NCBI GenBank assembly: GCA_033442325.1
Contig: JAWQFM010000020.1
Location: 222,328-286,327 of the forward strand
Direction of reading: 5' to 3'
Source: Salpingoeca rosetta
Lineage: Eukaryota > Protista > Choanoflagellata
Length of the DNA: 64,000 nt
Shown here: positions 1 through 64,000 of the stretch, piece by piece
How positions within the stretch are numbered: the first letter of the stretch is position 1
Layout: each line of letters starts with the position of its first letter
Notes under the pieces: model-generated
What the model saw: only the letters and a program-made list of their open reading frames with translations
What the model was told of the DNA's origin: nothing
Databases searched by the model: none
Translations under genes and position numbers: made by a program

Positions 1-3000
1 CACGTGAGCTAACCAGCAGAAGGAGGAAGCGCACGCCAACACACCCAGCAATTCAAACACATGAGGAGAAATGCAATGAGCAGGTCCACAAAACAAACAC
101 ACGTGCAGACACACACACACACACACACACACACAAATGTATGTACACACACAAATGCGAATGCACACGCACACGCGCGCACACACACACACACACACAT
201 GCGAACGCGCGCGTACCTCATGTGTAGCATGTTTGGTGTTGGTGCGTCGAGGAGGCGTGTGGCAGATGCGGTGATTGAAGGATTGATCCCGTCCGCTGCT
301 CTCTTGCTTCTTGGGTGCATTGCGTCTGATTCCAAGACAGAACAAAGACAATTGGCAACTCAATGAACGACCTGAATCTCATCAAGCTTCAAGACACAGA
401 GAAAGAGAGGAGAAGAGACGGAATGCAAACAGTTGGCCCCACGTCCATACGTGCGTGAGGGGACCAAGGAGGGTTCAACAGACACAAACCACGACAGCAA
501 CCTTGCACATGGAGAGGAAATCAAACAAAACAAGGAGCAGTGACAACAGCACATGAAAGAGGGATAAACACACCCTTCTCCCTCTTTTTCGTTTCTTCCC
601 TTTCATACAACGCCTTGTTGGCATGGCAGACTAAGGCTCAGGCTAAGTACTAGGCTACTCGAGAGAAGTCGGCATCACCCTATCACCCAAACAACTAAAT
701 AAAGAAAGGCCCCCGCAAGAGAAGACACCACCAAGCCACATAGAAGGGCTTGAGATGAACACCATGTCACCGGACCAATGAAGGCTGGTGTTGGACAGTC
801 ACATCGCATCAGCATCACATCACATCCTCTCACATCAACATCACATGCAACCACGAGAAAGGAACCAAGGAAGGGGAAGGAAGAAGAAGAAACAACACCT
901 TCAACCAAAGAATCCATGCATCAAAACAACAACGAAATTTTTGGTTGCGTGGCCCAGCAGCAAGGAGCAAGGCAAGAGCGGCAGCCTTCTCCTCGAGCTC
1001 GCTTTGCAGCAGAGCACAACGCAACGCAAAAGAAAACAAACCACCGCGCCCCCTCGCCCCTCCCCCTCGCCATCAGGCTGGGACAAGCTCAGAGACAGCA
1101 CAGAGACAGGACACACTTGCTTGCCTTGTCTCCTTGTCCTTTTCCTCTTCCTTCGCTTTGCGGCCTTGGAGTTCTTCTGTTCTTGGATCGCCCACCAGCC
1201 CACCCATCCATTCAGCCATCCGCGATAGGAGGTGCGAGTGGGTGCTGCTTGCAACAGGCTGTGAGTGGCGCTAGGGCGCTGTGCGCTTTGTAAGTCCGTC
1301 GCTCCCGGTGCTCGCCCCTCGTCACACCGTTGCTCCATAGCAAAGAAAGCTGTCGTACAGCAGAAGAAAGAGCAGAGAGCACAGCAACCTGCTTCATCCC
1401 CTTGTTCGTGTTGGGTGCTGAAGAAGCGTTCCACTTCGTTCACTGACGGGCTGCTGATGATGCCCTAGCTTGACGATGCCAGTACGTTGCTGTGTGGTCA
1501 GCTTTGAGTCTGCTCTGGTGGAGCTGTGTTCTGTTGTGTGCTTGCATGGGCAATCGCCTCCTCGTGCTCAACACCACATGGGGTGGTCCCCATCACCACA
1601 CACGACACAAAACCTTCGAGTGTTGTTGCTGAGTGTGCTGCTGCTCTGCTGCTGCTGCTGCTGCTGTAGCAACGTTGTGCCTGCACTGCTCTGATTGGTG
1701 TTGTTGCTGTTCCTCTCTGCGCCGGTTGGCGTATCGTTGCCCTGTCACTGTAGCAACAGGTGCGCTTGGCTGGCCACTTGTTGCGTTGCTGTGCTGCCGC
1801 AGGGTTGCTGCAGACTGCTGTGCTTGCTGTAGGCGAGGGCTGTGGTGGGGCGTATGGCAGGCCATATATAAGCATGCAAAGGAACCGCCGGCGGTTGCTC
1901 TTTCTTTCTCTTTCAGTCTTCTAGTCGATGTCTCTCCTCTCCCCCTCCCTCTTCTGTTGTCGCATCCATCGCCCTCTTGTCCCATTCAACCAGCGCGTGC
2001 GTCTCAGCTGTGTGCAGTGTCAACCGGAAGAGATGGTCTGGTCGCTTGGCACCAGAACAGAACACAAAGCTCTAAAGCTGAAGAAAAGGGATCAAACCCG
2101 AGGTTTTTCGTGTGCTGCGGAGCGGGCAGGTTCGCTCTGTAGCTGCTGGCTGGTTTTTTGTGTTTGGCTTGCGAGGGTGGCTTGCTTCTGTTGGGTGTTT
2201 GCATCATGTTCATGGTGGCTGCAGGGCTGTTGGGTGTTTGCATCATGTCACAACAACAAATTTTATGTCGAATCTGCTGCTCTCAAGCACAACAACAAAT
2301 TTTATGTCGGGACCAAACCTTCACCAAAAGCAAGCCCAAGTGTGCAAGCACAAGCAACCACGACACACGGACGAATGAGTGACGTGGGTGGCGTTGTTGA
2401 TGCTTTCACCAATATTCGCTTGTGCCTTCGCTCCAACGCGTCATGACCAAAGGTTAAACGCGGGGCATATTGGACATACACACACATTCCAGCCCTTCGC
2501 GTGTCGCTCGTGGCGGCGCTGCTGTGCGCTTTCTCGCTCTTTGTTTGCACGAATTTAGGCTTGTCTGTTGTGGTTTGGTTTGTCTCCAACACCACACAAC
2601 AAGCAAGGCGGCAGGCGACGGCACACCTGTACAGCGCTACAGCCAAAACACCTAAAGACGAAAAGCCCCACATGAATGTCTGCTGTTTTGTTGCGGCAAT
2701 GTTGGGTGGGCTTTCGTCCTGACGCCGCACTTCCCTTCCCTTCCCTTGCTGCTGTCCACTTTCTTCTGCATCAAGGTTGCGTCGCGCAACCCAGCCAGTT
2801 GCTTTGCCACCAACCCACCTATCTTAGTATCTTCTCCACCACAGCTGCACACCACAAGACAAGCCGTCCCACCTCCTCCTTGCGTCGCAGATCAAAATCA
2901 AACACAACACCGCACAACAAACACCGCACAACAAAGACAGCAGCAGCGCATCCTCACTGCATTCCAACAGTGATGGTGCTCGACACTAGCCATTTTCTCC

Positions 3001-3265
3001 AGTCCCTCAACTTCAAAGTGCTCAAGTGCGTGCCACTTGCTACTCTGCCGCACGCACTACCCGTCGTCATCGCATTCTCAAGAGCATACGTCCAGAGACA
3101 GAGGAGACGCCAAGCTGTGAAAGCCGTCCAACCCACTCACCACACCGGCACCGATCCAGGACCACACCGAGAGCACGAGGAGTGGCGAACAACCCGGAAG
3201 AACGCGCCTCGCGCATTCCTTAGTCCACAAACGGACAAACAAACAACCGCTGTACCAGCAGCACC

Positions 3266-4630
3266 ATGGACACCCCAACACCAACATCGGAGGGCGTCGC
3301 CACCTACCACACATACCTGGATGGCCTCGTCCAGCAAGCAGGCACCCTTACCAAGCCCACCTGCTGCCGCACAAGCCGCTCCGCAGCAGACCTCGACCTC
3401 AGCGCCGTTCCTTTTGCGCCAAGCATGTGCAGCGGTGACAGCGGCAGCGGCGGCTACTCGCAGCTGTATGCAGAGTACTCCCCATCCCCTTGCCTGCATG
3501 CAACGGCAAGCAAATCCGCAACATCCCCCACACCAACAACATCCGCCTTCTCCACGCTCAACACCAATTCCACCATGATGGCAGCCTTGGACAGCGGCTT
3601 TGGCATCATCGACGACACCAAGAAGGACACGTCGATGACACCATCATCCCCGCCATCATCCTCATCATCATCGGTGTCTTTATTCCACGCATCCAAGTCC
3701 TCCAACAGCATTGCTACTTCCCAACAGCAGCACCAGCAGCAGGCAGCACCGTTCTTCGACTTTGACACTGCACTGGCAAGCCCCCGCCTCCGCTTCGAAA
3801 GCACAAGCGACAACATCTTCCACTTTGATGATGATGTTTTCCCCACAACAACAGCAGCAACAGCGACGGCAGATGGCGGTGCCATCAACGTCGGCGCCAC
3901 TGATTGCTCGCAGGGCCAGGGCAATGACGGTGCCTTCCTGCCTGCGTTCACATTGAATAGCGACGTCCCGGTCGAGCAGCTGCTGAGCCATGCAGACATG
4001 AACATGCTTGACGCAGCCCTGGAGTCCTTCCTCTCCCCCACCTCCACCTCCTCGCCTACGGAAGAGCGACAGGCGTCGGCGGCATCGTCGGCGTCAGCAC
4101 TGTCTGCCGCGTCGTTCTCATCCAGCAGCAGCGACGCTGAAGATCCCATCCCTCTACAGTCCACATCGCACACAACCACAACCTCTTCCTTCTCCTCCTG
4201 CCCCTTATCCTTGCCGTCATCACAAGCGCAACATCGCACGTTCATGCAGGCACAACCCAGCAGCAGCACCAACAGCAGCAGCAACAGCAGCGTGCGCGCC
4301 AAGGGCACAGCAAGCACGACGATGCGCGGGCGCAGTGCCATCAACAAGCGGTGTGTGCTTGAGAACGGCGAGATTGACCACGAGAAGCTTGAGCGCACGC
4401 GAGAGATTGCGCGCCGCAGCTACTGGCGCCGCCGCAACCGGGAGCTCACCGGCCGCCGGACGGTGCGCCAGCGCCTGACGCTGCTGAACAAGACCAAGGA
4501 CCTGCTTGTGCAGAAGCGTCAGCGGCTGTTGAAGGAGCGGCAAGCACTGCTGGACCACGTGCGGCAGCACCTCCACACCCTCCACCCAATCGGCACCATC
4601 GACCAGCACCCGTCGCCACTCTTCTTCTAA
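3266..4630 (+). CDS. Intronless bZIP-like transcription factor (acidic/Ser-rich N-terminus, C-terminal basic region and leucine zipper)
   Basis: 454-aa ORF with a good start context (gcaccATGG). It ends in EKLERTREIARRSYWRRRNRE followed by Leu-rich heptads (VRQRLTLLNKTKDLLVQKRQRLLKERQALLDHVRQHL). Confidence 0.75.
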   Translation: MDTPTPTSEGVATYHTYLDGLVQQAGTLTKPTCCRTSRSAADLDLSAVPFAPSMCSGDSGSGGYSQLYAEYSPSPCLHATASKSATSPTPTTSAFSTLNTNSTMMAALDSGFGIIDDTKKDTSMTPSSPPSSSSSSVSLFHASKSSNSIATSQQQHQQQAAPFFDFDTALASPRLRFESTSDNIFHFDDDVFPTTTAATATADGGAINVGATDCSQGQGNDGAFLPAFTLNSDVPVEQLLSHADMNMLDAALESFLSPTSTSSPTEERQASAASSASALSAASFSSSSSDAEDPIPLQSTSHTTTTSSFSSCPLSLPSSQAQHRTFMQAQPSSSTNSSSNSSVRAKGTASTTMRGRSAINKRCVLENGEIDHEKLERTREIARRSYWRRRNRELTGRRTVRQRLTLLNKTKDLLVQKRQRLLKERQALLDHVRQHLHTLHPIGTIDQHPSPLFF

Positions 4631-5549
4631 GTTGCACGTGTGATGGACGTGTGGTGTTGGTATGTTGTCTTCTCGCCCCCGTCGGAGGACACTTGTTACT
4701 GGGTGAAGCGATCCCTGTTGTTGTTTCGACTGCGCATCTGCGTTCACGGCATGCTGAAGTAGTGAAGTGATCCACGCCTGCTTGTTTTGAGTGACATGGT
4801 TAACTTCTATGTATCTTCACTGACCATCATCATCATCATGACTTGTGGCTTGTGTACATTGTCACTTTGTTGCTTGCTTCTCTTGTGTATTGCCTTGTTG
4901 TGGAGCAGTCTTGCCTTTGGCGAACGAACGTTCTTACGTTGCCGCATTGGGTGTGTACTGTTTTGTACTGTCCCTTGCGCCATGCTGCATGACAGGTCGT
5001 TCGCACCTTTCTATCTCTTTTATCACTGATGCCATTGTTACAGCACTTGTCTGTGCATGCTTTCCTTAACCTGGTCATTCGGTCCTTATTCTGCCTCTTT
5101 ATTTCACTTATTCTGTTGGCCACTCGATGTGGCGACGTTACACGACCCAAAACACAATACGCGCGTAATCGTTGCCAACGAATTTTGTTCGACACAACGT
5201 GAGTTAGGGGCGTATGAGGAGTCACGCGCAAGTCACGCGCAAGTCCACGGAATGATGTTTTGTTCGTATGACAAGAAGTCGCGCCAACACCATTGGGTCA
5301 GGGCCGCCGCTATGTTCATAACTCACACAACTGATGTGATGATAAGCATTTTTGTTTTTCGTCAGCTGAACGTTCTCTGGTGGGCGCAGAGTGCTCAGGT
5401 TCAGTCACATCACGCCGCGACGCAACTGAGTCACTGCTTCCTTGCGCAGCTCACCGTCAATTTGTTCATGTGTGGATTGTCACCCTTTATTCGCTGCGGG
5501 CTTCAGGGACACAGGACTCTCGCCACGGCTGCTGTTGTTCAGTGTCATG

Positions 5550-8500
5550 CTATGCTCCAGCAACGCACTGCATATCAGCTGGCACAGAAGCGAGGGCAGG
5601 GTGTGCACGTTTGGATTTGCCTGGGTCCCTCTTTCCGAGTCGCGTCTCACTTGAAGTTGCATTACAAAGAACAAGAACAACAAGACGAACCCCCCCCCCC
5701 CCCGAGAAGAAAACAACCGCATGCTTATCTGTCTGTGGTTCAGTACCCACAACCCCTGAGAAAGAAAAAAGGAACTAGAGAGAAGCAGCAATCACGTACA
5801 CGGGGAAAACAGGGGCACACCACGTGAATATACCAACACCAACGGACGGTTCGTGATGGTTCAGACCCAAGATACTTGAGGCCTGGAGTGTTGCGGCATG
5901 ACGAGATATCGGTCCTGGTGGTGTACAGTCGTTGGCGGCGCACAATCAGTGAGACGGTTGTGTGTGTGTGCGCATCAAATATAAGCAGATCAGGCCCAGA
6001 TGCTCATGCATGGCATGCAGCGAGTCTCACCCTGAGTCTCCGCGGTGAGCTGACGGATATCGTGGTCTCGTCTTGCCTGTGGTTATGAGCAAAGCAACAC
6101 AGGAAAGCATCGCATCATTGTCAGCCCAGGAACCGCACAAAGTTGCACGCTTGAAGGGAATGCAAGCAAAACAAGCGGATGGCGAGAAACTCAACCCACA
6201 CGAGCACACGCGTAAGTGAACTGACGATCGGAGACGGCGGAGCGTGAGGGCATCGGATGTCTTGTGCATTGCGTTGAGAATGTCGAAGTAAGTGGCGACG
6301 CGCTGCAATTCAAACTCGAGATATTCCTGCTTTGTTTCCCATTGCTGTTCACAGAAGAAAGGGGCGGGGCGGATCAGCAAAACCACGAGCCAACATATGA
6401 TACATTTGCATGCAAACAACCAAACCACGTGATGGGTGCACTCACTCTTCCACACAATTCAGACCCCAATCTGCACACCTGCCAAGATCGTTTGCCTTGT
6501 GATTTGGCAGCGCGTTCCTCGGATTGGTGGACACTGTGGACAAGACATTGCGCAGTGAGAAGAGGGCGAAGATGGCGGTGGCCACAACCTGCCTCGAACC
6601 CAGGCCCAAACACAATTCATGTGGAGGCAACAGGCGCCCCAAACAGCAAAGTCGTACGGCAGATGTTCACGGCCCTTGTCCTCGCACCTGAGCTGATCGC
6701 GGAGTTGCCGGAGTTGCGCACGGTAGCGCGCGACTTGTTCTTCGAGCGTCTCCGATGACCTCGACATTGGCAGAACCGGTCGCTGTTGGCGGCGGAGGAA
6801 ATTAAAGGGGCAGGCGATGCAAGGAATGTGATGGAAGGGCACAAGGGACAAGAGAGGGACACCCAAAACTGATGAACACCCAGACGCAAGCACTGGCAAA
6901 GACAAACACACAGACAAAGGAAAGGAGCAGAAAGAAAACGATCAAACTCTCGTGTGCAGCAACACCGCCACAGACAGACAGACAGACGGAGCCATACATG
7001 CTCACCTGGAACCCACGCTGTGATGTTGCCGGTGCCGGCAGTGGCGGAGCCGAGGAAGTAGCGGCAATGGTGTTGATGCGCGTAATCCAGTTGTCCATGC
7101 TGCCACTTGTCCTACACACGGAGAGCGAGAGCAAGAGCAAGCACAACAAGAGCAAGACCAACAACGACAAATACAACAAGAACGCCCACACCAAGGGGAG
7201 CTGATGAGCAGCAATCAAACTCTTTTCAACCCTTGCTGCCTTTGTTGAGCATTGGTGTGTTGCGGTGTTTCATCGAGTTCAGGACACGGCGTTGGTTGAA
7301 ACGCACGGAACGGTGAAGAGCATGCGCCGGCCCGTCGCTGTCGTCAATTCGAACACGTGGTCACGCTTGGTGTACTCCAGCGCCCGCCTGTACGCCCAAG
7401 GTTGGTGATGCTGCGCGTGAATGCACCAAGGTATGCGGGCGTGTTCATGTGGCAAAGCACAAGACAGCAGGGGAACACGAAACCGCAGGTGGTCTTACCT
7501 GCAGAACGCGTGGTACAACAGCACAACATCATAGACATTGTGCCCGTAGTCTTGAATGGATCGCGGCTGCAGACGCGTCAAGGGAAAAACAAAACCACGG
7601 ACACAACGCCGGCGAACATGCGAGCGAGCGACCGAGAGAGTGTGTGTATGTGTGTGAACATGCAGTGGAAAGTGAAGCGATGGCAGATCGAAACACACTT
7701 AGCAGTGAGAGAACAAGCATGTGTGTCATGAGTCGCGCAGTTGCATGAGTGTGCATGTGTTCATGATCTGTATGAACCTGGAAGGATGACTTGTGGAAGA
7801 TCAAGTACCGCCCACAGATGGCAGCATGCAGCGTCCTCCAGGCGCGGTGGCGAAAGGAGGTCCGTGCTTGAAAGGCATCAAAGGTGTCTTTCCTGCCATG
7901 GTGTAATGCGTTGGTATGAGGACGTGTGTGAGTGCGTGAGTGAGTGAGTGAGTGCGTGAGTGAGTGAGTGCATGTGCGTGAGTGCGTGTGTGTGTGTGAG
8001 TGAGTGAGTGAGTGAGTGAGTGAGTGAGTGAGAGAGTGTGTGTGCGTGTGTGAGCGCAGAAGCGATGGCAATTGTTTCCTACTGTTGGATGATTTCTTCG
8101 AGCGTCGGAGGCTCGATGGGTTCGCCAAGAAAGAATGCATCGAGGACACGCGAAGGCCGTCCCCGCAGCTGTGCCGTCGTCGGGTAGCGGCGGCGGATGA
8201 GAGGAGGGCGCGGGTAGGGTAAATGAGTATGCCATTGGCGAGACTGGCACGCGCAGATGTACCATTGCAGAGCGATTGGAGGTGTGTGGAAGCATATGAT
8301 ACACATGTATCACTTACAACGGAGAAGGAAGGTCTGCCTGCGTTGTCCTGTTGAGCGCCATGTGATGCGGCTGTCTTGTCGTGTGTCGCCACAGGCACCA
8401 GCTGCTCAGCCTTGATGCTGTTGTAAATGTCCTGACACGCAATCAGCACCACAATTATCGAGCAATGAGTTTGTGTGTGTGTGTGTGCGCGCGTGTGTGT

Positions 8501-9761
8501 GAGTGTGTGCGAGTGGGTGAGTGCGTGGGTGAGTGAGTGAGTGAGTGTGTGTGAGTGAGTGTGTGAGTGCGTGGGTGAGTGAGTGAGTGTGTGAGTGCGT
8601 GGGTGAGTGAGTGAGTGTGTGTGTGTGTGTGTGAGTGAGTGAGTGAGTGTGTGTGTGTGTGTGGATATGTGTGTGTGTGTGTGGATGTGTGTGTGTCAAA
8701 ACATACTTGGAGAAGTTGGCGGGGAAAGTCCGCGCCGTCATTCAGGGCAGCCAGGTTGTAGATGAACTGATCTTGACGCATGCGACGGGTATTGTTCTGG
8801 AAGATGCAACAAGCATACACCAAGTGCTCGTGAGGTTGCAGTGGCGTCGAGCAAGATGGGGCGCCGTCCAGTCACGTACCACGGTGCGAGTCGCCGGGCG
8901 AGAGGGAGGGAGGGAGAGAGAGAGAGAGAGAGCAACAGTCACTCTGTGCACCACAAACACGCCCCCCCACACACACGCACACTCTCTCTTTCCCTCCCTC
9001 ACACCCGCGCACATGTTCTCTCTCTCTCTCTCGCACTCCATGTCTCATTGTTGCTTACTGGCGTGTGCAAGTCTGTGTTGAGGAGGAGGATGGCCATGGC
9101 CAGGGCGTGGATGGCATCCACACTGTATTCTGTTGGGTTTTGCTCACAGTACCGCTCTGCAAAGCCTGTCGGATAATCATGGAGAGAGGTGCCGTTAGCT
9201 CAGCAACAAGCAAGTAGCACGTTGACGGGTCACTGGCAGTGATGACGCCGATAAAGGTGGTTGCGTGACAACATCAAATTGTGTCACCTCCGCATGCACA
9301 TGCGTGATGATCCTCGCGTAGACGCATGTGGGACACGGACTTACTGTACATGATGCGGTCGATCTCCTGTGCCTCTGCGTTGAGGGCAAAGTGAGACAGG
9401 AAGCGCCTGATCGCCGACACAATGTCCTGTGCCTTGAAATCAAACAGCTGCAGGTAGTACATGCATACCAAGCGTTCATACTTGGACCTGGTGTTGTGCG
9501 TGTGTGAGTGAGTGTGTGAGTGTATGTGCGTGAGAGAGTGAGTGAGTGTGTGAGAGGGTGGCGTGGGAATAGACATGCGTTTGTGGTGCAACAGGCGCAC
9601 AACGGAATGAGCACGATCCTTCCTCCACGAACGTACTCGGCTCCGATGACGCGCGCAATTTCGTCCTTGTTGATACCCCTGCCCTCATACATGCTGTGTG
9701 CTGTCTCTCGTGCGCGTCTGCGCTCCTCTGGGCTCACCCCAGCCTCTTGCCGTCGACTCAT
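5550..9761 (-). CDS. PSD: PSD/EFA6-family Arf guanine nucleotide exchange factor (Sec7, PH, C-terminal coiled coil), multi-exon; both ends approximate
   Basis: Sec7 exons: FDFKAQDIVSAIRRFLSHFALNAEAQEIDRIM (Glu finger), FAERYCEQNP..AIHALAMAILLLNTDLH, QFIYNLAALNDGADFPRQLLQ/DIYNSIKAE. PH exons: RAWRTLHAAICGRYLIFHK, RALEYTKRDHVFELTTA, WITRINTIAATSSAPPLPA. EFA6-type tail: RPVLP..EEQV..KQEYLEFELQRVATY. Exons below about 6200 are tentative. Confidence 0.85.
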
Positions 9762-9782
9762 AGTCGTCGTCACAAGGCGAAG

Positions 9783-9853
<71 letters not shown>

Positions 9854-10154
9854 GTCGTTGGCAGTGCACCAGCACAACAGCACATTCCAACAACAACAAC
9901 GAACGGATATGGGCAATGTTCATTTTATGGTGTCGGGTGTGGGGAAGCCAGAATGATGATGAACTGAACGGACGGACGGACGACGGTGGCAGCTCTCACG
10001 CGTCTCTCATGTTGACACGACGTCACATGTCACAACACAACACACTCGCTGCAACACCATGCACAGGCGCAACAGCAACAGCAACTCGCAGCATGCACAA
10101 CAACCAACGCAAGCACGAACAACGAACAAAGAGGCAACTCGCAAGGGCACATCA

Positions 10155-10652
10155 TTATGATGCGGTCTTGGCAGAGCCGGGCGTGTGGGAATCAAGGCGT
10201 TGGAGCAAGGTCTCCGAGTACCCTGAGCAGGAATGACAGCAGAAGGGCAAGGCGAACATGTGGAGGGATGCTTTGAGTGTGGTGCTCAGACAGCAGTGGA
10301 GCGCACAGGCTGTACAGAGAGAGCACACAACTGTCTCCACACGGAGGACGACGAAAAATGCAAAACCACAAACACACAGACACACACACAGACACACACA
10401 CAGACACACACACAGACACACACACATGCACACGCCTACCTGGGCTGTAATATCGAACAATCTCCTCTGGGAAGCACTCATTGATGGTCAGGATTGCCTC
10501 GCTCAGGTCAGAGCCTTCCTCCGCTTGAATCTCTTGAATCTGACATGGGTGTAGTGGGCACGTGAGTATGGGAAAAGGAAGTGGGCATGCTACAGTGTAG
10601 CACGCACACAATTGAGAAGCACAAAGGCAAACACACACACGCACACACGCAA

Positions 10653-10711
<59 letters not shown>

Positions 10712-12360
10712 CACACGCACACGCACACATGCAAAACCCCTCTCGTCGCCCCCTGCCGTCCTCAATTGTCTCTCATACGCATGCACAGCGTAAGCGCCAC
10801 AACACCTTCTTGAGGCCGCCAGAGGTGACAAATTGCTTGCGCGCCTTTGCATCAGAGGGCAGGATCTTGGCAAACTGCGCCACAACATTCTCCAGCACGC
10901 TCGGCGGTGCATCCGCAAGCAGTGCTGGTGTTCGCGCGCAATGAAGGCGCCAAAGACGAGGGGCAAGCGTGGTTGTGAGAAGAGCAGAGGGAGAGTATGT
11001 CACACGTGCGACAGTCGGACACGGATGCATCAGACACACACGCACGCGCACATGCATCAAACACACCACACCACACACACACACATACACACACACACAC
11101 CACATCACACACACAACACAACACATCACACACACACAACACAACACATCACACACACAACACAACACATCACATGGATACACAACATACACACACGCCA
11201 ACATAGTTTGTGGTGTGGTACCTTGCAGGGCGGGCATGTGGGTGCACTTCTGGAGAATGTTCTTGAGCGCACGCGATGCCTTTGCTCGAAGATCATCAGA
11301 CGCGGCTGGATCCATCGTGCATGCAAGCAAATCAGGCAGCACGTTTGCCTCTGCAACGTGGCGGGCGTGCTCGGGGGTGTGCCTGCCAATCTGGCCCAGG
11401 CTCCACGCTGCTGCTGCGCGGATGTGCGATTCCGCCTCTGTGTGCAGGGCGTGGGCGAGCGCGGGCACCCCGTGCGAGACAACCACGGACATGGCAAGCC
11501 GCTCAGAGAACGCAGAAATGTACCCTGGCAGTGTGCGTGGGTGTTGTAGTTTGTGTTGTGTTGTTTTGGTGTGCATGTGCGTGGATGTGAGAGCTGTGAG
11601 CTCCAAACAATCAGCATAGCATTGAGCGCAAACACAAACACGGCGAGACACCACTGCCAACGCCCTCTACCATCCCCGCCTCCACCCCTCCCCGCCTCCC
11701 TCCCTTCTCCAAACCACCGTGCATGCACCCACCGAGGGCCATGATGCCTGGCATTGCGCCGCTGCCGGCCGAGTCGTTGACGTAGTCCACGAGGGCAATG
11801 ACACCGCCAGAGTTGACAATGAGCTGCGCAAGCTCCGACGAGTGCTTGGCGACCTCCCTGATCAGCATGGCCACGTTCTTGCGCACATACTCGTCGGGAT
11901 CTGGGTAGATGGTGTGTGTGTGTGTGTTTGTGTGTTGTGCGAGAACAAGGTGTGAGATGGCGTAAGGACACGAGGGAGGGAGGGAGGGCCACCGCAGGTT
12001 AGGTCTCAACGTGTGGCACACGCTGACACCTGCATCGACAAACAGACGGACACTCACACGCACGCGCGCAGATACAGACAAACACAAAAACAAAACACAA
12101 AACACGTACACGCACACATACTGTGTCTCCAAACATGAAGCCATGTGCGGACCTTTGAGGGAGGGGAGGACGGCAGGGAAGATGTAGGCCTCGACCACGA
12201 GCTCAGCAAGGTCAACCGTGTGCTTGGCAATCTGCAAAACAGGCGAGTGTAGTTGGGATGCGTGGTACGATGTGGGACAGTGCGATTTGAGCGTATGTCA
12301 CCACAAACCAATGCGCACACAAGGGCAATGCAACACACACACACACACACATGTGCACGC

Positions 12361-12428
<68 letters not shown>

Positions 12429-12469
12429 AAACACATCACAGACCAAACACATGCGGACACCCAACACAT

Positions 12470-12507
<38 letters not shown>

Positions 12508-13080
12508 CACATCACAGACCTGGCTGAGGGCGGAGAAGACCTGGCGCTTGAGCTTTGCGTCCTGCACCTCGAGGAGTTGGCTCAGATAGGCAATCGCGCC
12601 GCCGTCAACAACCGTCTGCGCAAGCTCGGGCGTGTGCTTGGCAATGTCCGACAGCGCAGAGGCAGATATCCGCTTCAGCGTCATCTCGGGCTCCTGCGGG
12701 AGGTGGGGGTGGGGGAAAGGGGGGAAAGTGATAGTTGGTGGTCGACGTGGTAATGGGTGGTTGTGGGTTGGTGCGGGGACGTATGTGAGGGATTGTTAGA
12801 GCCATGCAAGAATGGCAGATAGTGGCGCAACACATCAATGTCAAACTGCACATGCACATGTGTCCATGTTCTCTCTCCACAAACCTGGATGCAGAGGATA
12901 AGCAGCGGCACGGCACCAGCATCCACAACTGCCTGTGCAAGCTCTGTGCAAACACACACACACACACACACACAGCGGAGCAGAGAAGTTGAAGGGGAAC
13001 ACGAAGGTGAGTTCAAGGAGAAGGGTGTGTGTGTGTGTGAGGGGTGAAGCGAGAAATACAGGGAGCAACAAAGCCACACA

Positions 13081-13113
<33 letters not shown>

Positions 13114-14611
13114 ACTCATTCTCACACATACACACACACCACACACACACACATACATACATACATACATACACACCACACACACATACACATACACACA
13201 CCCACTCATTCTCACACATACACACACACATACACACACACCACACACACACACACACACATACATACATACATACACACCACACACACATACACACACA
13301 TTCCCATGTCATCGCACCAGCGTTGTGCCTGGCAATGTAACCGAGGGCCCATGCTGCGGCCTCCTTCACACCGGGGTCAAACTCGTCCAAGCACGTCACC
13401 AGCGCACTCACAGCCCCGCTGTCAACAACAGCCTGCAGCAAATGGTCGAGGTTGGAAGTGGTGTGAGTGAGTGTGTGTGTGTGTGCCATGTGATGTGTGT
13501 GTGTGTGTGTGCCATGTGATGTATGAGAATGGAGAAAAGGACAACGGTGCAAACAATGCGTATTGCAAGCAGGAGCGCCATACATTGTGCAGCCGTGGTC
13601 GCAACCCACCATTGCTAGCTCAGGGCTGTGTTTGGCGACGGTGCGCAGGACAAAGGCTGCGGCCTTCTTGTAGAACCTGTTCTGCTCAGCGAGGCTGTAC
13701 ACGAGCTGGGGAAGGATGTCATCGTGGACAACGGCAGCAGCCAGCTCGTCGCTGTGGTTGGCAAGGCGGCCAAGCGCAAGGGCAGCCGTCTGCAGAGAGT
13801 ACAACCACACACAGGTATCCCGCATGAGGTGGAACGAGTGCATGTGAGGGTGAGGATGCGCCAGGTGGACGACGTAAATGAACGTGGAACGTACAGCGGT
13901 GACACTCGCTGTTGACAGCAGAACAAACAGCATGTGTGTGCGAAGCAACCGCGCAAAGGAACAGCAATGCCATGCAGAATGCAGCTCATTCTCGCAACCA
14001 TGGCTGCTTGCAGCCAGTCGATGACAGGCAAGCACCGTTGGTTGCACACGAGAAGCAAGTGATTACAACACATTCCGCAGCACATGATCAACAGTGGTCA
14101 CAAGCAAGCCCACCCACCTGTTGAATTGTGGGCACTGTGTCAATCAGGAGGGGTCTGAGCAACGCCATCACACCTGCGAGGGTGGTGTTGTGTGTGAGAA
14201 GGATGGAGGGAAGATAAGAGTGGAGTGCGGCACATAATGGTGAAACAAACGATATGTTCGTGTCGGCGTCATGGGCGCAGGCATGATGCATGTCTGTGTG
14301 TGTGTGCACGCACGTACCGGCCTCGCGAAGGGCTTCGACATTTTGTGGCCGGGATGACAGATCTGCCACCGTCTGCACGAAGGACGCGCGTGCCTTTTGG
14401 TAGTTCTCAAACACTGCAAATGCCAACACGTGTTGTGTGTGTGTGTGAGTGAGTGAGTGTGAGTGTGTGTGTGGGTGCGGGAGTGAGAAGCTTTGTGAGT
14501 TTGGGACTTTGAACACACACACACACACACACAACGACACGTCGCCTATCTGGAATGCACAAAGACACACACACACACACACACACCTTGCAAGATCTGA
14601 CGGGACGTCAT
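10155..14611 (-). CDS. SPAG6: Sperm-associated antigen 6 / PF16, armadillo-repeat axonemal central-pair protein, multi-exon
   Basis: Exons MTSRQILQ/VFENYQKARASFVQTVADL, GVMALLRPLLID, QTAALALGRLANHS, NRFYKKAAAFVLRTVAKHSPELA, LDEFDPGVKEAAAWALGYIARHN, ARKQFVTSGGLKKV, INECFPEEIVRYYSPG/YSETLLQRLD; canonical GT-AG junctions where checked. Confidence 0.96.
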
Positions 14612-14735
14612 CTTGTCTGTTTCGTGTGTGTGTGCGTGCGTGAAGGTGGGAAGCGGGTGGAGGTGGTGGCGGCAGAAGAAGGAAGGTGGGTGTGCTCGCT
14701 GCTGCTTGCTGCTTGTTGTTGTTGGCGTTGGCGGT

Positions 14736-14746
14736 GGTTGGCAACC
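14736..14746 (-). promoter_or_regulatory. Candidate RFX/X-box half-site (GTTGCCA within palindromic GGTTGCCAACC) upstream of SPAG6
   Basis: GGTTGGCAACC on + lies about 125 bp upstream of the SPAG6 ATG. It matches the RFX half-site consensus typical of ciliary gene promoters. Confidence 0.55.
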
Positions 14747-15156
14747 AAAACAACGAAAATTACCCCAAATCATTCACCAATTGCCAAACCTTTTTGGGTG
14801 TGCGTGAATGAGTGAGCGTGAGTGAGTGAGTGTGTGAGTGTGTGTGTGAGTGTGTGTGCGTGTGTCTCGCTCTGTTGCTTGCTTGGCCCTTGTTGCTGTT
14901 TGCTTGCTGACTCCACAGCGTGTTCCATGCGTGGCAGGAACAAGAGCAAAGAAGAAGAAGAAAAACAAGAAGACGAAGACGAAGAAGGAAAGCTCAGAGC
15001 AAGCATACAGCACAGCAAACGCACAAAAAAGAGTACAAAGCAAACCAGGCAAGCAAGGACCACAAGGAGGAGAACACCAACTACAACGCCGAATCAAAGA
15101 ACAACAATGCACAATGCTAGGTTGGGCACACTTTACAGTGCGTGCCTGTATGTGTG

Positions 15157-15602
15157 TCATGACCTTGTGTAAATGTGGTTGAACGTGACCACCCCAATGC
15201 ACACCACAGACCACACAACCACGAACAAAATCCAGCCCTTGTGTGAGAAGAAAGACCTGGCATGGTGCGAGGGTGCGTGTGGGAGTACATGTGAGGGTGA
15301 AGGTGAATATGCATGTGTAAGAGCATGCGAGGATGCACACGAGAGCGCGTTGATGCGTGTGTTTGTCTCAATATGACCAAAACACGAGACAGGTAGTGAG
15401 GCACACATGCAAGCTACACACACTCACGGCACCACGGGGAGTCTTACGCGTGAGGATTGTCGTATGTCTCAAAGACGCGCCTGGCCTTTTGGCGGGCAAA
15501 GTAGCACAGCAGGGCCGGGATGACGTATTGAATGCCGACACCAGCATATGACCTGACATCAACCAAGCAACAGCGTGCAGCAGAGAATGAGTGAGTGAGT
15601 GA

Positions 15603-15637
<35 letters not shown>

Positions 15638-16004
15638 TGTGTGTGTGAGAGAGGGTGTGTGTGTGTGTGATGGTGTGTGTGTGAGTGCGGATTGTGTGTG
15701 AAGTAGGAGCAAGGGTAAGAGGAGGAGTGGGAGCAAGGGTAAGAGAGAGGGCTAAAGAAGAATACGAATGCTCCCACAGCGCAACATCCATCTCCGAGTG
15801 CTCACACCCCAACAGTCACCAACCCACCATCACCAACCCACCATCACACCCATCACCCCAACACCCCGCCCGCCCGCACGGGTGCTGCTGGCGTACCCGG
15901 TGAATGAGACGAGGAAGCCGACGTCCTCCGTGAAGTAGCCGACCAGGATTGGCGGGCCAATTGCAGCAATAGGCAGCACAAACTGGCGTTGCAGCAACAC
16001 GCGT

Positions 16005-16093
<89 letters not shown>

Positions 16094-16273
16094 AAGTGGA
16101 AAGGAAGGGGGGCGGTGTTGGTGAGCAAGCATGTATGGTTGAAGGTGGATGGGGAATAAATAAGTCCGTTCGCAGACATGCACAAGCCGAACAAAAGAAA
16201 AGGAAACACACACACACACACACAACATACGCATCCACACACACACACACACACACAACATACGCATCCACAC

Positions 16274-16319
<46 letters not shown>

Positions 16320-16769
16320 CATACGCACCCGTGTGACCCATGCTGGGAAGGGCCTGTCTGGGGGCTCAAAGAGATGTCGCAGGTTGTTGCGCAGCGTAAT
16401 GGCGATAATCGGGAAATTCGCACTGCAAGCACACAAGCGCAGAGAACACGTGTATATGTGTGTGCGTGTGTGTGTTTGCGTGTGAGCGAAAGGGAGGTGG
16501 CGTGTAGAATGTGGAATGGGCTGTGACCAGCAGGCATGCTGACACACACGCGCACGCATGTGCAGGCGCGCACGCACGCGCACATCACCCGACCTGAGCG
16601 TGAAGACAGGGAAGAGGCCGAGGAAGTATGAGACAAACTTGGACGGGAAGTCCGTGAAGTTGAGCGTGTACAAATCCTTCAAACTGTCCGCTGTGAGGAG
16701 TTGCAGGACGGCAGCGCGGACAACGTGGACGGAAGAAAGTGGGGTTGAGACAATCATTCACGTTTTCGC

Positions 16770-16813
<44 letters not shown>

Positions 16814-17800
16814 TGGCACAGCGCTCCCACTTGGACATTGCGTCACAACATCGACAATGTCTGCATTGCGTCACGGACCTTGGAACCTGAAGACGGCGGT
16901 GAGGGAGAGGAGGGCGTAGAAGAGGAAGCACAGCAGGAAATCAAGCGACAGCACCGTCCCAAGCGTTTTCTTCCGCGTAATCGGCGTCAGTAGCGAAGGC
17001 AAGCTGTGATCAGTTGGTGAACAGTCAGGATTGGGGGAGGGGGGAGGGGTGAGGAGTTATCGTGGTTGTTGTGTTGACTCTTGCTTCATCGCACGGATAC
17101 ACGCACAAATACACACATACGCACAGGCACACCCTCTGTGCAGCTGTTGGTGCGTGAATGTGAGCCATGGCAACGTGAACCGACATCAGTCAGCGACACG
17201 CACCTGTGATGGCACATGAACGAGTAGATGGAGACGCCAAAGAGGACCGGAAGTCCGGTGGCCTTGAAAGTGCTGACGTCAGACGCATGCGGCACGTGGT
17301 CGTCGTGGTTGAAGCCCTGGAGGGTCGGTGGGCGTTGTCAAGGGAGGAGACGCGTTGTGAGGTGAGGATGATCAGGGGATGAGGTAAGAAGCACGGATAG
17401 AGTGGTGGACAATGAGTGAAACAAACAAACAAACAAACAAACAAACAAACAAACAAACAAACAAACAAACAAACAAACAAACAAACAAACAAACAAATAA
17501 ACAAACAAACACACAAACGCGCGTGTGGGACCTTTTTGTTTGCAATGCCGATGAGGGCGATGACGATCATGATGATGAACGTGGACCAGCGCATGACGGT
17601 GGTGAAGATCTGCAGCGCTTTCGTCTTCTGCGCATTGAAGAAGCAGAAGGGACCGAGCACCACCGCAAATGCAGTCTGGCATGCACAGCGACAACAACGG
17701 CGGTGAGGAGTTGTGGTGGTGGTAGTGGCGATGGCAGTGAGTGGAAAACAAACCTCTTGGGCATGGAAGCAGCAATCAGCAGAAACACACACGCACACAC

Positions 17801-17841
<41 letters not shown>

Positions 17842-19820
17842 CACACACGCAGACACAAGACGAGCGGCGAAGCGGTGTGTCTGACCAGGAAGACGTAGTA
17901 TGCCTGCTGGGAGTCGAGCGTGCCCATGCAGTGGTGGTGGGCATAGGTGTGGTTCTCGTGGTGCGAGTGCGAATGCGCCTGGTGCGAAAGATTGCCGCTG
18001 TGTGCGTGTATATATGGAGAAGGACAGAGAGAGAAAGCGTGAGTGAGGGTGTGTGCGAGGTTGTATGAAAGGGTGTGAGAGCCAGGAGCAAGCACAACTA
18101 TTCCCGCGCGCACGCGCATACACACATCACACATCACACATACACGCACCAGGCGACGGACTGAAGGGACTTTGGGATTGCGACGACGTAGATGCAGAGG
18201 TCGCCGTAGAGATAGATGACGATGCATGCATAGAAGAAGCGAAGGCCCCACGTGGAGAAGAACATCTTGGCCATCTCCGCCTGGCATCATCATCACCACA
18301 ACAAGCACAAGCACCACCACAACAAGCACAAGCACCACAAGCACAACCAGCACAACAAGCAGCACAAGGAGCACATCCAGCGTGACAGTGCGTGTGTCGC
18401 AGAGAGATTAGATTGCACAAACGGAACATGGCGCGAAAAGCGTGAGAGAGGCGCTCGCGGTGAGATGTTGGAGAGGGAACACAGGGGCGAGGGCACGGGT
18501 GCGAGGTTGTGTGGTACAAAACAAGATGATGCAGAGGCCCAGCCATGTATACGAGTGTGCTGAGTGCGAGAGAAGCTCAAGCATGGGCGAACCATTCGCA
18601 TGCGCATGTGGTCCCTGCCCTCACCATCTCTGTGCGGTGCGTAATCTCAAACGGATTGGCGGCCTCTGTTTCATCTGCGCAGATGTGTCAGGGGTGATGA
18701 TGGGGTGGTGACGATGCAAACACAAGTCAGTGGGTGTACTTTGCGCGTACGCTGCCTTCATTGGCAATCCTATCCACACCACAACACGCTGCAGCGCCCC
18801 ACCCAGCACACACACACACATAACGAGCGTGCGAAACTCACTGATGAGGGGCGCAACCTCGGAGCTCTATGTGGCGGGCAGCAGCGTTGTCAATAACGGT
18901 CAAAGTGCGATTGGTGGCGGGGGTGAGCGTCGAAGATGGAGAGGGTTGTTGTTGTTGTTGTTGTTGTTAATGGTTGTTGTGCGACGCAAAGTGGTGCGCT
19001 TGGTGACGCTGTGCAACCGGCATGCGAAGACGCGGAAGCAATGCGGGGCAGCATATACCTGCACATGCCGTTGTCTCTCCTCGTGGCGGCGAAAGCGGTT
19101 GGCGATGGCCATGGCCTCGATCATAAAGGTGACCGTCAAGTACGAGAAGGCCGCAAGCAGAGCAACGAGAATGCATCCTGTCAAGCACAAGCACGACATT
19201 CATACGCGCACGCACGACGACGACATGGCACAGGCACATGAGCTGGGCTGAGTCAGGGATCGCGAGATGTGAACAAAACCTTGTGCTGAATGTGTGTGGG
19301 TCATTGTGGCTGTGTGTGTGGAAACGTGTGTGTGGTTTGTGTGTTTGTGCGTGCGTGTGATTGTGTGTCAGCTGTGTTTGCACGTGTGTGGAGCCGCAAA
19401 GCCCTTTCTGCGTGGCCTTTGCTGCATCTGCTGTATTTGCTATAACGCACCTCCAATGTAACCGCTCTCGCTGAAGGCCTTTGGCATGGCCAGTGCGCCT
19501 GCGCCGACGATCAAGTTGAAGACATACACGCCACCCACCTGCACGATGTGTTGGTGGGTTGATGGTGTGTTGTGAGTTGTGATGGTTCAACACAGACAAG
19601 CGTGGCAACAAGACAAACTCTCACACACATGTTGACACAAGCAAGCCAGCTAGCACAAGCTGGCAGACGAGCTGACACACAAGCTGGCACATAAGCTGGC
19701 AGACGAGCTGACAACACATCAACGCGCACAACAACATACATGCACAACAACACACACACATCAACAACATCATACCAGGGGTGAGTACGTGGAGCCGTCA
19801 TCCACGCCGCCGCCAGCCAT
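15157..19820 (-). CDS. TMEM104: TMEM104-like amino acid transporter (Aa_trans family), multi-exon
   Basis: Exons MAGGGVDDGSTYSPL, GGVYVFNLIVGAGALAMPKAF, AFSYLTVTFMIEAMAIAN, LGPFCFFNAQKTKALQIFTT, GLPVLFGVSIYSFMCHH, YFLGLFPVFTL/ANFPIIAITLRNNL, GSYAGVGIQYVIPA, GWILFVVVWSVVCI..RS*. An alternative ATG lies at 20541 in the duplicated copy. Confidence 0.9.
17420..17512. repeat. (AAAC)n microsatellite in a TMEM104 intron
   Basis: Read directly. Confidence 0.95.
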
Positions 19821-20692
19821 CGTTGCTCTGGCTGGTTGGTTTGGTTGTTGTTGGAGGGGATTGAAAAATGGGCCTATACGACAGGCATATAGAGTAGTCG
19901 TTGTGATGGCGGTGGTTCGAAGCCATCCATCATCTTCGATGATGACTCACACGATTCATTGCTCGCGCGCTTTGTGATGTGACGTGACACTGACCGCGCA
20001 CTAGAGGGACCTCGTAGAACACACTGAGTGGCTGTGTGTGTGGAACGTGTGTGTGGTTTGTGTGTTTGTGCGTGCGTGTGATTGTGTGTCAGCTGTGTTT
20101 GCACGTGTGTGGAGCCGCAAAGCCCTTTCTGCGTGGCCTTTGCTGCATCTGCTGTATTTGCTATAACGCACCTCCAATGTAACCGCTCTCGCTGAAGGCC
20201 TTTGGCATGGCCAGTGCGCCTGCGCCGACGATCAAGTTGAAGACATACACGCCACCCACCTGCACGATGTGTTGGTGGGTTGATGGTGTGTTGTGAGTTG
20301 TGATGGTTCAACACAGACAAGCGTGGCAACAAGACAAACTCTCACACACATGTTGACACAAGCAAGCCAGCTAGCACAAGCTGGCAGACGAGCTGACACA
20401 CAAGCTGGCACATAAGCTGGCAGACGAGCTGACAACACATCAACGCGCACAACAACATACATGCACAACAACACACACACATCAACAACATCATACCAGG
20501 GGTGAGTACGTGGAGCCGTCATCCACGCCGCCGCCAGCCATCGTTGCTCTGGCTGGTTGGTTTGGTTGTTGTTGGAGGGGATTGAAAATGGCCTATACGA
20601 CAGCATATAGAGTAGTCGTTGTGATGGCGGTGGTTCGAAGCCATCCATCATCTTCGATGATTGCTCGCGCGCTTTGTGATGTGACGTGACAC
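19310..20692. repeat. Near-identical tandem duplication (period 721 bp) containing TMEM104 exons 1-2 and upstream sequence
   Basis: 19323-~19990 recurs at 20044-~20692; the ORF track shows identical peptides (MLPRLSVLNHHNSQ..., MTAPRTHPWYDVV...) twice. Confidence 0.95.
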
Positions 20693-20883
20693 ACACACAC
20701 ACACACCACAACCACAGACACACCACAACCATAGACACACATCGTTCTCACAAGCAAGCAAGCAAGCCAAGCGAGGGGTCGTGTGCGCATGCGCATTCAC
20801 CACAGCTCAAGACACACGGTTGGAGCGACACAGCAGGAAAGAAGGAAAAGCGTCATCAACACCACCACATCACCACTCTCGTC

Positions 20884-21946
20884 ATGTCGGGTTTGAGAAG
20901 GGCGGCAAAGCACCGTATGCAGAATCGCCCTGCGTGCGAGCTTCTGGCAAAGGAAGCAACATGCAAAGGCGAAACCCCGCCAACACAGGAACAGCTTGAC
21001 GCCATCATCGTCGACATGCAAGACACGTGCGTGCACTCGAGTGGTTCTCGATGGCCTGCTTTCTCTCCATGCGTATGTGCGTGCGTGCGTACACCATGCA
21101 GCTCTCGATGGGAGGGTGTGGCGATCTCACCAGAAACAACCGCTTGTGTGCTTGTGTGCTTGTGTGCTTGTGTGATCGTGTCACTGCACAGATTCCAGCG
21201 ACAGCTGATGATGCGCGTCTTCACCAAGCGCCTCCAAGATTCAGGCCACTTGTGGTCCCACCCGTTCAAGGTGAGACCACTGTGCACCTGTGCATGTGTG
21301 TGTGTGTGTGTGTGCGTGTGTGTGTGTGTGCGTGCGTGCATGTGCGTGTGCGTGTGCGTGTGTGACTGTTTGTGTGCACATGTGTGTGCATGGTCGTGGT
21401 AATTGCAAAAGAAGCGCAACACTGCATGTCTGTGACGTTTGTTCCACACATCACAGCTAGCCCGCCGTTTCCAAGCTCACAGTGCCTGCCTGCTTTGTCA
21501 GGTGCTCCACGTGTTTGAGTACATTCTTCGCAACGGCAACCCTACCCTGATCACTGACATCTACGTCGTGCGCACTCACATCGCTTCCCTGCGAGGTAAA
21601 CCAATCCCCCGAACCACCACCACGCGCGGGAGGTTGTGTACCCTGTGAGTACTTTTATTGTTGCGCCCGCTGACACCCTATTTTTGTCTCTCCTGCGCTC
21701 CTGCGTGTTGCCTGCTCGCCCGTGTCGGGTTTGCAGCGTTCACCTACTTTGACAAGGACAGGAACGGCGTCGATCGTGGTGCTGCTGGTGAGTTGTCATC
21801 CTGCAGAGGCACGAGCTCATCACGTGCATACGTGTGTGACTCAGCTAAAGTCATCTTGCTGACTCACGCAACTGCGGGCTGTGGTGGTTGACTCTTCCCA
21901 CACCACTGCGATGTGTCATCCTTCAAGTCCTCACACGTGTGCTCAT

Positions 21947-22021
<75 letters not shown>

Positions 22022-22350
22022 AACCAGTGCGCGCGCAGGCGGGCGTTGTCCTTCAGCTGCTGGACCGTTGGGCACAAGAGGATGACAACACGGGGTTTGT
22101 CTCCTCTTCGGCATCCTCATCCATCGGACCGAGCTTGCATGCAGGCAACTCACAGCCAAGCAGCAGCTCGCAGTCCTCAAGCTACGGCTTCCACAACATG
22201 GCCTCTCCTTTCGTCTATGATGATGGTGGCAGTGGCAGTGGCAACGGCAACGGCAACGGTGCCGTAACAAGTGCACCACATGGGCAGCTGCTTGGCCCAC
22301 CACCAACATCGTCCCCGCCGCCGCCACCACCGCAGCACCAACAGCCATCG

Positions 22351-22382
<32 letters not shown>

Positions 22383-22653
22383 GCGGCAAAACGGACGGCC
22401 ACTCCCCACCCGCCCACCTGCCAACCGGCACCACGCTGACGCTGGCACATGGGCACAACACCAGCATCCCACGTTGGCACCAGGAACACCAGCAGCAGCA
22501 GCAGCAGCAACAACGTCGTCGGTGACAGCGCCAGCCACGCCGGCGACTCCCACCAACAAGGGCACGCCGCTGTCCCGTGGCGGGAGCGTGCCAACCTCCG
22601 AACGCATCGCACGGCAGCGCCGGGCGCACCAGCAGTGGCAACAACAGCAGGCG

Positions 22654-22685
<32 letters not shown>

Positions 22686-23547
22686 GCAGCAACAAGGTTA
22701 TGGTGCACCCCGCCCACCTTCGCCTGAGTACGATCAGCCACTCGTCCGCAGCGGTGGATCCGTGCACGCGTACACATCTTCCAACCACGTGCCTGCAGGC
22801 ACGCCATATAGCCAGCAACACGGGCAATTTGACAACGGCAACGGCAATGAGGAGCCCGTTTATGCGGTGCCGTATGCGCACACGCGTGTTGCGGGCGGGC
22901 AACAGCAGCCAGCGCCGGACTACTCGGCGCTTGTGGACCCTGTGCTGCTGACACACGGGGAGGACCCAAGCAGCGGGTACTATGATCCCATGCAGCTTGT
23001 TCGCCAGCAGCATGCCGCGCGCACAGCCCACCCGTCCCGCGCCACCGCCTCCATCTCCGCACGCGCAGCCTCGCACGCCTCCCAGCAGCCAGCGTATGTA
23101 CAGCCACTGGCAGGCCCACAGTCCCCACACTACAGCCACCAGCACCAGCACCAGCAGCAACACCAACACCAACATCAGCAACCGCAACACCAGCCCACCC
23201 ATCAATACCAACAGCCGCCACCACCGCCTGCCATCACGACAGCACCACCTCCACAGTCACAGCCACCATCCCTTCAAGAGCCCGTCTCCGCCACACTTTC
23301 GCCGACAACGGCCACAACAACGACAGCAGCACCCCAGCATGTCGTGCACACCAATGGTGTGTCGGGTGGTGCACACGCGAGCGACGACGACGATGGGGAA
23401 GAGGACGAGGAAGAAGATGCTGAGTTGGCCGAGGCAAAGCGGCGCAGCGTTGCAGAGGCGCGCTTCCGGCAGTTTATTGAGGAGGAGAGGAGGGCGGAGG
23501 AAGAACAGCTTGCACTCGTGCTGGAACTGAGCAAAGTCGAGATGTGA
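20884..23547 (+). CDS. ENTH-domain (epsin-like) adaptor with long Q/P-rich linker and C-terminal UIMs, multi-exon
   Basis: ENTH exons ELLAKEATCKGETPPTQEQL, MRVFTKRLQDSGHLWSHPFK, VLHVFEYILRNGN, FTYFDKDRNGVDRGAA/VRAQAGVVLQLL. UIM-like motifs EEDAELAEAKRRSV and EEEQLALVLELSKVEM*. Confidence 0.85.
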
Positions 23548-23595
23548 CGGCACGGAGGTGACCCACCTCTTGACTCGATGGCGGAAGTGCCGGCA

Positions 23596-23670
<75 letters not shown>

Positions 23671-23950
23671 TGGGGGGGGGGGTGTTGCCATGGCGTGTTT
23701 TGTTGGGTGTGTGTGGTTTGGAGGCGCTGGTGCAAGAGGAGAGGGACCGGATGGGTGCAGTCTGGCTTCTTGTTGTGACACGTGAATTCGATGATGCAGC
23801 TATTCGACTTGTTCCATTAAACAACATACAAACCCCACAGCGAGCGAAGCGAGACGTGCTCATGTGATTGAATGTGTGTGTGTGCGTGTGCGTGTGCGTG
23901 TGCGTGTGCGTACATGTGTGTGCGTACATGTGTGTGTGCGTGTGCGTGTG

Positions 23951-24104
23951 TCACTTTGCGTAGAATGCCTGGCCGGATAAGAGCACGTTCGGTGCCATGG
24001 CCACAGACACAATCAGCGCAGCCACGTCCCGCGCAGCAAGGCAGTCCGACGCATCCTAACATGTGCATGCGTGTGCAGTGTGTGTGTGTGTACGTGTGTG
24101 TGTA

Positions 24105-24161
<57 letters not shown>

Positions 24162-24270
24162 TATGCGTGAGAGAGGAGCTATGGGGTGCAATCCCTCCTC
24201 CAATGAGTCTGAAAGGCACGTCGTGCCGTGTGTGTGTGTGCGTGTGTGCACTCAAAATGTAGCGGACATG

Positions 24271-24343
<73 letters not shown>

Positions 24344-27300
24344 GTGTGTGTGTGTGTGTGCGTGTGTGTGTGTGTGTGCGTGTGTGTGTGCGTGCGTGTG
24401 TGCGTGCCAGCAGCTTCTCAGCTGCCTGCATGCGAGCACAAACCAAGCCAAAAACTGACCTCATCGGGATACATGGTTGTGCGCATGCTGGTGTAGGTTC
24501 GGCGTGGAACGACGCAGTAAGCGACAACGTTGTGTGGCTTGCCTTCCAACGCCAGTGTCTCGGTCAAGCATGCAATACCGGCCTTGGAGGCTGCGTAGGC
24601 CGACTGGCCCTCCCGTCCACCTTGCGCCGCGCTGTTGACACGAGTCACAGAAAACAAGTAAGCATGGCAAGCAGAGGGCAATGATATGAGTTGAGTTTAA
24701 CGTAACGGTTACAGCCATGCTGATCATCTGGGTGGTGGCTGTCTTAGCCTACAGAGCCTATGGCTCATGTGGCTGAAGTGACTCGTGCCAAAACAGCAAG
24801 CATTCTAGCCCCGAGCAATGTATGTTGCACATGGTCATGCCTGGGGATGAACCACCCCTGTCGAAAGTCCCCAACTTGCATCAACAAGTATTGTACCTTG
24901 ATCCCACGTTGATGATGACACCACCATGGACTTGCTCTTGCATGCCTGCAAGCAAGCAAGGTGTTCGTTTTTGCGTTAGCGACGAGCAACACGGGACGTG
25001 GCACCACAGCAAGCGGTGAACACAACACGCACACGTGCATTTCGACTTGACTGGCACACTAAATGGCCGCACACGTCAGGTTACTGTACACACTGCACGC
25101 ACTTGCGAGGGCGCGCCGTGAGGAATAGAAGCAGCCGCTCAGATTGGATGTCATTATGTTCTGCCACGCTTCATCCGTCTTGATAGTGGGGAGCACACAC
25201 CGCAAATCAACACACGCAGCATACATACAATACATACGAATGACTCGTGAGTGTGTGGTGACGTCATTGGATACGCACAGGGAACAAAACGAAACGCGCA
25301 GCCATAGAGAGACATGCAAACAGCAAGGTGATGACACATGCACACACACACACACACACACACACAACGAGGAAAGATGTGTGACATGACAAGGCCAGGG
25401 GGCCTGTCGCATGGCCAGATACACAGAATGCAAAAAAAAATAAAAAATCACGAGATACATACCGTTTCCGCAATGGAACGAAGCAGGGCCACGCCGGCAC
25501 AGTTGACAACAACATCCACGCGCTTGTACTTGGCGAGCACTTGTGCGTAGGCGTCGTCCACATGCTGTGAGTTTCCCACATCTGCGCATATTGCCATGCA
25601 GCCGTACTCCTTTGCCACATGTGCCACCTCTTCCTCTGTCCGCGCAACCACCGCAACCTGCAGCCGTGAAAGGCAACATCAATGCACACACGCGTGTGAA
25701 GGCGTGATGACCACAACAATGTGAGGACAGGTACGGACACTCGCACAAACACACACACATGTGCAGGAGGGAGAAGCAAGTGTATGCGGTTGAGCTGGAA
25801 TGGCAGCCGTTCACACAGGACAATGGAGTTGACAATGCTGAAAGGGTGTGCACGAAGAACATAGCAATTGAGGCAAGTTCCTCCCCCTCCCCACTTCCTG
25901 CAGGCACAGAATCGCGAACCTGCATGCCGCGCTCTCGAAACCCTTTCACCACGTGTCGTCCAATGCCTCGACCTCCGCCAAAGACAATGGCAACCTGAAA
26001 GACACGGTAACACGTGCCATAGCATACAGCGTGAGATGAACAAGACACAAAGGCAGACTGTTCAAAGCAAGTACATGCTCATGCTGTTGAGAGGACGCAG
26101 AGCAGGCACCGCGACACACGCACACGCAAACACACACACATATCACATCACAGATACACACAGATAGGCAAACCTGTCGCATCCGTTGGGCAGCCAGTTG
26201 CTCAGCAGCATGCAAGTCCTGCTTGTAGGTGACCTTCCACACGTTTGGCTGGCAGTCAACGAGCTTGGCGCGAACACCAGCGTACTTGAGCACCAGGTGC
26301 AGCACCTCTGTGCCGTGTTCAATATCATGTGCCGAACAGCTTTCATATGCTTTCATAAGCGCCTCCAGCGAGAATGCCTGCATCAGCAAAATTGTGAGGG
26401 CGGGGTGAGAGATGTACCAGTGTGAAGGTAAGCAGAACCATGGACTGCTCGCAAACACCCACACCCACACAGCTACACCCAACCCACCCACACACCCACC
26501 CACCCACACACACACACAAACTAAATTGGATCCCTGCAAGCACATGTTACCTGTGGCGTTTGGCTTGCGCGATACTGGGATCGGTCGAGCGACTCTTCAA
26601 GGAAGCCATCAGCGTTTGGTTTGATGACTGTCGAGACAAGAGGTAGTACAGATCCAGCTGCACCACGAACAAAACGTAAAAGCAGAGCAAACATGAGCAA
26701 CCCTCCCCTCAAATATTTTCGGCGCCATAGCAGTCATGAACGATCAGGTACTACTGCTGCTTGCAGGCAAGGTGAAGCGCATTGCATCGCCCGCCCCTGC
26801 AATCACTCTATCACTTGCACGCATGCATGTTCATACACACCTGCTTGGTGCTGCGCTGCAGCTGCTGCGACGTTAAGCACTGTCTTTGCATCCACAAAGG
26901 GCCTTTGTTCAACAGGACAGACGGATGCATGCATGAATGCAACCGAACAGTGGTGAGTGAGTGTGCATGTATGTGTCTGTGTGTGTGCATGTGTGTGCAT
27001 GTGTGTGCATGTGTGTGTCTGTGTGTGAGTGTTGCTTTGACTCGTTGTCAGTGGTGTGGGCGTGTACTTGGTTGCCTGCAGGCAAGGCTAGCATTGGGTG
27101 CTGTGGTGCTTGCTAACTCCAGCAAACAGCATGGCTGCGCCCATACCTGACGGCGTCATGGACAACGACGACGTTTGGGTGTGAGGGCTTCGAGTGAATA
27201 GCGTCGAGGCCGCGTTTGATGGACGCGTGCCTGCTTGCACCACCCTGAACAAACAGCACGCGCTCAGCCTCGTGCTCAAGCCGCCAGTCCCTGAGCCAGC

Positions 27301-28066
27301 CCGCGCTCTTCTCCAGACAGTTTGCGGCGATCGGCACGACCACCCGGCGCACGCCGGGGACAGCAAGCATCGTGGAGATTGTGTAGTACAGCAACGGCTT
27401 TCCCTGCAGCACCCAGTACTGCATGCGGGCACGCGAAAGGTAAGAACACGGGAGCATCGGGAGCAGTGAGAGGAGCGAGAGCAGTGGGAGCAGTGGGAGC
27501 AGTGAGAGGAGCGAGAGCAATGAGAGCAGTGGGAGCAGCGGGAGCAGTGAGAGCAGTGAGAACCATGAGAGCAGTGAGAGCGGTGAGAGCAGTGGGAGTA
27601 GTGGGAACAACAACACACGACGCGACGGAAAACACGGTGACACTTGCTGCTGCAAAGTGCTGCCATCTCATGATCTCACCTGTTTCGGCGTCACCGAGCC
27701 TGTGCGAACGCCGATGCCGCCAGCAGGCAACACCACATCGATGACAACGCCTTTCAATGAAGCAGCAGTCGTTGCGGTCTCCTGATGCAGCTGCTCCTGT
27801 GCTTCGCGCACATCCTGCATACTATCATCACCGTTGCCATCATCGTCATCCTCCTCCGCACGAGAGCGAGGATCCTTCCTCTTCTCATCACCATCGTTCC
27901 CACCATCGTTTCCGGTGCCACCGGCATTCTTCTCTTCCCTCCTCCTCACTGCTTCTGTGCCATTCTCTCCTCCGTCTTCTTGTTGCTTTGCTCGCTTCCG
28001 CGCCAGCCCATCTTCAAGCCCAGCACCACCAGCACCACCGTGGCCATCCGCACCCGTCTTCGTCAT
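23951..28066 (-). CDS. Bifunctional IspD/CRPPA-type cytidylyltransferase and short-chain dehydrogenase/reductase (Bcs1-like), about 11 exons
   Basis: IspD motifs: [65 protein letters not shown] motifs: [40 protein letters not shown], ending [10 protein letters not shown] phase-0 intron (25995-26173) joins the two domains in frame. Confidence 0.9.
27451..27606. repeat. Intronic 9-bp minisatellite (GAGCAGTGR)n
   Basis: Degenerate tandem gagcagtgg/gagcagtga units in intron 1 of the ISPD-SDR gene. Confidence 0.85.
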
Positions 28067-28284
28067 GCTCGTTCGTTCTTTCGTTCTTTTGCGCGGTCTG
28101 TGTCAGCAAACAAACGGTTTCCTTCCAGCGCTCACAATATGAATGGTCATTTCAGATTTGATGCAATTTTATGTCAACAGCTTTCGACGCCAATCATTCA
28201 CAAATCCTCTACAAGCAGCAACTTGGGGAAGACGACGAGAGCGCAGAGAGTCAACCAGCCAGCCAGCCAGCCAGACAGCCAGTC

Positions 28285-37454
<9,170 letters not shown>

Positions 37455-37459
37455 CGTGG

Positions 37460-37525
<66 letters not shown>

Positions 37526-37992
37526 CCTTCACGTACTCACACGCTGTTGCCTGCAATCTTCTGCACAGAAATGAGCTGAGAGGACAGCAGGGCCAGTAGC
37601 ACAACACTGTTGCACGCTATCAACCATACCACCTTGCTGTTGCCTGTGATGCGGAAGGAGTTGTTTACATACATTACACGAGTGATGAATAACACAAGAT
37701 AGTCACACGCACACGTATGTGAACGCGTGCGCGAACAAGAAGAGCAAAGAGGGAGAGACACAGAGAGGGAGGAGGAGTGTTTGGGCAGGTCACACGTCAC
37801 TTAAACACATTGAGCAGTCACGTTACAATGTGACACGTGGCAAGGGATCAAATAACAAAAGAACAAGCTTGAAGCAGAGGTGGCGCAGCAAGAGAGGTAC
37901 GCGCATCAGCCAGGAAGCAACGTCCACCAGAGCTTCAAGAGCCGTGTCCAAACATGAGGTAACACGAGTAATCGCGCCATGTGAAGCTGCTG

Positions 37993-38088
<96 letters not shown>

Positions 38089-38130
38089 CTATGATAGCGA
38101 TATGTCGTGGGATGGCGAACGGCAGCGGGA

Positions 38131-39928
38131 TCAATTTGAACCCACGCATTTAACTACACGGCACGGCACATGGCAGAGAACGACTTGAGGAGGGAGGTGA
38201 GCTGTCCGATGCTGTCAAGTTGAAACATCTGTTGGAGTAACGACTCCTTGACGTCCTCTCGCACGCTGACGGGCAGAGCGGCCACAATCGCCGGCAGCAC
38301 CTGTTGCAGGATCGTCGAGAAGTTCTATACACCCGCTCATGTAGTCGTGTGTGAGAGAATGTGTGTGTGTTGTGAGTATGTGTGTGCGTGTGCGTGTATG
38401 TGGGAGAAAGTGCGCGAATGCAAGAACCATATGTTGTCTTACTTGCAACTGCAAACAACAACACGTGTACAGAAACTCAGACACCAAGCACACACACTCA
38501 TGCACACATGCACACATGCACACACACACACACACATGAACACACGCTCTCACCAGCTGGAAGGTGCCGATACACCGCGCAATATCCGGGACACAGATGG
38601 CCGGCGCAGATGTGCACATGGACTGCATGCATGTCTCCACGCATATGTGGCCCACGCCCTTCTCCCCCAAGATGTCTTCGGCCGCGGCGGGCGACTTGGC
38701 GAGCATACGCAGCAGCTCCACAATGGCGTTGCATGCCTGCTTCACCACGTGTGGCTCCTGCAGCATCAGCGCCGCTATCGACCACTGCGTCATTGTCAGC
38801 ACCAGCGGCACGGGCCTGCTCAGCGCAGCCTCGCTCAGAAACACATCTTCGCCAAGCGTGCGCAGCATGCGGCACACGAGGCGAAAGTACCCTGCTGTTG
38901 CATCTGGGCTCTCCACGTGTTGTCCGGCCTCAAACCAACCAACAACGCCGCCGTGGACCTTGCGAAACACATCCAGAAACATGGCTGTGTGCGCCTCGTC
39001 ACGCCCGTACACGCTGATGCTGCTGGTGAGCAGATCCACCAAGCACGCGTGCTGCGACTCAACAAACCCCGAGCCGACAGCAGGGGCAAGCATGCCGATG
39101 TTGGTGTCGAGGAGGTGAACATTCACGCGCATGCAGTTCATCAGCATGTCGCACAGCGCCTGCATGAGGGGCTCGTCCGATGAATGGCGAAGAATGAGCT
39201 GAACACTCAGCGCCGACACCTTGGAAATCAACTGCCGTAATCTCAGACTCTGCAAATGATTTGGTGACAAGGAAAGGAAAGGGGAGGGAGTTGTAGGAGA
39301 GCAGTGGTGTTGGTGTGGAGTGAGTTCAGGTGACTGGTGCTCTCGCTGTGCATGTGCGTGAGTGAGTGAGTGAGTGAGTGAGTGAGTGAGTGAGTGAGTG
39401 AGTGAGTAAGTGAGTGAGTGAGTGAGTGAGTGAGTGAGTGTGTGTGTGTGTGTGTGGCTCCATCAAGGGTCACCTCTTCTTTGATACGAAGAAACCGAAT
39501 GGCGTGGCCGAGCACGCGAATGTCACTCGCTGCAGATGGAGAGCAATGTTGGGCAGTGCGGACGAGCGTGTTAAAGAAGCAAAACAAAGGGAAGAAGAGA
39601 AGGAAGCAAGCAAGGAAGGAGCAAAGAGTAAACGTGAATACTGTGAGCAGCACATGCGCAAGCAAGCGAGCAAGTAACAAACCTGCACACTTGAGTTGTG
39701 TCGGCTGGAGAGCTGCTTGTGCTGTGCACGCACAGTTGTCAATCTCCTCCAGTTCTCGTTGCAGTGTGTTCTGGAGCTGTGGCCCGCACAACGAATCACT
39801 TGTGTGAGGCAACAGCGCTGAGTGACACGCACACGCATGAACGTTACAGAAGGATGGAGAGAGCGAGAGAGATAGACAAAGAGAGAGAGAGAGAGACAGA
39901 CAGAGACAGAGACAGAGAGAGAGACAGA

Positions 39929-39972
<44 letters not shown>

Positions 39973-39987
39973 ACGAGAGAGAGAGAC

Positions 39988-40020
<33 letters not shown>

Positions 40021-40095
40021 CAGAGAGAGAGACAGAGAGAGACAGAGACAGAGAGAGAGAGACAGAGAGAGAGAGACAGAGACAGAGAGAGAGAC

Positions 40096-40126
<31 letters not shown>

Positions 40127-40145
40127 CAGAGACAGAGAGAGAGAC

Positions 40146-40198
<53 letters not shown>

Positions 40199-40204
40199 CA
40201 GAGA

Positions 40205-40235
<31 letters not shown>

Positions 40236-41477
40236 GACACACACGCAGACACGAACACAGACACAAACACACATGCATACATACACACAGAGATCCACAG
40301 ACAGATACAGCAGGTGCCTTTGACCGACCAGATCGACGGCGCGGTCGAGATTTGTCTTGCGGGAGATGAGGACGAGTCCCTCTGCCACCAGCGCCCGGCT
40401 CTCAGTGCTCAGACCATGACTTGCAGCATCCCTGAAGCACGCATGGGATGTGAGTACTCAACGCGCACATGAATTTACATGCGTGTAAAGTATGAGTAAA
40501 ACCACGAGTGTTTGGTCAAAAGCACGCACGTATAACTTTTCTCATCTCCTACTCCTCCTGCTCCTGCTCCTGCTCCTCATCATCATCATCATCATCATCA
40601 GAAAGACCAAAACACGCCTGTCTTGCGGCACCTGTATGCAAGGTTGATGCTGTTGACATATGGGAGGAGGAGATCATCGCATCCTTCGCAGAGATCCCGA
40701 AACGCTTCGGCGCCCGCGTCAGCCTCCGTCTGCAGCGTTCGTCTGCACACACGCGGAATGCACATCAAGAAGAATTGGAGGGGGAAATGAATGGGTGTGG
40801 GTCGATCCCAACACACATGAACACACACGAACACACACACACACACGCACACACACACACGCACACACACACACACACACACAAACAAACAAACAAACAA
40901 ACAAACACACACACACACACAAACAAACAAACAAACAAACACACACAAACAAACAAACACACACACACACACATACCCCTACCTTGCATCTGGTGTCCAG
41001 TTGCCGCCGGTATCACGGGAAACAACACCTGTCCGCGGCTGCGGCGTCACGGTCAGAAGATTCTTCAGAATGATATCTGGTGCACACACAACCAAGCAAG
41101 CAAAAACATTGGAGAGGCGCGTTCAGTCGTGACCTGTGAGCTGAAGTAAACGTCGGACGACTGCACGTCCTTTCGAGTGAGTGTGCGGGGCGCGAGAGAA
41201 CGTGCAGAAGGACTGAAATCAAGAGGATATAACTGTGCGTGTGTGTGTATGTAGCGACGGTACCGAGCATGGTGGTGACTTGGTCTGGTCTGTTGCGCAA
41301 CCACGCCCCAAGCGCGCCAGCAACGCGCACACTCGCGATGGAGATGAACTGAAAGAGCAGCGAGAGAAGCAAGAGAATAGATAAGGCGTGATGTAGTGCG
41401 GAGCAGATGAGTGGAAATGCGTTGACAAAGGCAGGCACACACACGCACACGCACAAAAGCAGACATATACACACATA

Positions 41478-41542
<65 letters not shown>

Positions 41543-44500
41543 GGCAGTGACCTTGTTCGGCGGGAGGGACTCGAGCATGGCAACAATACGGGGCATGTGC
41601 TCGTCGTCAGCGGCCGGCGAGAATGTGGCGGCGCGGTAGATGCACGTCAATGACGACTCAACAGAGAGCCAGTTGTCGTCGCGCAGCCCGGCCTCAAGCA
41701 GCTCCGCCAGGACCTGGCGCAGGGGCGACACAAGGGTGTCGTGTGGTGCGATGAAGTGGTGGTGTGAAGTTGGGGGTGAGAATGGAAGCATTGGTTGTAT
41801 AACTGAGTGCGTGCTTGCACGTGTGTAGTGTGAGCCGAAATGTTTGTGTGGCCCGAGCTGGCTGGCGCACGTACATGGTGAAAATCAAAATATAAACAGC
41901 ACAATACGCACGCACACGCACCTGCACGCAATTCAACGTTGTGAAGCACGAGATGAACATGATCACGTTTCCAGCTTCGTGTCTGTATTCTGGACACAGG
42001 TACGGCGGCAGGAGAATGTGTTGTGTGTGAGGGTGAGCGAGAGAGAAAAAGAGAGCATGTATGTGTGTGTGTGTGCATGAGTGAAGGTCAAATGCGAATG
42101 CCCAGTCAATAACAGCACGCATTCGCGCTCCACACCATCAAGCATGACAACCATCCACACATGTGCACAACTCACTCTCGATGCTCTCCTGGTAGTGTTC
42201 ATTGAGCGTTTCGATGGCCGGTGGGTACATCATCTTCCGTTGCAGCACTCGAAGCAGCTGCATGATGTGTGGAAGATACACGCGACGCGTCCGGTGCCGG
42301 GTCTCTGCAGCAATGCCGATGGTGATGGTGGTGATGGTGGTGGTGATGGTGGTACAGGTGAGTGGTTGGGGACTGCGCTCACACATCACACGTCCGAAAC
42401 AGTCATCAGCGGTGGATGTAACAGCACAAGCATACACACACACATACACATACACACATACACACACGCACACACACATACGCACACATATTCACAGCGC
42501 GTGCATGGATGTGCGCACCTCGCTCGAGCTCGACGAATCCCTGCAGGACGCGATACCAGACCTTCAGCGTCAGCTCAGACTGCGTCTCCTGCGTCCCAAA
42601 CTGACAACCGCATGTGGTGGTGGTTGGATGGTGATGGTGATGGTTGGATGATGGTGATGGTGGTGATAGTGATGGTGGTGGTGGTTGGATGGTGATTGTG
42701 GTTGGATGCGGGTGAAGGAAGGAATGGAGGGAGGCGTTGATGTGAGCTCGCAGCTGATTGGAACACACAGATACAATGGCGAATTGACATGGCTGAGGAA
42801 CACGATGCATTCATGCAAACACTCACACATAGGCAGACACAGACACAGACACAGACACAGACACACACACACACACACACAGGCACACAACAACATCAGC
42901 ATCAGCGGCTCTCATTCCATGGTAGTGCCCAGTCAACAGCCCATGGGTGCACGGGCCACACCTGGAGGGGGTGGTCGGTCATGTGGATGAAGAGATCAAA
43001 GAGCGCCGGGCCCTCCGCCAGCGTCAGCAGCGTGTCAATGTTGTCGTCGACTGCGTATGTGTGCACACGACGGTGGAGAGGCGGTGGGCGGTCAGGGTGA
43101 CGTCATAGGAATGAATAGGCGAGAGCGAGCACACAAACCTCGATAGCGCGTAAGTACACGCATCACACACATGCATAAACACAAACACAAACACAGGAGT
43201 ACACGCACATGCACAATCACACACATGCACAATCACATACACATACACATACACACATACACACTCCATCGCACCGAGTTCTGTGACAAGCTTGCACATC
43301 CATTCCGTCTTCTCGTCATCCTGTTGCGCAAGAGAGGCGTCATACATTTCGCGCAGACTGAGGACAGTCGTAACGAAAGCGGACAGCGCTTCCGGTTCAT
43401 CTGATGCAATCACACGCACACGCGAGGAGTTGAAATGCGTGTGAGGTGAAGGAGGCATCAGACGGCATGCAAGAAACAGAGAAGAGAGGACAAAGACAGG
43501 CACAGACCACAAGAACAAGATAACAGCCAACGACACACACACACACACACACACACAGAGCACACAGGTTGCGGCTGACCTTCAAGGCCTGGGTGGCCAG
43601 CGAGCGCGACCAAGCACTCCATGGCAGCAGAGAAGGTCTCATCGCTGCCCGTGAAGGCGAGGGTCAGGTCTTGAGAGGGGAGGGCGATGGTGGATGGATA
43701 GGCGGTGAGCAAGGGGCATAAACATGTGTACACAGATGCAAAGTAAGAGTAAATTCAAACGAAACACACACACACACACATACACACATACATACACACA
43801 ACGCACACACAACACACACACAACACAAGACAAGGAGATGTAGGCGTGAGGTTATGGGTGGACTGACTGAGGTGGTCGTTGAGCGCTGCGAGCGGCACGA
43901 TGCCGGTCTCAATGCACGCGGCGAGAGACTGCAGCGCAGTCACAGCCAGCGACACATCTGCAACCTCCATGTTCTGGGACAACACCTGGCAAACGAACGG
44001 AGGTGAGCAGATGTAGCGTGCTCCTACTGGCAAAGCATGCAGTACCAGACACAGCCTTGCAGCTTGCACATACAATGCGCATGCGCGTGCATGCATGTGT
44101 GGTTTTGTGTGTGTGCGTGTTTTTGTGTGCGTGTATGTATTTGTGCATGTGTGTGTGTACCGTCTGTAGGGCTGCAAGGGCGGTTGGTTGCGCCGCTTGG
44201 AGCTCTTGCATGGACGCTGGCGTGATTGTCTTTTGCTGTATCATCTTGCATCCCTCTGCACATCCGCGCATGAGCAAGTCCACGGGCCACGGTGTCAATG
44301 AACAGCGTGGGCAGTGTGATGGACGACAGATAGACAGACAGACATAGACAGATAGATAGACACGCACTCAGGCACTTTCGCAAACACACCTTGGATGAAG
44401 GCTTTGATGAATTCGAGACCCGCAAGCTGGGATCGAGGCATAATGTCTTCTACAATCTGGCCAAAGACGCCTTGCATGCTCTCTGGAACGCTGCGGAAGA

Positions 44501-45286
44501 TGACAGTGGCCATCACCGCACACAGCGATCGATACACAAACGTCTCCAGTGACGAGAACCTGCCACACGTGCCAGTGGAGATGACGGTCAAATCGAGTCA
44601 CAGTCGTCGTGTGGTGCATGAAAGAGAGCAGCGCACGGAACTACACGAATGTGTGTGTGTGTGTGTATGATCTCACTCGAAGATCAGGTTGAGGAGAAGC
44701 TGCTGGAGGTGCCCGAGGACCTCTGGGTTCTGGGACTTGATGGTGGCGGCATTGGCTTGCAGCACGGATATGGCAAAGAAGTGCACCTCCGGTGACCTGG
44801 CAGGCACGAGCGTGCGCGAATCAATGTGGGAGCGGTGTGAGTGCAACGCACGAGTGGTGTGAGTGCAATGCACGAGTAGCGTTAGTGTACACACACACTG
44901 GTTGAGTTGGGGCCAGCTTTGCACCGCGATGGGGGAACCCAACTGCCCGCGCGCCTCCCCTCGCCTGGAAGACCACGTACGTTTGAGGGGCGAGCAGGTA
45001 TGGCACGATGTGCATACTGTCGGGTGCAGATCGCACCTCCTGCAGGTACTCCTCAGCCTGCGATCGTGCAGCGACCACGTTGTGTGTTGCGGTTGTGAGG
45101 CACAGGCAGAGAGTGTGAGCCAAGCAAGCCAGCGAGAGAACGAGGCAGTGCGCGCGCGCGTGTGTGTGTGTGTTGGGGAGTGGGATCCACGCCACTCGCA
45201 TGTCCACGACGAACCTGTGTGCGTAGCTTCAGGTCGTCCGAGTGGTAAAACGCCTGAACGGCACCCACGATGCCATCCAAGTCCAT
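38131..45286 (-). CDS. Importin-beta family karyopherin, importin-13/transportin-SR (TNPO3) group, multi-exon
   Basis: N-terminal GAVQAFYHSDD..ARSQAEEYLQEVRSAPDSMHIVPYLL, SPEVHFFAISVLQ; ELTLKVWYRVLQ; DNWLSVESSLTCI; RVAGALGAWLRNRPD; AGAEAFRDLCEGC; ESPDATAGYFRLV; LMLQEPHVVKQAC; last exon ...LLKSFSAMCR..SN*. Confidence 0.8.
39855..40236. repeat. About 380-bp (GA)/(GACA) purine-rich microsatellite in an intron
   Basis: Continuous gagagagacaga array; pyrimidine-rich on the transcribed (-) strand of the importin gene. Confidence 0.95.
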
Positions 45287-45566
45287 CCTGCTCCACTCCC
45301 ACAGACGCACACTCGACTGCACACACACACACACACAGCACAGCTCACAGCAAGGCAGCAGTCGAAGCAGGCGTTCACTGTCGTCTTGTCTTGTCTTCCC
45401 TTGCTTCTTGCTTGTTGCCGTTATTCGTTCGTTGTTCGTGTGTGAATTTCGTTGTGTGTGTGTGTGTGTGAAGCACAAGAACGAAGACAAGACGCGCTCT
45501 CTGCTCTCCTCTGGCTTTGCTTTGCTGTGCTGTGTTTGCTGTGTGCACTGACGAGGAACAAGCAGC

Positions 45567-45808
45567 ATGGCAAGCGGCAACGGTGGCGGACAGGAGCCGG
45601 CCTGGTATCGTGGGCCCTTCTTGAAGCTGACGGCCACCGCCTCCTTGATATGGACCCTTGGTGTCACTGTCGTCATTGCGGTTGTACGCACAGCTCTGCT
45701 GGCTTCAGGTAGGGTGGATTGGTGGGCATGCACTGTTCCGTGCATTCATACATGTATGTGTGCGTGCGTGTGCGTGTGTGCGTATGTGCGTGTGTGTGTG
45801 TCTATGCA

Positions 45809-45906
<98 letters not shown>

Positions 45907-47136
45907 GGTGGGTGGGTGCGCGCGCGAAGAAAACAGTGTACATGGCACTGACATCAAGTGTGCATATCGTGATGCAGATGCACTACCAGCGTCGTACATC
46001 AGCGTGGCCGCAGCCGTCGTCGGGTCGACAGCGCTCGTGTTCTACCATCGCGCCAACTCACAAGGTGTGTGTGTGTGTCTATGTTTTGCGTGTCTGTATG
46101 TGGCTCTCTTGCTCTTTCTGTTCTATCTCTCTGTCTCTTCTCTGTATCGGTCTCCTATCATCTTCCGTGAACGCTTGTGTTTCACACGCTTGCTTCAACT
46201 GACACACGCTCACACGCTCTTATTCCTCTGGAGCAGCAACACCACCGTCGGCGCGAAGCAGATATCAGCGGTACATTGAGCCACTGTTGCTGCGGTCGAC
46301 TTTGGTGCTCTTTGCACTGCACATGCTGGTGTGTCTCGCATCCACGAGCAACACCAACCTAAGCAAATCGTCTGCGCAGCACACTCCCAATGGCACCGAC
46401 AACGACAGCAGGTGCGTGTGTGTGAATGTGTGTGTGTGTGGGTGTGGGGGGGGGAAGTGAATGTGTGTGTGTGTGTGTTTGAATGCGTGTGTGTGCGTGT
46501 GTATTCACGTGTCAGAGAGTATGAGCGGACCGACTTGTACACGATAGAATGGAGGAGTACCACGTGCCAACAAATACACTCACTCACTCTCATTCACACA
46601 CACACACACACACACACTCACTCACTCTCACGTATTTGCCTCACTCGGGTATCGTTGTCGTTCATGAATCGAGCAGGGCTGTCATCATCACGGTGTATGA
46701 CGAAGCGGTGCTGCGAGTGTTTGTTGCCATCACCACCGCTGCGCTGCTGACCCTGGACCATATCTACAGCAGCAAGGTACGCACTCGCAACACAGCCGCA
46801 CGTGTTGCTTCACAACTGCATATGTCGCAGTCACAGTCACGCATCGCTTGACAGCACACACCAATCATTGACTGTCTCCTCCTCATGTCAACACACATAC
46901 GCATCCACACACACACACACACACTCAATCACATACATACACGCAAACATACATACATGCATACATACACGTTCATAGGCGCTACTGCGGTACCCGGCAC
47001 AGCAAGGGGCACTGATTCTGCGCATCAAGACGAGCGTGCGCGCAGCACTCGAGCGCGCACACGACCTGGCCCTTCACATTGTCTTCCTCACAGCCATCGG
47101 TACGTACGCGCGTGCGTGCGTGCGTGCGTGCGTGTG

Positions 47137-47174
<38 letters not shown>

Positions 47175-47415
47175 CGTGCGTGTGTGTGCGTGTGTGTGTC
47201 TGTGTGTGTGTGTGTGTTGTGTTGTGTTTGTCTGCCTATGTGTTGTTGTTCTGATGATTACATCCCCCTCCCCCTCCTATCATGTCTCACACGCGCCGCT
47301 GCCATGATCACAGGCCACTTTGTTGTTGCTGAGTTGTGTGGAAACGCGTACGAGCAAGTGCTCTCGCTGCTTCTCAACCCCATGCAGCACGACCACACCC
47401 ACATCCACATCGAGG

Positions 47416-47499
<84 letters not shown>

Positions 47500-49039
47500 N
47501 NNNNNNNNNNNNNNNNNNNNNNNNNNNNNNNNNNNNNNNNNNNNNNNNNNNNNNNNNNNNNNNNNNNNNNNNNNNNNNNNNNNNNNNNNNNNNNNNNNNN
47601 NNNNNNNNNNNNNNNNNNNNNNNNNNNNNNNNNNNNNNNNNNNNNNNNNNNNNNNNNNNNNNNNNNNNNNNNNNNNNNNNNNNNNNNNNNNNNNNNNNNN
47701 NNNNNNNNNNNNNNNNNNNNNNNNNNNNNNNNNNNNNNNNNNNNNNNNNNNNNNNNNNNNNNNNNNNNNNNNNNNNNNNNNNNNNNNNNNNNNNNNNNNN
47801 NNNNNNNNNNNNNNNNTGGAGCGGGTCGTGTGGGACTGGTGATCGCGAACCGTGCTTGTGCTTGTTTGATGCCTCTGCATACTCCATCGCAGCAGATGCT
47901 CATGCACACGAACCACCACCTCCTCCTCATCCAACCACATCACACCATCATCACCGACCATGCCTCGCCACTACCACGATTACGCGGTGTCCAGAGTCCA
48001 AGACGGCGCACGTGCGACGGCTGACAATGTCGCTGCTCCTCACATCGCTTCGCCAGCACCAGTCCTTCGCTGCCGTGAGTGCCAACTGCCATCCCCTCAT
48101 ACAATCACACACATACACACACGCACATACTCACGCACATACACACGTGTACACCATGTGCGTGTGCACTCGCACTTTCCTCACTGCTGTCATGCACAAA
48201 TGTGCTTGTGTGTGTGTGTGTGTGCACACGTGTGTGTGTATGTACACGTGACCATATGCCAGGAGTACTTCAAGGTGGATGCGGGCGGGAACAGCCAGTG
48301 GCGCGTGGTGTCGGCGAGTTGCAGCCGCATTCTCCGCCAGTTCATCACCGCCATCAGCCCAGGCGCACTCACAGGCCTCCAGTCAGCAGCAGCCGGGTCA
48401 TTATCGTCATCATCGTCGACAGCAGCAGCAGCAGCGACAAATGGCAGAAAGCCTGGACCGTACGTTGTCTGCTGCAAACACGTGCTGTGTATGTGTTTGT
48501 GTGAATGGGCGTTCGTGTGCGAGTGGAACACGTGTGAAACCGTAACGTGATCACACACTCACACCGATCGTCTCCACTCACATTTCACGCGTATGTGCGT
48601 TTACATGTGTGTTTGTATGTATGTGTACATGTGTGCGTTTACATGTGTGTTTGTATGTATGTGTACATGTGTGTATGTGTATGTGTGTGTATGTGTGTGA
48701 ATGTGTCTGTGTGTGTGCGCAGGCGGGTGATGGGCGGTGGGGATGACGATGTTCCGAGCATTCCATCCACAGGACCAATGACAGCCGTACGTGAATCGTC
48801 TTGAACAAACATACACGCGCACACATTCGCTCTCTCGTCGTGTGCCATGCCTCGCTGATGCGCGTCGCATTGTCCTTCTCCTGCTGAAATATGCTCATCT
48901 CTCAACCGTGTCGTGCTCAACCACCACCACCACCACCACCACCACCACCACCACCATCTGCCTCCCATTACCACTTCACCTTCCTTCGCAGCTCCAGCGC
49001 CGCGTCACCGTCCTCGACCGCCTGCTCCTCTGGGTACGT

Positions 49040-49128
<89 letters not shown>

Positions 49129-50113
49129 CACACACACACACACACACACACCCATGCACACACACACATATGCACACACATATGCATATGCACACACATG
49201 TACACACACACGTGCACACGCACACATGCACACACGCACACGTGGCACCTTATTTCATCCTTGTATCCTCACCACCATCATCATCATCATCGCCACCACC
49301 ATCATTACGACTGTGACCATGACTGCAACAGCTGAAGCGCGTGCACCTGCACCTGCGGCTGGAGCGGGCGTGGTTTCAGCCGTACATCACCCAACAGGAC
49401 GCAGCTTACCTCCTGCAAGGCCAGGTGGGGGCGGCCATTCATGCCACGAGGGCGCACAGATGGCAGTCGTCTCTTGCGGTGGTTCTCTCACCACCAAACA
49501 CACGCGCACATCCATGCACGCCGCACAACCGCACGTCTACATGTACATTGACAAGCTTGCGTGATCTTATCCCATGTTACTTACCGTTTGTCAGCCACAC
49601 CCCACGTCTTGCCTTCCCTTCTCTCACTTACGCCCCCTCCCGAACCCACCATGTGCCGTGTTGCTGCTTCCTCGGCACCAACAGCGGGATGGGATGTTTG
49701 TTGTCCACGCGTCAGACACGCCCGGCCATCTTGCCCTGACGGTCACGCACGATCCTGTTGGTTCACCCAAGCGTCACAGCGGCCACACCTGGACGGGATA
49801 CATTGTCGCCTCAGACAACAGTACGCACCCATTCATTTCCGCTCCGTGTGGGAATGTGAGTGTGTGTGTATTTTCAGAAAATGTGTGCGACATGTATCGA
49901 CTCAGCTGACACGCACTCACCTTGGATTACACACATGCATGCACATGCATAATGTGCAACACATAACACACGTACACATGTCAGAGTATGCGCTGCACGG
50001 GCGGGAAACGGTGCACAACTTCTTCAGCATCGAGGAGATGGTTGCGTACTATAGCAAGCATCCGTACAACACCAACTTTGCAGGCGAAAAGCTCAAGCTG
50101 GCGCCCTACCACG

Positions 50114-50187
<74 letters not shown>

Positions 50188-50955
50188 AACGTGGAAAGGA
50201 GAAGGGGCGGTTTGTGTGTGCGTAGATGGTCTTCTCCATGAATATTCGGCTTGTCAGCATTTGTCACCATGCCAGCCCTCGCCACCACCCTCATCACCAC
50301 GCATCAGGAGCGCGTGGTGCGTGCTGCTGTGCGGGCAATTGTCACGGCCGTCACCACCACGGGCCGCAAGTTCCTCATGCGCGTGCCAGGCATTGCCCAC
50401 CTGCTGCGCACCCCGAGCACAGACGCCCTGCACACCCAGCTCGTCGGCGCTGACGGCGTGTGTGCAGCGCTGGAGATTCTTGCCTGCTCCCTCGAGCATG
50501 CCGCCGCGCTCGACAAGCACACGTGTGTGTCTGTGTATGCATGTGTGCATGTGCGTGTATGCGTGTACCTGTGCGTGTGTACCTGTGCGTGCGTGCGTGT
50601 GCATGTGCGTGCGTGTGTGTGTGCGTGTGTGTGCGTGTGCGTGTGTGGTGCAAACACATCAGCTGTTGTGAACACGTGTTGTGCCTGACACCGCCTTGTT
50701 CGACGCCTTTCATCACAACCACTAACAATCTTTGTCACCATATCCGTTCACCAACATGCAACTTGCTCCCTCCCTGCTCCCACCCCCCCCCACTCCCATC
50801 ACACCGACTCATACACACCAGGCGTGCGCGTGCGTCGGCGGAGCTTGGGGAGTGGGTTGCGCTGTTGTCGCGGCTGTTTCTGACGGTGACGCATCTGGAG
50901 CAGCCGCTGCGCACGGACGACAGATCCACCGTCGACCACGCAAACCACAGACGCG
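45567..50955 (+). CDS. NDC1: NDC1/TMEM48-like transmembrane nucleoporin with an internal SH2 domain; multi-exon, interrupted by a gap, 3' end missing
   Basis: Several N-terminal hydrophobic helices. [19 protein letters not shown] resembles NDC1 [52 protein letters not shown] resembles [55 protein letters not shown] resembles WALEGLSHLVAASFTEDR. SH2 exons are 49332-49424, 49685-49820 and 49985-50115. Reference NDC1 peptides are recalled from memory. Confidence 0.72.
47500..47816. other. Assembly gap (N run)
   Basis: N bases following a (TG)n tract. Confidence 1.
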
Positions 50956-50957
50956 TC

Positions 50958-51060
<103 letters not shown>

Positions 51061-51130
51061 TTGTACGTTCGAGTGTGTAATCATAGAATATTTTTTCAAT
51101 TATTTCCTTGAATTTCACATCACCCACATA

Positions 51131-51284
51131 NNNNNNNNNNNNNNNNNNNNNNNNNNNNNNNNNNNNNNNNNNNNNNNNNNNNNNNNNNNNNNNNNNNNNN
51201 NNNNNNNNNNNNNNNNNNNNNNNNNNNNNNNNNNNNNNNNNNNNNNNNNNNNNNNNNNNNNNNNNNNNNNNNNNNNNNNNNNNN
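51131..51284. other. Assembly gap (N run); may hide the last NDC1 exon(s)
   Basis: N bases. Confidence 1.
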
Positions 51285-51572
51285 AGGTGATATCACCACT
51301 CGGGCCATCCTAGTCAATTTCTGGATGTTGGGTTGGTGTTTGTGGGGCGTGCGTTGGTGTGTGAGAAGCATAAGTACATAACTTGATAGAGTTCTGGTTT
51401 TGTTGTTTATGTTATGTGCTTCATGTCTCGTCTTTGCATGTAGGGTTCTGTCCAGGGTGGAGTTAGGCTGACTGGGGGTGTCAACTTAGCCGACCTTGAG
51501 GTCGCTTCTCAATTTTTCAGTTCCAAGAGCACGACTTTGTTAGTCGTGTGCGCGGCCGATGTCATTCTCACG

Positions 51573-51643
<71 letters not shown>

Positions 51644-52354
51644 CTAGTCCTTGCGCGGCTTGGTGAGCTTGCTGGGAAAGACGGAGAGGGTGAGGAAGCA
51701 CTGCCCGACAAAGTAGAGAAGGTGGATGATCTCGTGCGCGTATGGGACGGGCGTCACGAACTTGCCAATGGCGATGGTGAGGTCCGAGATGGTAAAGAGC
51801 CACGCGCCGATGGTGGCGGCAGTGGTGTTGTGGTGTGAACCGCACGCCGCCGTCACCTGCATGGTGCTGATGGCAACGGTGTAGAGCACCACGGGCACGA
51901 GCAGGTCCTTGTTCGTCTCCAGCATGCTGGGCACGAGGATGGCCAGCGCAGCCACGACGAGCAGGCCGCTTGCCAGCAGAGCAGCGGGTCGCACGCGCAG
52001 CCCCGAAGAGAACATCACTGCGTACAGGATGTGGGCGATGAGGAAAGACGCGAGCCCCGCCGTGAACAAGTGCTCGTACAGCAGCGCTGCATCGCCTAGC
52101 ATGGAGAAGAAGAGCGCTCCCAGCGTCAGCGTCCAGGTGCGGGTCGTGAGCTGGGCTGGCCGCTTGAGGGCCAGCACAATCGCTTGCAAGGCGGCGATGG
52201 TGGTGCACTTGAAGCCCACGCGCACCAGCTGCTCTGTGCCCAGCAAGTTGGGGAAGAACGTGTACAGGAGGCCAGGTACGACAGCCAGCGCCATCTGCCC
52301 TGCAGCTGCGCTCCGCGGCGACCAGCCACTCTGCTTTCCAGCACCACCTGCCAT
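51644..52354 (-). CDS. YhhN/TMEM86 family membrane protein (lysoplasmalogenase-like), intronless
   Basis: 236-aa multi-TM ORF with family motifs GFKC, LFFSMLGDAALL, FTAGLASFLIAHILY, PVVLYTVAISTM, GAWLFTISDLTIA, LYFVGQ. Confidence 0.9.
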   Translation of the reverse strand: MAGGAGKQSGWSPRSAAAGQMALAVVPGLLYTFFPNLLGTEQLVRVGFKCTTIAALQAIVLALKRPAQLTTRTWTLTLGALFFSMLGDAALLYEHLFTAGLASFLIAHILYAVMFSSGLRVRPAALLASGLLVVAALAILVPSMLETNKDLLVPVVLYTVAISTMQVTAACGSHHNTTAATIGAWLFTISDLTIAIGKFVTPVPYAHEIIHLLYFVGQCFLTLSVFPSKLTKPRKD

Positions 52355-52592
52355 GATGTCGCTGTTGGTTCAGGAGTTGGTTCAGTGTGCTTGCTTGCTT
52401 GACTGACTTGCTTTGTTTGGGTTTCTGCGTGTGCGGATGTCGTGGTGTGATATGAAATGATCTCTGTCACCACCTCTCAGCCCTCTCGGCTTCTCCTGTG
52501 GTGTTCACTGACTTGCTTCTTGGCTCGGCACCTTGTGTGTATGGAGGTTGCGCTAAAGGCTACGACAGAAGCAGAGTCGGGAGCACTCGGGC

Positions 52593-53417
52593 TCATGCTG
52601 GTGGTGGTGGTGGCAGGGGCTTGTGATAGATATCAAAGCAGACGGGGCCATTGATCAGGGCGGCAATGTGTGGAAGCATGGCGCAGAAGTCGCTGGAGGC
52701 AACGACGCGATATCCCCGCCGGGTGTACCACTTGCGCAGGCGATCCTTGTTGGCGTGGGGTCGGTCGCGGGGGTACAGCAGCTGCAGCTCGCACACGTCG
52801 CAGTTGAGCTCTTGCGCTCGCGCCTCGGCTGCATCGAACAAGCGCTTGCCAATGCCTTTGGAGCGGAGATCACGACGCACCGCAAACATGCCCACCTCAC
52901 CTCGCTTGACCATCTCATGTGCGCTCGGCACGGCCTCCTCGCCACCAGCACTGTCTCTCGCAGCCTCGCTGGTCTGTGCTGCATCTCCTGCCTCTGCTTG
53001 TCGCCCTTGCCCGTGCCGTGCTTGCTTAGCGTCGTGCACCACCAGCTTCATGCAGCCAATGAGGGACGCCTCTGTGACGATGGATGGCCAGTCCAGCGGA
53101 TGCTCTGCACTGTCAAGCTCCACACGCAGCGCCGGTCGTGCTTGCTGCTGCTGCTGCTGTTGTCCTTCTTCTTCCGCTGCTGCTGTCGTTGTTGCAGCCT
53201 GCGCGGTCTTGTCATCAGTGGCCGTGTCCTCCACGACAACCAAGAGCTGTTGTCGCTTCGCAAAGCCCTCCACATCGGCGGGCGAGGTGCGCTGGAAGCC
53301 CTCTCGGAAGATGTCGCCTTCCCCATACATGTACGCCTCGTTGATGATGTCCACAAGCCGCTGCAACACCGCAGGCCGGCCCTCAAACGTGGCTGCCGTC
53401 GCAGCCACCACCCGCAT
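52593..53417 (-). CDS. GNAT family N-acetyltransferase, intronless
   Basis: LVDIINEAY..EG, IGCMKL, motif A GEVGMFAVRRDLRSKGIGKRLFDAAE, motif B LRKWYTRRGY. Start taken at the ATG at 53417. Confidence 0.88.
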   Translation of the reverse strand: MRVVAATAATFEGRPAVLQRLVDIINEAYMYGEGDIFREGFQRTSPADVEGFAKRQQLLVVVEDTATDDKTAQAATTTAAAEEEGQQQQQQQARPALRVELDSAEHPLDWPSIVTEASLIGCMKLVVHDAKQARHGQGRQAEAGDAAQTSEAARDSAGGEEAVPSAHEMVKRGEVGMFAVRRDLRSKGIGKRLFDAAEARAQELNCDVCELQLLYPRDRPHANKDRLRKWYTRRGYRVVASSDFCAMLPHIAALINGPVCFDIYHKPLPPPPPA

Positions 53418-53532
53418 GCTCACGCGCAAAGAGGACGCGGAAGGGACGGGATGAAGAGATGAGTGACAGCAACAACGATGACGACTCCTCACTTTGTAAT
53501 GTAACAAACGCACCACACGACAAGCAGCAAAG

Positions 53533-54147
53533 ATGAGTTTGCGGGAGGTTGTGCAGAGTGTGGTGAATGGCGGCGGTGGTGGTGTCGAGTGGACGGATGT
53601 GGTGTTCTGGGCGAGCTGTGTGGCGGCAGCGCCCATCTGGGGCGCAGCGGTGTTGTTCCCCAAGGCCAAGCAAACCTGTGTCCTGTTCCAGCACTGCATG
53701 CTGGCGGCACTGCCGTTCGCGGTGGCCTTTTCAGTGCTTGTGATGCAGCAGCTGGAGTGGTGGCTGACCCGCTTCATTGCCGCAGACCTGTCACTGGCAT
53801 ACCTCGTGCAGAGCTTCGCCCAGCCGTCCACCTTCCTGCTCCTGTGGCTGTACATCCTTGGCTTTGACATTGCCGTGTTTGGCTGGATGCACCAGCGCCT
53901 CATGCAGCGCCGCGCGCCGGCGCTGGAGATGACCGTCTGGGGCCTCGTCACCGCAGTGTGCGCCCCGCTCGCGCTCGCGTGCTTCACCGCCCTCCACTAC
54001 GCAACACCGCTCGTGGACCAGGCCTCGCCGCCTAATGCTGCTGCTGCCATCAAGAGGGACGAGAAGCAGAAGGAGAAGCAGAAGGAGAAGGAAGGCAATG
54101 ACGCCAAGAAGATCACAAGCGAAAACGCCAGCAAGAAGCGGGACTAA
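53533..54147 (+). CDS. ABA4-like/DUF4281 family membrane protein, intronless
   Basis: About 4 TM helices; SFAQPSTFLLLWLYILGFDIAVFGWM..GLVTAVCAPLALACF resembles the DUF4281 pattern WxHxLAFDLFVGxW..LTxxxGPxGL; Lys-rich tail. Confidence 0.6.
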   Translation: MSLREVVQSVVNGGGGGVEWTDVVFWASCVAAAPIWGAAVLFPKAKQTCVLFQHCMLAALPFAVAFSVLVMQQLEWWLTRFIAADLSLAYLVQSFAQPSTFLLLWLYILGFDIAVFGWMHQRLMQRRAPALEMTVWGLVTAVCAPLALACFTALHYATPLVDQASPPNAAAAIKRDEKQKEKQKEKEGNDAKKITSENASKKRD

Positions 54148-54307
54148 TGATGATGGCCCATCCTCTCCGCGGGCACCATGGACCTCTGCCGCTGTAAACG
54201 GTAAGGTTACAGATGGCACGGCTCAACGACTGCAAGACGAATCAAATGAAAGCAGCAAGCAGGAGAGACGTGACAAGAAGGATCATCTCTGTTGTCTTCG
54301 TGTGTTC

Positions 54308-54350
<43 letters not shown>

Positions 54351-54469
54351 CATCGCGTGTGTCGCCTTTGCCAAGTTCAGTGCACGGAGTAAAGATAAGC
54401 GACTGCCCTTCCTATCTCTCAACTTGCTGATGCATTGTGACGAGTGGTCATATGTACTGATGTGAAGCC

Positions 54470-54550
<81 letters not shown>

Positions 54551-54556
54551 TGTTGG

Positions 54557-55013
54557 TCAATCAGACATGTCCTCGGTGGAGATGTCGAGGTCCATATCGT
54601 CATCATCGTCATCTCCACCACCACCACCACCACCACCACCATCCCTGCTGCCACCAGCGGTCGGGGTTGTGAGCTGCAGGAACGGTGCATTTATGCCACG
54701 CTGCTGCTGCTGTTGTTGCTCTTGCTGCTGGGGTGTGGCTGCTATGCCTACGGGTGACCGGATCAAGTCCTCTGCGCGGAAGGGATGGGTCAACGATGAT
54801 GTCTGCAGCGTCGTGTGCACACCACCTGCACCGCCCGCCTGACTGCGATCGGCGCGCCCGCCCTCGTGCAGCTGCCGCAGCAGCTCCTTTGCACGCTGCT
54901 TCGGCTGTTGTTGTGTTGTGTTGTGTTGTGTTGTGTTGTGTTGTGTTGTGTTGTGTTGTGTTGTGTTGTGTGTGTGACGAATGGAACGGTTGGATCATCG
55001 CGAAACAGGTCAA

Positions 55014-55061
<48 letters not shown>

Positions 55062-56211
55062 TCTCCCCTTACCTTGCCGCCGTAGGAGATGAGGACGTTT
55101 GCGTACTTCTCAACCTGCTCGCGGTCCTTGCGCCGCATAAAGTAGTCGCTCAGGAACTCGCACGCCTCCAGAATGTTCTCGTCGCTGATGATGATGTTGC
55201 CCGTGTCGTCAAGCGATATCGTCTTCAGATAGTAGAAGGCAGCCTACACGTGTATGTGTATGTATGTATTCGTTGGGGGATGGTGAGGGAGTGCGCGTGC
55301 ATGAGTAAATAGATGAGTGGCGCAGCATTCATGGAAACCTCATGCGGTGCGTGTGTGCGTGCGTGTGATGCATGGTACAGCGTCACGGCACCTTGTCTGG
55401 GTTGAAGACATCGTCTCTGTAGATCTTTGCAATGCGATGCAACACCGTGACGTCATCCTCGTTGAACGAGAGAATGTTCTCCAGGCACTTGATCGCCTGC
55501 CCATAGTGCTGCAGCGCCTGGTACACCCCCGCAAGCGCGTCCCAGATGCGCCGGTCATACGGCCTGCACATGCACACGTATGATGTAAGTGTGCGCATAT
55601 GGTGCATGTGTGCGCGTGTGCATGTGTGCGCGTGTGCATGTGACGTGATTAACATTGTTCAGTTTGGTACTAAAGTGGAAGCAAGCAAGCAGGCGGGCAG
55701 GTTGCCTCGCTCGTCGCATGCGGCCCTACAGATACACGCAGGCATGGTCATGCATGTGCGCACACGACATCGCACCTGAGGCGGAGGGCGCGCTTGTAAT
55801 AGTATAGAGAATACATTGGCATCTTGAGCAGGTCGTACGCATATCCAAGGTTGGACCAGCCGCGATAGTCGCGTGGGTTGATGTCTGTCACACACACATA
55901 CACACATGCATGTGGCGTGTGCACAGCAAGTGCTGAGCCGCTATTGTTCACAAACGGAGCACACCAGAACAGAAACAACCAGAGCAACGAACACCATGAG
56001 CACAGCAGACGTGAACAGCAGCTGTGGCGTGCTTACCGACAGCGCGACGCAGGGCAACAATGGCTGCGGGCGCATTGTGCAGTTCAATGTACTCGTGCCC
56101 AAGCAGCGTCCATGCAGAGAGGCATCTGTGCGGATAGGGAGGAGGGGAACAAGTCGCATTTGAACGTTTCAAGCACAGAACCACCAATGAAACAAACGAA
56201 GCCAATCGTGA

Positions 56212-56245
<34 letters not shown>

Positions 56246-58710
56246 ACAGACACACACACAGACACACAGACACACACCCACCCCCCCCCCCCCCCCCCCA
56301 CATAGAGGCGGACGAAAACCCCCGAAGGCAAGGTGCAGGTGGAAAAAGCATGCACGCAGGGCTTGAAGTCACAAGTGTCAAAAAAGGATTTGGGCGCGCA
56401 TAAAATGACTTTTTCTTTGGAGGCGAGTTCTTTGGCGGGTGATGTAGATGGCTTCCCTACGCCTCTTTCACACCGCAGCGTGGCCTGCAGCACAATCAAC
56501 CCTGTGGATTAGTCTAATGACTGTCGGCTCAGATCGTAGGACTATGTGCCGGCCGGCNNNNNNNNNNNNNNNNNNNNNNNNNNNNNNNNNNNNNNNNNNN
56601 NNNNNNNNNNNNNNNNNNNNNNNNNNNNNNNNNNNNNNNNNNNNNNNNNNNNNNNNNCACACACACACACACCCACCCCCCCCCCCACCCCCCACACACA
56701 CACACACACAAACACACACGTGCACATGAACAGGCAAGCGAGCAGGCAAGCATGGCTCGTGTGACGAACGTGCGATCAAGTTTGAGGGCGCGTCTGAAGT
56801 AGATTTCGGCCTTGGCGCTGTGTTCTCGGCGGCTGTAGTAGTTGCCTTCCCACGCATGATCAAGCCGCAGGTTGACATGGACACAAATACCAGTTGTGAG
56901 TTGGACAAAGGCCACTGGACAAAGGGCAGCGGACAAAGGGCAGCGGACAAAGGAGAGAAGCGATTGCAAGGAAAGCAAAGAGGGCAAAGGCACATGTTAT
57001 ACAAGGGAACAAAGCGCAGCCAACAAAGAGTCAACAACTTCACGCACGCACACACACACACACACACACACACAACATCACACCACACGAGACACACAAA
57101 GCGTGCACCACAGTCAACAGTAAAGAAGTTCACACACACACACACACAGATCAGCAGGCAGCAATGACAACAAAGCGGTGGCCGTCATCAGCCACCATCA
57201 CCACAACAACCGAACCCACAAGGCAACGGCACCCTTCTTGAACAGCCCTTTGTTAGGGCAAGGTGATCATGTAGTCTGCGAGGACAAAGAAAGGCTCACC
57301 TATCACGCAGCAAGTTTCTGGCCGGTACTTGTCGATGGCAGCAACATGATGGGTCAGCCGACTCAGCTCTGCAACGTTCTCCTGACGAAACCACCCGACA
57401 AGCACGACATGCTGACATGAGCGCAATATGACTATGACGTAAATTTAGGCCGATGACGTCACGCGGAGCTCAATCTGGCCAGACGCAACATTTAAGTGAG
57501 GGTGAACGCAACATCGAAACGCACTTGGAGATAGAGCACGTTTGAATACGTGTCGACGTGGTCGAGGCGGTATGGATCCAGTGTCTCGACGCGTGTAAAG
57601 TAGTCTTCAGCCATGTCAACGTCTGAAAAGCACCCACCCAATGCACGAGTTAATTTTCTTGGGACGAGCTCGTTGTGTCAGCACGGTTGCTGCCTGTGAG
57701 CTTCACAAACAAAGCATCCACACCACACGAACAGCTTCACGAGCAAGCATCGATGTTCACCCGCACACATGCCCACCTCTGAGGTTGTGGTACGCGGTGG
57801 CGATTTGCGCAGCAATTGTTGACGAGCGGGGATACGATTGCTCGAGCGATTCGTACAACTCCAGCGCCTCCTGAACACACGCAAACACAGTTGCACGCGC
57901 GGGGTTGGGGTTGGGGTTGGGGGAACAGAGTTGCGACACGCACGCAGCCGCAGCACCAGTAGGTTCACAAACATGCACTTGGAGATGTATACACGCAAAT
58001 CCACACAAACACACACACACACACCATGTCGAGGCGCAGCTCCAGCGCAACGTGCGCGTGGAAATGGCGTTTGATCCAGTGATCCGGAAGAACGGCATTC
58101 AACTGAGAATAACAACACAAGCGCGCGAACACACACGCACACACATGCACACACACGCACACACACACACACACAAGGATGATGTTGATGATGCAGATGG
58201 TGTGAATGAGGCAAAGACGGAGACAGACGAGTGTGTGAGACGAAATGCACGGCTGATTTGAGACGAATGAAGCCGCGACAATACGCTGCGCGTCACGTGA
58301 ACGTACGGCGTTGACGTGCGACTTGTCCTTGCAGAGGGAGGCGAGGGCGAACCAGGCGGACCACAGCAGCGGTTGGGCGTTCACAGCCTTGATGAGGTGC
58401 GAGCACGCCTTCTCAACCAGGCCCTGCAAAGGCAGTGTTGTTGTTGTTGTTGTTGTTGTTTCAGTTGTTGTCGTTATGTGTGTGTGTGTGTGTGTGTCTC
58501 ACGTCTCATCGTGCATACGCGCCTCGCAATCGTTGATTGCATCTTGCACGCAGGGCATATTACGGCCGGCATTCCACCACTGGCGTGCGTCTCACCATAT
58601 CGCGCAGGACAATGCCCATGAGGTAGTGGAGGAACGGTCCACACGGCCGCCGCCGCGCCAGCCTGACAATGAGCAGTGCGCACGGCACAGCTGTGAGTAT
58701 GCTCTTCGTG

Positions 58711-58744
<34 letters not shown>

Positions 58745-59130
58745 AAAAGGGTTGTGAGGGTGACGGGTGTGCCTAACCGTTGCTCAATCTGCGTTCGAAT
58801 GGACTGCAAGTTCTTGTTTGCGGCGTGTGATGCGGCATATTCTGCACATGCGCACACCCCAGAACACAGAGGAGCCAAGCAAAGCATGTACGAGAGGATA
58901 CTGATGAGTGAGTGAAGCAATGTATGTAGTGCTATGGCGCTGGTATGGTTATGTTGACTGCTGTGCAAACGCTGGCGCATGTACACGGATGTGGTGGCAA
59001 GTCGTACCAAGCACGTTTGGCTGTTCTTCCTCCTTCTGTTGCTCGCCAGCCTGTCAACACCCACACATAGCACGCAAGTGAGCGAACTGGACGCAAGTAG
59101 AATGGGCAGACACACATTCACAAAAACACG

Positions 59131-59209
<79 letters not shown>

Positions 59210-60869
59210 CACGCACACATACACAACACACATACACACATACACACACGCACACACGCACGAGGTAGATGGCGTAGAGGCGGAGGAAGACGGCGGAAAG
59301 CGAGGTGCAGTTGGAAAGCGCATGCGCGCAGCGCTTGAACTCGCTCGTGTCAAAGAAGGACTTGGCCAGGAAGTAGGTGCCGGTTTCTTTGGGATCGAGA
59401 TCCTTGATGGTGATGGTGGGCAAGTAGCTTGCCTCTTCGCACGGCAGCGACGCCGCCAGCTCCAACAGCCTGTCAATTCACGTTGACAAGTGACGGGGCA
59501 CATAGTACCACACGTGAACGCCAGCCACAGTGCTTGAACATTGGACAAGCAGCGAACAACTGTTGCAGTGTTGTCACCACATGTGTACATGCAAGCAGAC
59601 ACACACTCCAGCATACATGCGTGCACAAGATCCTTCATCCGGTCATATTCACACATACACACACGCATACACAAAACACGCCACCGCCAACCAGCCCATC
59701 CCACGGCAAGACAACACAACCAAACTAGCACGTGCGCACCATTGGCTGCCGAGGACAAGACCACGCTGACTGCACTGGAATGCGACGTCCAACAGCAACG
59801 CATGCTGCTCCTCAGGCGGTGGCGCATGCATGCTCGCAGTGCCTGACGCTGCACTTGTCCTCACGGACGTGTTGGCTGGATCACGCGCCGTGGGCGCTTG
59901 CGCTGTCGCTGTCGCCCTAGGTGCTGTTCTTGTTGTTGCTGTTGGTGCTGTCACAGCTGATGCAGCCGGTGCTGGAGGGGAAGGCAACCGCTGTGCACGT
60001 GAGACGTGGGCTGCTTCGGCGCCATTATCAATGTCGCTGTCATCCAGGTCCATGTCCTCGTCGGAATGGTTGCCGCCATCACCACGCTCGTCATCCTGAG
60101 CCTCATCCTCATCATCACCATCATCACCGTCATCGTCATCGTGCATGCTCTCATCGCCGAATCGCTCACGAGCACGCGCGCGGCGCGGGAGTCTCGTTCG
60201 CGGTGATGGTGTTGAAGCGGTTGGTTCGGGCGCCTTGCTGCGTGCAGAGGCAGTCCTCTTCTTGGCACCAACCCCAACCTCTTTCCGGGTGGCGGGTGAC
60301 GATGAGGCCGACGACGGCGAAGCTACTGCCGATGGTTTTGATGCCGTTCTTGTTTTCGTGGATGAGCGCTTGCGCTGCGTGCCTGCGGCGCCTGAGCTAG
60401 CCGACTGGGACGAGGAACCCTCTGGCGTGGTTGCAGCGGAGGCTGACGAGCGCGTCTTGCGGCGAGTGGCAGCACCGGAGGCGCTTGAGCGCCGTGTTGT
60501 GCCGCTGGTTCCACTCTTCTTTCGCGGAGACGACCCTGTTGTCGTTGTCGTTGTTGTTGTTGGCGCCGTTGTTGCACCCCTCGACCTGGTTGTTCTTGCC
60601 GCTGTTGCCGTTGTTGCTGTTGTTGCCGTTGTTGCCGTTGAAGACGACCGGCCTGCTGCTCGTGAGCGTGTCACAATCCTTGGCGGGGGTGTCTCCTCGG
60701 CCCCCTCGGCCTGTTGGTGCATGACTCTGTGAGCGTGGTGTTGCCTTCCTGCTTCTCGTCTTGTGTGCCTCTCTTGCTGTTGCTGCTGTTGCTGTTGTCG
60801 TTGCTGTTGTTGCCCTTCGTGCGGCTCTTCACCACCACCTCGTCCACCACTGCTGCGCCTGCTCGCCAT
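54557..60869 (-). CDS. CDC23: Anaphase-promoting complex subunit 8 / CDC23 (TPR), multi-exon, with long low-complexity N-terminal extension
   Basis: CSQRGLVLGSQW, YFLAKSFFDTSEFKRCAH..FLRLYAIYL, AVNAQPLLWSAW, LPDHWIKRHF, DPYRLDHVDTYSNVLY, IDKYRPETCCVI/GNYYS, YFRRALKL, AWTLLGHEYIELHN, DINPRDYRGWSNLG, PYDRRIW. Confidence 0.95.
56558..56657. other. Assembly gap (100 N) inside a CDC23 intron
   Basis: N bases. Confidence 1.
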
Positions 60870-61041
60870 CGTCGTCGTTACAATCCGGAAAATTGTTGAA
60901 AATAGCGCAAATTGTCCAAAATCGCTCAACGCAAACAAACGCCAACAACAACAACCCAAACAAGAAGGCAAGCAGGGCTTGAGCGAGCAAGCAAGCTCGC
61001 ACCGCTACGGAAAACACAGACGACAAGGGGGACCAAGGACA

Positions 61042-61530
61042 ATGCAGGATGAGGCAGAGAGTGTGGAGCAGCTTGCCCACGACAATGCTCAGCTTCGATC
61101 TCGCTTGGTGGGTCAACGAGGCACTGAGACAAAATGACGTGAATGACTGCCGTGATTGCGTGTGTGACTGTGTGTGCGTGTGTGTGTGCACGTGTGTGTG
61201 CGTGTGTGTGTGCACGTGTGTGTGTGTGTATCTGTGTGTGTGTGTGTATCTGTGTGTGTGTGTGTGTCTGTGTGGGTGCGGGATGAGGCGCGAATTGGTT
61301 GCAGTGGGGGCTGGGCGAACGTCGTTGCTCTGCTCTCATCGCACAGTACCGCTGCTACATCCACATGCTTCATGCCTTCAGGAGGCTCTCGAGCAAGCCT
61401 ATGACGAGCTGGAAGAAGCCAACGAGCAGCAATTCAAGCACATTGACGCCCTCAAGAAGGAGAAGCGTGACTTGGAGGCCCTGTGTCAACGCCGCAAAGC
61501 CGACATGGAGGACATGGTGGTACGTGCACG

Positions 61531-61581
<51 letters not shown>

Positions 61582-62875
61582 GCGTGTTCGAGTGCGTCTG
61601 TGTGTGTGTGTGTGTCTGTGTGCGTCTGCGTGTCTGTGTGTGTGTGTGTGCTTCTGTGTTCGAGTGTGTGTGTGTGTCACTGTGTGAAGTTCAACTTGCT
61701 GACTGGTGATTATGCCCTCGTGTGTTCGTTTGCTGATGTTGTCAAGGCATTGCAAGAGCACTGCTCAAGCCTTGAGCGCCAATTACGCGAAACCAAGGCA
61801 AGCAAACAAGCGAACGCGCGTTTCAATCATCCTGCAACGACCTGCTATGGTTTGCCGTGCGTGTGTGCGAGTGTCTGTGCATGTGTATCTGTCTGTGTTG
61901 TCTGTGTGTCCCTGTGTGTCTTTGTGTGTATCCTCATGGAACAGCTGACATTGAACACACCCTGCTGCTGCTATTGTATGTGCATGTGCTGGATTTTGGC
62001 TTGTCTGCAACCCAGAGTGCGCTGCAAGGGGCACGATCCGAGCTGCGGAAGGCGTCGTTCCAGCTGCAGCTGCGCAATGCGCGTAACGCGTCCGTATCGA
62101 GCCGCACATCAACAACCGAGGGCACATCGTCGTCGATATCCTCCATGTCACAGTCTCGTTCCCGCACATTCAACACGTACGACCAGCAGTGAATGTTTGT
62201 GTGTGTATGTGTGTGTGTGTTCGTGTGTGTGTGTGTGTGTGTGTGTACGTGTGTATGTGTGTACGTGTGTGTGTGTACGTGTGTACGTGTGTGTGTACGT
62301 GTGTACGTGTGTGTGTATGTGTCGGTGTGTGGTATGTACCTGTGTGTGCGCACGCATCGGTGTGTCTTGTGCGTGCCTTGCGTTGTTCGCGAAGCTCTCT
62401 TCTTCCTGCTCGCCTCCATCGCACGTGACATCGAAACACTTTTCTTCTTGCTCTCCCACTCGTCTCCTCCTCCCCCCCCCCAACACTTTCCCAACCACCT
62501 CGGGCCAGCGCGCGCGATGTGCTGAAGGCGCGGCGGAAGCTGCTGCAGAAGCTGAAGAGTGCTGATGACACCGACATACCACCGCCATCGCCACCACCAC
62601 AGGCAGGCCCAATACAGGCCGGGCCGGCAACAACAGCGGCAGCAGCAACAGCAGTGGCGGCGGGAGATGTGCAGGAGCGGATAGACGCTGCCGTTGCTGC
62701 TGTTGCCTGCGCATATGAGAAGCGCATTGCATCGCTGCAGGACGCGCTGGATGAGGAGATGCAGCGGCGAAAGGACCTGCAGCTGGCCCACGACCACGCC
62801 ATCACGGCCGACGCCGGCACTGCTGGCGATCACGCTGGGGACGCGACTCATGGTGGTGGTGACGCAGACACATCC

Positions 62876-62948
<73 letters not shown>

Positions 62949-63696
62949 ACGCGTATGTGTGTCTGCGTGTGTGTCTATATGTGTGTGTTTGCCTGTGTGT
63001 TTTTGTTTTTCTCTCTCCCTCTCCCTCTCCCTCTGTGTCTGTCTGTTTGTCTGCTTGTGCATCCTGACTTGTCCCTTGAAAGATGACCACCAGTGTCGGG
63101 TGTGGCGTTGTTCACAACATCGCAGCTACATGACTCACACGTGCTCACACATACACACGCATGAATACATCAACACAACCTCCATTCACCACCACCACCA
63201 CCAATCCCTCGAGCAGGCAGCGGGCTGAATCTCGCCGAGGAGCTGAGCCGCGTTGCATCGAGCGACGTGCCGTTGCCCGTTGGGGCCGACCTGACGCAAG
63301 CAACGCAAGCATCCAGTCACACTGATGCAACAACACCGCGAGCAGCATCAACATCAGAAGCGGCAACGGCGAGCGAAGATGACAGCACAAGTGGTGCCGA
63401 TGCGAAGAACGCGGGCACGAACAGCGGGGACGCCCGTGCCAGCAGTGGTGACAAGACTGATGGAGCGAGCAGCGGCAGTAGCAACAGCACCACCACGTGC
63501 GCTGGCGATGGTGGCGATGGTGATGGGGGCGGTGGCCGACGCATTGTGCTGCCCGTCTCTGCGGCGCTGACGACGGAGTTGCGGGGCGAAACGCAGTACT
63601 TTGGGCGCAGCGACGAGCAAACAGACGAGACACTGCAGCAGCAGATTATCATGGAGCTCGAGAGCGAAGTCGCCGAGTTGCGGGAGGAGCTGGAGG
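61042..63696 (+). CDS. Uncharacterised coiled-coil protein, multi-exon, continues beyond the window
   Basis: Exons [115 protein letters not shown], separated by (TG)n-rich introns. Confidence 0.7.
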
Positions 63697-63733
63697 TGCG
63701 CACGATGTGTGTGTATGTGTGTGTGTGTGGTGG

Positions 63734-63779
63734 TGTTGTTTAAGTTGTTGTTGTTGTTTAAGTTGTTGTTGTTGTTTAA

Positions 63780-63810
<31 letters not shown>

Positions 63811-64000
63811 TAAGTTGTTGTTGTTGTTGGTGGTGGTGGTGGTGTCGTTGTTTAAGTTGTTGTTGTTGTTGTTGTTGTTGCTGCTGCTGTTGTTGTTGGT
63901 GTTGTTTAAGTTGTTGTTGTTGTTGGTGTTGTTGCTGCTGCTGCTGCTGCTGCTGTTGCTGGTGTTGTTGTTGCTGCTGCTGCTGCTGCTGTTGTTGTTG
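63734..64000. repeat. (GTT/GCT/GGT)n trinucleotide array with a recurring GTTTAAGTTGTTGTTGTT unit, intronic
   Basis: Read directly. Confidence 0.9.

What the first reader, a model, noticed from the sequence alone, without database searches (positions are those of the whole stretch)
45567..50955. Nuclear pore membrane anchor NDC1 with an SH2 domain spliced into its soluble region
Seen: exons from 48263 to 50955 join in one frame through GT-AG introns with matching phases. They read NDC1-like block ([20 protein letters not shown]), linker, complete SH2 ([66 protein letters not shown]), then the NDC1-like C-terminal block ([40 protein letters not shown]). Known: yeast, animal and plant NDC1 carry no SH2, and the insertion point matches their variable loop; choanoflagellates have many lineage-specific SH2 domain combinations. 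Inference: this may couple tyrosine-kinase-type signalling adaptors directly to nuclear pore assembly or the nuclear envelope. I know of no description of such a system.
Basis: partly seen in the sequence, partly recalled or inferred. Interest (0 to 1): 0.88.

Follow-up and report, generated by a model that had tools for sequence, protein, structure and literature searches.

The report
Membrane protein with SH2, NDC1 unproven
This is the already-annotated Salpingoeca rosetta gene PTSG_07707, a single-copy multi-pass membrane protein whose soluble tail carries a real but degenerate SH2 domain. No test I could run supports the claim that it is the nuclear-pore anchor NDC1.

Summary
Eight GT-AG exons (48263-50958) join in one frame. 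Three of them (49332-50115) encode an SH2 domain: Pfam PF00017, 30.7 bits against a cut-off of 21.

The same joins form the public model XP_004991504.1 / UniProt F2UHJ1. This is PTSG_07707 of Salpingoeca rosetta, 615 aa, named "SH2 domain-containing protein".

Seven RNA-like runs from three studies hold 0.35 of the sampled words of 49332-50115. Exon-only content predicts 0.358. The SH2 exons are therefore transcribed and their introns removed.

The NDC1 reading is not supported:
- Pfam Ndc1_Nup gives no hit, even at E<=10.
- Solved NDC1 chains give no hit.
- Four large protein searches return no relative at all.
- Language-model neighbours are generic helical repeats.
- The AlphaFold model is unusable (pLDDT 41).

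Profile-profile and fold tests could not be run. Ndc1 was also undetectable in Monosiga in a published screen, so a very divergent NDC1 is not excluded (about 25%).

The assembly gap lies in annotated intron 6, upstream of all SH2 evidence.

The SH2 pocket has His in place of the FLVR arginine.

The parts
45567..45708 (+). Exon 1: start codon and first predicted transmembrane helix
   Evidence: matches P0001 exactly; hydropathy peak at aa 27-45
45978..46064 (+). Exon 2: second predicted transmembrane helix
46237..46411 (+). Exon 3: Arg-rich loop, third transmembrane helix, and a loop with N-x-S/T sequons
46674..46776 (+). Exon 4: fourth transmembrane helix. NAGNAG acceptor: the public model uses 46674, and 46677 is equally in frame
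46979..47099 (+). Exon 5: basic loop and start of the fifth transmembrane helix
47314..47417 (+). Exon 6: end of the fifth transmembrane helix. The donor runs into a (GT)n tract
47418..47996 (+). Annotated intron 6, holding the assembly gap 47500-47816. It may hide an exon with a sixth transmembrane helix
   Evidence: topology argument (inference)
47997..48074 (+). Exon 7: basic helical segment, entered through a GAG acceptor
48263..48459 (+).
   Evidence: no Pfam family
48723..48786 (+). Exon 9: linker
48992..49033 (+). Exon 10: short helical linker
49332..49424 (+). Exon 11: helix, then the start of SH2 (W of beta-A, alpha-A). First exon of the phase 0-0 SH2 cassette
49685..49820 (+). Exon 12: SH2 beta-B to beta-D. 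It has FVVHAS, with His where the FLVR Arg normally sits
49985..50115 (+). Exon 13: SH2 beta-D' and alpha-B ([11 protein letters not shown]) and the domain end. Last exon of the cassette
50308..50522 (+). Exon 14: C-terminal helical block. No detectable relatives
50822..50958 (+). Exon 15: C-terminal helical block.
51444..51466 (+). Annotated last exon (7 codons plus stop), reached across a second N gap (51131-51284). This is the weakest part of the model

Best explanation
The locus is the single-copy Salpingoeca rosetta gene PTSG_07707. It encodes a polytopic membrane protein that so far appears lineage-restricted. Five transmembrane helices are predicted in the first 220 residues, and a sixth is probably hidden in the assembly gap. 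The tail is mostly helical and probably cytosolic. A three-exon, phase-symmetric cassette has placed an SH2 domain inside that tail. The SH2 keeps its structural core but lacks the FLVR arginine (His instead). In the SHP2 alignment it also has no Arg at alpha-A2 and no His at beta-D4. Most likely it is a membrane-anchored docking or scaffold protein, one of the many choanoflagellate-specific SH2 architectures. Its SH2 would then bind weakly, atypically or without phosphotyrosine. Shown: the exon structure, the SH2 domain, single-copy status, the lack of detectable relatives, and exon-only content in RNA-like runs. Inferred: the topology, the hidden exon and the function. Which membrane it sits in is unknown. 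NDC1 identity is not demonstrated.
For: The exon model reproduces the public protein exactly. Pfam SH2 scores 30.7 bits against a cut-off of 21 at aa 385-470. PDB phmmer hits are all SH2 domains: SHP2, CRK, PLCG1 and p85. All 50 listed Foldseek hits for the isolated domain model are SH2 domains or SH2-containing proteins, although weak (E >= 0.026). Five hydropathy peaks of 1.66 to 2.15 fall in aa 18-221. The gene is single copy in its own genome. No relatives appeared in three region searches of 5.8 billion clusters. A phmmer search of exon 14 against 1.84 billion representatives found only the protein itself and one repeat protein. JGI metagenome contigs held nothing. Seven runs from three studies hold 0.35 of the words of 49332-50115, against 0.358 predicted for the three exons alone. 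Six runs hold 0.28-0.29 of 48200-51000, against 0.280 predicted for exons 8-15. Choanoflagellates carry very many lineage-specific SH2 architectures: M. brevicollis has 123 SH2 proteins combined with 53 other domains (PMC4342544).
Against: Connection of the SH2 exons to the transmembrane exons therefore rests on frame logic, the public model and k-mer shares. Absence of an NDC1 signal by HMMER does not exclude remote homology. The proposed function is inference only.
Confidence: 0.6

Rival explanations
1. One reading: PTSG_07707 is the highly divergent choanoflagellate orthologue of NDC1, and the SH2 cassette was inserted by exon shuffling into its variable cytoplasmic loop.
For: The layout is compatible with NDC1: an N-terminal block of transmembrane helices (five seen, and parity suggests a sixth in the gap) followed by about 370 mostly helical residues. 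The gene is single copy. No canonical Ndc1_Nup gene turns up anywhere else in the S. rosetta genome. Ndc1 was also not detected in Monosiga brevicollis by an HMM screen (PMC2951903 Table 2), so a choanoflagellate NDC1, if one exists, must be divergent. From memory only, and untested, three collinear blocks resemble human NDC1.
Against: PF09531 gives no hit at E<=10 on the whole protein, aa 1-330 or aa 480-615, and none on this window in the genome scan. PDB phmmer at E<=10 listed 39 chains, all of them SH2. I expect that library to hold NDC1 chains from the solved pore structures, but I did not check this. Language-model neighbours are generic HEAT/ARM/TPR clusters with scores of 0.88 or less and low shared-feature counts. 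None carries Ndc1_Nup. The layout is not specific to NDC1.
Confidence: 0.25
2. Gene-model artefact: two neighbouring same-strand genes, a transmembrane gene and an SH2 gene, were merged. Alternatively, the SH2 cassette is an optional, mostly skipped set of exons.
For: No junction-spanning reads were seen. Exon 9 holds an in-frame ATG. The cassette is phase 0-0, so skipping it keeps the frame. Two annotated introns hold assembly gaps.
Against: RNA-like runs hold almost exactly the predicted exon-only share: 0.28-0.29 against 0.280, and 0.35 against 0.358. That leaves little room for extra UTR sequence that a transcript start or end inside 48200-51000 would add. It also shows the SH2 exons present in every such run. 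All eight joins are canonical and in phase. Exon 11 has no start codon.
Confidence: 0.1

Closest known systems
Choanoflagellate lineage-specific SH2-domain proteins (as surveyed for Monosiga brevicollis and holozoans; PMC4342544)
   Same: An SH2 domain is combined with an unrelated, lineage-restricted scaffold. The phase-symmetric exon cassette is typical of domain shuffling. Transmembrane segments are among the partners that survey recorded.
   Different: Here the partner is a multi-pass membrane region with no Pfam family. The SH2 sits inside the soluble tail rather than at an end. Its phosphotyrosine pocket is degenerate.
NDC1 / Ndc1_Nup (PF09531), the transmembrane nucleoporin
   Same: The gross layout is similar: an N-terminal multi-pass region followed by a long helical soluble region with a disordered stretch. 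The gene is single copy.
   Different: No profile or sequence match was found. Only five transmembrane helices are visible. Localisation is unknown.
SH2 domains that lack the beta-B5 arginine (human RIN2, TYK2 and SH2D5; from my own knowledge, not tested here)
   Same: The SH2 core is conserved while the FLVR Arg is replaced, here by His.
   Different: This domain also has no Arg at alpha-A2 and no His at beta-D4 in the SHP2 alignment. It is embedded in a membrane protein.

Membership tests
SH2 domain (PF00017) | Profile match above Pfam's gathering score | tested here: met
   30.7 bits against a cut-off of 21, E 3.4e-7, aa 385-470, profile positions 1-77 of 77
SH2 domain (PF00017) | alpha-A / central beta-sheet / alpha-B fold | tested here: inconclusive
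   The single-sequence AF2 model of aa 376-486 has pLDDT 55. Its elements run H, then five strands, then H. All 50 listed Foldseek PDB hits are SH2 domains or SH2-containing proteins, but E >= 0.026 and TM is about 0.4
SH2 domain (PF00017) | FLVR arginine (beta-B5) that clamps the phosphate of phosphotyrosine | tested here: not met
   The sequence reads FVVHAS. The His aligns with the Arg of FLVRES / FLARPS in SHP2
SH2 domain (PF00017) | Binding of phosphotyrosine peptides | not testable with these tools
   Needs a binding assay
NDC1 (Ndc1_Nup, PF09531) | Profile match to Ndc1_Nup on the regions flanking the insert | tested here: not met
   No hit at E<=10 on P0001, aa 1-330 or aa 480-615. No hit on this window in the six-frame genome scan
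NDC1 (Ndc1_Nup, PF09531) | Sequence similarity to NDC1 chains of solved pore structures | tested here: not met
   phmmer against 177,635 PDB sequences at E<=10 gave 39 hits, all SH2. I did not confirm that NDC1 chains are in that copy
NDC1 (Ndc1_Nup, PF09531) | Six N-terminal transmembrane helices with both termini on the cytoplasmic/pore side | tested here: inconclusive
   Five hydropathy peaks are seen. By charge distribution, a sixth helix would be needed to put the tail on the cytosolic side. It could lie in the gap 47500-47816
NDC1 (Ndc1_Nup, PF09531) | Fold of the C-terminal helical pore-facing domain | tested here: inconclusive
   The AF2 single-sequence model has pLDDT 40.9 and pTM 0.26. 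The Atlas model has pLDDT 0.47. Neither is usable for a fold search
NDC1 (Ndc1_Nup, PF09531) | Nuclear-envelope / pore localisation and binding to Nup35/53 and ALADIN | not testable with these tools
   Needs tagging and pull-downs in S. rosetta

The most novel reading that the evidence does not exclude
PTSG_07707 is the missing, highly divergent choanoflagellate NDC1. An SH2 module has been shuffled into the cytoplasmic loop of this core nuclear-pore membrane anchor, which would be the first SH2 on a nucleoporin. It could either tether pore or nuclear-envelope assembly to tyrosine-kinase signalling, or reuse the SH2 fold as a phosphate-independent pore contact.
Probability: 0.25. Interest if true: 0.75.

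Novelty: new member of a known kind. Interest (0 to 1): 0.3.

Why it matters
As it stands, this is one more lineage-specific SH2 architecture in a choanoflagellate. Public databases already list it as a hypothetical SH2 protein, so it is of modest interest. Three smaller points do have value. An SH2 inside a multi-pass membrane protein is unusual. Its phosphotyrosine pocket is degenerate. The public model probably lacks an exon hidden in an assembly gap. If remote-homology or localisation work showed it to be NDC1, it would explain why NDC1 has been undetectable in choanoflagellates. It would also be an unprecedented domain insertion in a core pore protein.

Tried and rejected
1. Pfam on single exons by reference. 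The pieces were too short, and only a weak SH2 hit (E 0.14) appeared.

2. Read laying on 45500-51130 with two raw RNA runs and two contig runs. No junctions, depth or gap-spanning reads were seen.

3. The search for homologous proteins on aa 1-340, 478-615 and 352-484. Each returned only the protein itself. The first was capped at 8000 candidates. The length window also excludes short transcript-derived fragments.

4. The search of protein representatives with exon 14. It returned the protein itself plus an unrelated repeat protein.

5. ESM Atlas on three parts of the protein. The results were noise or generic helical repeats.

6. AF2 on the full length. pLDDT was 41, so I ran no fold search on it because the result would be meaningless.

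7. Six-frame PF09531 scan of the genome. It gave three sub-threshold matches to the middle part of the profile (positions 350-514), all at other loci. I did not follow them up.

8. JGI metagenome contigs. No relatives were found.

9. Paper searches for the locus tag and accessions and for NDC1 with choanoflagellates. Nothing describes this protein.

10. A profile-profile comparison with NDC1 was not possible. No tool could supply an NDC1 sequence, and I did not type one from memory.

11. I considered the usual CAG acceptor at 47994 for exon 7. It cannot join exon 6 in frame: the only phase-matching donor in the GT tract creates a TAG stop.
Full report
**What is there.** I read window 45000-51600 directly and translated it in three frames. 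The region is an intron-rich eukaryotic gene on the + strand, and many of its introns begin in (GT)n tracts.

Every acceptor is CAG and every donor is GT.

Six upstream exons (45567-47417) give another 243 open residues.

**Identity of the gene.** I ran a phmmer search with exon 14 alone against 1.84 billion representative proteins. It returned a 615-aa protein (P0001) that is 100% identical.

An exact look-up names it EGD76590.1 / XP_004991504.1 / UniProt F2UHJ1. The names given are "hypothetical protein PTSG_07707 [Salpingoeca rosetta]" and "SH2 domain-containing protein".

The fused reading frame is thus already in public databases, although no paper in the held library mentions the gene.

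**The SH2 domain.**
- On the spliced protein, Pfam SH2 (PF00017) scores 30.7 bits against a cut-off of 21, covering the whole profile at aa 385-470.
- All 39 phmmer hits in the PDB are SH2 domains: SHP2, CRK, PLCG1 and p85.
- A single-sequence AF2 model of aa 376-486 has low confidence (pLDDT 55), with elements running helix, five strands, helix. Its 50 listed Foldseek hits are all SH2 domains or SH2-containing proteins, although weak.
- The domain sits in exons 11-13. These form a 360-nt cassette entered and left in phase 0, the pattern expected for exon shuffling.
- The FLVR arginine is replaced by His (FVVHAS). In the SHP2 alignment there is no Arg at alpha-A2 and no His at beta-D4.

The structural core is therefore kept but the canonical phosphotyrosine pocket is not.

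Indirect evidence comes from k-mer shares:
- For 49332-50115, exon-only content predicts 270 of 754 words, or 0.358. Seven runs from three studies hold 0.35, while DNA-like runs hold 1.00.
- For 48200-51000, exons 8-15 predict 0.280. Six runs hold 0.28-0.29. Without the SH2 exons the prediction would be 0.18.

The SH2 exons are therefore transcribed with their introns removed, in the same runs that hold the flanking exons. Little room is left for extra UTR sequence that a transcript start or end inside this stretch would add. This supports one mRNA but does not prove it.

**The gap.** The N run at 47500-47816 lies inside annotated intron 6 (47418-47996), so all SH2 evidence is downstream of it.

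The public model jumps the gap from a phase-0 donor to a GAG acceptor at 47997. The nearby CAG acceptor cannot be joined to exon 6 in frame.

Hydropathy gives five transmembrane peaks in aa 18-221. The Arg/Lys-rich loops after helices 2 and 4, and the sequon-bearing loop after helix 3, place the chain on the lumenal or outer side after helix 5. A cytosolic SH2 tail then needs a sixth helix.

I infer that an exon is probably hidden in the gap and that the public protein is incomplete there. This is inference, not shown. The last annotated exon (51444-51466) is reached across a second gap and is also weak.

**Is it NDC1?** Every test I could run was negative or uninformative:
- Pfam Ndc1_Nup gave no hit at E<=10 on the whole protein, aa 1-330 or aa 480-615.
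- A six-frame scan of the whole S. rosetta genome with PF09531 found nothing above the cut-off and nothing in this window.
- PDB phmmer at E<=10 listed 39 chains, all SH2 and none named NDC1.
- Three region searches of 5.8 billion clusters found only the protein itself, and metagenome contigs held nothing.
- ESM-Atlas neighbours were generic HEAT/ARM/TPR clusters below 0.9.
- The full-length AF2 model is unusable at pLDDT 40.9.

Three facts keep the idea alive:
- The gene is single copy.
- No canonical NDC1 is visible elsewhere in the genome.
- Neumann et al. 2010 also failed to detect Ndc1 in Monosiga brevicollis (PMC2951903, Table 2).

A choanoflagellate NDC1, if present, must therefore be divergent, and this protein has a compatible layout. 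I could not run a profile-profile or fold comparison, because no tool supplied an NDC1 sequence and I did not type one from memory. I put NDC1 identity at about 25%.

**Most likely reading.** This is a lineage-restricted, multi-pass membrane protein whose helical soluble tail acquired an SH2 cassette. It would be one of the many choanoflagellate-specific SH2 architectures: M. brevicollis has 123 SH2 proteins combined with 53 other domains (PMC4342544). It most likely acts as a membrane-anchored docking protein with an atypical SH2. The function and the membrane it sits in are inferred or unknown.

**Surroundings.** Downstream on the minus strand, a single-exon YhhN-family gene (51644-52354) converges on the 3' end of this gene. 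A GNAT-domain ORF follows at 52593-53987. No long opposite-strand ORF overlaps the SH2 exons.

**Verdict.** The gene model is already public. Interest is modest unless remote-homology or localisation work establishes NDC1 identity.

Noticed in passing
window 47418-47996 (gap 47500-47816): The public model joins exon 6 to exon 7 across the N gap through a GAG acceptor. Only five transmembrane helices are encoded upstream, so an exon with a sixth helix may be hidden in the gap and the 615-aa public protein may be incomplete.
   Followed up: partly
window 46674/46677: Exon 4 has a NAGNAG acceptor. The public model uses 46674, which adds one Ser. 46677 is equally in frame.
   Followed up: partly
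window 50959-51466 (gap 51131-51284): The annotated C-terminus is a 7-codon exon reached across a second assembly gap. It lies only about 180 nt from the stop of the convergent neighbour gene, so the true 3' end is uncertain.
   Followed up: no
window 51644-52354 (-): A single-exon ORF of 236 aa with a full-length YhhN-family match (PF07947, E 2.6e-35). This is a TMEM86/lysoplasmalogenase-like membrane protein, convergent with PTSG_07707.
   Followed up: partly
window 52593-53987 (-): A 464-aa ORF with a C-terminal GNAT acetyltransferase domain (PF00583, 28.3 bits).
   Followed up: no
window 45710-51060, introns of the gene: Several donors (exons 2, 6, 13, 14 and 15) run straight into long (GT)n microsatellites. 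Every second base there offers an alternative GT donor, and two assembly gaps sit next to such tracts.
   Followed up: no
G000:C3:2487388-2488086 (L001), G000:C3:2659500-2659877 (L002), G000:C22:41519-41803 (L003): These are the only sub-threshold Ndc1_Nup matches in the genome (E 0.06 to 2). All hit the middle part of the profile (positions 350-514), and two lie inside very long open frames, so they are probably spurious.
   Followed up: no
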